Assembly: GCA_024137785.1 (NCBI GenBank)
Contig: JAHRHZ010000139.1
Location: forward strand, 38,843,447-38,907,446
DNA: 64,000 nt
DNA from: Ginglymostoma cirratum
Lineage: Eukaryota
Direction: 5' to 3'
Shown here: positions 1 to 64,000 of the stretch, piece after piece
Layout: each line of letters opens with the position of its first letter
Numbering within the stretch: position 1 is the first letter of the stretch
Made by a program: the position numbers and the translations under genes
Notes under the pieces: generated by a model
Told to the model about the DNA's origin: nothing
What the model saw: the letters and a program-made list of their open reading frames with translations, nothing else
Databases searched by the model: none

Positions 1-3000
1 TAAACTTAAGGAAGTTAACCATGTTCACTGTCTGCATTATCTCATGACCTCTGATATTTACGGTTTGCTACATCATGGTGTTTGCCTTTTGGCTGTACTT
101 CTGCTCCAACTGTGCATACATATATAAGCACTACTCATTAGCAACTTGCTGAGAAACAAGAACCCTTTCTGCATTTTCTTGTTGTTTAATTATATCATTT
201 TGAGACTTCATACATTTTAAATATCACAGTGTCCATACTTATGATAAACAATTTATGTCTGTATCTAATTGCTGACAGTAGAAGATTAATCACCGATGTT
301 ATGTTTTTGTCACACTGTTATATCGACTTCTTTGCAGTGATAATTTCCTACACTAACATTTACAATGAAACTGCTGATGCAAAACTTATTACGCTGTAAT
401 TCTCCACCCTACCCCCTCACGAACCCCTTTTCAGCAATGGCACCTGAATTTTTCATTCGTCAATTTTTTTCAAATCCGCGCTGCTGAGAAATTCCTATGT
501 TTCTTTCAGCATCTCTGCAGCAGAGTTGAAACATCCATGTCCCACCAACCAAGTAACTACCATTTTTCTTTCTACTAGAACTCTCACATTTACTCTGCGG
601 TCAGTGTCACCCATTGCACACTACTACTAACCACTGGCCATGATGCTTTCTCTCTTGTGTCATACAGGTGCCAACAGGATGGTCATGGCTCCGATGGAGA
701 AATGGATTGCTCCACTAGAAGGCACCTCCTTGAACTCTGAGGAAGAGAGGTCAGAAGCCTCAGTGGAGCATCTGCAAGGCTGCCTCCTGCACCCAGTCAG
801 CTCAGACACTCCCATTAGATGTAGAATGTTTGGGAGCACAATCTGGTGAGCACCTCACTGTGATAACTCTGTACTTGGCTGAGGGAGAAATGCTGCAGGT
901 CACCCAGAGGACTGCTGGCGACCAGGTACTTGCTCAGTCCCAAGCAGGAGGTGACCCTGTTGTGTCAGGGATCAGAGACTTCATCCAAATGTACAGCAAA
1001 GAGAAATACCAGTCTGATCTTCTGTGGGAGGCAGTGGCCCTCACAGCCCAGAGGCTACAGGACTACGGTTATGCTATGGGGACTTAGCGGCCTCAAGCAT
1101 GCAATCATCCAGCTACCACCACAGACAGTTTTGTGGCTGCCATGGAGAGCCAGGCTCAGCATTCTCAGGATCTGCTGGATAATTGCATAGACCTAGACTC
1201 CATTTCAGCAGCCATTGGTCCTCATGACCAAATGTACAGCAACAAGCCTGGCACACTGAAGTTGGTGCTCACCTCAGGTGCCCCTTCCCCACAAGAAAAC
1301 AGGGTGATGCCAACTGGCACCCAGCTCGAGGAGGAACCACATATAGGCCCCTCAGAAACTTCCTCTCAGTACACTCGGAGATAGCCAGGCCCCTACCTCC
1401 ACCTCCACCCTACCTGTTCCCTCTGACCCTTGGAAGTTCAAGCTGAGGAGGCTTCCCTTGCCTCTGGCCATCCATCCATGAAAGCCTTTAAGATCACCCA
1501 ACCAAACCTCTAAGGCCAACAGACTCCATTGCTGAGTAGGCTCCCTCCACCCTGGCTGTGGAAATATCAAAATTATATTAGCTCCACTCAGTCTGATGAT
1601 ATTATACACTCTATGGAAAAGGCACAACATTTTACACTAGCCTCTGTAAGGAGCTGATGTATTATGTCACCTCCTGAAAGTCCTTATAATTATGCCTGAC
1701 TAGTAATGTAAGTTGTATTTATTGTGATCATGTAATAAACCATCTTCTATTTAGACTCATCACTGGTGTATTCTCTACCTCTGATAATTATCCTGGCTCT
1801 AGACACAGTATCAACAAAGTAGGATGAGTGGTATTAAACTACTTCAACCATCCTAGGCAAAAATGCAGATTTGAATTCTATGCAGCGACCCCCACCATGA
1901 GGAGAAGAAATCCAAAAGAGAAGTTTGAAGATTAGTGAATTTACCACGTTAAAAACGTGGTAACTTTAAGAAGACACAGACATTCAGTCAGCAGCTGAAA
2001 CTGAGTTACCAAAAGAGACTGCAGCATCTGTGGAAGCAGCAACAGGACAAGGTCAGCACTCTGAAGATAAACCTTTACAAAGAAGCCATTACAGGTACAG
2101 GGAGAAAACCATAGCAAGACATAGAGAGAAAAAGCCAATGGGGAAAGGGGAAACTGTATGAAAACAGCACAAAGTCCAGAAGCAGACGGCAGTGGAATGT
2201 AAAAGAGGGTTCTCACAAATAAGTGTTGCCACCCTTGAGATTAGGCTCCATGAGAACAGTTTAAGGAACAGTGGAAGGGCCAGAGAAATAATCTATACCA
2301 GGACTTCAGAAATGAGAAGGCTAGAAAGGAACAAGTTTAAAGAAACCTAGTGGAAAAGTCTGGGAGAAGAAGAAAAGTTGGGAGAAATGAAAAATATAAA
2401 GGGATCATGACACTGTAATTAAATGTGATTACAGGAAATGATTTGTAAGAACTCCAACCAGAAAAATTTGTGCGAAAAGAAGTGTGTGTGTTTTGGACCA
2501 TGAAAAGCAGGAAGATGCTCATCTCACCCAGAAAGAGATGAGAAAACTATATCTTGGCAAGAAAACCCGGAAAAACGTGGGAAGTCAACATCTTGATCAT
2601 TTAAAAAAAAATGTAGGAAACCCAATCAAAGATGGGAGAATCTAGTAAGGAGTACTCAGGTAAGTAGTGCAGAGAATTAGAATTTTGAAAGCCCTGAATC
2701 ACTACAAAAAGTCAGAAACACAATTTAAACTTTATTGACGAAGTTAATACAACATCATAGTGAGTTTAAGAGGACTGGCAAACAAAGAAAATACTGCATA
2801 AAATGTAGCAGGCTTTACAGTAATTGAATTTAAAACAGCGTTTTTAATGGAAAAATTAAAGCTTAAAGACAGCAGATTATAAGCACTAAATATGGGTAAT
2901 AGAGTGTTAATTCTGCATGTTAGAAACAAGTTGAACGTGTTTGTGGTTGTCATTATTGCTGTAATGTTGTATAATAGTTTGTTATTATTTGTTCAAAACT

Positions 3001-3449
3001 GAGGAATCTTGTGTTTTATTCTCCCAGTAAGCTCCCAGGATCTCACATTTTGTTGCTTTAAAAATAAAAGTAACTGATTCCTACCCAGACTGTAACATGA
3101 ATTTGATGGTCTGGCCTGGTTATGTTACAATGTTTTATACGATGGCTGGTTGTTTACTTTGACTTTGGATTAAAAACAGACAATGATGGAAATATTAAGC
3201 AGGTCAGGTGGTGTATGTACAAACAGAAAGAGGTAACCTCTTATCAGAACTCTTGTCAGAACAAAATGTTAATCCTATTTCCCATGTCAGGGATGCTAGC
3301 TGACCTGCTAAGTGTTTTCACTACTTTCTGATTTTCAGATATCCAGAATCAGTGGGAATTCTATTCAATGAAGGATATACTTGCATTGGAGGTGGCACAG
3401 TGAAAATTCACTAAATTTGTCTATGGGATAAGGGTTTTATTTTATGTAA

Positions 3450-3725
3450 TCCATGTGGTGTAGAAACACCCATAATGTTGTCTGAAAGTCTGGAATTAAG
3501 AGTCTAATAATGATCATGAATCCATTGACAATTGGTGGAAAACCTCGTCTGGTTCACTAATGTCCTTCAGGGAAGGAAATTGCCATCCTTATCTGGTCTG
3601 GCCTACATGTGACTCCAGATCCACAGCAATGTGGTTGACTCTTAACTGCCCTCTAAGCAATTAAGGATGGGCAATAAATGTTGCCTAGGCAGTGATGCCC
3701 TCATTCCATGAATGAATTTTTTAAA
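3450..3725 (+). mobile_element. SINE/LINE 3'-tail repeat; reverse copies at ~43890-44050 and ~28370-28520
   Basis: gggaaggaaattgccatccttatctggtctggcctacatgtgactccaga matches the reverse complement at 43975-44025. Ends in a tgaatgaat tail. Confidence 0.6.
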
Positions 3726-5169
3726 AAAGTGCCTTCCAGAATTTTGCCCAACAACACTAACAGAACAGCAATATAATTCCAAGTCAAGATGGTGCATGAC
3801 TTGGTTGTGAGCTTGCAGTTGGTGATGTTCCAATTCATCTGCTACCATTGTCCTTCCGCATGTTAGAGGTAGTAGGTTTGGAAAGTGCTGTTGAAGGATC
3901 CTACGCTGCCCATTCCTGGAAATTTGAGCAGAAGGAAGGTAACAATGGCCTGAAAAATGCTGATCCCAATTGGGAATTTTCTCAAACTAATAATTATTTT
4001 AATATTTAATAGCAGATCGAATGTGACCTTGCACATGCTAACCTTGGATCTGAAACATTGTTGTGCTGTTCTACCACTAACTGTCCCCTAACAAATTCGC
4101 GGATTTTATTGCAATTTCTTTTTTAAACATTGTGTCATATGTGTAGCAAAGTGTAATGTCTCCTGCATGACATGGAGAGTTCTGGATGGTACCAATAGTA
4201 AGACTATTGTATATAACTATACAATAGTGTATTATAACAAATTCTCACAAATATGTCCATTGCAGAAGCTCATCCTGAATTATTTCATAAATACACAATG
4301 TTAACTACCCTATAATTAGAATGATGAGTTGTTATTTCAACCAAAAATTATCCAGGACATAATGTTTTGCAATTTAACTTGACACAAACATATCTAATTA
4401 AAGAGTCCATTTTTGTAATTCACAGGACTCTTTTTGTAATATTTATTATTCTGTGCAGAAATAATTAATTTTCTATCCAATTCCTAACTACCTGAGTCAT
4501 TAGACATTTGTATATTTGACAATTGTATATTTTCAAAAAAACTGCAACTGTGCTATTCCTTATTATAATCCTCCTTGTCAATGTCAGTATTTAGTTTAAA
4601 ATAAGCAGGTTAGCAAAGCCAGGAAGAGGAAAATAAAATCTTTTGCTATTGACATTTTGCAACAAGGTTAAGCGTTATATTTGTTGACTTTTATGCATAT
4701 AATTGTAAATATTTAACAAGGCATTGAGTAGAAATTTAACTTGCTTCATGATCATTTATACAGTTGCCTCATAGGCTGAATTCTCTCATCTGCAAATGGA
4801 AATGCATCAATAGTTTGAGGTGATATTGGAGCAGACAATGAAAAGAAAATTCAAAGCACCAACAATGCTCAAAATCAAAGTTGTTTTTCCCACTTTTTAA
4901 TGTTCAGAAATCACACAACTTTCTGGTGGGTTTCACCAAATATAACTGAGTAACAAATTAATCCTGGCTTAACAAATAACCATTTAACAAATAGTGCTGG
5001 ACCCACATAGTACCATCAATATTTTAATTAGCAAAAATCTTGCAAAGATTGGCTTATTGACAAAGCTCCGCAGATTACATATAGTTAATATGACTGAAAG
5101 ATAACCCTCAGCTCCAAAAAACTTGAGTACCTTATATTGAAGCAGAGAACAGTCAAAAGGAGTGTCTCA

Positions 5170-5605
5170 AAAACACAAAAAATAGGAGCACACATAGATC
5201 ATATAGTATGATGAACTGTTCCACCATTTAATACGACCAAGGCTGATATTTGGCTTTCAATGTCTCTTCCTTGCTCCCCATATCCCTAAGTTCCCTGAGG
5301 AATCAAAAAATGTGTCTATCCCAGCCTTTAACATATTCAACAATGAGCTATCCATAACTCTCCCAGAATTCCAAATATTCACAATATTTTGAGTGAAGTA
5401 AATTGTCCTCATCTCAGTCCTAAATGATTAGTCTCTTCTCGGTCTCCTTCACAATCATGTTTCAATGAGATCTCTTCTCGTTCTGTTAAATTCCAAAATA
5501 TTTAATGTACTCAATTTCTCATTATAGAGCAAACCCTTCACCCCACAGACCAATTTAGGGAATCCTTGCTGTGCTACTTCCAATGCAAGTATAACCTTGG
5601 TTAAA
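5170..5605 (-). mobile_element. Decayed CR1 3' fragment
   Basis: Resembles 7530-8000 (cctcatctcagtcctaaat). Confidence 0.55.
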
Positions 5606-6720
5606 TTACCCTGGGGTTGAGGGAATGGAGATCAGATAGCCTGGATGGAGTAATCTGGTTATTCTTCAGGATTGTTAAGAGCAGTGAAGTTTGTACCTAA
5701 AAAGCGTATAAACCACTTGGAATTGTAAAGCCATGAAATAAGTGTGAAACCTGTCAAGAACTGCCAAAAAATGTCAAACTTATCACATATTGGCCAAGTG
5801 TGTTGAATTTGTCAAGAACTGCTAAGAATTGTGGTACGTGTCAAGAACTGACAAATAGTATGAACTTGTCAATAAGTGACAAACTTGTCATGCAGTCTCA
5901 AATGTTTAAATGAGAGTACTTTTTCAATGGCATCTACTCTGCAAGAGAATTTTATGTAATGGAACGTTACTTTTTCTCCTGTGTGCTTGGGTGCAGAAGG
6001 AGCCATAGGGACGGGCAGAAGAGTGTTATGAGGGGACATTGGGGTTGGGTGAAGTATTGGTTGGCATGGATGGGCCTCGGATTCTATGAGTTTGAGTGAG
6101 AGTGAGTGTGTATGAGAGATGAGGGTTGAAAACATTTTTATATTTTATTCTTTAATTCAACTTTTGGATACAATATTGAAGTCCTGGGTTAGGCTTTCCA
6201 CTCAGCCTGCCTCAGCAACTGCAGGATCCTCAGTTCTCCTCAGTGCATCTGACCCAATTTCCAATCCAGCCTTTCTCCTGGACTACAAATGGGGAGTGCA
6301 GGTAACCACTTTTCAGCAGGTTCGCTGAAGTGGGAATTGTCCCACTTCTTCACATCCAACTCGGGAATATAAATCAGGCCCTAATGTTTGAAAGTTTCAC
6401 GCATTAAAAGAAATCTGCTTTTTTTTTCATTTATAAAACCAAAATAATTGACCCAACGTTTCTCTATTTAATGTCTTGAAGGAAAGGGCAGAGTGTAATG
6501 TGTGCAGATTTTTTCCTGATACAAACATAATCGGGACGGCCAGGTGTAATGAGGACATAAAGAATCTGCAAGGGCTTTAAAGATAAATTGAGTGAGTGGG
6601 CTCAACTTGGCAGACTGAGTTTAATGTAGCAAAGTGTTATGTCAGGCACTTTGGTTGGAAGAATCAAAAGGCAAACTATTATTTAAAAAGGGAGAGACTC
6701 ATAAAACAGTGCAGCACAGA

Positions 6721-6854
6721 GATTTTCTGATGAAGGGTCTAGGCACAAAATGTCAAGCTTTCCTGCTCCTATGATGCTGCTTGGCCTGCTGTGTTCATCC
6801 AGCCCTTCACCTTGTTATCTTGGATTCTCCAGCATCTGCAGTTCCTATTATCTC
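6721..6854 (+). mobile_element. Solo Penelope pLTR 3' segment with decayed hammerhead motif, inserted in a CR1 fragment
   Basis: Homologous to 30030-30125. TSD cagcacaga at 6712-6720 and 6855-6863. Confidence 0.75.
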
Positions 6855-7525
6855 CAGCACAGAAAAATCTGGCCATTTTTCTGCCTGAAGTGTTGTGGCA
6901 CAGAGACAGACAACTAAACCAAATCAGCATTTCTACCTATGTATTTGCAACACAGTAAAATTAAACTGAAGGTCCCAAATTGTCACTCAGTTGGTACCTG
7001 ACCAGACTTCTCAATAACCACTTCCAGACATTGCAAATAATTGATTTCCAGACACTGGTTTGACAGTTTAAACAAAAGACTTAACTATTTATTAGCAGTA
7101 GCTTTAGCAAACAATAAATTAAACATGGTAAGCTGATTAATGTCTGTGTATCATACCTGAAATATTTGTTTTCAGCCCCCACTTACACGAAAGACGGACG
7201 GACAAGCAAAAACAGTTAAAGGATAAATAAAAGAAAATAGCAAAACTGGCCAGATTACTTAAAAAGGCTTTCACAATGCATTGTTTCACAGGCATAAATA
7301 TGTTTTTTTTCTGAAACATTGGTCAGGATCACCTTCTCAGTTCACCCAGACAGAGGCAGCAATATTTCTAATTCTGGGAATCTGGAAGCTGGTGTATCAG
7401 AATAGGCAGTGAGCTTTCAAACTTACATGCTGTCCCAGCAGCAGCCAAAACCGTCTCTCCGAAAACATAGTTTTAAAAAACTTTTAATCGGTTCCACCCT
7501 AATAGACTGATCAACTCTTCCTGAG

Positions 7526-10500
7526 ACATAGAAAATAGGTGCAAGAGTAGGCCATTCAGCCCTTCAAGCCTGTACCATCATTCAATACAATCATGCAATC
7601 TCACTATCCCATTCCTGCTGTCTCCCTATATCCCTTGATCATTTTAGCTGCAAGGGCCATGTTCAGCTCCCTCTTGAATATATCTGATGAACTACCCCCA
7701 ACAGCTTCCTGTTGGAGAAAACTCCACAGGTTCACGACTCTTTGAATGAAAAAATTCTTCCTCATCTCAGTCATAAATAACTTACCCCTTTTTCTTAGAC
7801 TGTGACTAAGATTCTGGACTTCCCTAAGATAGGAAACATTCTTCCCACATCTAGCCTGTCCAGTCCCATCAGGACCTTATATGTTTCTATGAGACCACCC
7901 CCTCCCCATTCTTCTAAATTACAGTGAATACAAGCCTAGCTGATCCAGTCTTTCCTCATATGTCAGTCCTGCCATGCTGGGAATCAGTCTGGTGAACCTT
8001 TGCTGGATGCCCTCAATAGCAAGAATGCCCTTCCTCAGACTAGGAGACTAAAACTGTACACAATACTCAAGTTGTGGCCTCACCAAGACCCTGTATAACT
8101 GCAGCAAGACATGTTTACTCTAATACTCAAATTGTCTCGCTATGAAGAAAAGTGTGCCATTAGCTTTCCTCACTGCCTGCTGCACCTGCATGTCAACCTT
8201 CAGTAACTGTTCCACCATGGCACCCAAGTCCCGTTGTACCTCACTTTTTCCAAAACTGCCACCATTCAGATAATAATCTGCCTTCCTGTTTTTGTGAGCA
8301 AAGCGGATAACCTCACATTTATCCACATTACATTGCATTTGCCAAGTATTTGCCCACTCAGCTAGTCTGAACAAGTCATCCTGTAGCCTCTTAGTATTGC
8401 CCTCACAGCACAGACTGCCACCCAACTTAGTGTCATTTCAAATTTGGAGATATGGCATTTGATTCTATCACCCAAATCGTTGATGTATATTGTGAACAGC
8501 TAAGGTATCAGCACTAAACCCAGCAGCAATCCACTCATCACTGCCTGCCACTCTGAGAAGGACCTGTTTATTCCAACTCTGTTTCCTGTCTGCCAACTGT
8601 TCTCTATCCATGTCAGTACATTACCTCTGATGCCATGAGCTTTAATTTTCCTTACTAATCTCTTGTGTGGAACCTTGTCAAAACCATTTTGAAAGTCCAG
8701 ATACACAACATCTACTGATTCACCATCTCTACTCACCATTCACCATTCTACTCTACTGGTCACATCCTCAAAAAATTTCAGAAGATTTGTCAAGCATGAT
8801 TTCCTTTTAGTGAATCCGTGCTGACTAGGACCCATTCTGTCACCCCTTTCCAAATGATCTGTTTTTACATACTTAATGATTGACTCCAGCATTTTCCCCA
8901 CCAGTGATGTCAGGCTAACCAGCCCATAATTCCCCATTTTCTCTCCCTCCTTCTTTAAAGATTGCCGTTACATTAGCTACCCTCCAATCCATTGGAACTC
9001 TTCCAGAGTCTACAGAAGGCTGGAAAATGATCACCAATACATCTGCTATTTCTAGGGTCACTCCCTTATGTACTCTGGGTTGCAGAGTGTCAGGCCCTGG
9101 GGACTTACTGGGTTTTAATCCCATCAATTTCCCCAATCCGATTTCCTGACTAGTAAGGATTTCCTTCAGTTCCTCCTTAGGCTTGATCCTCTGTCCCCTA
9201 GCATTTCCTGAAGGTTATTTGTGTCCTCCTTAGTGAAGACATATCCAAAGTATTTGTTGAAGTGGTCTATCATCTCTTTGTTGTCCATTATGAATTCACC
9301 TAACTCTAACTGCAAGGGACCTACATTTGTCTTCAGAAGTCTTTTTCTCTTCACATATGTGTAGAAGCTTTGGCAGTTAGTTTTTATGTTTTCTGCAAGT
9401 TTTACTTTCATATTCTGTTTTCTCTTTCTGAATTAAACCCTTTGTCCTCCTCTGCTGAATTTTAAATTTTTTCAAGTCCTCGGCTGCTTTTTCTGGCCAA
9501 TTTGTATGCCTCCTGTTTGGCTTTAACACTGTTCCTGATTTCCCTTGTTAGCTGTGGTTGAGTCACCTTCCATGTTTTACTCTTATGCCAGACCGGGATG
9601 TACAGAAGTTCTTTAAATGTCTGCCATTGCCTATTCATCATCAACCCCTTAAGTATCCTTGGCCAGTTTATCCTAGTCAATGCATGCCTCATACTGTCAA
9701 AGTTAGTTTTCTTTAGTTCAGGACCCTAGTTTCAGATTTAATTGTGTCACATTCTCCATCTTAATGAAGAATTCTACCATATTATGGTCACTCTTCTCCA
9801 AAAGATCTCGCACCACAATGTTGTTAATTAATCCTGTCTCGTTACTCAATACCCAGCCTAGGATAGCTTGCTCTCTGGTTAGTTGTTCAATATATTGGTC
9901 AAGAGAACCATGACTCAGACATTCCAGGAAATCATCTTCCGTGGCATTGCTACCAGTTTGGTTGGTCCAATCGACGTGTAGATTGAAGTCACCTATAATA
10001 ACTGCAGTTCTCTTTCTGCATGCATCTCTAATATCCTGTTTGATACAGTCTCCAACACTGCAACTATTGTTCGGTGGTCTGTACACAACTCCCACTTATG
10101 CTTTTTCCCTTTGGTGTTCCACATCATCTAGGCTAATGTCCTCCTTTACTATTGTGTTAATATCCTCCTTAACCAGCAATGCTACCCCACCTCCCTTTCC
10201 TTTCTGTCTGTCTTCCCTAAAAATTGAATAACCGTGCACATTGAGTTCCCATCCTTGGTCCCCTGGAGCCAAGCCTCTGTGATCCCAATTACATCATATC
10301 CATTAATAACTATTTGGGTAGTTAATTCATCCACCTTATTACAAATGCTCCTTACATTGAGACACAGAGCCTCCGGGCTCATTTTTTTGACATTTATTGC
10401 CCTTTTAGAATTATTCTGATTTTTGACTTTGGTTTCTCTGCCTTCCACTTTCAGTTTTCCCCTTTGTTTCTGTCCCCACTTCCCTCCAACTTCCTGCATT

Positions 10501-10555
10501 GGTTCCCACACCCCTGCCTTATTAGTTTAAACCCTCCCCAATTGGCATCTAACAA
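7526..10555 (-). mobile_element. CR1-clade LINE, near-full ORF2 (APE endonuclease + RT), fragmented
   Basis: IGITEAWL, GVVYRPP, IIGDFN and SDHN (APE). KSPGPD, WRVANVTAIFK, QHGF, VYLDFQ..FDKVPH and WQMQCNVDKC (RT). 3' ttctatgt tail. Confidence 0.9.
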
Positions 10556-10869
10556 CTGCCATCTGGTTGAACATGGGGTCTCTTCCATGCCTGCTGGAAC
10601 CAAATCCATGGTACTGACTTTCTTAATTGCCAACTCCTACTATCTGTTTAAACACAATGCTCTTCACAGAGTCGCCATGTTTGTTAGAACTCTTTTTGAT
10701 CGAGGTTGACCCTGCATTTAACCTCCAGGCTTGGCCTGACAAACAAAACTTGTTTGGTCTGTTCTTTTCCTTTTCTCACAAGTCCCAAAGTCCACCGGTC
10801 ATTTCCAACTAATAATTCAAAATTGACAAAAGAATAAAATTAAAAATAGTGAAAAATCAGCAAAGGTTC

Positions 10870-11530
10870 TAACAGAAGCACAAATAGTTAATATTAAGTG
10901 CAGCAAGAAATTAAGAAGGTAAATGGAATTTTGGCCTTCGTTGATAAGGGTTGGAGTTTAACAATAGGAAATTCTTGTTTCAACTGTACGGGATGTTGGC
11001 GTGTCTGTACCTGGAGTACTGTACAAGTTTTGGTTACATTTACATTGTAAGCAGTTAAAAAGAGATTCTCTAGGCTGATACTTGGGATAAAGAGTTTGTT
11101 CATCGAGAACAGCTAAGCAGATTAAGCTTTTATTCATTACAGTTTAGAAGAATAATGGGTGATATTATTGAAACATACATGATTCTGAGGGGACTTGACA
11201 GAGTAGATATTTAGAAAATGTTTGCATGAATGGGGAGTATTCTGACAAGGGGACACAGTTACAGACCAAAGGGACACATGTTAAAAACAGGAATGTGAAG
11301 GAATTTCTTCTTTCAGAAGGCTGTGAAGGTCTACCTCAAAGAGTTGTGGAGGCTAGATCACTTAAAATATTTATAGAAGTAGATTTTTGAAAAATTGAGG
11401 AGTTGAGTGCTTTGAGGAGCTGGCATGAAAGGAGTTGAGGCCTTGGGCAGATAAGCCAAGATATTTTGGAATAGTTGGCAGGCTTGAGAGGCTCAATGGC
11501 TTACCTTTCTTCAGTTGCTTGTGCTATTAC
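10870..11530 (+). mobile_element. CR1 LINE 3' fragment
   Basis: Similar to 48755-49452 (ggtaaatggaattttggcc...ctggagtactgt...ggaatttcttc). Confidence 0.75.
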
Positions 11531-11679
11531 GTTCTAGCATCACAGCAACTTTGAAAAAAAGTGACAGCAAGAATTAGTACTATTTTACCTGTGTGGCAAA
11601 CATGAGGTTGGGTAGGACGGATAGTTGTCTTCAATGTTCACAAAGGTAAATATTGCCCAGAGTTTGATTAATTTGGCAA

Positions 11680-12515
11680 TTTTGTGGGTGTTTTTGTGCC
11701 CCAATTTTTCTTCATTTCCAATGTTGGTGAAGCCAAAACTATTGCTCTTTTGCAAGTCAGAAATTGAGTGATTGCACTTTGGCACAAAGAACAGAGAGAG
11801 ACGATTTATGGGCTTATAAAAGTTGTGCAGGGGCATCGAGATCTGGGTGCACATAAGCCATTAAAGGTGGCAGGTCAGGTAGAGGGAGCTATTTGAAAAG
11901 CAAACCGTATTCCAGGCTTCATAAATAAGAGCATAGATTACAAGAGCAGGGAGGTTATGTTTAGCTTATGTGAGACACTGGTTAGATGTGCAGTTCTGAG
12001 CACCACATTATAGAAAGGTTATGGATATATTGGAGAGAGTGCAGAAAAGGTTTATGACAATGGTTCCAGGGATGAAACACTTCAATTATGAAGGAAGATT
12101 AGAGAAGTTGGGGCTGTTTTTCTTGGAGAGGGTGTGGCTGAGGGGTAATTTGATTGAAGTTTTTAAAATCATTTGGGGTCTGGACAGAGTAGATAAGGAG
12201 AAATTATTCCCACTTGAAAATAGATCAAGAACCAGAAGCACCAATTAAAGGTGTTTTGTAAAAGAAGCAAATTTGAGGTGAGGAAAACCTTTTTGCACAG
12301 TGTAGTAAGGTCTGGGATGCACCACCTGAAAGTGTGGTGGAGACAACATTTAATTGAGGCAATGAAGAGGCCATTGGACGATTAATGTAAAAATAAATAA
12401 TATGCAGGGTTAAAGAGAAAAGATAAGATATTGGGCACTATATTAAAATGCCCAGAGAGGTAATACAGACATGATAGGCTGAATGACCTCCTGCACTGTA
12501 ACAATTCTGTGATTC
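11680..12515 (+). mobile_element. CR1 LINE 3' fragment
   Basis: ORF LERVQKRFMTMVPGM..YEGRLEKLGLF..RGNLIEVFKI and an attctgtgattc tail. Confidence 0.8.
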
Positions 12516-14482
12516 AGTTCCACTTTCTAAAGCATGGACGATTAAAGGTGGGAAGGAGGACATGATTGAAATTGGGTCTGGGCTGTGAAAAACTTGAACA
12601 GAATTTCAGTAGCAAAGGAGCTGAGGCAGAAATAGACAGTTGATGTTATGGATATGGTAATAAGTAATCTTGGTTATGAATGGGATTAAACTCCATGGAC
12701 AGAAAATTATAGTGCCTGATTCAGTTTAATTGTGGGATTGTGGAGGAGAATGAATTTAATATTAAGGCAGTGGGGTTTGTGCTGGTGTTTGAAAGTAAAG
12801 GCTTCAGCTCTTCTGTGTGGTCGATTGAAGGAACTCATTACTCATGGGTCAGAAAGAAACAGAAGCAGAGTTAGGTATTTATCAACGTATATATGGAAGT
12901 TTATGTTTGGACAGTTAAATTCAAGGATGGAAAAAGGATCTTTGCACCTTCGCCAAAAGGTTCCATTAACTTATTGTCCAATCTACACTTCTGCAATATG
13001 ATTTTTAGCCATTTTTGCTTGTTTAACCTGCCTCAACTTCTAGTCCAATGACAGCTTGATTTTAAAATGACCGTTTTTCTGTTCAGGTCCCTCTATGCTA
13101 CCACTCTTCCTTGTCTCTGTATCGATGTGGAGGCCTGTAACCTGTTTGTGACCTGTAAGGGAACTTCCAGGTTGCTGAACGCCTTCTGTGCAATTTAGAG
13201 GGAGTTTTGATCTCAACCTACCTTTCCTCATTCAAGCCAGTGGTTAAAACTCATCTTTTAGATCAAGCTTTTGTTCAGTGGCCTAATATTTCCTATGTGG
13301 CTTAGTATCATATTTTGTCTGATACCAGTCAGTGAAGTGCTTTGGAGCAGTCTACTACATTAAAAGTGCGGTATAAATACAGGCTGTTGTTGTTGTTGTT
13401 TGCCTCAGCCTTATTTGACTTTATTAAAAGTTTGCCCGAATTGTGGTTTGGATGTTGACAACTAATCATGTTATCGTTATCTGAGTTCTGACGATAAATA
13501 TGAAGTAAAATGGAAAATAGATAATTGTCAATGTGGAATGTTACTGTAATTTGGATGAATCATTAGAACAATGTTATTGTAGATTGAGTAATAATTCAAC
13601 ATTTATTTGAGTAATTTCTCTAAGCATACCTCCCAATATCAGACAGTCTTATTGCAGTATTACAAGGATTTAACAAGGATTTACAATGATTTAAAATTGA
13701 ATGCAGGTACGTGTATAACTGTAGCAAATTAGCTCAGGTTTCTGAGTTTAAATTATTCACCATATCTGATAAAAGCAAAGCAGTTAATGAGCAACTCCAG
13801 ACACTGAAGTGCTCTACATTTGTATTTGTTCTCCCTGAGTAAAAGGCAGAGCATACTGTTACGCTGCTCTTCATATATTATTGAAATGTATTAATTCCTG
13901 GCAATATTGATCTTGACAACATTGATGGAAGAATTCCACATCTTTTATTTCAGAAGTGGAAATGGAAATGCATCATTCTGTTGAAAACAAATTATGGTGA
14001 CAGGCTCATGCATTGTGGTTTGTTTTGTTTTTTACAGGATTGATAACAGTTTCCACCAATTAGTGAAGCTTTTAATCAATGTTTGCACCATATGAAGGGC
14101 AAAAATATATAGCAGTAAAAGAATCATGGGTAATTGGTAACACTAAACTTTATAGTCCTTTTAAACATATTGCTAATAAGAAAGATAATAGCATAGTGGA
14201 TCTCAAACCATTTTAGTTGTTATTTGCATTGCACAGGTAACTCTGTATTGAAAGGTATGTTTTGTTCTGTTCTAAATCTTTTTGACTATGCCAGTTGTGT
14301 ACAGTTTTTAGGAGGGATTTTTGCTGCATGGACTAGTGACTTTTGTATTCTTGCACATCAGTAACTTAAAATGTGTGTTTTTTTCACAAATGGAATTTCT
14401 TTGTTATTACAGATACATATGAACAATGACAGACAGCAAAGAACTCTGGTCATCCATCCTGTCCCATACAATTGTAATAGAT

Positions 14483-14817
14483 CATAGAACCCCTACACGG
14501 TGGGGCAGGCCATTCAGCCCATCAAGTCCATGCTAACCCTCCGAAGAGCATCCTACTCAGACCTAACCACACATTTCCCCATGGCTAATCCACCTGGCCT
14601 ACACATCCCTGGATACTATGGGCAATTTAGCATGATCAGTCCAGCTTACCTACACATCTTTGGACTGTGGGACGAAACTGGAGCACCCGGAAGAAACGCG
14701 TGCAGACACGGTGTGAATGTGCAAACTCCACACAGACAGTCATCTGAGGTTGGAATCAAACCCAAGTTCTTGGCGTTATGAGGCAACAGTGCTAACCACT
14801 AAGCCACCATGCCACCC
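14483..14817 (-). mobile_element. HE1/V-SINE-like SINE
   Basis: Reverse complement homolog of 23096-23375. Confidence 0.85.
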
Positions 14818-15379
14818 TGGTAATACCTGGCTGTTCACAAAGTCCTATTTCTTTGGTAATTCTTCAAAGTGACGAAATATGACTCATGGCAAGAACCTGC
14901 GTGTGGAGACTTTTTGTGTGGAAATGCTGTTACACTACATGTGTGTCATAATAAATACATGCTGTATCCCATCATAAAATCTTGTGAATTACCAGTAGAA
15001 CTGAAAAACACTGGTAAAAACCATGGTCAATTTGGGGTTGAAAGCAGCAAATTCCTTGTCCCCCACTTGCCACAATTCCCTCCTCTCCGCACCACCCCTC
15101 CCTTCTGAAGATCAAGACCAAACAAAATAATTAGTTAACTATCAAATTTTACCTTTTACAAAAGGTTATGTCTTCCATGGGTATAAATAAGTACACTTCT
15201 TGGTTGAAAAAAAATTTTGATTATTTAATTATTCAACATAGAATACAGTTTTAAAATAAATACAATTTTGGTGTGTGAAATTGGAAAGTTATGGGAATCT
15301 GGTGAATGCAGTGCAGAAGCAGAGCATAATTTGTTGAATCAACATGATTTTGCAGCTACTAATCTGGGAATTGCTGACT

Positions 15380-16260
15380 CCGCTAGTCTTATATCTGTGC
15401 TTTGAAGGGTTACAGAGAAGTAACTTTGTCAGTGCCCATTTTTTGACGTATTGTCAAATTCCCATTGACCCAGCAATGAAACTAGTGATTCATCTCCTGT
15501 ATAAAATACCAACAAAACTAAAAGGAAAGATTGAAAGAGAGCTCCAAGAGATTGATGAAAAGAAGATAATCGACAGAGTCTCAGAAACTACAGACTGAGT
15601 AAATTTCACCATGATGAGAGAGAAGCCAAATGGATGACTAAGAATTTGCCTCTATCCCAGAGATCTTAACCAAAGAGGGACCCTGATCCGAGTCTAACAG
15701 TAGAAGTAATCATGGTAGAACTGACAGGGGCATAAAGTTTTGGCAAGTTCAGTTCCAGAAATTGTATTATAATGTGAAGCTAAATGCACTGTTGACGATA
15801 TCAGTACATCCCTTTGACAGCACAAACTACTCCATTTACCTTGGTGATAGTACTCCCACATCATGACATGCAATGAGAACCAATTTATTCACACTCAGTC
15901 ATAAGAATGCAGTTTCATAATTGCAGACTACCCTCACAATTCCCTTTTATCTGGAAGGTGAAAGACTTGAGAGTTACAACAGTCATCTCAGTAGTACAAG
16001 TTCTGTTTGCTGAGCAGGAGATTCTTGACAGTTCAACATGTGACAATAGCATCCAATTCACACCTGGAGATTTTAAGGAATTTGCTGAATAATATGGGTT
16101 CGACACCACTTCATTACCCTTGGGGATACAGCTTTACAGAAAGGTGTGTCCAGTCAGTTAAAATGAATACTGCACGTGTTAAGAAACAAAGGAAAACCCA
16201 AACCATACCTATTGTTTCTCGAATTCTCACATCTTGGGGTTGACATGAAAGCACCTGCAG
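15380..16260 (+). mobile_element. Highly decayed Ty3/Gypsy LTR-retrotransposon pol remnant (RT start and integrase core)
   Basis: PIDPAMK..KIP..LKGKIERELQE...IIDRVSETTD*VN, then EKPNG*LRICL.PRDLN. Integrase-like DN..QFT..FKEFA..YGF and ERCVQSVK. Confidence 0.7.
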
Positions 16261-19200
16261 AACTGTTTTAATGAAGAAAATATATGAATACCCTGCCAAG
16301 CAAAATAGGTGACCAGGAGGAGGAGACAACAACTCATTGAAGCACAGGAAAGAGGAAATCAGCACTTCAATAAGTATGGTATGCTCGTACCTGAGCTGTC
16401 GAAAATTTAGAAGATGGAGGAACATCTCACCAAACAGTGCAGTAATATTTTTTATAGAAGAATACACGCTAAAAAAGGCTCAGTTTATTTCCAAAAAAAG
16501 TCATTCTAGTTGTCTCATCCTCATATCCTCCTGATCCTTTCTCTTATCTAGCTTTCCCTTAAAAACATGCAATACTCCATGAATAGATACATTTAGTACT
16601 GTTATTGTTAATAATATATGTTTAAGTGCAAAGCACAAAATGGAGTTTTGTAACAATGATATTTGTGCAGGATTTTTTTTGTCAGATGCCCACATGATTT
16701 GTGCTTAATGCAATCTCCTGGATGGTGGATGTAAATGCAAGAAGGTTGTGCAGAATGGAGAAATTTTAAAAGAACAAGTCAATGTAAAAAAAGGCAGTTG
16801 CCGTCTCTGAAAGTGTGATTTCTTGAATACGATTCCATGAGTGTGTAATATTGGCTCAGTTCATCCAGAAAACTAGATGATAAAAGGCAGGCAGATTCTC
16901 ATATTTTGGGAAGTCAGTGGTATTGTTCGATTTGTACTACAACTAAAAGTTCGCTTTTGGTTGAAAGTATGTCTATAAGATTCTGAAGGGACTTGACTGG
17001 GAGAATGTCTTCTCTGGCAGAAGAATCTGGAACAGTGTCACAATCTCACAATAAGGTGTTAACTATGTAGAACTGAGGTCAGGAGACATTTCTTTATTCA
17101 GAGGATAGTGGATCTTTGAAAATCTCTGCCCCAGAGAACTGTTGATATTTAGTTGCTAAGTATATTCAAATCAGAGTTTAAGATACCATGGAAAACCAGG
17201 GACATAGGGCAGTGTGAGAAGGTGAAGCTGAGGCAGAAGATCAACTATTATTTTATTGAATGGTGTAACAGGCTCAAGGGGCTATATCTTTCTCTTATTC
17301 CTTGTGTTGTTATCTGTTACTTGGGTATGATTGAGGTTTGGGGAGGAAACCAAAGGCTGTACACCTCTACAATAGGGAGCCTACCTATTTCCATCTTTAC
17401 TCATGCATCTTTGTGACCGATCCATGCCTACTTAGCTGGCAATAACTATGGACAGTAATGTTCACAGGCTCAGTTTTACCATGAGGATAGTACTGACATA
17501 GCGTTTCCTTGCTTCTTGTTCCAATGAAATAACAATGAATTATATTTTTATACCACCTTTAGCATAATAAAACATCCTGAAGATGCTTCATAGGAACATT
17601 ATAAAACAAAATATTACAATGAGCTACTTAAAGCAATATTAGACAAGCTGACCATAAGCTTGATCAAAAAGACTAGATTATAAGGAGTGTCTCAAATGAG
17701 AAAAACAGGGCAGAAATAATTTAAAGAAATAATTTCAGAGCTTTGGATCTAGGCAACTGAAGGTCCACCTATAATTTGGGAACAGTTGGATGGTGCAGAA
17801 GTGAGCACATTTTGGAATGTGTCTTATACCATTCCACAGTTTCTTGAGGATTGTCTCTTTTTCTCCTTTTTTTAGGATTCTTCTTAAAATTATTTGACCT
17901 AGGGGTTATGTGTATCATTGTCAATTTTTGTTTCATATTGCTTCTGTGAAGGAACTTAGGGCTTTATGCGATTTGGAAGTGTTAAATAAGCGCAAGCTAT
18001 TGTTGTAATTACCCTAGGACTACTACCGTTAAAAATCATTGGTGATCTTGATTTTTATGCATGTAGCAGATTTCACAGACCACTAAACAATCGTGCTGTT
18101 AGCTGTTAGCATGGCAGTGAGGTAACTTTTGAGGTTTGTGTGTTTTATTTTGTGTATTAGCCTACCTAACATATACCACAAAACGTCAGATCTAGGAGGT
18201 TTATTAAAAATTACATATGTACACAAACATGATAGGTCAGACATACATATACAATCTGAGTTATAGATATTTTTAATCAACCTATTCAGAGATGATTTTG
18301 CATGCCTCTGGAGCAGGTGGAACTTGAAACTGGGCTTTCTGGCCCAGAGGTAGGGCTAATACCACTGCACCTCATCAGCTCCCCGTTTTGGGTTGTATGG
18401 TTACTTAGATTACACGTGCAAAGCTGGCTGACTGTCTATTGACTGAATATATATGGAGCAAGGTGGAGACCAGTTTACTACAGCATCACATGGTTTGATG
18501 TCATCCAGCTGACTCAAAGGTACAGTATTTTCTAATCTGTGCAATAAAGCAGTAACTTTAGATGCATTCTCCTTTTGCTTTTAAATCATGTGCTTGCTGA
18601 TTAGAACTTCTTAATTTTATTTATTTTAAGGTACTGTTTGATGCTATGAAGGGTAAAATTGTTTTGAAAAAGTGGCAAATAATTGCACAAAAAAATCTCA
18701 ACTGGTCTGGAGGGTGCAGCAAAACATGTTAAAATAATATAAATCCCTATAGTCAGGACATCAAAAGAAAGGTATGTGGCTGGCCCTCGGACTTCCCTTA
18801 CATATAGATTAAAATACGCTATATCTGTATAACATTTGTTTTGTAGATCGATTATTTTAATAACATTTGGTTTGCTGCTGCTTAGCATCAGAAACATTCT
18901 AGAATTAAAGCCTTACATGCTTAAGTCCAAATATTTTTTGATTCCCCATTGGGAGTGCGAAGGTGCTGGTGCAGATTCCCATTGTTCAAGCAAATAATCC
19001 TCTGTGACCACCATGCCCTCAGCTTAAAGATGAAAAAATGTTTCTTTGAGTATATTCTTCTGGTAAAATAAATGGTGGTGCAGCTTCCAATTAACCTCCA
19101 AGCTCAGTATATGATAATTAAAATTGCAGGAAAATAAGAAGTAAATTGTCAACAGCAAGAATGACAGGAAGCTAATCATCTATTACTGATCCTGCTATTG

Positions 19201-21599
19201 CTAGAAACTCTGGAACAGTGACTTGACTTGTGCCACCTTCTGGAATCTGATCTGCAGACAATGCCAATAACAGAAGGGTGGCAGTGTAAGTGCCTGCAAA
19301 GCTGACTAACACACAGAAAGTTCTGATGAAAGGTCATGAACTTGTTACCTTTGTAGATATAGCTGAACCGGTTAATTAGAAATGTTATGATATGCACCTG
19401 GAGCATCAGTGAATGGTTTTATTATCACGTCTATTTTAGAATAAAAATGCGATAAAATACAGTGAAAGTCCTTGTGGACAGCTTTCATCTTTTGCCACAA
19501 TTCAGCGCCATTTTGAATAACTTAAGAATAAGGAAAAATATTGTTTTAAGAGAGTCCATCAGTTCTGAGCCAACTTATCACCATCAATGATGCCTGCACC
19601 GCCATCCCTCCTCCATCGCTTTGCTGCCATCTACACTGGACCCAACCAATGTCGAAGTTGCCGATCCTCAGGTGCCATCTTTCTGTCTCTGTGATGCCCT
19701 TCCACCACTGTTTCGCCGTCAGCACCGTACACAACCAATGTCAAAGTCACCAATCCACAGGCACCATCTTTCATCGCTGGGCCTAACTCACTGACTGCTT
19801 CCACCAATGCAGCAGACATCGATTCCGATGCTAGATCCTGTACTTACCAGGGAAAGGGAAGCTGGGCCCACTCTCCTCCACGTCGGACTTGGTTAAGATC
19901 TGCACTGGGCTTGCTTTCCTCTGCACTGATCCCACTCAATATCCGCATTGGGCTCAGTCTCCTCTGCGCTGCACCCAGTCGAGGTCTGTGCTGAGCTTGC
20001 TCGAGGGCCATGCTGGGCTTAATTGAGGTCTACATTGGGCTCTCATCGCTGCTGGTGCCGTCTGAGCTCAGGACAAAAGGTAAGTAAGGGTAGAAAGAGA
20101 AAAAAGAACAAGAGGGGTAAAAAAGGGAAAAGCAGTCAGAGCAGGCAAGCTCTGGCTCAGGAGTCCTACTCCTCTGGCATCTTGTTTCTGCACCATTTAC
20201 AAAGGGACCTGCACGTGGGACCTGAACCCTGGCCTCCTTGCTGAGAGTAGGGACACTACATCCACACTACAAGAGCCGTCTTGATAACTTTGTACATTTG
20301 TACCCCTGTGGCTTGCCAGACTTAAGTCATCACTGATGTCACTATATGTAAATAAGGTCTTTAGGGTGGTAGCCATTTTGCACAAATGCATTAGAAATGA
20401 CGTGACAGGTTTGAGTGGATTTTGATAGCTGAAAGGGAGCCAGTAGATGTTATAAACAGCAAAGAATTATCAAGAATTTACTCTGCAGCTTTGTACTGGA
20501 TATTGGCAACTGGGTGAGTCACTGTGGCTTTGAAATTTCCAATACCTGTTCCTCTAGATTTTAGCAGGAATTGACAATTGCTAGTATCGATGGCAGATTT
20601 TTTAAAAACCCACACATTTGAAAAAGGAACTTGAATGCAAACAACTCTGTTATCAGTGATGGAGAAAGAATGCTATACACTGTATTCATCTCAGCCTTCA
20701 CTAAGGAACAGAAAAATTGGATTGTGAAATTCTGGAGAATCTTTGATATGGATCAGGAGTTTCTAATCCTCTTTGCAGAATGAGTTTTGGATTTAAGTCT
20801 TTATTGTGGTTGTAGTAAGGCAGTCTTATTCCCAGAGGTATTTGAAGGTGTCCATATGAGCTAGTCATTCCAGATAATGATTTTTAATACTCCAGTAAGT
20901 TATCCTTGGATACCTACATGGAGTGTGATGGTCAGTGACAACTATTTTGTTTAGACATTCCCTTGAAAGTTAATTAATTTGGTTACTTTCAAGTTAGGTA
21001 ACTTTGGCATTTTAATGTACCCTAGCTAATCTTTAAGTGTTTCCCTGAAACCAAAGCCCAAGGCTGTAAGTTAATTGTTGAGTTTGAAAGAAGAATAATC
21101 CATATTTTATTTCATTGTGATAATATTATGTAAATGGAGCAAGAGATGGATTATCGACATGCCACTTCTGACTGAAGATGATCACAAATACTTCAGCCTT
21201 GTCATTAACCTTGTTTTGATTTGATTTATTACTGTCACGTCTACTGAGATACCGTGAAAGTCTTCTCTTGAGTGCTTTATGGTAGATTGTACTATTCAAG
21301 TGCAATGGCGTAACAGAGCAGAATGCAGGATACAATATAACAGCTGCTGTTGTATACAGTGATACAGTGTTTTGCTGGGCTGCCCAGCAAAAGGAGGGGA
21401 TACATGTGGAGCCTCCTTCTGCAGTTAGGTGTTAAATTATTCACCACCATTCACAATTGAGTGTAGCTGAACTACAAGGCTCGGATCAGATCTAAAGGCT
21501 GTGGTATTGCTTAGCTTTCTCTATCATGTGGGGATATAGAGGTATGAAGTTGCAGATTACACTTGATTCTGATAATACTGGTAATACTGCTAACTCGCA

Positions 21600-22400
21600 G
21601 GAGCTCAGTTTTGAGTTGCTAGATTTTTAAAAAATCTATTGAATTAACCAAGGTGCAAGTGCCACACAACGTGGACTGAATCCTTATTGTGACGTTAGAA
21701 CTGTCTCCACCAGGGCTTTCAGTGCTTGCACCTACTGATACTGTCACGGACAATGCATCTGTGACATGTGGTTTGGTAAGGGTGAGGAAGTGAGCTTTTC
21801 CTCTTGTTGGTTTCCTCATCACCTGTTGCAGACCTAATCCAGTAGCCATGTCCATCACCCAGAGTACATTTTGTGCCCTTGCGACCTTCAGAGTTTCTCC
21901 CAATTGGTGTTCGACATCTCAGAGCATTGATTCATCTGTTGAAGTGATGGTGGTGCAATAGATGGTATTCAGCAAGTAGTGCTCTTGCCCATGTTTGATC
22001 TGATGCCATGAGGCTTCATGGATTCCAAAAACAATGTTGAGGACTCCCAGAGAAATACTCTCATGATTGCATACCAATTTGCTGCCACCTCTGGTGAATC
22101 TGTCCTACCAGTGAGATAGGAGGAATCCAGAAATGGTGCTGGAGGCACCTGGGATAAAGTCATACTTGACTTAAAAAGTCAGACTGCTGCTGATTTAGTC
22201 TCTGGGACAACTTCTAATTTTTGCACAAGCCCCAGATGTTAGTAATGGGTCATTGACATTGCAGGTCAAGTAGGACTGGCTGTGTTGTTGTCTTTTCCAT
22301 TGCCTTGGTCATTCTCAGCTGGTCTGTCTAGTTTTATTTTGACTTTGTAGCAACTTAATATGTCTGAGTGGATTTCATGGCCATTTCAGAGGGTATGGTA
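21600..22400 (-). mobile_element. Decayed LINE (L2/CR1 group) endonuclease region
   Basis: ETLKVARAQNVLW..LGLQQVMRKPTRG resembles the APE C-terminal half. Confidence 0.5.
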
Positions 22401-22614
22401 GACTTATTTCCCTAAAATCCTTCAGTTGACCTGCTGCCTGCCCGCAGAACTTGTAAACTTGTCTTCAAGACCATTCAATAGTCTTCTGGCAGCTATGCTA
22501 CAATCACCTCATGGTAGAATGTCCATTTCCAGCTAGCGCCTGCCACATGGTTGCTATTGCCCTATGTAGCTGCCACCCACTCTTTAAAAATAAACTTTTT
22601 TTTTTGTCCACCAC

Positions 22615-22731
22615 TTTCTCATCAGAGTACAATGTTGTGTAGTTAATGAATGCCAAGAGGCTCCTCTCATCAATTTTCAACTGGCCAGTAGCCAATTATG
22701 CAAGGTGATGCAGGAGAGAACCTAGTTCTCC
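22615..22731 (+). repeat. 117-bp direct repeat, copy 1
   Basis: Near-identical to 24232-24348, with only a handful of substitutions and no gaps. Confidence 0.9.
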
Positions 22732-23095
22732 AAATTCCTGAACAAATAGATGTGGTATACATCTCATCCATTGGGATTTGTGTGCCTCATGGCTTAAATT
22801 GCTACCTGTGCGTGCAATGCATGTGTAGGGAAGGCATGACTGGAATCAACGAGAAAGATCATACTCTTTAAAATCTATGCGTGATAGTTTCTTTAGGGAC
22901 TGTGTATTTGGGGTAAAGTGCAAATGATGGTGCATTTTTCTTCTTTTGCTTTAAGAAAAGGGGAATGTTTGGAATACATTTCTACAAGTGCTGGCTCTAC
23001 ACATGTGACCTCATTATATGTAAATAAAGGCTTTAGGGCGGAAGTGTTGCCTATTGCCCTCCCAGTGAACACAATGATTATAGCCTGTACTTTAG

Positions 23096-23375
23096 GGGTG
23101 GCTCAGTGGTTAGCACTGCTGCCTCACAGGGTCAAGGACGTGGGTTCGATTCCACCCTTGGGCGACTCTGAGGAGTTTGCACATTCTCCCTGTATCTACG
23201 TGGGTTTCCTCCGGGTGCTCCAGTTTCCTCCCTCAATGCAAAGATGTGCAGGCTAGGTGGATTGGCCATGCTAAATTGCCCATTGTGTCTGGGGATGGGT
23301 CTGGGTGGGATAGGGTCAGTGTGGACTTGTTGGGCCGAAGGGCCTGTTTCCACATTGTAGGGATTCTTTGATTCT
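23096..23375 (+). mobile_element. tRNA-derived SINE (HE1/V-SINE-like) with CR1-type tail
   Basis: A box TGGCTCAGTGG (23099-23109), B box GGTTCGATTCC (23143-23153), V-domain ggagtttgcacattctccc..gggtttcctccgggtgctccagtttcctccc and tail gggccgaagggcctg..gattct. Confidence 0.85.
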
Positions 23376-24231
23376 TAATGCACCTACTTCTTTATTTATC
23401 ACTCAGTCAGTTTAGCACTACAGCATAAAATTGCATCAGGTTATAAACAAAGCTGCCTCAGACTTAAATACTGAATTACTTATATTGGTGAGAACTAGCT
23501 ACCCAGGCTTCATTCACTCAGCTGGGTCTGTCCTTCCCTGAACTCTGAGCTCAGTGTCCTGCTTCTGCGATGGCTGCTCCCAAATTATGCTGCTGATGCC
23601 TTCAAAACACTTATTTTAATATATTTTCTCTTGAATGTTCAATCCCACCCAGGACCCTTGTGATTCTAAGATCGTCCATCCAAGAGCGTATAGATGAGAT
23701 ACATCTATTTCATTGTCCTCCCTTCCACCTTTGATTATATAGCCTTGATAACCACAAAGGTGAAGCAACGTTTTAGTAGCCCTTATCACCAAATTCCTGC
23801 TTATCAAGCAGTGTCTTGTTTTGTCTTGCACAGTGGGTTATTGTTCCTGTGAAGTTGGCCACTTTTTCCCATCATTCTTGTAGAGACTTGGCTGTTAATT
23901 GTTCTGGCACAGTGTAGATATTAAGATGCAACCATACAGCTACAGTAGCCAGTTTACACATCACATGGAACATTGACTCTTTTTTTGTCCAAGGTTCCTG
24001 CCAGTTCTACTGAATACATCCAGTGTTTTCCATCATTATTTCAAATATTCAGCAACCACAGAATTTTGCTGTTGCACATTTGAGTTATATGTTCCAACTT
24101 ACCTCAGGGCAGCATATGTTTATTGTAGAGAAAAGAATGTCATTGCTTTTCCTTGAGAAAATCAGCCATAGATTGAAAACATATAACAATTCTTTCAAAT
24201 TTTCCACCAACTAGGCATTGTCAAAAAGCAT

Positions 24232-24348
24232 TTTCTCATCAGAGTAAAATGTTGTGTAGTTAATGAACACAAAGAGGCTCATCTCATCAATTTTCAACTG
24301 GCCAGTAGCCAATGATGCAAGGTGATGCAGGAGAGAACCTAGTTCTCC
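24232..24348 (+). repeat. 117-bp direct repeat, copy 2
   Basis: See 22615-22731. Confidence 0.9.
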
Positions 24349-24402
24349 TGTCAGTATTCTCCTAGTTAGTATTCCTTTATTTCACATTCTCCAATACTTC
24401 AA

Positions 24403-24815
24403 GTCATAGAGTCAGACAGCATGGATTCAGATTCTTCGGTCCAACTCATCCGTGCTAACCAATTTGACCTAGTCCCATTTGCCAGCATTTGGTCCATATC
24501 CCCCTTAAACCCTTCCTATTCATATACCCCTCCAGATGCCTTTAAATGTTGCAATTGTACCAGCCTCCACCACTTCCTCTGCCAGCTCATTCCATACACA
24601 CACCACCCTCTGCCTGAAAAAGTTACCTTTCGGGTCCTTTTTAAATCTTTCCCCTCTCACCTTAAACCTATACCCTCTAGTTTTGGACTCCCCTACCCTT
24701 GGAAAAAGACCTTAGCTATTCACCCTATCAATGCCCCTCATGATTTTATAAATCTCTGTAAGTTCACCCCTCAGCCTCTGATGCTCCAGGGAAAAAAGCC
24801 CCAGCCTATTCAGCA
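24403..24815 (-). mobile_element. CR1 3' fragment
   Basis: gtcatagagtc tail and ccctcatgattttataaatctct, the reverse of the CR1 ORF2 end. Confidence 0.7.
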
Positions 24816-27800
24816 CCTAAACAAAAGTCAAAGAAGGGAAGTAAGATCTCAAAGAATTGAAAATTATCATCCTTAGCCTGGGATGATTCATCTGAGACGA
24901 CCTGAACCTCAGGATAAAGGAATTTGTTTCTTGCTGATTAAGTATTCCATGAAAACTTTGCTTTTTGTTTTGGAACAGGTGAGAATGGAAGGGACAGGAA
25001 AGTCGTGGTAAGAAGACAGTTTATAGTGGACATCATGAGTTAGAGATTGGCAAAAATCATAAATATTGATTCTACCAGTTTATAAATTATGGATAAAATG
25101 TACCATTGAGCTTTTTCAACCCTGTCGAAATTTAGCAGTGGATATGAGTGTGCCCATGTAATTTTCCAAACATTAATTTTAAAATTGGATCACGTTCTCT
25201 TTCACGCTGATGTAAAGGCACCAATTATGTATTTGCCATATATAATTATTGTTAAACTCGGGTATGCATTTCACACTCATACATGGTAGCTTAACATTGA
25301 TGCAAATTTTGACTATTCAGAATTTCAGCCTGCTGGAATTACTGTAAGGATGTAAGTAAGAGTAAGGATGACTTGGGGTTAATAGTACAGAAAATAGCGT
25401 AGGTGTTTATTATTATACGGTTCCTTATAAGATATCGTAGCAAAAGTGCTGGTGTTTAATCTCCAAACTAGCTCTGGTGAAATGTCTCCAATTGTGTCAT
25501 CTGCACCAGAAAGAGCAGAGTACATCTCTGTGTATCCAAGAACCATGTCCTTTCCGGCCCTGAGGTGCTTGTCATCAGGACGGTCTCTTTCACTGCATTA
25601 CCTCATTATTGCATGTTTTCAGCTTCATTAGGACTAAGTAAATAAGATGTTGATTAACATTTGAGGAGCGTGTGTCAAATGGCGCAGTAAAGCAAAGAGG
25701 TATGGAGGGATCACTGTCTTAGGGTTACTTGTGAAAGCAATGCTATAAAGGTAGATTAATCAATTATACTGTGAGATCTTCATCTAGTGCTCTCCTCAGT
25801 CAGAGTGCACTATGGAGATTTAGTCGTACAACTTTTAATGATGAAGAATTGCAGGTGGCTAGTTTGCGCAAGATGAATAACTGACTAAGCTGATTAAGGT
25901 AATCATTGAATCTAGTCTGTGGACCTCCAGGCTAGGAGAATCTGCACTCAGTAACAATGTTGTCACTTTTTTCCTAGCATAAGTGACTATCATGTTAAGT
26001 ATCCTGACATGATATTCAATACTCATTCTTCACGCTGTTCCAATTTATTGTGGTGGGTTTGCAGGTTGGATTCAGTGAAATTATAATATTTTCTTTATCT
26101 TTATGACATTGATCGTTGTTCTTTCTTTGGCTGCCTCTACTTGGTTCTCTTCTGCTAGATATCCTTGTAAAGTCACATCCAATAAAACTACCAACAAATT
26201 AATCCACTAGACTGAGTACATTTCCTTCTTACTTGCTGTTAGCCCTAGCCTGCTGCTGTAATCTTCACCTAGACATGTGAGATAGTTGAAGGGGTTGTCA
26301 GCCAACTAACTCTATAGTCTTCATAATGCATTTATCAAATGGGATTTCTTTATCACAATTATCTGGCAAGCAGTTATTATTGAGAAGTATTCCAGCTGTA
26401 TATTTGGGAACCACTTGTGTGCAATTCTGGGAGTAAGGGCTTTCCTGTTCACGTTTTGTATTGGGATTGTCTCAGTTATGCATGCACCATTTAAAAGGCA
26501 GTAATGAATCACTTGTAATTACATTCTCATTTCTTTCCTGGATTCAGGCAGTTTAGAGCAATAAAGCCAAAACATACAGCCTTGCTGTTTAATGATAACA
26601 GTTAAGTTAAAGCCAAGAGTTCAATTTTGATTCTTATAGCATTGATGAGATTTTCTTTACCATGAGTTGCCTGCAGATGTAGAAATGTTTAATTGGCTTT
26701 CTATCTTTGGTCTAGGGACGTGTCTAAAGTTTTTTTTCTCCACAATTCTTCACAAATGTTCTTGTGGATCTACCTGGAATGCACATTGGGAAAGTATACA
26801 CCCCTCCCCCACAGCTGCATCTCAACTTGTGATCTGCTAACACTTAAATTAACAGAGAGAAAATCATAGGTGCTGACATGAATTCTAAGCTGTTGAAGTG
26901 GAAAGTCTCCCATTATAACTCTGTCAGTACGTCAGCTTTTACGTAGAAATAAACCACTTAAATGGCTAACTTCACCAAGTAAAGGTTGTCATTCAGTAAA
27001 CAGGTCATTGTTACTTGGTCATAAATGAGAAATCTTTAACTTTGCCAGTACAGTGTCCAAGATATTACTGTCTTACTTTAAGGCAGCAATTATTATTAAA
27101 TTTCTGCCTTATGGAAAAACATTTTCCATCAATGGTATATAAAGAAACAGAATATTTACCAATATACTTTTGTTAAGGAAACTGTTAGAAAATTGGAAAA
27201 AATCTTCAATGATAATCACAAATTGAAATGTGTATCAGAAAATAATGACAAGTGTGCAATTACTGCAATTTAATATCAAAGTTTTTATGTCAAGATTGAT
27301 CACTTTTACTCATATGCATTTGTCTAATTACAGAAAATACAGCCTTGTTTTATCAGTTGCTCAATTATTTATCATATTTGGTATTATTAATAGTTTGGAT
27401 AATTTCATAGGAAGTGATAGCACATCTGAAAATTGTCAACACATTACATCAATCTAAAGGAACCCCAATAATTTTATGGTAACTCTGGACTAAATTGTTG
27501 TTGACTAACAGAACAGAACATAACCTGAGGAACAGTAAACCTTAATATTGCTCGGATGATTTTTGTAATATAGGTTGATGTACCAGCTGAATTATAGTGG
27601 AATATTTTTCACTTCAAAACTTTTGGTACATGCCTGGAATTCAGACCTAAGAAATATCATAGGCTGGGAGTGCAGAATTTGATGTAAAAAGTGCATGATC
27701 TGTATATTTGTGATCACAATGATTAATTTGTAGTTGACAACACTGGAATATGATAGTTATTTGGAAAGTGTGATCAACATCTGAGGATGATGTAATATAT

Positions 27801-29350
27801 CTCTTGTATTTTATTGTGCTCCTACATTTTCTTGTAAATTCATGAAGAAAATAAATTCATGCCTGTCTACTTTTTTAAGGACCGTAACTTTAGCATTTTG
27901 CAGAACCTGTCTCTTTTTTTAAAAAATGCACCTAGAAAGGACTAGCTGCCTGTAGCCAGTATTTAATTTTTGAACACACAAAGTCCCAAAAATAACAATA
28001 TGCTGTATATTCAGTTAATCATTTTCTTTGTTGGTATTGATTAGAGGAATAAATGATTCATTGGGTAGCTCAATTCCACTCTGAGAAGATATTTCTCCCT
28101 CCACAGATGTTGTCTCACCTATTCAATATATCTAGAATTTTCTGTTTTTATGTATGTTTCCAGCATTTACAGTATTTTGATGTAATTGTGCTGAAATAGT
28201 ATGTAATAATGGCTTAAATACATGATTCTTTGAGTAAGAATATGTCAGGCTGTTACTTGATTAGGCTTATCATACGCTTTCTCATATGCTTTATCATATT
28301 CTTATCATGTCTGGTGCCTTGTTTGATGCTGCAGGATTCTTCTGGGTTTACTTTTATAGTTTTTTGTGGTGCCTTGATGCAATTGAGTGCCTTGTTAAGT
28401 TATTACAGAGGGCAATTAAGTATCAACTATATTTCTACAGGTTGGGAGTCACCAGACTGGGTAACGATGGCAGATTCCCTTCTCTAAAGGATATTTGTGA
28501 ACTAGATGACTACTGTGATAATCCAGCAGTTTCTGCTTTACTATTATTATTTGATCCATATCTAGTTGACTAAATTAATTTTAATTCACCATCTACCATA
28601 ATAGGCTCTCAACTCAAGGACCATATGTGTGGATTACTAGTCAAATAACATGATCACTTTGTTCCACAGAGTCGTCTTTTCTGACAAAGTTGAATCAACA
28701 GAGTAAACCATATAGATGGTAGATACAACAAATGTATTGAACAATGATTTAGTATTATTTATAAACAGTTGTTTGTGCTTCAGTTGTGATGTTACATCTG
28801 TGGTAATGACATGTATGATTATTTTGCATGTGTAGAGTGTGAGGAAGCATAGAGAGGTTATAACAGAAGGAGGCCGTCATGTCCATACAGGCTTTCTGCA
28901 ACAGGCACTCAGCTAGTTCCACTTTCCTGTGCTTTCCCAATAGCATTATTTTTCACTTCACCTAATTATCCAATACGTTTTGAAGATCTGGATTGAATCT
29001 GCCTCCTCCACACTTTTTAGGCAGGGAGAACGGATCCTAATCACTTGCTTCATAAAAATATAAAACATAAATATGTATATCATCACATCACCTCTGCCTT
29101 TTATTTGCCCTTCCCCTTAAATCAATGGCCCCGAGTTTCTACCTTTCTGCCAATTGGTACAGTTTCTCCATATCTATGCCGTCCAGGTTCTTCATTATCT
29201 TAACCTTCCAATGAGAAATTCCACTATACGTATACTTCCATCAGAACAAAAAAAAACTATTTACCACCACTCTATTTGCTGTCACTCAACGAACTTCACA
29301 TCCATGCTGCCACTGTTGTGCAAGTGATTTTTAAATGAGCAGCTAAACCA

Positions 29351-30125
29351 CAGGAAGTGCTACACCTGCCCCCACACCTCCTCCCTCACCCCAATCCCAG
29401 GCCCCAAGAAGACTTTCCACATCAGGCAGATGTTCATCTGCCAATGTGGTATACTGCATCCGCTGTACCCGTTGTGGCTTCCTCTACATCGGGGAAACCA
29501 AGCGGAGGCTTGGGGATCGCTTTGCAGAACACCTGCGCTCAGTTCGCAACAAACAACTGCACCTCCCAGTCGCGAACCATTTCAACTCCCCCTCCCATTC
29601 CTCAGAGGACATGTCCATCCTGGGCCTCCTGCAAGGCCACAGTGATGCCACCCGAAGGCTGCAGGAACAGCAAATCATATTCAGCCTGGGAACCCTGCAG
29701 CCCAATGGCATCAATGTGGATTTCACAAGCTTCAAAATCTCCCCTCCCCCAACCGCATCCCAAAACCAGCCCAGCTCATCTCCACCTCCCTAACCTGTTT
29801 TTCCTCTCACCTCAAGCCCCACCCCCATCTCCTATCTACTAACATCATCCCGCCCCCTTGACCTGTCCGTCCTCCCTGGACTGACCTATCTCCTCCCTAC
29901 CCCCCTACCTACACTCACCTTTACTGGCTCCATCCTCTTCGACTTGTCTGCCTCCTCTCCACCTATCCTCTCCTCTATCCGCCTCCCCCTCTCTCCCTAT
30001 TTATTTCAGAACCCTCTTCCCCTCCCCCATTTCTGATGAAGAGTCTAGGCCCGAAACGTCAAGTTTTCCTGCTCCTATGATGCTGCTTGACCTGCTGTGT
30101 TCATCCAGTCCCATGCTTGTTATCT
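29351..30125 (+). mobile_element. Penelope-like retroelement 3' fragment (GIY-YIG + pLTR) with 11-bp TSD
   Basis: ORF 29446-29793 VYCIRCTRCGFLYIGETKRRLGDRFAEH is nearly identical to the 55 kb copy. TSD cagctaaacca at 29340-29350 and 30126-30136. Confidence 0.9.
30029..30064 (+). ncRNA. Minimal hammerhead ribozyme motif in a Penelope pLTR, one stem II mismatch
   Basis: attt CTGATGA a GAGT ctag GCCC GAAAC GTC aagt. Confidence 0.7.
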
Positions 30126-30487
30126 CAGCTAAACCATTTGCCTCATTTCAAGTACACGCTACCTTTTCCATTCTGGCTGCTTTGCTGTGTCCCTGGATTT
30201 GGTTTGTAAACTACATGTTCACACTATTCCACCATTTCACAAAATCACGATCTGCCTAGTCCAAAGCTTCAGTGCTAGCTGCAGCCATGCTCGTTCTGGC
30301 AACGCTAATCAGTGTTTGTTCTTGCCTGTGATATTCATGGGGGATTTTGTTTTGTATTGCTGTCCCTTTCAGGTACATCTTTACAACGGGCTAGTCTGGG
30401 GCAGCTCTTGTGACACAGTGATGGTGTCCCTACCTCTGGATCAAGAGGCCAGAGTTCAAGTCAAACCTGCTGTAGAATTTTACCCTC

Positions 30488-30668
30488 AAAACAAAAACAG
30501 GAATTGCTGGAATAGCCCAGCAGGTCTGACAGCATCTGTGTAGAGAAATCAGAGTTAACGTTTCGGGTCGAGTGACCCTTCCTCACGCCACCCGAAGCAT
30601 TAACTCAGTTCTGTCCACAGATGCCGCCAAAACTGCTGAGCTTTTCCAGCAATTTCTGTTTTTGTTTC
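30488..30668. mobile_element. Palindromic (fold-back) mini-element derived from a second Penelope-like pLTR family
   Basis: Arms 30488-30568 and 30590-30668 are imperfect reverse complements and homologous to 39880-39995. Hammerhead-like motif at the centre on the minus strand. Confidence 0.75.
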
Positions 30669-30854
30669 TGATGTAATCTTTCGATTTTTATCTAGAATTT
30701 AACTACTGTCCCTGCCTCTGAGCCAGGCGGTTCAGATGCTCCAAAGCTGTCTGTGACACCCCTGAGCAAAATGTGCCTTTCCCTCCAACTGGTGAGTTGT
30801 ACCCCAATGACCTGCAGTTCCCCTGGCGGCGTACCGGCCATGTCACAGTCGCCG

Positions 30855-31000
30855 TGCTGTGATTGGCGGGGGCTAGTGTGGGGGTGGCTGGCGATTGGTT
30901 GGCGGTGTACTGTCACGTGAGCTAATGGGGCGGGGCCACCTATAAGTGTCGGGGAGAGCTGCGTGTGGCTCTGAGCGACGGCTGAGAGGCACGTGTAGGG
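30855..31000 (+). promoter_or_regulatory. PPP1R3C core/proximal promoter
   Basis: Two inverted CCAAT boxes (ATTGG at 30862 and 30894), GTCACGTGA E-box at 30912-30920, GC box GGGGCGGGGC at 30927-30936, TATAAG at 30941-30946 and a second CACGTG at 30990-30995. CpG-rich from ~30.7 to 31.7 kb against a CpG-depleted background. Confidence 0.85.
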
Positions 31001-31034
31001 GCTACCTGTACTTGAAGCTCGCTGTAACTTCGCT

Positions 31035-31064
31035 ATGATCTCAGTATTGGTGAAGAGCCTTTAA
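31035..31064 (+). other. Upstream ORF (MISVLVKSL*) in the predicted PPP1R3C 5'UTR
   Basis: ATG ATC TCA GTA TTG GTG AAG AGC CTT TAA lies downstream of the TATA box and ends 9 nt before the main ATG, in the same frame. Confidence 0.6.
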
Positions 31065-31073
31065 ATCAGACCG

Positions 31074-31087
31074 ATGAACTGCACCAG
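31074..31087 (+). CDS. PPP1R3C: PPP1R3C coding exon 1 (MNCTR, phase-2 split Arg codon)
   Basis: ATG AAC TGC ACC AG|gtaatt donor. Matches the MSCTR N-terminus of mammalian PTG. Joins exon 2 in frame. Confidence 0.9.
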
Positions 31088-31826
31088 GTAATTGTGCTGC
31101 CTTTCCCACCGCCACTCCCTCCTCCACCGGGGAGGGTAGAAGGGTACGGGAGGGTTCAGTTTCCCGAAGAGAGGCTCCCTGAGGGCAGTCCCGATCTTTG
31201 CAGCGACTCTTCAGCGTTACTCTAAATGTATCCACTGTTCACACCGCAAGCCTTGTAATAAATCTGCGAGTTCTGTCTGCTCGCCTCCTCTTTGATTTTC
31301 CTTTATTCGGTTAGAAAACCATGTTCGACACTATTCGTTTGCGTAAAACTCCCCTCCCACCGGTTTGATTTATTTAAAAGAAACTTCGGATGTATATTTT
31401 TCTCTCCACACGCAACATTCAATTAAAATATTGCATCTTCACCGTGATAACGCGGGATCTCCCGAACCACAAAGCAGGCGGCAGCAGCGGCGGAAAATCT
31501 GCTGGCGTCTTTTATACAAAAAAAAAATCACTGATTTATTTTTAAAGTTTTTAAACGGTTTGCAACTCTCGCTGTTCTTTGAAAACGCCAACAAAATATT
31601 GCGACCGGTGAAAATCGCTCTGTTAAAACAGCCATACCCAACGCTTCTATTTAATTTAAATATGGTTGATGCGTTGCGTCCTTGTTTTTTTTAAAAAAAA
31701 AAGCATTGTAAAATGATTTCTGTCAACTGTTAACTTCTCCGGCATGGGTTCCAGATGTTGAGGGACTTGGTTGCATTTTTGCGATTAGATAAGCAGAGCA
31801 TGACCATGTTGAACCTCGTATTTCAG

Positions 31827-32769
31827 GGTCTATCATATCTTGGATACCAGATCGTTACCACCTGTCTCGATTATGCCAGTTGATATAGCCATGCGACTCT
31901 GTTTGGCTCATTCTCCACCTATGAGGAATTTCCTTGGCCCCTATGATCCTTACAGAGGGCTGAACATCACCAGTAGGCTGAAGCCCCTGCGGCCTTGCAT
32001 CAGTCTGAAAGGTGGAGCTGAATCGTGCAATGATGGCTGGGCTCAATCCAAAGGCAAAAGAAAGAAAACTGTGGCTTTTGCAGATGATAAAGGTTTTTCT
32101 CTCACTGCAGTTCACTTTTTCTCTGAATGTGAAGACTCGCTCGCTGAACTACAGTTTGACCTGACAGATCTCGACAACACAACGTGTGAACTGAAAGCAA
32201 ACGAAAGAAAGCCCCTGGTCCTGGATTTCTCTCCGCCATCTTCAGACTACATGGAATTCAGAAATCGCCTAAAGAAGAATTTTGTCTGCCTTGAAAATTG
32301 CACTGTGCAGGAGAAATTCATCACAGGCACTGTCGCAGTGAGGAATCTAAGTTACCATAAAGTAGTTCAAATCCGGATAACATTCGACACTTGGAAAAGT
32401 TATAAGGATGTGGACTGTACATTTCTAAACAATATTTATGGCTGTTCTGAAACAGACACATTTTCTTTCGCTATTGACCTGCCATCACCCATACCGCCAC
32501 AGGAAAAGATTGAGTTCTGCATCTCCTTTAAGTGTGGAGACCAAATCTATTGGGATAACAATGAGGGGAAGAATTACGGCATTGTTCACATCGATTGGAA
32601 ACCTGACAGGAATCCGGCCCCCACCCCCTTCAAGGATGAGGTGACCAAGACCCCTGTAAAGGTGCAGACGATTGAATGTGACCAGTATGGAAGCCCACGA
32701 TCATCGAGTGAGCTGTTTCCTGAATGGCAGAGCTGGGGAAAGATCGAGACGGCTCTGCCGTATTGGTGA
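31827..32769 (+). CDS. PPP1R3C: PPP1R3C coding exon 2: protein phosphatase 1 regulatory subunit 3C (PTG), CBM21 domain; spliced protein 318 aa
   Basis: Acceptor tttcag|G at 31826/31827, then an open frame VYHILDTRSLPP..MPVDIAMRLCLAHSPP. RVxF-type PP1 docking motif KKTVAFAD. CBM21 motifs GTVAVRNLSYHK, RITFDTWK, FSFAIDLP, WDNNEGKNY. C-terminal GSPR..LFPEWQSWG is typical of PPP1R3C. Confidence 0.95.
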
Positions 32770-34340
32770 CAGATGTTAGTGTTGCTGTATTGTTTGGTGG
32801 AGAGTTGCCTCAATTTCCATATTAAAACTTATGAAAACCATGCTGTTGATCTGTAAAGTCCCCTACTAAATTTAATAATCAACTTGGTACCATTTTTCAA
32901 AAAGTTCTCCTGTGCAACCTTTTAATTTTGTTCAGCTCCTATATGTACTATAGGACCATCTTAAAATGGATTAGTGGCTGTCTTGTATCATGCACTTCAG
33001 TGCAACACAAGTTACTAATATGGATAATTAGTGTGCAGATATGAAAATTCACATTGGATCCTTGAGGCTCTGTGGTAAGGATGCTAAATTTTGGAGTTGT
33101 AGAATTTTGTGCCATGCTTGCTATATTTTAAAACAACAAGAACTGCTAGTGTGTAGAGAATTGAATAGGATAAGCTACAGCACTTGACGCACTGTGAACG
33201 AAGGTGTACTATAAACATTTTTACCTGGCTAACAGCCTGTTAGTGAGCTGTGTAACTTGCAAGCACTAACTCGGTGATTATGTATGCTGTGATTAGTCAT
33301 GGATACATGACAGGCTAAACTAGACGGTAGCTAGAAATACATTGCACGTTGTAAAGCAACTGAGTGCCTTTTTGTTGAACAACTGACATCACTGGATGCT
33401 AAATATGCAGGTTCCCAAATCAAATTTGATGCAGCTGTGAGAAGCTAAAGTTTGTTCAAATTGATATATTGTTTTGGCTGGGTTTATAAGCAGGCTAAAA
33501 ATCATGTCTTTTTTAGGGTTATACTGATCGGTCCTTAGAATACAGCTAATGCATTCAGCATTATATTTTGGGTATATTCACTTTACTACTTTCCTGAAAT
33601 GTTTTACCAATTAAATCCAAAGGTTTTCCACACTTCTGAACATTCAGTTCTGTATGCGTTTAGCTAGCCTCAATTTTATTACTTTTGTATCCAAATGAAA
33701 GGAAAACCTGACAATTGGAAGGCCTGTTTCTATGTAGCAATATGCTTGGACAACCAACATTATCGCCTTTTGCACTGCTTTTTCAAATGTGACTATGGCA
33801 CTGTATTTTCCTAATTATATGTACATATAGCTATGAGGTACTCATGATCCTTCATATTGAAGGCTGGAAAATTAACTTGTATTTGGATACACATGGGTTC
33901 TTAATCAGAAAGCAATACATTTCTGGAGACTGCAATGATTTGGTTTGAAGGGACCTGATGGATCCCTTTGCTCTCTTTTGGTTAGGATTCTGTAATTTTT
34001 TTTTTTTTTTTTTGTTTGTTTGTTTCCTTTAGTCTCTGATACTAACGTTGCCACTATACAGGAAGCATTTTATGCAGCTGTAAGCAGTAGCTTCAAACTT
34101 TATAAGTTTTCAAGCTATTAATACTGATCTCTGTTCACTAATGTAACTGAAAATTACAACACTCTCAGAAGAGCGAGACCGTTTGTTGAAAACGTATTGG
34201 CTTGTCCATCCAGAAAATGTTTGCTATGCCTTCTGCTTCTCTATGCAACATAGTGGCAACTGTATCACAGTGACAATGGTCTTTTGCTTCTGCTATGCTG
34301 TTTGAAAGTCTAATAAAAATTCTTTTTTGAATTGATACAA
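32770..34340 (+). other. Predicted PPP1R3C 3'UTR with polyadenylation signal
   Basis: AT-rich stretch after the stop codon with no recognisable interspersed repeats. First clear AATAAA at 34312-34317, followed by U/GU-rich sequence. Confidence 0.6.
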
Positions 34341-36859
34341 ATCCCAAATTTTCATTTGTCAACTGAGCATATGCCCTGTTGTATGTATGTGTTTCACAAT
34401 TAACCCTTTTTTAGATAATATATCCTATTTAATATGGTTAGGTTCCCTTCTAAGTTTCACGAATTTGTCATGAACAAGTCTTCTGACACTAGAATCAGTT
34501 TCATGGTTGTTTCTAGTACTGCCTCAGAGGTATGAAGGTTCTCAGGTGCAAGAATACTCCTCCGGTCCAAAGCTCCCATTCAGTTTAGGCATAGTGCCAA
34601 CCCTACACCAATCCTTTTGACGCTGAAAAATGGCCATATATAGTTGACATTTGGTTTTATACAAGGTTGGTCCAATTATTTTCTTAACTCCTCCTTTGAC
34701 CAAATGTTTGAAACATGTCAGGAGATGGAGCACTTCACTCCTGTAAGGCAGTGCATGGATGCCAGATTCTCATCCTGCCATGGTAGGGGTATGTGCTGGG
34801 AGTATTAGGCTGGTAACAAACACAGCACTGAGGCGCCTTATGTATAGAGAGGAATGAAAAACTATGCTGCTTAGCATTCTGCTTGCAGTTGAAGATGAGG
34901 TTACTGAGGAAAATGGAGAATGTAAGTTAATACAGGCACGCTGAAAAGGAGGAAAAAATTTTATAATTATGTTATCTATGGTTAATTGACTTTAAACTAG
35001 TTTATGACGTAACCTATCAAAGCACTTGGGATTAGGCCATAATTGCTTGTCATGCCAGCAGGGTGCATGTCTTGAGTAATTAGAACATAATTAACCCCAC
35101 TTTAGACTTTGTTTTTCTTTGTTTTTATTAGCTTTTCTGATACCTTTAGTGTTTTTGACTTCAGGAATCAACTTTTTTCTTTCTCTGTATTGCATGTGTT
35201 TTTTTTTCTCGACCTGCAAACTTCCTGGGACAGGTTCAGATTGTCTGTATCTTTGTTCCAGTCACCTACTTTGATAAACCTGACTGTTCCCCTTCTCATT
35301 TTTGAACTCTTTTTGTGAAGCCCAGTAATTGTTTTTAAGGTAACTTCCTGATTGTCATCTGACATTTGTTACCTACTTTCTGCTGTGCCCATCTTAACAC
35401 CTTGTGTTCATGTTAACAGCCTCCTCAAACATTTTGACTTACCCTCAATGCATTTCACTGGTGTACAATTTCCCCTCAAAGCAATATTGGCATTTACATA
35501 TCTCCCAATGTAAGTATACCCTTTGGAGACCACTGTCATCTGGGGTGAGGATTAATAAAACAAAATGATCATTATATTTTACCTGAGATGATTACTACAA
35601 AGAGCATAGCCTTTATTGTTTACTTTGGTTTTATTTTGCCCTTTGATCTCTTTGCAGGTTTTGTCGACAATATGCTTGTGTCAGCTGATGTAATGTGATT
35701 GTGGTGTAACTTGAAATCTGAGTGTGATCTCTTGACTGTGTGTTGTAGATTTAAAGGACGATTATTGAAGGGAAACAGGAAAGGGTGTCCAGACTGGTTA
35801 ACACAGTCTGTATAATCACTGAAATATTTTTGTACTTGAGACTTGATGTTTGTAAGGTAGGATTCGGTTAAGGGCAGAAAAGTCTAAAGGGAGTATCTTT
35901 TCACTCAAAGTGCTTTGCCATTTAATAAAGAAAAAAATTCAGTTATAACTTTCAACAGAAATGATCACCCATTTTCTTCCTCTCTGCTTTCTTATCATTG
36001 GGTGTTTCAGTTGTATTAGAATTGGCAAAAGGGGAAACTTAAAACTTGGCTTCCATAGTATTTTAACAAAAAGTCAATTGGCTAAATTCTCCTGAGGCTA
36101 ATTCCATTCTTCTGTAGGAAGAATGCTTTGAGAAAAGTGGCCTTTTTTTAAGGAAATTGTATGAAGAAAAATAAAGCTTTATATTGTAAACCTTCTTGTA
36201 GCATTTTTTTGTGAACTAACATTATAAATTCAAGTTGACACACACTGAAAATCGATTGCAAGACCCCGGTGAAGAAAATAGCACTTCACCTTTCATAAAC
36301 CTTTATGTAATGGATTAATTCCTGTGGAGCTGGAATTGATATTGGGATCTAACTGTTGGATTAAATTTAAAACAAACTCTTACCTAAAACTTGCTGACTC
36401 ATTGTGAGTGGTTCTTTATCCCTGGGTCATTTAAAAAATGGCCAAATTTACACACGCTATGGTGGCTTATTTGACAAATTTTGCCCATTTAATATTTATT
36501 GAATACTTGTGCTGCCCTCTATAGCATACACAACTACCATAGATCTGTCAAACTGTTGTATTTGTTTGGTAAGTTACAGAATCTCCTTTTCCATATGTTT
36601 ACTGGAATGTCTCCTCACAATGAAAGACAGCGTTTAGCACCAGATGAAATTACTCCAGCTAGCTAGATATGAAAATGCATGAGATCTGTCACCAAGATCC
36701 TACACCGTTTAAACCACTTCTTTTTGTTTTAATATTCGGGTGGAAACATCCTTCCCAATCGTTGTTTTAAATGAAATAAAGAAAGTCACTGGTCAGAATT
36801 GGAGCTTTGGAAATGCAACTCAATATTTACGCTATAGAAGGCTGAGTCAGAGCTAGACA

Positions 36860-37052
36860 ATAAAAGCAGAGAATGCTGGAGAAATGTTACAGGTCTGGTG
36901 GCATCTCTAACAGGAGAAGCAGTTAATGTTTCAGTGTGACTGCTTCAGAACTCTATTAACAGACTTGATGTTAACTCTTACAGCATCTGCCAAGAGACAG
37001 ACAGACATTTTGTCTGCTTCAAATTTACGGCAACTGCAATATTTTGCTTTTA
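36860..37052. mobile_element. Highly degenerate copy of the same palindromic pLTR-type element
   Basis: aaaagcagagaatgctggag...caggtctggtggcatct...gttaatgtttc...cttcagaa, ending ctgcaatattttgctttta. Confidence 0.5.
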
Positions 37053-39649
37053 ATAGACAATTCAAGGTCTTGTTTGTTTTGAGTAGAACGCTGCTGTTAT
37101 ACATACTATTGGTCTCATATATGTTTGAGGTCAATGTCCTTTTCTGTTCAGGGCTTTCAGTAAAGTAACCAGATTTGCAGCAAAATCCACGTGTGCTGTA
37201 CGCCTTCCAGTTGGTAAACATTGTATAAGTGCACCTTTTTTTATTCCTGTATTCCAATCCAATAACAATTGACCATATATCATTCCATAAATAATTCAAA
37301 TTTGTCAATGGTGGTGCAACTAGACTTACAAAATAAGTCAACAGCAAGTAGTTAAATCCTTGAATAGTACTAGCCAATAAATTTGGCTTTTGTTTCTGTT
37401 GTTGTATATTTGTACACTCTGTTTGTACTTCAGATAAGTGAGTGTTGGGTTTACACTTGAGCAATGCAGGACCTTGTGTCAGTTAACAGTATGTACCCAT
37501 TTATATTAGGAATCATGTTGCAAAACTATTCAAAGTGCTCGTTCATAGTGGTTTACACCTAAACTGTGTTTACAGCAACTCCTTCCCAACAATTTATTAG
37601 ACACAGCACTGTGTTTGCCTACACAGTTCCAGCAGGGAAAAAGAAAGCAAGGCTTATCAACCAAACAACATTTCAGTAATCAGAGCAGTGTAGATGAACA
37701 CTTGTCAAGGTGACATATCCAGTTATCTATCCACTGAGCTGACCATCTAATTTTTTAAACAGGAGGGACAGGACTGATGGCTGAGGTGGAGACAGAAGTG
37801 AAAGGTGAGTAACTGGGGAGAGTATTTACTTTCTGGTTGTGTGGTTGATATTGCTCATGCTTTGTGGGCGTGGTTCCTTCACTGAGTGGCTAAAGAAAAG
37901 TGCTGCGCACTTAAAGGGATTCATATAAACTTTGCTAATGACCCTATTGGTAATGGTCGGTTAGGTATTCAGATCTCTTACGATTCTGGACTCAATGTTA
38001 GGCCTTTACCAATCCAAATGGCTACTCCTGCCAATTTTTATATACATTTCCCTTACTCCTGTGACAGTCCACACACTTTTGCACAGATAATTGCATGTTA
38101 AAAGAATACATGGAAAATTCACTTATCCATGATTAATAAAATGCTACAAATCTGTGCATAATTAAAATTTTCTATCTGATACATGGAGTGTTATTCTGAT
38201 GTTTTGTAACCTATCCACATTGTCACCATTCTGCTTCCAAGTTTGAGTGCCGGCATAACAGTAACCTGCTCCTGTCAATTGAAAGGTGGTTTTTTTTTTT
38301 TTTTTTTTTTTTTTTATTTTTTAAAGTCTTGCTTAACTTCTGATCTAAATCATTTTTAAAAGGTCCCCGGCAGGAATTTGAATGGTTCCAATGTGGATCT
38401 GTAACTTTAATACTGCACAGCTGTACTTGTTCTTCCACCATGTGGATGGTTTGCACTAAACCCATCATCCCGCTCAATCAAATTCCCTGTGATATCTCCC
38501 TTCTAGAAGTTCAGGGTGAGAGTCCGTGAAGAAATCTTGATGGCTGACGAACCAGCTATTCACTGCAACAAAACTGGCCTACTTAGAATAGCTGTAAAGT
38601 TGAACTGCAAGGGTGTGGGTGCCATAGTTAATGTTATTCTCATGGGTGAGTCCAGAACTAGAGGGTACTATTTTAAGTTGGTGGTTCCTAATTTTGGGTA
38701 GAGATGAGGGTAATTTTTTTGTTTTGGAAACTCTGCTTAGGAGGTAGTGTCAGTGGAGATCATTAAATCTTTTTAATTTGAAAGTAGGTTCTTGTTGGGC
38801 AAGGTGAATGTAAGGTTATTGGGTATAGATAGGAATGTGGAATTGGTTTATGTTCCAATCATTCATGGTCTTATTGAATGACAGAGCAGGCTCAGGGGTT
38901 GAATACCCTACTTATAATTTGTACATTTTACTATGAATCTTTTGTACGTCAGTGAATGCAGTGACTGGACCATAAAGTTATAGCACAAAGGGGCCTTTCA
39001 GCACATTGTGTCTGTGCCCGCTGAAGAAACTAGCTGCCTATTCTGAGCCCACTTATCAGCACCTGATCTGTAGCCTTGCACGTTACAGTGCTTCAGGTTC
39101 AGATCTAAGTTTATTTTTAATGTGTTTAAGGGTTTCCACCTCCACTAGCAACTGGGCATCAAATTCCAGAAACCCTTCAACCCTAGGTTTAAAATGTTTT
39201 TCCTCCTGTCCCGTCTACTTTTGTCAATCACCTTTTAAATATCTGCCCCAGATAATTTCTGCAGTCGGGGTAATTGGTCTTCCTGGCAGACTCGGTCCAA
39301 TCCTCGTTATTTTGCGCTCCTCAATTGAGTCATCCTTTTGCTGTCTCTTTTGACATAAAATGACCAATCCTGCTTTATGGCTACAATCTTCAAGACCTGG
39401 CACCAAGGGGGAGATGGATTTTCCGGAAGTGATAATGCCACTGGATCACTATTCCAGAGCTCCAGTCTTCTGAAGTGAGGAGTTCAAATAATGTTATGAT
39501 AACTGGTGAAACTTCATTTTTAATGAATTCAACTGATAAATTAAAATCTGGTCCCAATAATAGTGATAATGAAACTGTCATCAATTGTCCTAAAATACAA
39601 CTGAGTTCAATAATTTTAGGGCCTAAACTCTCCCATGTCCCCCACACCA

Positions 39650-40026
39650 GGCTGTGTTACCACATAGTCTACAATTACATACCACCTGTTGTTAGTCATT
39701 AACAGTCCCCATTAACAACCATTCACCCTCCTAGCCTGATCGTTTTCAACTCTGTCTGTCCAACTGCTCTTCTTCTGTCTCTTTAGGCTCTATCCTATCG
39801 TTTACTCCCTGTCCCATTTCCGCCTGCCCCCCCCCCACCATCTTTTCTGCATATAAACTGACATTTTCCTAGCCACCATCAGTTCTGAGGAAGGGTCACC
39901 AGACCTGAAATGTTTACACTTTTTTTTTGTTTTTTTTTCCTTCACAGGTGCTGCCAGACCTGCTGAGCTTTTCCAGAAACTTTGTTTTTGTTCCTGACTT
40001 ACAGCATCTGCAGTTCTTTTGGTTTA
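39650..40026 (+). mobile_element. Penelope-like pLTR (family 2) with hammerhead-like motif at 39881-39918
   Basis: Pyrimidine-rich tract, then agtt CTGAGGA a GGGTC acca GACCT GAAA TGTT, then the gctgccagacctgctgagcttttccag...cagcatctgcag tail. Confidence 0.7.
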
Positions 40027-40321
40027 TATGTCCTAAAATACACCTGGTTTTCCAAGACTCCTCTGTACCTTCTACCTGATTAGGATCTTCAAGCTAACCT
40101 GGTTGTAACATAGTGAGCCATAAGTAAACAGACCAAATACTGGGAATAAGTACAGTGGAAGAGAGTTCCAGTTAAAGGATGCAGAGCACATCATCTTCCT
40201 TACATAAACGCTGATACTTGGCAGAGAGTCATCCAAGATTCGATGTATTTTGGAGCAGGAAATGTGGGATAAAAAGAATCCTGGCGAGACTGAGCAGGTC
40301 TGAAAGCGTTTACAGTCATAC

Positions 40322-41200
40322 ATTGAGTCATGCAGCGTAGAAACAGACGGTTAGGTCCAACCAGTCCATGCCGACCATAAACTAAACTAGTCCCACCTGC
40401 CTGTGCTTGGCCCATATCCTTCCAAACATTTCTTATTCATGTACTTAGCTAAATGTCTTCTAAGTGTTGTAACTGTACCCGCATCCATTAATACTTGTGG
40501 AAGTTAACTCCACACATGAACCACTTTGTCTATTTAAAAAAAAGCCCCTTGTGTTTTTTCTTAAATCTTCCTCCTCTCGCCTTAAAAATATACCCCCTTG
40601 TCTTGAAACATCCCACCCTAGGGAAAAAAAAAACACCTGGCATTCACCTTATTGTTACCCCTCATGATTTTGTATATCTCAATAAGGTCACTTCTTAACC
40701 TTCCACGCTCCAATGGAGCCGGGGGCAGGGAGTTCCAGCCTGTCCTAATAACTCAAAACCCTCCATTCCCGGCAACATCCCGATTAAATCTCTTCTGGAC
40801 CGTCTCCAGCTTAATGATATCTTTCCTATAAACGGGGTGTCCAGAACTGTACACACTACTCCAGAAGAGGCCTCACTAATGTCCTGTATAACCGCAACGT
40901 AACATCCCAACTCCTATACTTAAAGGTCTGAGCAATGAAGGCAAGTGTCCTAATTGACTTCTTAACCACCCTATCTATATGTGATGCAGACTTCAAATAA
41001 TTATGTACCTGAACACCAAAGTCTCTCTGTTAACTACCCAAGGCTCTACTTTTAATTTTATAAGTCTTGCCTGCCTTTATTTCGCAATACCTCACATTTA
41101 TCCAAATTAAACTTCATCTGCCGCTCTTCAACCCATTGACCCAATTGATCAAGATCTCTTTGTAATCTTAGACAACCTTCTTCAGTGTTCACTACACCAT
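40322..41200 (-). mobile_element. CR1 LINE 3' fragment
   Basis: Reverse complement of the CR1 ORF2 C-terminus and 3'UTR. Same family as the 53.0 kb and 60.9/62.1 kb copies. Confidence 0.75.
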
Positions 41201-41504
41201 CAACCTGTGGAGAAAGAAAGCAAGAGTTAACATTTCAAGTCCAAAAAGACTGGATGAATCATCTGGAGTTCTTTGGTAGCTAGATGAAAAACTGCAGGCT
41301 CTTAATAAAACCAACACCCCTTCCCTCTCCCATTTCTAAGGAGATATCCACTAATTTGTTTGAAGGTGCAAAGTTCTTTGGGAGACTTGCCTGATGCATT
41401 ATGAAGTCATTGTGGCAGCTTCTGTTGTATCTTTCACAGATGTGCATGAAATCCTTCTGTTGGTTATACACCAGCTGAACATTGTCAAATATTCCTGGTT
41501 GATC

Positions 41505-43480
41505 TGAGATTGATTTTTGATTTATTGTCACGTGCCTAAGTACAGTGAAAAGCTTTGTTTGTGAGCAATACGGCAGATCATAGGACAGAGTGAGGCATCC
41601 AGATTACACTGCACAGGACGTGCACAAAGCAAGATCAGCATTATTTGAAGTTGGAGACTCTATTCATTAGTCTAACAACGGCAGGAAAGAAGCTGTTCTT
41701 GACCCCGGTAGTGCGTGTGTTCAAGCTTCTGTATCTTCTGCCTGTCGGAAGAGGTTGTAGGCATTCGTTACCGGGGTGCGATGGGCCTTTAATGATGTTG
41801 GCAGCCTTTCTGCGGCAATGAGAAGTGTAGATGAAGTCCATGGATGGGAGGTTGGCTTTTGTGATGGTCTGGGCTGCGCACACAACCTTTTGTAGTTTCT
41901 TATGGTTCTGGGCAGAGCAGTTGTTATACCAGGCCGTTATGCACCCAGAAAGTTTGCTTTCTATGGTGCATCTGTAAAAGTTGGTGAGAGTCTTTATAGG
42001 CATGCCAAATTTCCTAAGCTGCCTGAGGAAGAAGAGGCATTATTGTGCCTCCTTGACCCTCGCATCTGTGGGACGTCCAGGACAGAGTTGTTGGTTATCG
42101 TCACTCCTAAGAGTTTGATGCTCTCAACCTCCACTCTGTTGATGTAGATAGCTGCGTGATCTCATCTTTTCTTTCTGAATTCAGTGTTAAGTTTTAGTTT
42201 TTCTGACATTGAGAAAGAGATTGTTATCATTGCACCGCGTCACTAAACCCTCTAACTCCTTTCTGTATTCTGATTCGTCATTGTTTGATATCCATCTTAC
42301 CACAGTGGTGTTGTCAGCAAGCTTGTAGATGGCATTCGTTCAGAGTTTGGCTGTGCAGGGAGTAGAGTAGGGGGCTAAGAACCCATCCTTGTGTGATTGG
42401 GTCCAGTGTTGAGTGTTATTGTGGAGGAGGTGCCATTGTCTATCTTCACGGATTGTGGTTTCTGGGTCAGAAGGCTGAGGATCCAGTTGCAAAGAATGGA
42501 GCCAAGACCTAGGTATCAGAGTTTTGAAATCAGTTTGGAAGGGATAATGGTGTTGAAGGCTGAGCTGTAGTTGGTGAGCAGGAGTCTGATGTAAGTGTCC
42601 TTGTTCAAATGTTCCAGGGATGAGTGCAGGGCTAGGGAAATGGCATCCGCTGTGGACCTGTTATGTCGGTAGGCAAATTGCAGGAGATCAATGCAGGCTG
42701 GGAGACTGGAGGTGATGTGGGCCATGACCAGCCTCTAGAAGCACTTCATATTTATGGAGGTCAGAGCCACTGAGCGTTGTTATTAAGACACAGTGTATGT
42801 GCTTTCGGAGGTACGAGGATGATGGTGGTCTTCTTGAAGCTGACGGGGACTTGAGCTTGTAGGAGGGAGATGTTGAAAATGTCAGTGAATATTTCTGCCA
42901 GCTGGTCCATACAGGATCTAAGTTCATGGCTGAGCACTCTGTCCTGGCCTGTCACTTTCCTTGGGTTCACTCCTAGGAAGACTGATCTGACAGCTGCAGC
43001 GGTGACAGGGAACAGGTGCAGCCAGGGCTGTCAGGGCAAATGTCACCGTGCCACTGGCATTCTGCTCAAAACAAGCAAAGAAAGCGTTGAGCACGTGGGA
43101 GGGATGTTTCTTTGTCTGCTATCTTGCTTTGCTTCACTTTGTACCCCATTATGTTGTCTAGGCCTCTCATCCGTGTGGTTGGTTTGGGCCTCTAACTTGG
43201 TCTGGTACTGCCTCTTGACATCCCTGGCTTTACAGTGGTCATATCCGGATTTTCTGTGCAGGTCTGGGTCACCTGACTTGAATGCTGCACTCTGGTCTTC
43301 AGTAGGGAGCGGATTTCCCAGTTCATCCAAGGTTTCCAGTTGGGGAACACCTGGATTAACTTCTTTGGCACATAGTGGTGCACGCATTTGCTAATGAAGT
43401 CTGTGACATCATCCAGGTGTAATCATCCAGGTTTTCCAATGAGTACTTGAATATGGTCCAGTCCACTGATTCCAAGCAGT
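41505..43480 (-). mobile_element. Rex1/Babar-like LINE, decayed
   Basis: [28 protein letters not shown] and FYRCTIESKLSGCITAWY..KNSFFP. Paralogous to the 53.9-57.4 kb copy. Confidence 0.8.
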
Positions 43481-45444
43481 CCAAGAGTGTGTGTTGATTA
43501 TCAAGTAAATACAATGTGCAATTTCCTGCACCTTCAGAATGCAACCATTGTAGCTAATCCAAGAGCTGTCACCTGACTGGGTTCATCAGTAGAAAAATGA
43601 ATGTAATTGCTGTAAGTCTCCTAGGAGATATACTTATGTGCTGTACAATCTGAAGACCTGCAACTGTCATTGGCCGATCGCTGGAAGGAGTCAGAAATGA
43701 AGAAATTAAGGGTGTTTGTTATTTTGGCTACTGGCATAGACTGCCCTGGTCCATTTGTAAGGAGGTCTTCCACCAACTGAACTTGGATGTCCGTAATGAC
43801 CTGTCATGAAAGCCTGAGCTTGTGGAGACATTGTTGCTCAGTCATATGAAGAAAGCTGATCATCTGCCTGTATAATATTACTGGGTGTATTTTTCTTTTA
43901 TGATTTATAGGCTGTGGGTGTCACTGGCGAGCACAGTACCTAATTGCCCAGGAGGCAGCCAGTCGTCAGAGATTCTGGAGTCATGTGTAGGCTAGACCAG
44001 GTAAGGATGACAAAATTCCTTCCCTAAAACAAGTGATCTTGTTGGGTTTTTATCTCCTTCAGTTTGGAGCTCCATGTTCTTTCTCCTCTTCCCTCTGAAG
44101 TGACAAATGATTAAGGAAGAACAAACTGTTCCTGCTAATGCTGCTTGCTAATCCAACCCAATTCCCAGAAAAGCTGCATAAAGTACTCTCATACTGTACT
44201 GAAGATTAGCAGCTAGAACTGCAGATCAAAATGAGAGAAATCCACAATAACAGAAGTGACCTCCCAAACAGTGAAAGCACGTTTTCAGAACAAGTCCTGT
44301 GAGTAAAGGGTTTTCACGGATGATGAACAGTTGTCTTGTTTTGGTTTTCAAAGGCTTTATAGGCTGCCAACTATTGACCCTAGCAAGTTTCAAATGGCTT
44401 GAGAAACCAGCACACTTGTTGTCTTATACATTTTAAATTCATGGATACAAAACCCCATAGAAGGTTCCTATATGCACGCTCGTTAAATGAAGTGAGTGGA
44501 ACCATGTTAGGTTTCTGATACACTGGCATTTCTTGTCTTTAAACCCTTGTACATGCTGGTGTTTCCTCCAAAACACTTGCATCAGTTTATAATCTACCCA
44601 ATACATCTGATTTTGTTTCTGTAGCATTTCTATCAATTGAAAAGGATGAGGTGTGTTTTGAGAACTTCACACACTTAGAAAATAATTAAGGCTTCTAAAA
44701 CATGAGTTGGTATGTAATGGCTTTTAATGAAATCTAATTCCATAACTTAAACATTTCTGCAGTCCACTATGGCCTAATAGCACATTAAATTGGCTCAAAG
44801 TTCACTACTTGCAAATGATGGCTGAAGATTAAATTTACAGCAATATAGAGAAATCAATGACAGAATAATATTAGTGCACATCAAGATAGCTTAATTCATC
44901 CCCTCCTATCTAATGAGAAGTTAAACATTCCTGATCCCAGATCATTGTTTGAAATCCCATTTAAAATTGGATATATACCCTGTTCAATGAGGTATAAGTG
45001 GGCTTTTACAGGTGACTTGATTAACGTAAATTGAACAACAGATTTGAATTTTGTTTGCAAAATGCTGATTATCAATTAGTTTTAAGATATTTTAAAATAA
45101 GTTTCTGTAAAAGTCTTTTCCAGATTATCTTACTTTCTGTTGATGAATAATGATAGGTCAAGATATTTCATCATGAATTCATCAGGACAATTTGCAAGAA
45201 TACTAATTCAAGAAATTAAAGCAACATTCAGACTGTATGAGAGTGTTCATTAGTCAATAATTGGATTCTGATTGGTAGAGGTGTATCCATGAAGAATGTA
45301 CTCAGTAACGATTAACCATTAATTGCCAGGATTTGTTTGTAATTTTAAACCAGACAGGTTGATTTGGATTGCTTAGGACATTGCCCTGAGAAATGAACCA
45401 GCAAATGGCTGTCACCTATTTGTTTGAGTTGTAACAGGCACAGC

Positions 45445-46960
45445 ACGTGTGAGGTGAGGATCTGGTAAAAGCCTCAGCATCATCGAGAGGAGTGGATGAG
45501 GTTAAAACTTTCACAGAGATGCAAACAGATGATAGCGGATCTGAATGGATCTCTAGACATAAACAAGAATAAGATTTTTTTTCTCCTCTATACTTCAGTA
45601 GAGCCAACGGCCCATCTTCTGTTCGGTTGAAGTATGTTAGGGGCGCTAAGCCTGTGATTTGCACATACTTCTCTATGTGCGATATCTTAGAAACTCCTGG
45701 CAGTTTGGATGACCAAGTACAGGAAATGCATCTTGAGTTTGAGCTCCTGGGTTTCTGCTAGCTGCTGCTCGACTTCAGTATTATGAGGATCTCTGCATTC
45801 TTGAGGGTCAGAGATTCACAGACAGCATGTTTCAGGATGTGGTCACTCTGCCTGTACTTCTTTAAGCTGCAGAGTGGAAATAGGTGACTATCAGACAGAA
45901 TGGAACTAGGCAGCTGGTAAGGCAATCCATCAACTGAATCTCTGTGGCAATCCATTCCTTGGCCTTGGAAAGCAGTGAGAGTGATAGTTTCTCTGTGGAA
46001 GCCAGACAGGGAATAGACAGGCTCTTCTGCAACCATAGATGTAACTCTAGTATCTTGGGTGCTGGGATCATGGAATGACTGCAAGGAATTTTGAAGTAGG
46101 GAGGTCAAATAGTCAGAGGTCTTGGCTCATACTGAGACCAAACCTTGGGTAGCAAACTGAAAAGTAGGACTTTAAAGGTAAGAAAATAGTGCAGAAATGA
46201 GTGTAGGATTAGAGCAATGTGTGGTTGGAGGGATGTTGTAGGAAGTGGAGCTTTAGGTTCTTTTAATTTTGTATGCTAATCGGTTATGTTGGACCTTATT
46301 GAAAGTCTTCTGAGGAATGAATTGAGGGCACAGGCATAAGGGACTATGATACAGCTAAGACAGACTTTACTTAAATATGGATAAGAATGGCAGCTCAACA
46401 TTACTAGTTATAAGATATTCAGACAAAGAGGACAAGGGAAATGCAATATTGATTAAGTAATAATTATAGCAGTGAGCAAGGATGATATCTTGGAAGGATC
46501 GTCAAATGAGGTCATATGAGTAAATGTGAAAAACACAAGGGGCAAACACACTATTGGGTATGTACAAGGGGTTCTCGACTATCAGGGCGAGATAGAGGAT
46601 CAAATATGTAATCAGAATTTCAAAGAGGTGTAGGATTAATAAAACATTAATAGGGAATTTTATCTATCCAAATAGTAACTGGGATTGTTTTAGTGTGCAA
46701 GGTTGGGAGGGTACAAAACTGTTAAACTGGATCCAGGAGCATGTTTTCAGCCAGTACATAGAAAGCCCAACAGGAGTGTGGGTAGTTCTGGACCTCATAT
46801 TCAAAAATGAGCCCAGACAAGTGGAAGGTGTGTCAGCAAAGTGGCATTTTGGAGATAGTGATCATAATTTTGTTATGTTTAAGATAGTTATGGAAAAGGA
46901 TAAAGATGGGCCAAGAATAAAAGTTCTAAACTGGGGAAAGGCTAATTTTACCAAATTTCA
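45445..46960 (+). mobile_element. Decayed CR1 5' region (ORF1 remnants and APE endonuclease)
   Basis: SQYIESPT..VLDLIF..FGDSDHNFVMF..LNWGKANF. Upstream gggtgactatcagacag and gatataggaa-like ORF1 remnants. Confidence 0.65.
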
Positions 46961-48754
46961 CCAAAGTGGACTGCACTCTGCCAATTTCCATGCGACCAAA
47001 TAGGTGACAGCCATTCGCTTCTTCATTTCTTAGGGCAATGTCCTCAGCAATCAGATCAACATGTCTGGTTTAAAATGTGAACAAAGATTGGCAGTTAACT
47101 GTCAATCATCATGATGTGTGCATTCTCCAAGGTAATTCTCTGCCAGTCAGAGTCCATTTGCCAACCACTGAGCTCTCTGCTTACATAGTTTTTTTTTTTG
47201 TTCCCCTTGAATTGGTTTGCACGTTGTTCTGACCAGTACAAGACAAAAAAACTTGTCAATGTATTTTCCTGCAACACTCAAACTCTGTACTAATATAGCC
47301 ATGTTAATTTAGACTTTACCCTATGTGGATGTTCTAATTTTAATCTGCTCTATGCAGAAATTTTTTCAAAGTGCTTTTACTTTAGTCCTTTTTTCTGCTT
47401 TCCCGTTTAGGGATTTGTGACATTCTCTAAACATAATTTAATGCCATCACCCCGCTCCAGCTCTAAGCTGTGAATACTAAGTTGCGCAGTGGACTGCAGT
47501 GATACCGCTGAAATTCTAGGGCAAAACTAACGAATATCCCAGTGAGATTTACTTTTGTGAACAGTGCTAAATGCTCTAGTTTCACCATGAACTGCAAACT
47601 CTGGACCATTTTACATATTGCTTCCGTTGTGCAATTCTTAGAATTTAGACATTTTTACATGTTTCTAATACCACAAATTTAGAAGTGCATTTAAGGCCAG
47701 CTTAAATACAAATAAGTTTTCAAGGATGTAAACTCAATGAAATGTTTTTGGAAATAGATTAGATCAAGGCTAATTGAAAACACAAATAATGTTAACTTGT
47801 CATCTTGCTTTAATAAAGGTAGAATCTGGGTTTAATTCAAAACCAGTAAAAAGAAGTCTTTGCTGTATAGCTAGTAAGTTATTGTCTGCTCAGTCCTGTT
47901 AACAATGTAATTCTCAGATAACAGAAGCATGTCTGGAATCTGTGAGTGGTGATTCATCCACAAAACCCTTCAGCAGAAATATAACTGTATCAATATATTA
48001 CTAGTGATACTGATTGGATTTACGTGTGGCACCATGTCTCTTGAGCAGCATGTTATAAAGTTCAGTTAATTTTAGTCCAGAATACACTAAACCAACCGAT
48101 CATTCCTTATATGTCCATTTCAAAACTTCCAGTTCTATCCTTCAATGTGTCATATTTTGAAATAATTTTACTCTATCCAGTTAGAAACTTTGCCCATACT
48201 TTCCTCCCTGCAGCCTTGTCTCAGAATGATCTAAACTTGATATAGTTTGGTATTTGAAATTTAACCTGAAATAGCCCAGTTCAAGACATCTGTTAAGAAT
48301 TAATTTGTAATTTATTCCTAATTAATTAGTGCCTGTGGTGTTGGTAGCCAGCATCCAGGTAACAGAAGGCACATCATCATCTTTTAAATTTGCTAAAAAG
48401 TAAGTTGAATCAAGAACACTAGATTATGTTGAGTCATCAATCTTGGCTTACTCTTGTGTTTGTCCTCCAATCAATGCAAAAGTATATTTATGTAGGCACT
48501 CTTTTTAATCTGGATATGAAAGGAGCAGAGTCCTTAAAGTACAATGTGTGTACTTTATTCCAGTAGAAAAAGATTTCTCTAATTGGTAGAAACATGAATC
48601 ATAGGTTATTTACAAATCATATTTTAAGATCATTTTCAGCCTTCTCAATGCTGAAAATACCAGGAAGTCGGGTAACATCTGTACAGAGTCAGAGAAAAAT
48701 GTCAATCCGCTGCCTAATTTGCTGAGAATGTCTAGAATGCTGACTTAATTTCAC

Positions 48755-49452
48755 AGAAGGTTGGTCTGCAGGTTCAACAAGTAATTAGGAAGGCAAATGG
48801 AATTTTGTCCTTCATTGCTGAAGGGATTGAGTTTAAAAGCAGAGAGGTTATGTTGCAGCTGTACAAGGTGCTGGTGAGGCCACACCTGGAGTACTGTGTG
48901 CAGTTTTGGTCTCCTTACTTGAGAAGGGATGTACTGGCACTGGAGGGGGTGCAGAGGAGGTTCACTAGGTTGATTCCGGAGTTGAGGGGGTTGGTTTCTG
49001 AGGAGAGACTGAGTAGATTGGGATTATATTCATTGGAATTCAGAAGATTGAGGGGGGATCTTATAGAAACATATATAAAATTATGAAGGAAATAGATAAG
49101 ATAGAAGCAGAGAGGATGTTTCCACTGGCAGGTGAAGCTAGGACAAGAGGGCATAGCCTCAAGATTAGAGGGCGCAGATTTAGGACTGAATTGAGAAGGA
49201 ATTTCTTCACCCAGAGGGTTGTTAATCTACGGAAATCCTTGCCCAGTGAAGTAGTTGACGCTACTTCAGTAAATGTTTTTAAAGCTAAGGTAGATTTTTT
49301 TTGAACAATAAAGGAATTTAAGGGATATGGTGAGAGTGCGGTTAAGTGGATCTGAGTCCACTAAAAGATCAGCCATGATCTTATTGAATGACGGAGCAGG
49401 CTCGAAGGGCCAGACGGCCTACTCCTGCTCCTAGTTCTTATGTTCTTATGTT
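48755..49452 (+). mobile_element. CR1 LINE 3' fragment, well preserved
   Basis: LYKVLVRPHLEYCVQFWSP..LEGVQRRFTR..RGDLIETY and RTRGH..RRNFFTQRVV. Tandem (ttcttatg) tail. Confidence 0.9.
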
Positions 49453-49934
49453 TAAATGAATGAGGTACACAGCCGCTGCTATATGCTTGGAGAAAGTTGT
49501 GTTTTAGAATGTTTTGTTGCTGTATTTAAACATTTCCAATGTTGTTTAGTGCTCCATTGCAAGTAATTATATAAATGTGTAAAGCTCTTACCCATGACCC
49601 ATTTAGGTAATGTTAGCCTTAAGGCAAAGGAATGTAATAGAAGTGGATTAAGTATTTGTCTGCTGGAAAAAGTTTTTTACTTTGGCTCTTTTCTGTGTTA
49701 ATTTATTGGGTGAATTTTGGGCTTAGTTACTCATACCAGTGAGAATGTAGGGTTTTAGGAGAGAAAGCAAGGAAATATTAGGAAAAAAGGAAGAACCAAT
49801 CAGCATTCACACACAATCATGGATTCCAAGAGAAACATTATTTATGAAGTTAACTTATGCTTTTTTAAATTTTTAAAAATATTTTAAGACCTTCACTATC
49901 TTTTTACTTTGGATTTGTAAATTTTTGTCAATAT

Positions 49935-50165
49935 AAAGTTGCCATACTCTGACCAGACCATCGAGCTGCTCTCTCTTGTTAGAGAGAGAGAGAGAGAGAG
50001 AGACGACTGGTAGTGATTAACCTGAGGGTCACCATCGTTTAGATGAAGGGAGAGGTTGACAAAGAGAGTCCTTCACAATAACCTCAGCTAGTGTGGGATG
50101 AAGCCAACTGTTGGCATCACTCTACATCACAAACCAATTGTCCATCCAACTGAGCCAGCTGACTG
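49935..50165 (-). mobile_element. SINE-like repeat containing a (GA)n tract; second copy at 62866-63072
   Basis: The two copies share aaagttgccata..gacc..gctgct..ctggtagtgatt..aacc..gtcacca..ggggagaggtt..ctgttggcatcactct. Confidence 0.65.
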
Positions 50166-52451
50166 TCTTTTTGTAAGAATAGCTGTCAGTCATTCAGGGA
50201 ATTGCATCATGAAAATAAAGTGACTGCTTATAATAAAACAGCAAGTTATAACCTTTCAAAATGCCAGTCAGATCACACAGGCAGGTGATGACCTGATTTC
50301 TTTACCCACACAACTCGTAATAATAGCAGGTCTACTGTTCTATGGTTTCTTCTTTCCAAAAATATTTATTGAAGCCTTATAGTTTATTGAAGAAAATTTG
50401 GTTCAATATTGGTCAACCAATGCATTGCCTCGTGTTATGTTAAGTCATTAAATGCAAGCAAAGTTTGTGTTGTCTGGTCTATGTTGTATTAGACATTCTG
50501 AGTTTGGGACATGACCTGCAAAATGCAAAAACAAAGGGTTCTGTGCCACTGTTTTATAGAGGAGGAAAAAAACAGGTGCCATTTTATCCACCTAGCTAGG
50601 AGAGATATATACAGACATTTTGGGAGAGAGGAGTGGAGATGTATGGTCAAAAAGCACACTAGTACCGACCATTGCAAGTTCACTCATGAGTATAGCCTCT
50701 TGGATCTGGTTTTGCAGGGCTGCTGGCATCTGTGTAAACAACTTAGGCAAAACAAAAATTGGAAAAGAAAAATATCTTGTTTCCCACACTCTGAAACAAA
50801 TGGACTAGACTAATTTGATGAAATGGTATTTCAGACTTTCATTATGTTGTGTTTAATTTGGTTATTAATTATTTTTTGAGTTTCCAATTAAAATTCTTTT
50901 CTTTATTTACTTCACCACAGGAATAATGTTGCACCAATTATCATGTGTACACTCATTGTCAGCACTTTAATTACAGGGCTATTGTATGTGAACAATTATT
51001 CTCCCAAATAATAAATACTCTTAAGTATGGAAAATGCACACAGTATCACTGAATACAAAAGACCCTAATGAGTATGGTATTTTCTGGCCATGTCAAAGTT
51101 ATGAGTTGCTTTTTGGGATTCAGCAGATGTTGCAATCAATCCTCATTGCATAATCTGTACAACTGATTGGGATCAGATTTAGACCATGCTGAAATAGAAA
51201 CTTATTTTACAAAACATTCAGGGAATTCAAGGTTTCACTGCAGGGAAATTATTCTTAACTTTTAACATTGAGCATGGTCTGATTATAAAATACTAAAGCC
51301 AACAATTTACCGCTGGGGGAGAGGGATGTGAAGAGGTGGAATTTGAGGGCCGGGTAGGAGAAAAAAAATCAACTTAAATTTTGGCATTTTAACGTTGGCA
51401 CAAACTTAGTCTAGAATCGTGTTGTCCTTGAAATCTTTTACTTCATTTAATCTCTGCAATCAGACATGAAGTTTACAAACCCACAGGAAAAACCTGCATA
51501 TTGTTCAGTGAGATTCTGTTCAGAAGAATAATGCCCAAGTCCTTTTTCAGTTATATTAACAGTTATACTATTAGAGCTGATGACTACTGCACCTACTCTG
51601 TCAGTAAACACAGTATATTTGCTGGTTACTAAAATGCAGGAGCAGGTGTGAGGGGAATGATTTAGATCTGTGTAACTAGACCTGCACCATTTTTAATTCT
51701 AAACTCAGTGCAAGCTTTCTGGACTGATCTAAAGTGGTTTCCCTGAAGAGAGCCATAGGGCTGAATCTGACCTGCTCTTTCAGAATGGGCTAAAAGAGGA
51801 TGGCTAGCAAAATGACATGGGCAGTTGTTGGACGGTGTCTTCTTCCTGCTTTATGATTACGCTATAGAAAAAATGGGCCCAATTATCCATTTATGTATCT
51901 TGTACACTTAATTATCATTGATTGTAAGAATTGGCTGTACTGCCATAGGCAACGAGTGACCCTGTGTTAGCAATTTACCACTGGGTTGGTGCAGCATCTT
52001 ATGAGGATGCTATCAGATAACCCCTGACAGCCTCTGGCTGGCCCTCCTTTTTGGACACTCCTTGGCCTGTGGAGGGAAGCCCCTGCTCCAGCAATGGCAG
52101 CCCATTGTAATGGTACCACTTACCCTTGCTGGAAGAGTTCCTCATTGGCACCAGGTTCTTTAAGATCCCACTCGTTTGTCTTTTTCAGAGTGTATGTCTA
52201 TCACTAAGGTTTTAGAGTAGATCTGTAGCTCGGGTTGTGGGTGTTGAGGTTGGTTGGCTCGCCGAGCTGGTTTGTTGTTCCGTATGTCTATCAATGCGCC
52301 CATGTGCTCCAGATGCAGCCCCAGCAGTGCCCACTGTAACAGGAACACTGCTGAGCTGTCAGCTTTCTGATCTATGTGGCAACTCATGGGAACAGACCAT
52401 TATCCTGAAAAGAATGACAATCCAATGGTAGCCAGATAATTGGCAAAAAGC

Positions 52452-52587
52452 NNNNNNNNNNNNNNNNNNNNNNNNNNNNNNNNNNNNNNNNNNNNNNNNN
52501 NNNNNNNNNNNNNNNNNNNNNNNNNNNNNNNNNNNNNNNNNNNNNNNNNNNNNNNNNNNNNNNNNNNNNNNNNNNNNNNNNNNNNNN
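52452..52587. other. Assembly gap (136 N)
   Basis: Run of N. Confidence 1.
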
Positions 52588-52979
52588 ACCAATAGCAGCT
52601 AAATAGGCTTTCCTGACCCATTATTAAATTGGCTGTAATCAAAACGTTTGAACACTGGGCAGAACAGGAATGGATTTAATAAAGAAACAACTGCTTTCAA
52701 TGTCAACGTGGTGGTTCACGGTGGTTAGCAAGTTACTGTTAAAATGCATAATGGGATGGTTTACTAGGCAAAGTGTTATGAGAGAAAGTAAGACATGCCG
52801 AAGAATCAGTTAAAACTAGAGATTCCTCTCATTCCTTTGGCACAAGTCATACCTTGCACACTTAATTATCATTGATTGTAAAGAATTGGCTGTACTGCCT
52901 GCAGGCAACCATAGAGCTGGTTATAGAGTCATAGGCCCAACTGGCAACTTTGAATAGCACAGGTAATTGTTGATAAGTT

Positions 52980-53755
52980 TATAGAATTGTAGAATCATAT
53001 AGCACGGAAACAGACCCTTCGGTCCAACGAGTCCATGCTGACAATAATCCCAAATTTAGATAGTCTCACCTGTCTGCACTTGGTCCATATTCCTCCAAAC
53101 ATTTCTTAATCATGTATTCATCCAAATGTTTTTTAAACATTGTAATTGTACCCACTTTCACCACTTTCTCAGGAAGTGCATTCCACACAAGAACCATTCT
53201 GTCTAAAGAAAAAGTTGCCCTTCATGTCTTTTTAAAATCTTTCTCTTCTCCCTTAAAAATATGCCCCACCCTAGGGAAAAGACACCTGCCATTCACCTTT
53301 TCTATGCCCCTCACGATTTTATAAGCCTCTATAACGTCACCCTCAACCTCCTACATTCCAGGAAAAAATTCTCAGCCTATCCAGCCACTCCTTATAACTC
53401 AAAGCCTCCAGACCCAGCAACATCCCGGTAGATCTTCTCTGAACCATCTCCAATATAATAATATCCTTCCCGTAACAGGGCAACTAGAACTGGGTGCAGT
53501 ACTCCAGAAAAGAGCTGCACAATCTTAACATAACATCTCAACTCCTATGCTCAAAAGGTCTGAGCAATGAGGGCAACACACTAAATGCCTTCTCAACCAT
53601 GCTGTCCACTTGTGACACTAATTTCAAAGAATTATTTACCTGAACCCCTGGATCTCTGTTATAGAACACGACCGAAGGCCCTACTTTTTTTAATTGTAAA
53701 AGTCCTGCCCTTATTTGTTTTACCAAAATGCAATACTTTGCATTTATCCAAATGA
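52980..53755 (-). mobile_element. CR1 LINE 3' fragment
   Basis: cagacccttcggtccaac..ttataagcctctataa..gtactccag homologous to 40322-41200. Confidence 0.75.
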
Positions 53756-54970
53756 ATGTTTTAGTTGTAGATCTGTGCTATCTGCTGCTCACTTGCATTA
53801 TAAGCTTGGCATTGCTGGTAACAGTCAAATCCCTCACCTCTCTCCACATTTTTGTTCAGCCTCATTGAATGCTATATTGATTGATTGTCACGTGTACCGA
53901 GATACAGTGAAAGCTTTGTTTACGAGCGGTGCAGGCAGATCACAGCAAGCAAAGGATGTATAGATCAAAAAGACTTAGAGACATACAGGTTACATTGCAG
54001 GTTTTGTTATTTGAGACTAGAGTCCATTCAACAGTCTGATAACGGTTGGAAAGAAGCTGTTCCTGAACCTGCTTGTGCGTACGTTCGGGCTTCTGTATCT
54101 TCTGTCTGATGGAAGAGGTAGGAGATTATTATCAGGGTGCGATGGGTCTTTGATGATGTTGGCCACCTTTCCATGGCAGTGAGCCAAATAAATAGAGTCC
54201 ATGGATGGAAGGTTGGCTTCTGGGATGGTCTGGGCTGTGCACACCACCTCTGTAGTTTCTTACGGTCCTGGGCAGAGCAGTAGCCATGCAAGGCCATTAT
54301 GCAGCGGGACAGTACACTTTCAACGGTGCATCTGTGGAAGTTGGTGAGGGACCTTATGGACATGCCAAATTTCCTGAGCCGCCTGAGGAAGAAGAGGCAT
54401 TTTTGTGCCTTCTTGACTGTCACATTTATATGGGAGGTCCAGGACAAGTCGTCAGTTATCATGACTCCAAGGAACTTGATTCTTTGTTTCCATTGATGTA
54501 GATGGGGGCGTGTTCTCCTCCTTTCTTTCTGAAGTCGATGATCAGTTCTTTAGTTTTGACAACATTGAGAGAGAGGTTGTTTTCGTTGCACCATGTCACC
54601 AAGCCCTTTATCTCCCTTCTGTATTTTGACTCATTGTTAGACATCCATCACACTATGTTGATGTCGTCAACGAACGTGTAGGTGGCATTCATTCAGAATT
54701 TGATAATACAATTGTGGGTGTACAGGGAGTACAGTAGGGATCTGAGGATGCTTCCTGGTGGGGGGGGGGATGCGGCGAGCTCCAGTGTTGTGTTATTGTG
54801 GAGGAGGTGCAGTTACCTATCCTCACTGATTGCGGCCTAGGGGTCAGAAAACTGAAGATCCAGTTGCAGAGGGCAGAGCTGAGACCAAGGTCATGCAGTT
54901 TTGAGATCAGTTTGGAGGGGACAAAGGTGTTGAAGGCAGAGTTGTAGTCAACGAGCAGGAGTCTGATGTA

Positions 54971-56782
54971 ACAAGGCGTGGGGCTGGATGAACACAGCAG
55001 GCCAAGCAGCATCATAGGAGCAGGAAAACTTGACGTTTCGGGCCAAGACCCTTCATCAGAAATGGGGGAGGGGAAAAGGGTTCTGAAATAAATAGGGAGA
55101 GAGGGGGAGGCAGATGGTGGAGAGGAGGCAGACAAGTCGAAGAGATGGGGATGGAGCCAGTAAAGGTGGGTGTAGGTGGTGGGGTAGGGAGGAGATAGGT
55201 CAGTCCAGGGAGGACGGACAGGTCAAGGGGGCGGGATGAGGTTAGTAGATAGGAGATGGGGGTGGGGCTTGAGGTGGGAGGAGGGGATGGGTGAGAGGAA
55301 AAACAGGTTAGGGAGGTGGAGATGAGCTGGGCTGGTTTTGGGATGCGGTTGGGGGAGGGGAGATTTTGAAGCCTGTGAAATCCACATTGATGCCATTGGG
55401 CTGCAGGGTTCCCAGGCTGAATATGATTTGCTGTTCCTGCAGCCTTCGGGTGGCATCACTGTGGCATTGCAGGAGGCCCAGAATGGACATGTCGTCTGAG
55501 GAATGGGAGGGGGAGTTGAAATGGTTCGCGACTGGGAGGTGCAGTTGTTTGTTGCGAAGGTGTTCTGCAAAGCGGTCCCCAACGCTCCACTTGGTTTCCC
55601 CGATGTAGAGGAAGCCACAACGGGTACAGCGGATGCAGTATACCACATTGGCAGATGTGCAGGTGAACATCTGCCTGATGTGGAAAGTCTTCTTGGGGCC
55701 TGGGATTGGGGTGAGGGAGGAAGTGTGGGGGCAGGTGTAGCACTTCCTGCGGTCACAAGGAAAAGTGCCGGTGTGGTGGGGCTGGAGGGGAGTGTGGAGC
55801 GGACAAGGGAGTCGCGGAGGGAGTGGTCCCTCTGGAAGGCAGATAAAGGTGGGGAGGGAAAAATGTCTTTGGTGGTGGGGTCTGATTGCAGATGGCGGAA
55901 GTGTCGGAGGATGATGCATTGGATCCGGAGGTTGGTGGGGTGGTACGTGAGGATGAGGGGGATTCTTTTTTGGTTATTATTGCGGGGACGGGGTGTGAGG
56001 GATGTGTTCCGGGAAATGCGGGAGACATGGTCGAGGGTGTTCTCGACCACTGTGGGGGGGATGTTGCGGTCCTTGAAGAATGAGGACATTTGGGATGTAC
56101 GGGAGTGGAATGTCTCATCCTGGGAGCAGATGCGGCGGAGGCGAAGGAATTGGGAATAGGGGATGGCATTTTTGCAGGAAGGTGGGTGGGAGGAGGTGTA
56201 TTCCAGGTAGCTGTGGGAGTCAGTGGGCTTGAAATGGACATCGGTTTCTAGGTGGTTACCCGAGATGGAGACAGAGAGGTCCAGGAAGGAGAGAGAAGTG
56301 TCGGAGATGGTCCAGGTGAACTTCAGGTTGGGGTGGAAGGTGTTGGTGAAGTGGATGAACTGTTCGACCTCCTCGTGGGAGCACGAGGCGGCGCCGATGC
56401 AGTCATCAATGTAACGGAGGAAGAGGTGGGGTTTAGGGCCAGTGTAGTACGGAAGAGGGATTGTTCCACGTAACCTACAAAGAGGCAGGCATAGCTTGGG
56501 CCCATGTGGGTACCCATGGCCACCCCCTTTGTAGGAAGTGGGAGGAATTGAAAGAGAAGTTGTTGAGGGTGAGGACGAGTTCGGCTAAGCGGATGAGGGT
56601 GTCGGTGGAGGGGGCTTGGTCAGTTCTGCGGGACAGGAAGAAGCGGAGGGCCTTTAGGCCATCTGCATGGGGAATACAGGTGTCTAGGGACTGGACGTCC
56701 ATAGTAAAAATGAGGTGTTGGGGACCGGGGAATTGGAAGTTCTGGAGGAGGTGGAGGGCGTGGGTGGTGTCACGGATGTCAT
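54971..56782 (-). mobile_element. Penelope-like retroelement (RT + GIY-YIG endonuclease + pLTR), 5'-truncated and frameshifted, with 14-bp TSD
   Basis: RT motifs TMDVQSL, AMGTHMGPSYACLF and LRYIDD. GIY-YIG motif NVVYCIRC..C..LYIGET..R..EH..GIN. TSD aggagtctgatgta at 54957-54970 and 56783-56796. Confidence 0.9.
55028..55063 (-). ncRNA. Minimal type-I hammerhead ribozyme motif in a Penelope pLTR, intact core
   Basis: Minus strand reads attt CTGATGA a GGGT cttg GCCC GAAAC GTC aagt: full core, 4-bp stem II, palindromic ACGT stem III, GUC cleavage triplet and attt/aagt stem I. Confidence 0.8.
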
Positions 56783-57691
56783 AGGAGTCTGATGTAGGTG
56801 TCTTTGTTATCCAGATGTTCCAAGGATGAGGGCAGGGCTGGGGATATGGCATCCTCTGTGGACCTGTTATGTCGGTAGGCGTAATGTAGGGGATCGAGGT
56901 AGGCTGGAGACTGGAGTTGATGTGGGCTATGATCAGCCTTTCGAAGCACTTCATGATTATTGAAGTCAGAGCTATTGGACGGTAGTCATTAGGGTACACT
57001 GCATGTGTTTTCTTGGGTATGGGGATGATGGTGGTCTTGAAGCAGACGGGCACTTCAGCTTGTAGGAGGGAGAGATTGAAGTTGTCATTGATAATCTCCA
57101 CCAGTTGGCCCGCACAGGATCTGAGTGCTCAGCCGAGGACACCATTTGAGCCCATCACTTTCCTTGGGTTGACTCCCAGGAAGACAGATCCGACGTCTGA
57201 AGCACTGATAGAGGGAACAGGTGTGTCTGGGGCTGTCGGGGAAGGTGTCACTACGCCGGTGGTATTCTGCTCAAACCAAGCATAGAAAGTATTGAGCATG
57301 TCAGCGAGGGATGTGTCTTTATCTTCTATCTTACATTTTCATTTTATATCCTGTAATGTCAACTAGGTCTTGCCATAGATGGATGTGGGTATCTATCAAA
57401 GAAAAATAATGCACAGATCAACATTCAGTTCCACCTCTTTGCAGAATAGCAACAGCATCTTAAAATAACCATCCAATGTACTGCATTTCCCAAACTGGAA
57501 GCATTATGTAATCATGCATCATATCAGGGAGTTACGTTACAATGATATTAGCCCATTAATTTTTTTTATGACACATGCCTTAAACATGTCAGTTGAATGT
57601 TACAGCTTAAATGTATAATTGATTGCTCAATTAGTATGCAGATTTAGAAACAAAATAGCTGTATGGTTGTTTCAGTGCCTTGGCACTAAGG

Positions 57692-58093
57692 TTGCAGACT
57701 TGCTCGCCGAGCCCGTGTGTTTGATTGCAGACATTTCATCACCCTGCTTGGTAACATTGTCAGTGCGCCTCTGGTGAAGCATTGGTGTTCCACGTTGCTT
57801 GTTATTTATATGCCTCGGTTGATATTACTTCCGGTTTTGTTCGTCAGTGGTTTGTATATTGGGTCAAGTTCAATACAAACCACTGAAGAACGAAACCAGA
57901 AATAATACCGACCACCCCAGCAAACTAAGGCACATAAATAACAAGCAGGACGGAACACCAATGCTTCACTGGACATGCACTGACGATGTTACCTAGCAGG
58001 GTGATGAAATGTCTGCGTTCAAACCCACTGGCTCCGTGAGCAAGTCTGCAATATCATCCACAACCCGAGCTAGAAATCTTCTCAAAAACTTTA
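57692..58093. mobile_element. Long inverted-repeat element (third Penelope-like pLTR family), hammerhead motif in each arm
   Basis: 57692-57861 pairs with 57871-58051. The right arm has tgca CTGACGA t GTTACC tagcag GGTGAT GAAA TGTC tgcg at 57976-58017. A related terminus lies in reverse at ~52205-52300. Confidence 0.75.
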
Positions 58094-58495
58094 AATACAT
58101 TGTATTGTAAGGACTGTTAGAAATGCAGAACAAATTTATCAAGTGATTATGTGCATAGTGGAACCTATGTGCACATACTCCATGCCTTGTCAAACAGACT
58201 GACAGATTGGACTGAAATCCCACCGCTAGCCTGTGTGCTAATTTTACCAACATAGTCTAGCATTGAAGCTATTGTTGCAGTTTCTGTTCTGGGCTGTGTT
58301 GGGGGAAGGGGAATTGATGCCTATACCTGCAGCTGGTAGATAACTAATTAAGCCTTTTAATGGGCCTACTAAGGCCACTGTGTGCAATTTTCCAATTCTA
58401 CAACTCCTTCACCTGCCCCACACACCACAAAAGGATGAATCCCAGCAGATGAAGGAGGTCTCTTGATGAAATGAGGGAGGCAGTTGGAATACCTT

Positions 58496-58840
58496 CACAG
58501 AATCCCTACAGTGCAGAAAGAGGCCACTTGGCCCATCGAGTCTGCACCAATTGTCTGAAATACAACCAACCCAGATTCATCCTATCCTCGTAACACTGCA
58601 TGTCCCACGACTAATCCATCTAGCCTGCACACCACTGGACACTACGGAGCAATTAACCATGGCCGATTCACCTAACCTGCACATCTTTGGACTATGGGAG
58701 AACACTGAGCACCTGGACGAAACACATGCAGACATGTGGAGAACATCCAAACTCCACAGAGGGAGTCAGCTGAGACCGAATTGAACCTGGGATGCTGCTG
58801 CAGTGAGGCAGCAGTATTAAACACTGTGCCGCCCTGCCAC
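58496..58840 (-). mobile_element. HE1/V-SINE-like SINE
   Basis: Reverse complement homolog of 23096-23375. Confidence 0.8.
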
Positions 58841-59104
58841 ATGTTGTGCGACACTACCATCACAATGAATAGGATGGACTTCAAACAGATCTAGCCACTC
58901 AAAACTAAATATCCATGAGTAGAATGGAATCAGCAGTAGAATTAAATTCAATCTGTAACCTCATGGTCTAGCATGCCATCATATTTAAGAAACCTGCAAT
59001 CAATACTGATTCAAAGAAGGATGGAGGTGGGCACACCATGAGCAGTGTTAGACATACCTATGAAGTATGAACTTGGTGAAGCAACATTAAACTGATGTAC
59101 TTAC

Positions 59105-59325
59105 ATAAAAGCAAAATGCTGCAGATGCTGGAAATCTGAAACAAACAGACAATGCTGGAGAAACTCAGCAGGTCTGGCAGCACCCGTGGAGGTAGAAACA
59201 GTTAACGTTTTGTGTCTAGTATGACTTCTTCAGAATGTCTGAAGGAGAGCCATACCAGACTCAAAACTCTTTTGGTTTGTGACATGTTGCTGATGCAGAA
59301 TGGCTGCTGCATTTCTCTACCTTTT
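59105..59325. mobile_element. Degenerate palindromic Penelope-pLTR-derived element
   Basis: Left arm aaatgctgcagatgctgg...cagcaggtctggcagca...gttaacgtttt. Central inverted junction ttcaga-atg-tctgaa, with decayed CTGAAGA..AAAACGTT motifs facing outward. Confidence 0.6.
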
Positions 59326-59649
59326 ATAGTCACTTCATAGGCATAAGAACAGAGATAATATGAGGAAATTACAATAGCTGTGGTCTGGAATTCACTGAAA
59401 ACGTGACTGAAGCACATTCAAAAGCAGATGAGTATATAAAGGGAAAACACGCCCAGGGCCAGGGATAATAAGCAGTGGAGTAAATTGTTACTTAGATATG
59501 CCAGTACTGACACAATAGTCGAGTCGTCTCCTTCTGCGCTGTATCATTCCATGATTCTATTTTAAAATTAGTTATTTGCGTGAAACACTTCAAAATATTT
59601 CAATATGGAATAGAAGAACTGTTAACATACATATTTCTAATCAACATGC

Positions 59650-60105
59650 TCAGATTCCTCATTCTGTGCCTTCTGCATGTCAGCCAATCCTCTATCCGTA
59701 CCAATACTTTACCCCTAACACCATGGGTTCTTATCTTATTTCCTTAATAATGGACAATAAAATCTTACCGACAACTGAGGTTAGGCTAACCAGCCTACGA
59801 TTTCCCATCTTCAGTCTTCCTGTTTTAAACAAGGGTGTTATATCAACAATTTTCCAGTCCTCTATGACCCTCCCTGACTCCAGTAATTCCTGAAAGATCC
59901 ACCAATGCCTCCACAATCCCCTCAGCCATCTCCTTCAGATGCTGGGGTGTAGTCCATTGGTCCAGGTGATTTATCCACCTTCAGACTGTTCAGCTTAGCA
60001 AGGACCTTCTCCTTAGTGATGGCCACTTCACTTACCTCCGCTTCCTGACTCTCTTGCAATTCTGGTATGCTACTGATGTATTCCACTGTGGAGACTGATG
60101 GAAAT
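59650..60105 (-). mobile_element. CR1 RT internal fragment
   Basis: IFQELLESGRVIEDWKIVDITPLFK..RLVSLTSVVGKIL. Confidence 0.75.
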
Positions 60106-60589
60106 CAGAGTAGCAGTGCTGGCTCAAAGCACCAAGTGGCCAACTACAGCCTCCAATTCGTATGTTTCTAGTCCCAGGGATTGGTTTTGAAATGTCACAA
60201 ATACATTGCTTAGTAGAAGTGGTACAAGAGACACGAGGCAGGCCAATAATATCAGCTTACACCCATTAGTTACCTCTTTGATATAGTATATACATATACT
60301 CGACACATTGGGAGGATACAGCAGTTGAGTTATTTTAAATTTCACTAGCATGCCATGAGGTGGGAGCAAAAATGCAGAAAGATAAGGAATTTGACCACTG
60401 GCGATATCAAGCATTTTGTCCAAAGCAGTAAATATGACGTTGTAGAAGGGGGATCTAGACATCCATTTCCTTTTAAAGCACACCCTGTAGCTGTATTTGC
60501 AAGATGGCTACATCTGCAACCAAGGACTAACCCGGTGCAGGCGCTTTCTTCCCAGTTTGACAGTCTGGCAGCTGTGACCATTTTTATTT

Positions 60590-60708
60590 TTAGATATTTT
60601 CTAATCAACATGTTCAGAGATGTTATTACACACTTCTGGATGCAGGTGGGACTTGAACCTGGGCCTCCCAGTCCAGGGACAGGGGCATTACAACTGCACC
60701 ACAAGCCC
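60590..60708 (-). mobile_element. Short tRNA-head SINE fragment; related copies at 18270-18375 (-) and 30400-30480 (+)
   Basis: Minus strand reads tggtgcagttgtaatgcccct..ccaggttcaagtcccacctgc, an A/B-box-like pattern. Confidence 0.55.
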
Positions 60709-60924
60709 ATGATTTTTATTTTTACAGTTTTTATGTAGGTAAAGCATCATCAGTTTCACGTACCCATGTCACATCTCCAATCTTTGGCACTGCAGTATCG
60801 GTGCTGAACGGTCTCCTATTGGCCCTCCATCCTTGGATGTCTGCCCTCTAACCTTTGTTGCATGAGAGTGGCCATTTATTTAACCACCTTCTAAAATACT
60901 ATCCTCTACATCTTACTGTGGGCA

Positions 60925-62575
60925 TACAGAGTCATACAGCACAGAAACAGACCCTTCTGTCCAACTAGCCTATGCCAACCATAATCCCAAACTAAACTAC
61001 AGGGAGTTCCTGCTATAATATGATAGGTGCATTCCTGCGCAACATCATGTTATGGAAAATCACACTAGAAATAATGGGCCCTATGGGGAAAGCGGGGTTA
61101 GGGGCACAAAGGACACAGAACAATTATATTGTCCAAAATTCTTCCTCACCTGTGTAGCTTCATTCTTACAGCTGCAGTTATAATGACAGTTTATCAGATA
61201 AGTGATGCTGCAAAGAGGCAATACATTTACAAATCTGACCCTGTATTTGCAATGAAGTGACAGCTGGCTCTTAAATAGAGTTCTGCCACTGGAAATCTCA
61301 GCAATGTTCAGTACTGCATGATAGTGTGAAAATGAAGCAAAAGAGGTGAGCAGTACAAAATTGTGTGAGGTAGAGCTCACAGCCAGTAACCCTCCATGAA
61401 ACTCCCCTGAAATTAACACATTGGCAATTTTTAGTAAAATTCTCTCCTGCATTTAAATGCTAATCTGACCTGACATTCCATCGGCACAGACTTCTGAATA
61501 GATTTTCAGATAAGTGAAGCAGAGGAATCTGACCTCTCTTTCCAATGTAGCCCATTGGCATTGAAGTTAATTGTAGGATTAAAATACGTTGTCAATCTCA
61601 GTAACATTGTATTCAAAATAGTGCTGGAAAAGAGCAGGTTGTAACACTGACAACTTTTGGTATAATTTACATGACCAAGTTCAAAAATTCTTACATATGT
61701 TTGCTTTGATTTTGTTACATATTTAATACTACACACAGAGGTGCATGTTCTAACAGCACACATCATTTTAAACTACATTTTTTACTTATACCATCAATTT
61801 AGCATTGGAGTCCATTCTTGTGTTTAAATGAACTGTATTTTAAAATAATACTGATCCATTTAATGTGTTCAGCATAAACTCTTTAAGCTAAGACTTCACA
61901 TTTTTTCCTAATAAGATGGTTGTTTTCTGTGATATTATATTTGAGGTTTATGATGTACAATCCCTACTCCATGGAATCATGTTATAGCCATATCAAGTTC
62001 GCATTTTAGAAATAGCGTTCCCTTATTTGTCAATCATGTTATAGCCGATTCGCGTTGCTGGATTATGCATTATAGGAAAACGCCCTGTAGTCCCACCTGC
62101 CTGCTCTTAGCCCATATCCCTCCAAACCTTTCCTATTCATGTACTTATCCAAATGTCTTTTAAACATTGTAACAGGTCCTGCATCACCACTTCCTCTAGA
62201 AGTCCATTTCACACGCGAACCACCCTCTATGTAAAAAATTTGCTCTTTCATGTCTTTTTTAAAAATCTCTCTCCTATTACCTGAAAAATGTGCCCCTCAT
62301 GACTTTATATCCCCATCCTAGGGAAAAGACAACTACCATTAACTCTATCTATACCCCTTTATGACTTTATAAACTTCTATAAGGTTGCCTCTCAACCTCC
62401 TATGGTCCCATGAAAAAGGTCCCAGCCCATCCAGCCTTTCTTTATAACTGAAACTTTCCATACCTGGCAACATCCTGGTGAATCTGTTCTGAACACTCTC
62501 CAGCTTAATAATATCCTTCCTTCAGTTGGGCGACCAGAACTGGACACAGCACTCCAGAAGCTGCCTCACCAATGT
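60925..62575 (-). mobile_element. CR1 3' fragment split by a DNA transposon (host parts 60925-60999 and 62088-62575)
   Basis: actaaacTA joined to gtcccacctgcctg rebuilds the uninterrupted sequence seen at 40381-40403. Confidence 0.8.
61000..62087. mobile_element. Non-autonomous Tc1/mariner-superfamily (Tigger/pogo-like) DNA transposon, 1088 bp
   Basis: TA TSD at 60998-60999 and 62088-62089. Imperfect terminal inverted repeats cagggagttcctgctataa / ttataggaaaacgccctg. Repeated subterminal atcatgttat motifs. Confidence 0.75.
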
Positions 62576-62865
62576 GTGCTCCTGACCCAAACCTGGCAGA
62601 ATTGGGATCTGTAAATGAAAATCAGTCCTTTGAGTGCAGTAGTAACAGCTAATTATTTCATTGTGCCCTTTTCTTTCACTGCATTCTCAATAGTTGGTGC
62701 ACAAGCTCTATTAGTGAAGCTCTATTTGTAACTGAAGGAGATGATGAAGAAAAAAGAAACAAAACGCTGTAATAGTTTATTGGGGATAGCAACTAAATAA
62801 TGCCAATACTTTGCTTGAAGCATGGGTGTTATACCTTGCGTATAGCTGATCACCTCCTACATAAA

Positions 62866-63072
62866 GGTAAAGTTGCCATAGTCCTAGAGGACCATAGGGC
62901 TGCTGTCCCCTTAGAAAGGCGATTGGTAGTGATTTTAACCAGAGAGTCACCACACCTCAGGTCAGGGGAGAGGTTAAGAAGACAGGACCTTCATGGTAAC
63001 ATCAGCCAGTGTGAGAATTGAATCCACACTGTTGGCATCACTCTGCATCCAAACCAGCCATCCAGCCAACAG
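62866..63072 (-). mobile_element. SINE-like repeat, same family as 49935-50165
   Basis: Direct similarity between the two loci. Confidence 0.65.
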
Positions 63073-64000
63073 AGCTTTAAACTCCTGATCTTCAATGTGT
63101 AGTAATACTAACAGAGCACTGATAACATAGCATTACTATACTATAACTATACACACACACCAATTCATGGTGACACATGTACAAACTGCTTATCGTACCT
63201 TTCTTAAAAATTTATTAACAGGATATATGGACTGGTAGCAAATATTTGCAATACAAAGCTGTTCTTTTGTTTGCTTTTAAAACTATTAAATTTATGAGAG
63301 AGCACTTCTAGTCAGCTGGAACCCACATATATGTTACACTGTTGTCACACTGTTTGCTGAGGCCCTGCATTGTAGAGTGGAATTACTGTTCTATTGTTTC
63401 TGATGTCAGTATGAAGTTGAACATAAATAATTCAGTCCTTGTTTGATATACACCGGTTTGACATTACACTGTGGCAAAATAGTATTTAAACATTTTATTT
63501 TTAAGAGAACAGAATAGTTGAGAAATTTTGTCAATCACTGTAGCAACTGCAGGCTACCATCCTACAGTGCAATTTCAGGGCTGTAAATCTCATAGTAACA
63601 ATTATTCTTTATCATTGAACCAAGGGCAGAACAAACATATCACCATCTGTGATTATATATTCAAGAGTGGAACCAATGGGCACACATTCAATGCACTTGT
63701 CGAATACTGGGAGCTGAATTTGCAAATGACTAAGGAGATAGGCCAGTCTGCAGTTTCCCACGCTAGATGGTTGTTAATTTACCATTGAGGAACCAGATTC
63801 ATGATTTCATGTCTGCACCCCGAGATTCAATAAGATTGCAGGTCTCAAAGAGCATCCTTCCTCTATTTTTGTACACCCTCTGCAGGGCTCAGTCCTTATC
63901 TGACTGACTGAGCTGTGACTCCAGATCGACCATCTCCTTCTACAACTCCTTAAGTTTGGATTTCTGCTTCTTTGTCAACCTCTTTGCATACTGTTGACAC

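What the first reader, a model, noticed from the sequence alone, without database searches (positions are those of the whole stretch)
57692..58093. ~360-bp fold-back element with a hammerhead ribozyme motif in each arm
Seen: two ~170-180 bp arms fold back around a ~9-nt loop (57862-57870). The right arm carries tgca-CTGACGA-t-GTTACC/GGTGAT-GAAA-TGTC-tgcg, with pairable stems I and II. The left arm carries the same motif on the opposite strand (57726-57766, G8 lost, consistent with CpG decay). Known: Penelope-like elements carry minimal type-I hammerheads in their pLTRs and can leave inverted pLTRs. Inference: this is a non-coding ribozyme-bearing palindrome, so transcription in either direction meets a ribozyme motif and a long dsRNA hairpin. 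It may be a retrozyme/MITE-like unit or an endo-siRNA source in sharks.
Basis: partly seen in the sequence, partly recalled or inferred. Interest (0 to 1): 0.75.

Follow-up and report, generated by a model that had tools for sequence, protein, structure and literature searches.

The report
Mirror-image Penelope retroelement insertion stump
This 400-base palindrome is two back-to-back ends of a highly repeated element, likely a Penelope-type jumping gene, each carrying a worn hammerhead ribozyme motif, and it is likely an ordinary dead by-product of one old insertion rather than a working ribozyme or small-RNA gene.

Summary
The palindrome (57689-58095; arms 142/169 identical) and both hammerhead motifs are real. 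Each arm is the 3' end of a highly repeated family laid out like a Penelope/Poseidon pseudo-LTR: the last codons of an ORF, a minimal type-I hammerhead with the next ORF's ATG at stem II, and a 39-41-nt tail on the right arm only. Head-to-head truncated copies, a one-sided tail and paired opposite-strand hammerheads are all described in print. The 'loop' is left-arm family sequence: other copies run through it without folding back. The insertion sits at the same site in two other organisms, and its centre diverges like its flanks. In either read-through direction the antisense arm is made first and is predicted to mask the ribozyme; the left copy has also lost G8. No full RT-endonuclease ORF was retrieved, and cleavage, small RNAs and editing were not testable. 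The scan reported the same kind of structure earlier in other genomes. Verdict: ordinary, a new example of a known kind.

The parts
57689..57874 (-). Left arm: 5'-truncated, tail-less 3' end of the repeat family, with a 13-nt deletion near 57820
   Evidence: family loose ends at 57689 and 57874
57727..57766 (-). Left minimal type-I hammerhead motif, G8>A, stem I 3 bp, stem II 6 bp; would cut after 57730
57858..57874 (.). Centre: extra left-arm family sequence (codons read IELDPI on the - strand); 4-5-bp stem with 9-nt loop, 2-nt overlap with the right arm
57873..58095 (+). Right arm: 5'-truncated 3' end of the same family, with tail
57874..57996 (+). Relic of the last 40 codons of the family ORF (P0001); the stop lies in hammerhead stem II/loop II
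   Evidence: relatives P0002, P0003, P0004, P0007 at 62-78%
57975..58018 (+). Right minimal type-I hammerhead motif: core intact, extra U after A9, G10.1-U11.1 pair, UG at 15.2-16.2; would cut after 58013
57986..58095 (+). Relic of the ORF start (ATG at A9-U-G10.1), 36 codons with a stop at codon 18 where the left arm has Arg
58055..58095 (+). 39-41-nt tail, on the right arm only; family 3' end at 58093-58095
   Evidence: loose ends; mirror of 57689 is 58054; a copy at 52205 ends at the same point
52205..52275 (-). Separate short 5'-truncated copy of a related subfamily, ending at the same tail end (start approximate)

Best explanation
The palindrome is two head-to-head, 5'-truncated 3' ends of one highly repeated family, likely a Penelope/Poseidon-group retroelement, and was likely made in one old insertion event and left inert. 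Shown: the anatomy, the repeat family, the ends, and the shared filled site in three organisms. Inferred mechanism: the element's endonuclease nicked both strands of an AT-rich target, and each nick primed reverse transcription at one of the two internal start sites (+69 without tail, about +110 with tail, counted from the ATG). Both cDNAs stopped after about 185-220 nt and were joined at the short ATTG/CAAT complementarity at the centre. I put this route at about 55%, and fold-back of one cDNA with later loss of one tail at about 40%. The hammerheads are passengers of the pLTR. Any read-through RNA is predicted to form one long hairpin that masks them.
For: (1) Geometry like the Anolis Poseidon element: ATG at the start of stem II; cut site at +28 here and 26 nt after the start codon there; right end +108-110 here and RT start +111-118 there; tail 39-41 nt here and 30-40 there. 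That protein cuts and extends both strands and starts at two sites. (2) Inverted 5'-truncated copy with a one-sided tail, head-to-head with a palindrome at the junction, and paired minimal hammerheads 100-700 bp apart on opposite strands are described; here the cores are 217 bp apart. (3) 9,487 (X4) and 8,858 (X16) contigs were laid, with summed depth about 5,500-172,000 on the arms against 11-27 on the unique flanks; right ends cluster at 58093-58095 with mixed AT-rich flanks. (4) At 57874, 10 contigs of X1 and 3 of X18 run on unfolded; their loose end reads by eye as HSNQNSINKH, the residues that precede the centre's codons in protein P0008. (5) The pieces crossing the centre in X4 and X16 have depth 7.5 and 14.9 and about 6% differences, like the flanks. 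(6) Two same-strand left-to-right joints lie at other points (57729>58053, 57748>57965; 2 of 15 rows shown out of 175). (7) Centre against flank divergence: 11/168 vs 51/857 (p 0.73) and 10/163 vs 35/857 (p 0.29); 13 of 18 arm transitions are in possible CpG context; wobble against A-C mismatches 10:8. (8) A second head-to-head palindrome from another hammerhead-bearing repeat lies at 30489-30667.
Against: No full RT plus GIY-YIG ORF was linked to the family. Pfam found no element domain in P0001, P0002 or P0004, profile comparison with the window's other GIY-YIG ORFs was blank, and the Atlas GIY-YIG hits scored only 0.84-0.86, a lead. Only 32 of 20,413 pieces were shown, and contigs break at palindromes, so a rare recurring junction is not excluded. 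The constraint tests have little power. No target duplication and no empty site were found. The joining route cannot be read from one old locus.
Confidence: 0.9

Rival explanations
1. A non-autonomous palindromic unit (MITE-like or fold-back, or retrozyme-like) that moves as a whole and keeps its centre.
For: The arms are very deep in DNA runs, including the bin over the centre. Non-autonomous PLE derivatives with hammerheads exist in vertebrates.
Against: Family copies run through the centre unfolded, crossing pieces have single-copy depth, and other joints differ. The ends are uneven and no target duplication over 2 nt was found. Retrozymes are head-to-tail tandems.
Confidence: 0.04
2. A PLE by-product that the host now uses: a transcribed 170-bp hairpin giving siRNAs against the family, or an A-to-I editing substrate.
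For: Very stable predicted hairpin. The insertion is kept in three organisms. PLE copies give antisense small RNAs in a rotifer.
Against: The centre diverges like the flanks and mismatches show no strand bias. The nearest host coding ORF seen is 25 kb away; 0 of 65 further ORFs scanned hit Pfam, though short exons would be missed.
Confidence: 0.05
3. An active self-cleaving ribozyme locus: the right hammerhead cuts transcripts that start inside the element.
For: The right core is intact and its stems form alone (central stem I pairs 0.83-0.96, stem II 0.96-0.99).
Against: Masked in read-through RNA, and weak even in the right arm alone (stem I about 0.07). Minimal hammerheads showed no cleavage as monomers, and the Anolis one needed the protein. 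Helix III is no longer palindromic. The left copy lacks G8; G8C killed the Anolis ribozyme.
Confidence: 0.03
4. Two independent insertions that landed back to back, or an assembly artefact.
For: Arms differ at 27 of 169 columns.
Against: The arms abut with a 2-nt overlap and near-matching truncation points. The junction is crossed by contigs from two other organisms, and one from the closest-matching run reaches 57877.
Confidence: 0.02

Closest known systems
Insertion units of endonuclease-positive Penelope-like elements with an inverted 5'-truncated copy and a tail (Craig et al. 2021, PMC8557442; Arkhipova et al. 2013, PMC3846280)
   Same: Head-to-head inverted truncated copy, small palindrome at the junction, 30-40-nt tail at one end, pLTR holding the first codons of the ORF.
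   Different: Both copies are cut down to about 200 nt, so no RT or endonuclease is left; no 8-10-bp target duplication is visible.
Poseidon element of Anolis carolinensis, PAc (Frangieh et al. 2024, PMC11167929)
   Same: ATG at the start of hammerhead stem II, cut site 25-26 nt after the start codon, 3' end about +110, tail between two start sites.
   Different: Different sequence; here the upstream ORF's end runs into the hammerhead; this copy is decayed.
Minimal type-I hammerheads of metazoan PLEs (Cervera and De la Pena 2014, PMC4209133)
   Same: Core letters, extra nucleotide after A9, long stem II, short stem I, no helix III loop; pairs on opposite strands 100-700 bp apart. By eye the closest of the 56 rows of Fig. 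S3 is Clonorchis sinensis (1), Cercyon type, 38 of 48 letters.
   Different: G10.1-U11.1 instead of G-C, UG instead of a palindromic pair at 15.2-16.2, and G8>A in the left copy.
Non-LTR retrozymes (Li et al. 2026, bioRxiv 10.64898/2026.07.22.740005)
   Same: PLE-derived, type-I hammerhead, no intact ORF.
   Different: Retrozymes are head-to-tail tandems with same-strand ribozymes; this is a head-to-head pair.

Membership tests
EN+ Penelope-like element insertion (Penelope/Poseidon group) | pLTR with a minimal type-I hammerhead | tested here: met
EN+ Penelope-like element insertion (Penelope/Poseidon group) | ORF start at stem II, cut site about 26 nt after it, 3' end about +110 | tested here: met
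   ATG 57986, cut +28, end +108-110
EN+ Penelope-like element insertion (Penelope/Poseidon group) | 30-40-nt tail, often at one end only | tested here: met
   39-41 nt on the right arm only
EN+ Penelope-like element insertion (Penelope/Poseidon group) | Inverted 5'-truncated copy, head-to-head | tested here: met
EN+ Penelope-like element insertion (Penelope/Poseidon group) | Dispersed repeat with varied, AT-rich flanks | tested here: met
   depth and loose ends with agreement 0.35-0.43 at 58093-58095
EN+ Penelope-like element insertion (Penelope/Poseidon group) | Family ORF with RT and C-terminal GIY-YIG endonuclease | tested here: inconclusive
   Only ORF-end fragments retrieved; Atlas lead 0.84-0.86; Pfam and profile comparison blank
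EN+ Penelope-like element insertion (Penelope/Poseidon group) | Clade placement by RT tree; no Cys-rich RT-EN linker | not testable with these tools
   No RT of this family in hand; no genome held
EN+ Penelope-like element insertion (Penelope/Poseidon group) | Target-site duplication (present in some copies, absent in others) | tested here: inconclusive
   At most 2 nt; old insertion, no empty site seen
Minimal type-I hammerhead (Cervera and De la Pena) | Core CUGANGA, GAAA, UH with stems I and II: right arm | tested here: met
Minimal type-I hammerhead (Cervera and De la Pena) | Same core: left arm | tested here: not met
   G8>A
Minimal type-I hammerhead (Cervera and De la Pena) | G10.1-C11.1 pair and palindromic 15.2-16.2 | tested here: not met
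   G-U and UG in both arms; G-U also occurs in a published PLE motif
Minimal type-I hammerhead (Cervera and De la Pena) | Self-cleavage, as a dimer | not testable with these tools
   needs an assay
Rfam hammerhead families | Covariance-model match | tested here: not met
   one search also gave no match for the clear minimal motif at 55059, so the models miss this variant
Non-LTR retrozyme | Head-to-tail tandem units, each with a hammerhead | tested here: not met
MITE / fold-back unit | Same centre in many copies | tested here: not met
   Run-through loose ends, single-copy crossing depth, other joints; limit: 32 of 20,413 pieces shown
MITE / fold-back unit | Flush terminal inverted repeats with a target duplication | tested here: not met
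   Tail on one side only; duplication at most 2 nt
Hairpin endo-siRNA locus | Transcription across both arms, small RNAs, editing | not testable with these tools
   Only contigs could be laid
Hairpin endo-siRNA locus | Constraint on the hairpin | tested here: inconclusive
   No excess conservation (p 0.73, 0.29) and no wobble bias (10:8), low power

The most novel reading that the evidence does not exclude
Head-to-head by-products of this very abundant family act as built-in silencers: wherever host read-through crosses one, it gives a 170-bp hairpin that masks the ribozyme and is cut into small RNAs against the element's pLTR and ORF ends, and this locus, kept in three organisms, is one such source.
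Probability: 0.06. Interest if true: 0.55.

Novelty: new member of a known kind. Interest (0 to 1): 0.15.

Why it matters
As a single locus it matters little: it is one more fossil of a described insertion pattern. As a class it is useful, because how PLEs make inverted copies and one-sided tails is still open. With a family this abundant, young palindromes could separate the two routes: arms copied from one cDNA must be identical at birth, while arms primed on two RNAs may carry different source variants. If such hairpins proved to be small-RNA sources, they would be a self-limiting feature of PLE insertion.

Tried and rejected
Own genome: none held, so no genome-wide BLAST. Rfam: no hammerhead match; below-threshold miRNA hits reflect the hairpin only. 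Hammerhead pattern in metagenome contigs: 0 matches. Relatives of the ORF end in metagenome and viral contigs: 439 and 139 pattern hits, none confirmed. Longer proteins: none for P0001, 0 of 4 candidates for P0004, 3 of 133 for alignment A3, all gene models fused to host domains. Two of the 6 hits (P0005, P0006) are chance matches of repeats and were dropped. Cluster membership of the protein hits could not be looked up. Expression: no RNA holder listed, which is no evidence either way; X18, only guessed to be RNA, has one exact contig on the left flank (57353-57544) and no cover on the right flank. The sigma-70 scan is irrelevant to a eukaryote. Link to the neighbouring element at 54963-56584: rejected, as the arms do not match its pLTR or its endonuclease. 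Of the 12 joints shown in table 5c (47 in all), 10 link left to right arm away from the mirror point, but their orientation is not printed and they could be partial tandems, so only the 2 rows marked as skips in table 5 were counted. Two paper searches for a shark PLE/siRNA link or a flatworm-shark transfer listed nothing on point (listings only). Earlier scan notes by sequence and by relatives: none.

Full report
1. Observation. The fold-back is real. Arms 57692-57820/57923-58051 (84%) and 57817-57857/57873-57913 (85%) were found. One global alignment gives 142 of 169 identical columns and a 13-nt gap in the left arm. The RNA fold is -245 kcal/mol, with 0 of 100 shuffles as good. Rfam gave no hammerhead match; one search also missed the clear minimal motif at 55059, so this is a limit of the models. 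The host is a vertebrate by its CpG depletion and a CBM_21 glycogen-targeting ORF.

2. The arms belong to a large repeat family. No genome is held, so I laid contigs of 4 of the 24 listed public runs on 57300-58500 at 80% likeness. Runs X4 and X16 laid 9,487 and 8,858 contigs. Summed depth was about 5,500-172,000 on the arms and 11-27 on the unique flanks; the tool warns that this is no copy number, and I use only the contrast. Loose ends pile up at 58093-58095 with low-agreement AT-rich flanks, which marks the family's 3' end. A separate short copy at about 52205-52275 ends at the same point. The left arm stops at 57689, whose mirror is 58054; many family contigs continue there into the 39-41 nt that only the right arm has.

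3. The arms are pLTR ends. The right arm holds 40 open codons from 57874 that stop inside the hammerhead. They match 4 eukaryotic-looking gene models at 62-78% (4 of 6 hits), and two more came from a later search. Five of these extend the frame upstream through the codons at the centre. I recall this stretch as the end of a PLE GIY-YIG endonuclease, but the tools gave only a lead (Atlas 0.84-0.86) and blanks. A second frame starts at 57986, where A9-U-G10.1 of the hammerhead is the ATG. In the Anolis Poseidon element the ORF also starts at stem II, the cut lies 26 nt after the start codon, reverse transcription starts at +111-118, and the 30-40-bp tail lies between two start sites (PMC11167929; I read parts 1-3 of 4). 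Here the cut would be at +28, the ends are at +69 and +108-110, and the tail is 39-41 nt.

4. The layout is in print. Craig et al. describe an inverted 5'-truncated copy next to the 5' end and a tail often on one end only (PMC8557442, passages). Arkhipova et al. describe head-to-head repeats with palindromes at the junction and propose self-priming (PMC3846280, passages). Cervera and De la Pena report pairs of minimal hammerheads 100-700 bp apart on opposite strands, and no cleavage by a monomer (PMC4209133, parts 1-2 of 4 and supplement parts 1-2 of 3). The cores here are 217 bp apart. Retrozymes are head-to-tail tandems (bioRxiv 10.64898/2026.07.22.740005, parts 1-2 of 5). Fig. S2 of the Anolis paper is an image and its sequence file could not be read, so the tail positions rest on the main text.

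5. The junction looks like a one-off. At 57874, 10 contigs of X1 and 3 of X18 run on without folding back (agreement 0.83, 0.88). Their loose end reads by eye as HSNQNSINKH, matching P0008. So the 'loop' is left-arm sequence. Of 32 pieces shown (20,413 in all), 3 cross the centre: X4 record 27 (depth 7.5, 10 differences in 163, 51 letters past 57874), X16 record 11 (depth 14.9, 11 in 168, 27 letters past) and X1 record 5 (depth 2, 3 letters past). These are flank-level depths. Two same-strand left-to-right joints lie elsewhere (57729>58053 in X4 and X16; 57748>57965 in X1), among 15 rows shown of 175. Against this: contigs break at palindromes and most pieces were not shown, so a rare recurring centre is not excluded; the X1 joint has depth 37 against 2-5 on its flank, so some other junction may be multi-copy. 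The window holds a second head-to-head palindrome from another hammerhead-bearing repeat at 30489-30667, and a weaker candidate at 3172-3335.

6. Age and constraint. Contigs of organisms B and C join both flanks to the arms (X4 records 25, 32; X16 records 9, 16), so the insertion is older than their split from the window's organism; flanks differ by 3-6%. The centre differs no less than the flanks (11/168 vs 51/857, p 0.73; 10/163 vs 35/857, p 0.29). Of 27 arm differences 18 are transitions, 13 of them in possible CpG context, and they split 10:8 between wobble pairs and A-C mismatches on the + strand. This fits neutral decay, at low power. No target duplication over 2 nt was found.

7. Ribozyme. 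Alone, each motif forms its stems (stem II 0.95-0.99). In a 601-nt read-through RNA of either strand the antisense arm precedes the motif, and stem probabilities fall below 1e-17 (equilibrium prediction). The left copy lacks G8; G8C abolished the Anolis ribozyme. Both copies have UG at 15.2-16.2, which would weaken the dimer helix. Cleavage was not testable.

8. Mechanism. Shown: anatomy, ends, family membership of the centre, shared filled site. From print: the Anolis protein cuts and extends both strands and starts at two internal sites. Inferred: two nicks primed two cDNAs, one from each start site, which stopped early and joined at the centre. The left cDNA's 3' end can pair over 4-5 nt with the sequence 9 nt upstream, while the copied register needs a 2-nt overlap or a 2-nt slip. 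The same complementarity would serve a fold-back of one cDNA, but the arm that carries the loop has no tail, so that route needs a further trimming step. I give 55% to two primings and 40% to fold-back.

9. Earlier scan notes. My reading was entered before I saw any. Two notes on other genomes reach the same reading. They are unchecked and add no weight; one gave me the Arkhipova 2013 paper.

10. Verdict. It works like, and very likely is, a truncated head-to-head PLE insertion; the one untested defining feature is the family's RT-endonuclease ORF. Novelty: new member of a known kind. Interest 0.15.

Noticed in passing
window 30489-30667: Second head-to-head palindrome (arms about 82% alike) made of 3' ends of another hammerhead-bearing repeat, cut inside the motif; single copies at about 39886-40031 and 59103-59235.
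   Followed up: partly
window 3172-3335: Older, weaker palindrome (36-nt arms, 75%) that by eye resembles the same second repeat; BLAST did not link it.
   Followed up: partly
window 54963-56784 (-) and 29347-30128 (+): Broken Penelope-like copies with GIY-YIG (PF01541), a CRCTRC motif and a minimal hammerhead (55059 and 30033); likely Neptune-type (label recalled). A third 3' end lies at 6724-6820. The longer copy sits inside a LINE relic.
   Followed up: partly
window 57976-58023: By eye the motif matches the liver fluke Clonorchis sinensis (1) Cercyon-type motif at 38 of 48 letters, more than any vertebrate row among the 56 of Cervera's Fig. S3. Could be shared clade, double coding constraint, or transfer between flatworms and fish; needs an RT tree.
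   Followed up: partly
window 31813-32769 (+): 318-codon ORF with CBM_21 (PF03370); likely the main exon of a PPP1R3B/C-type glycogen-targeting subunit (name recalled).
   Followed up: partly
proteins P0003, P0007, P0008, P0009: Automatic gene models fuse this repeat's ORF end to host domains (PDZ, HEAT and others): probably annotation errors from repeat-derived false exons.
   Followed up: no
run X1, joint 57748>57965: A different left-to-right junction with depth 37 against 2-5 on the flank; some junctions of the family may be multi-copy.
   Followed up: no
window 22612-22731 and 24229-24348: 120-bp direct repeat, 94% identical, 1.6 kb apart; not examined.
   Followed up: no
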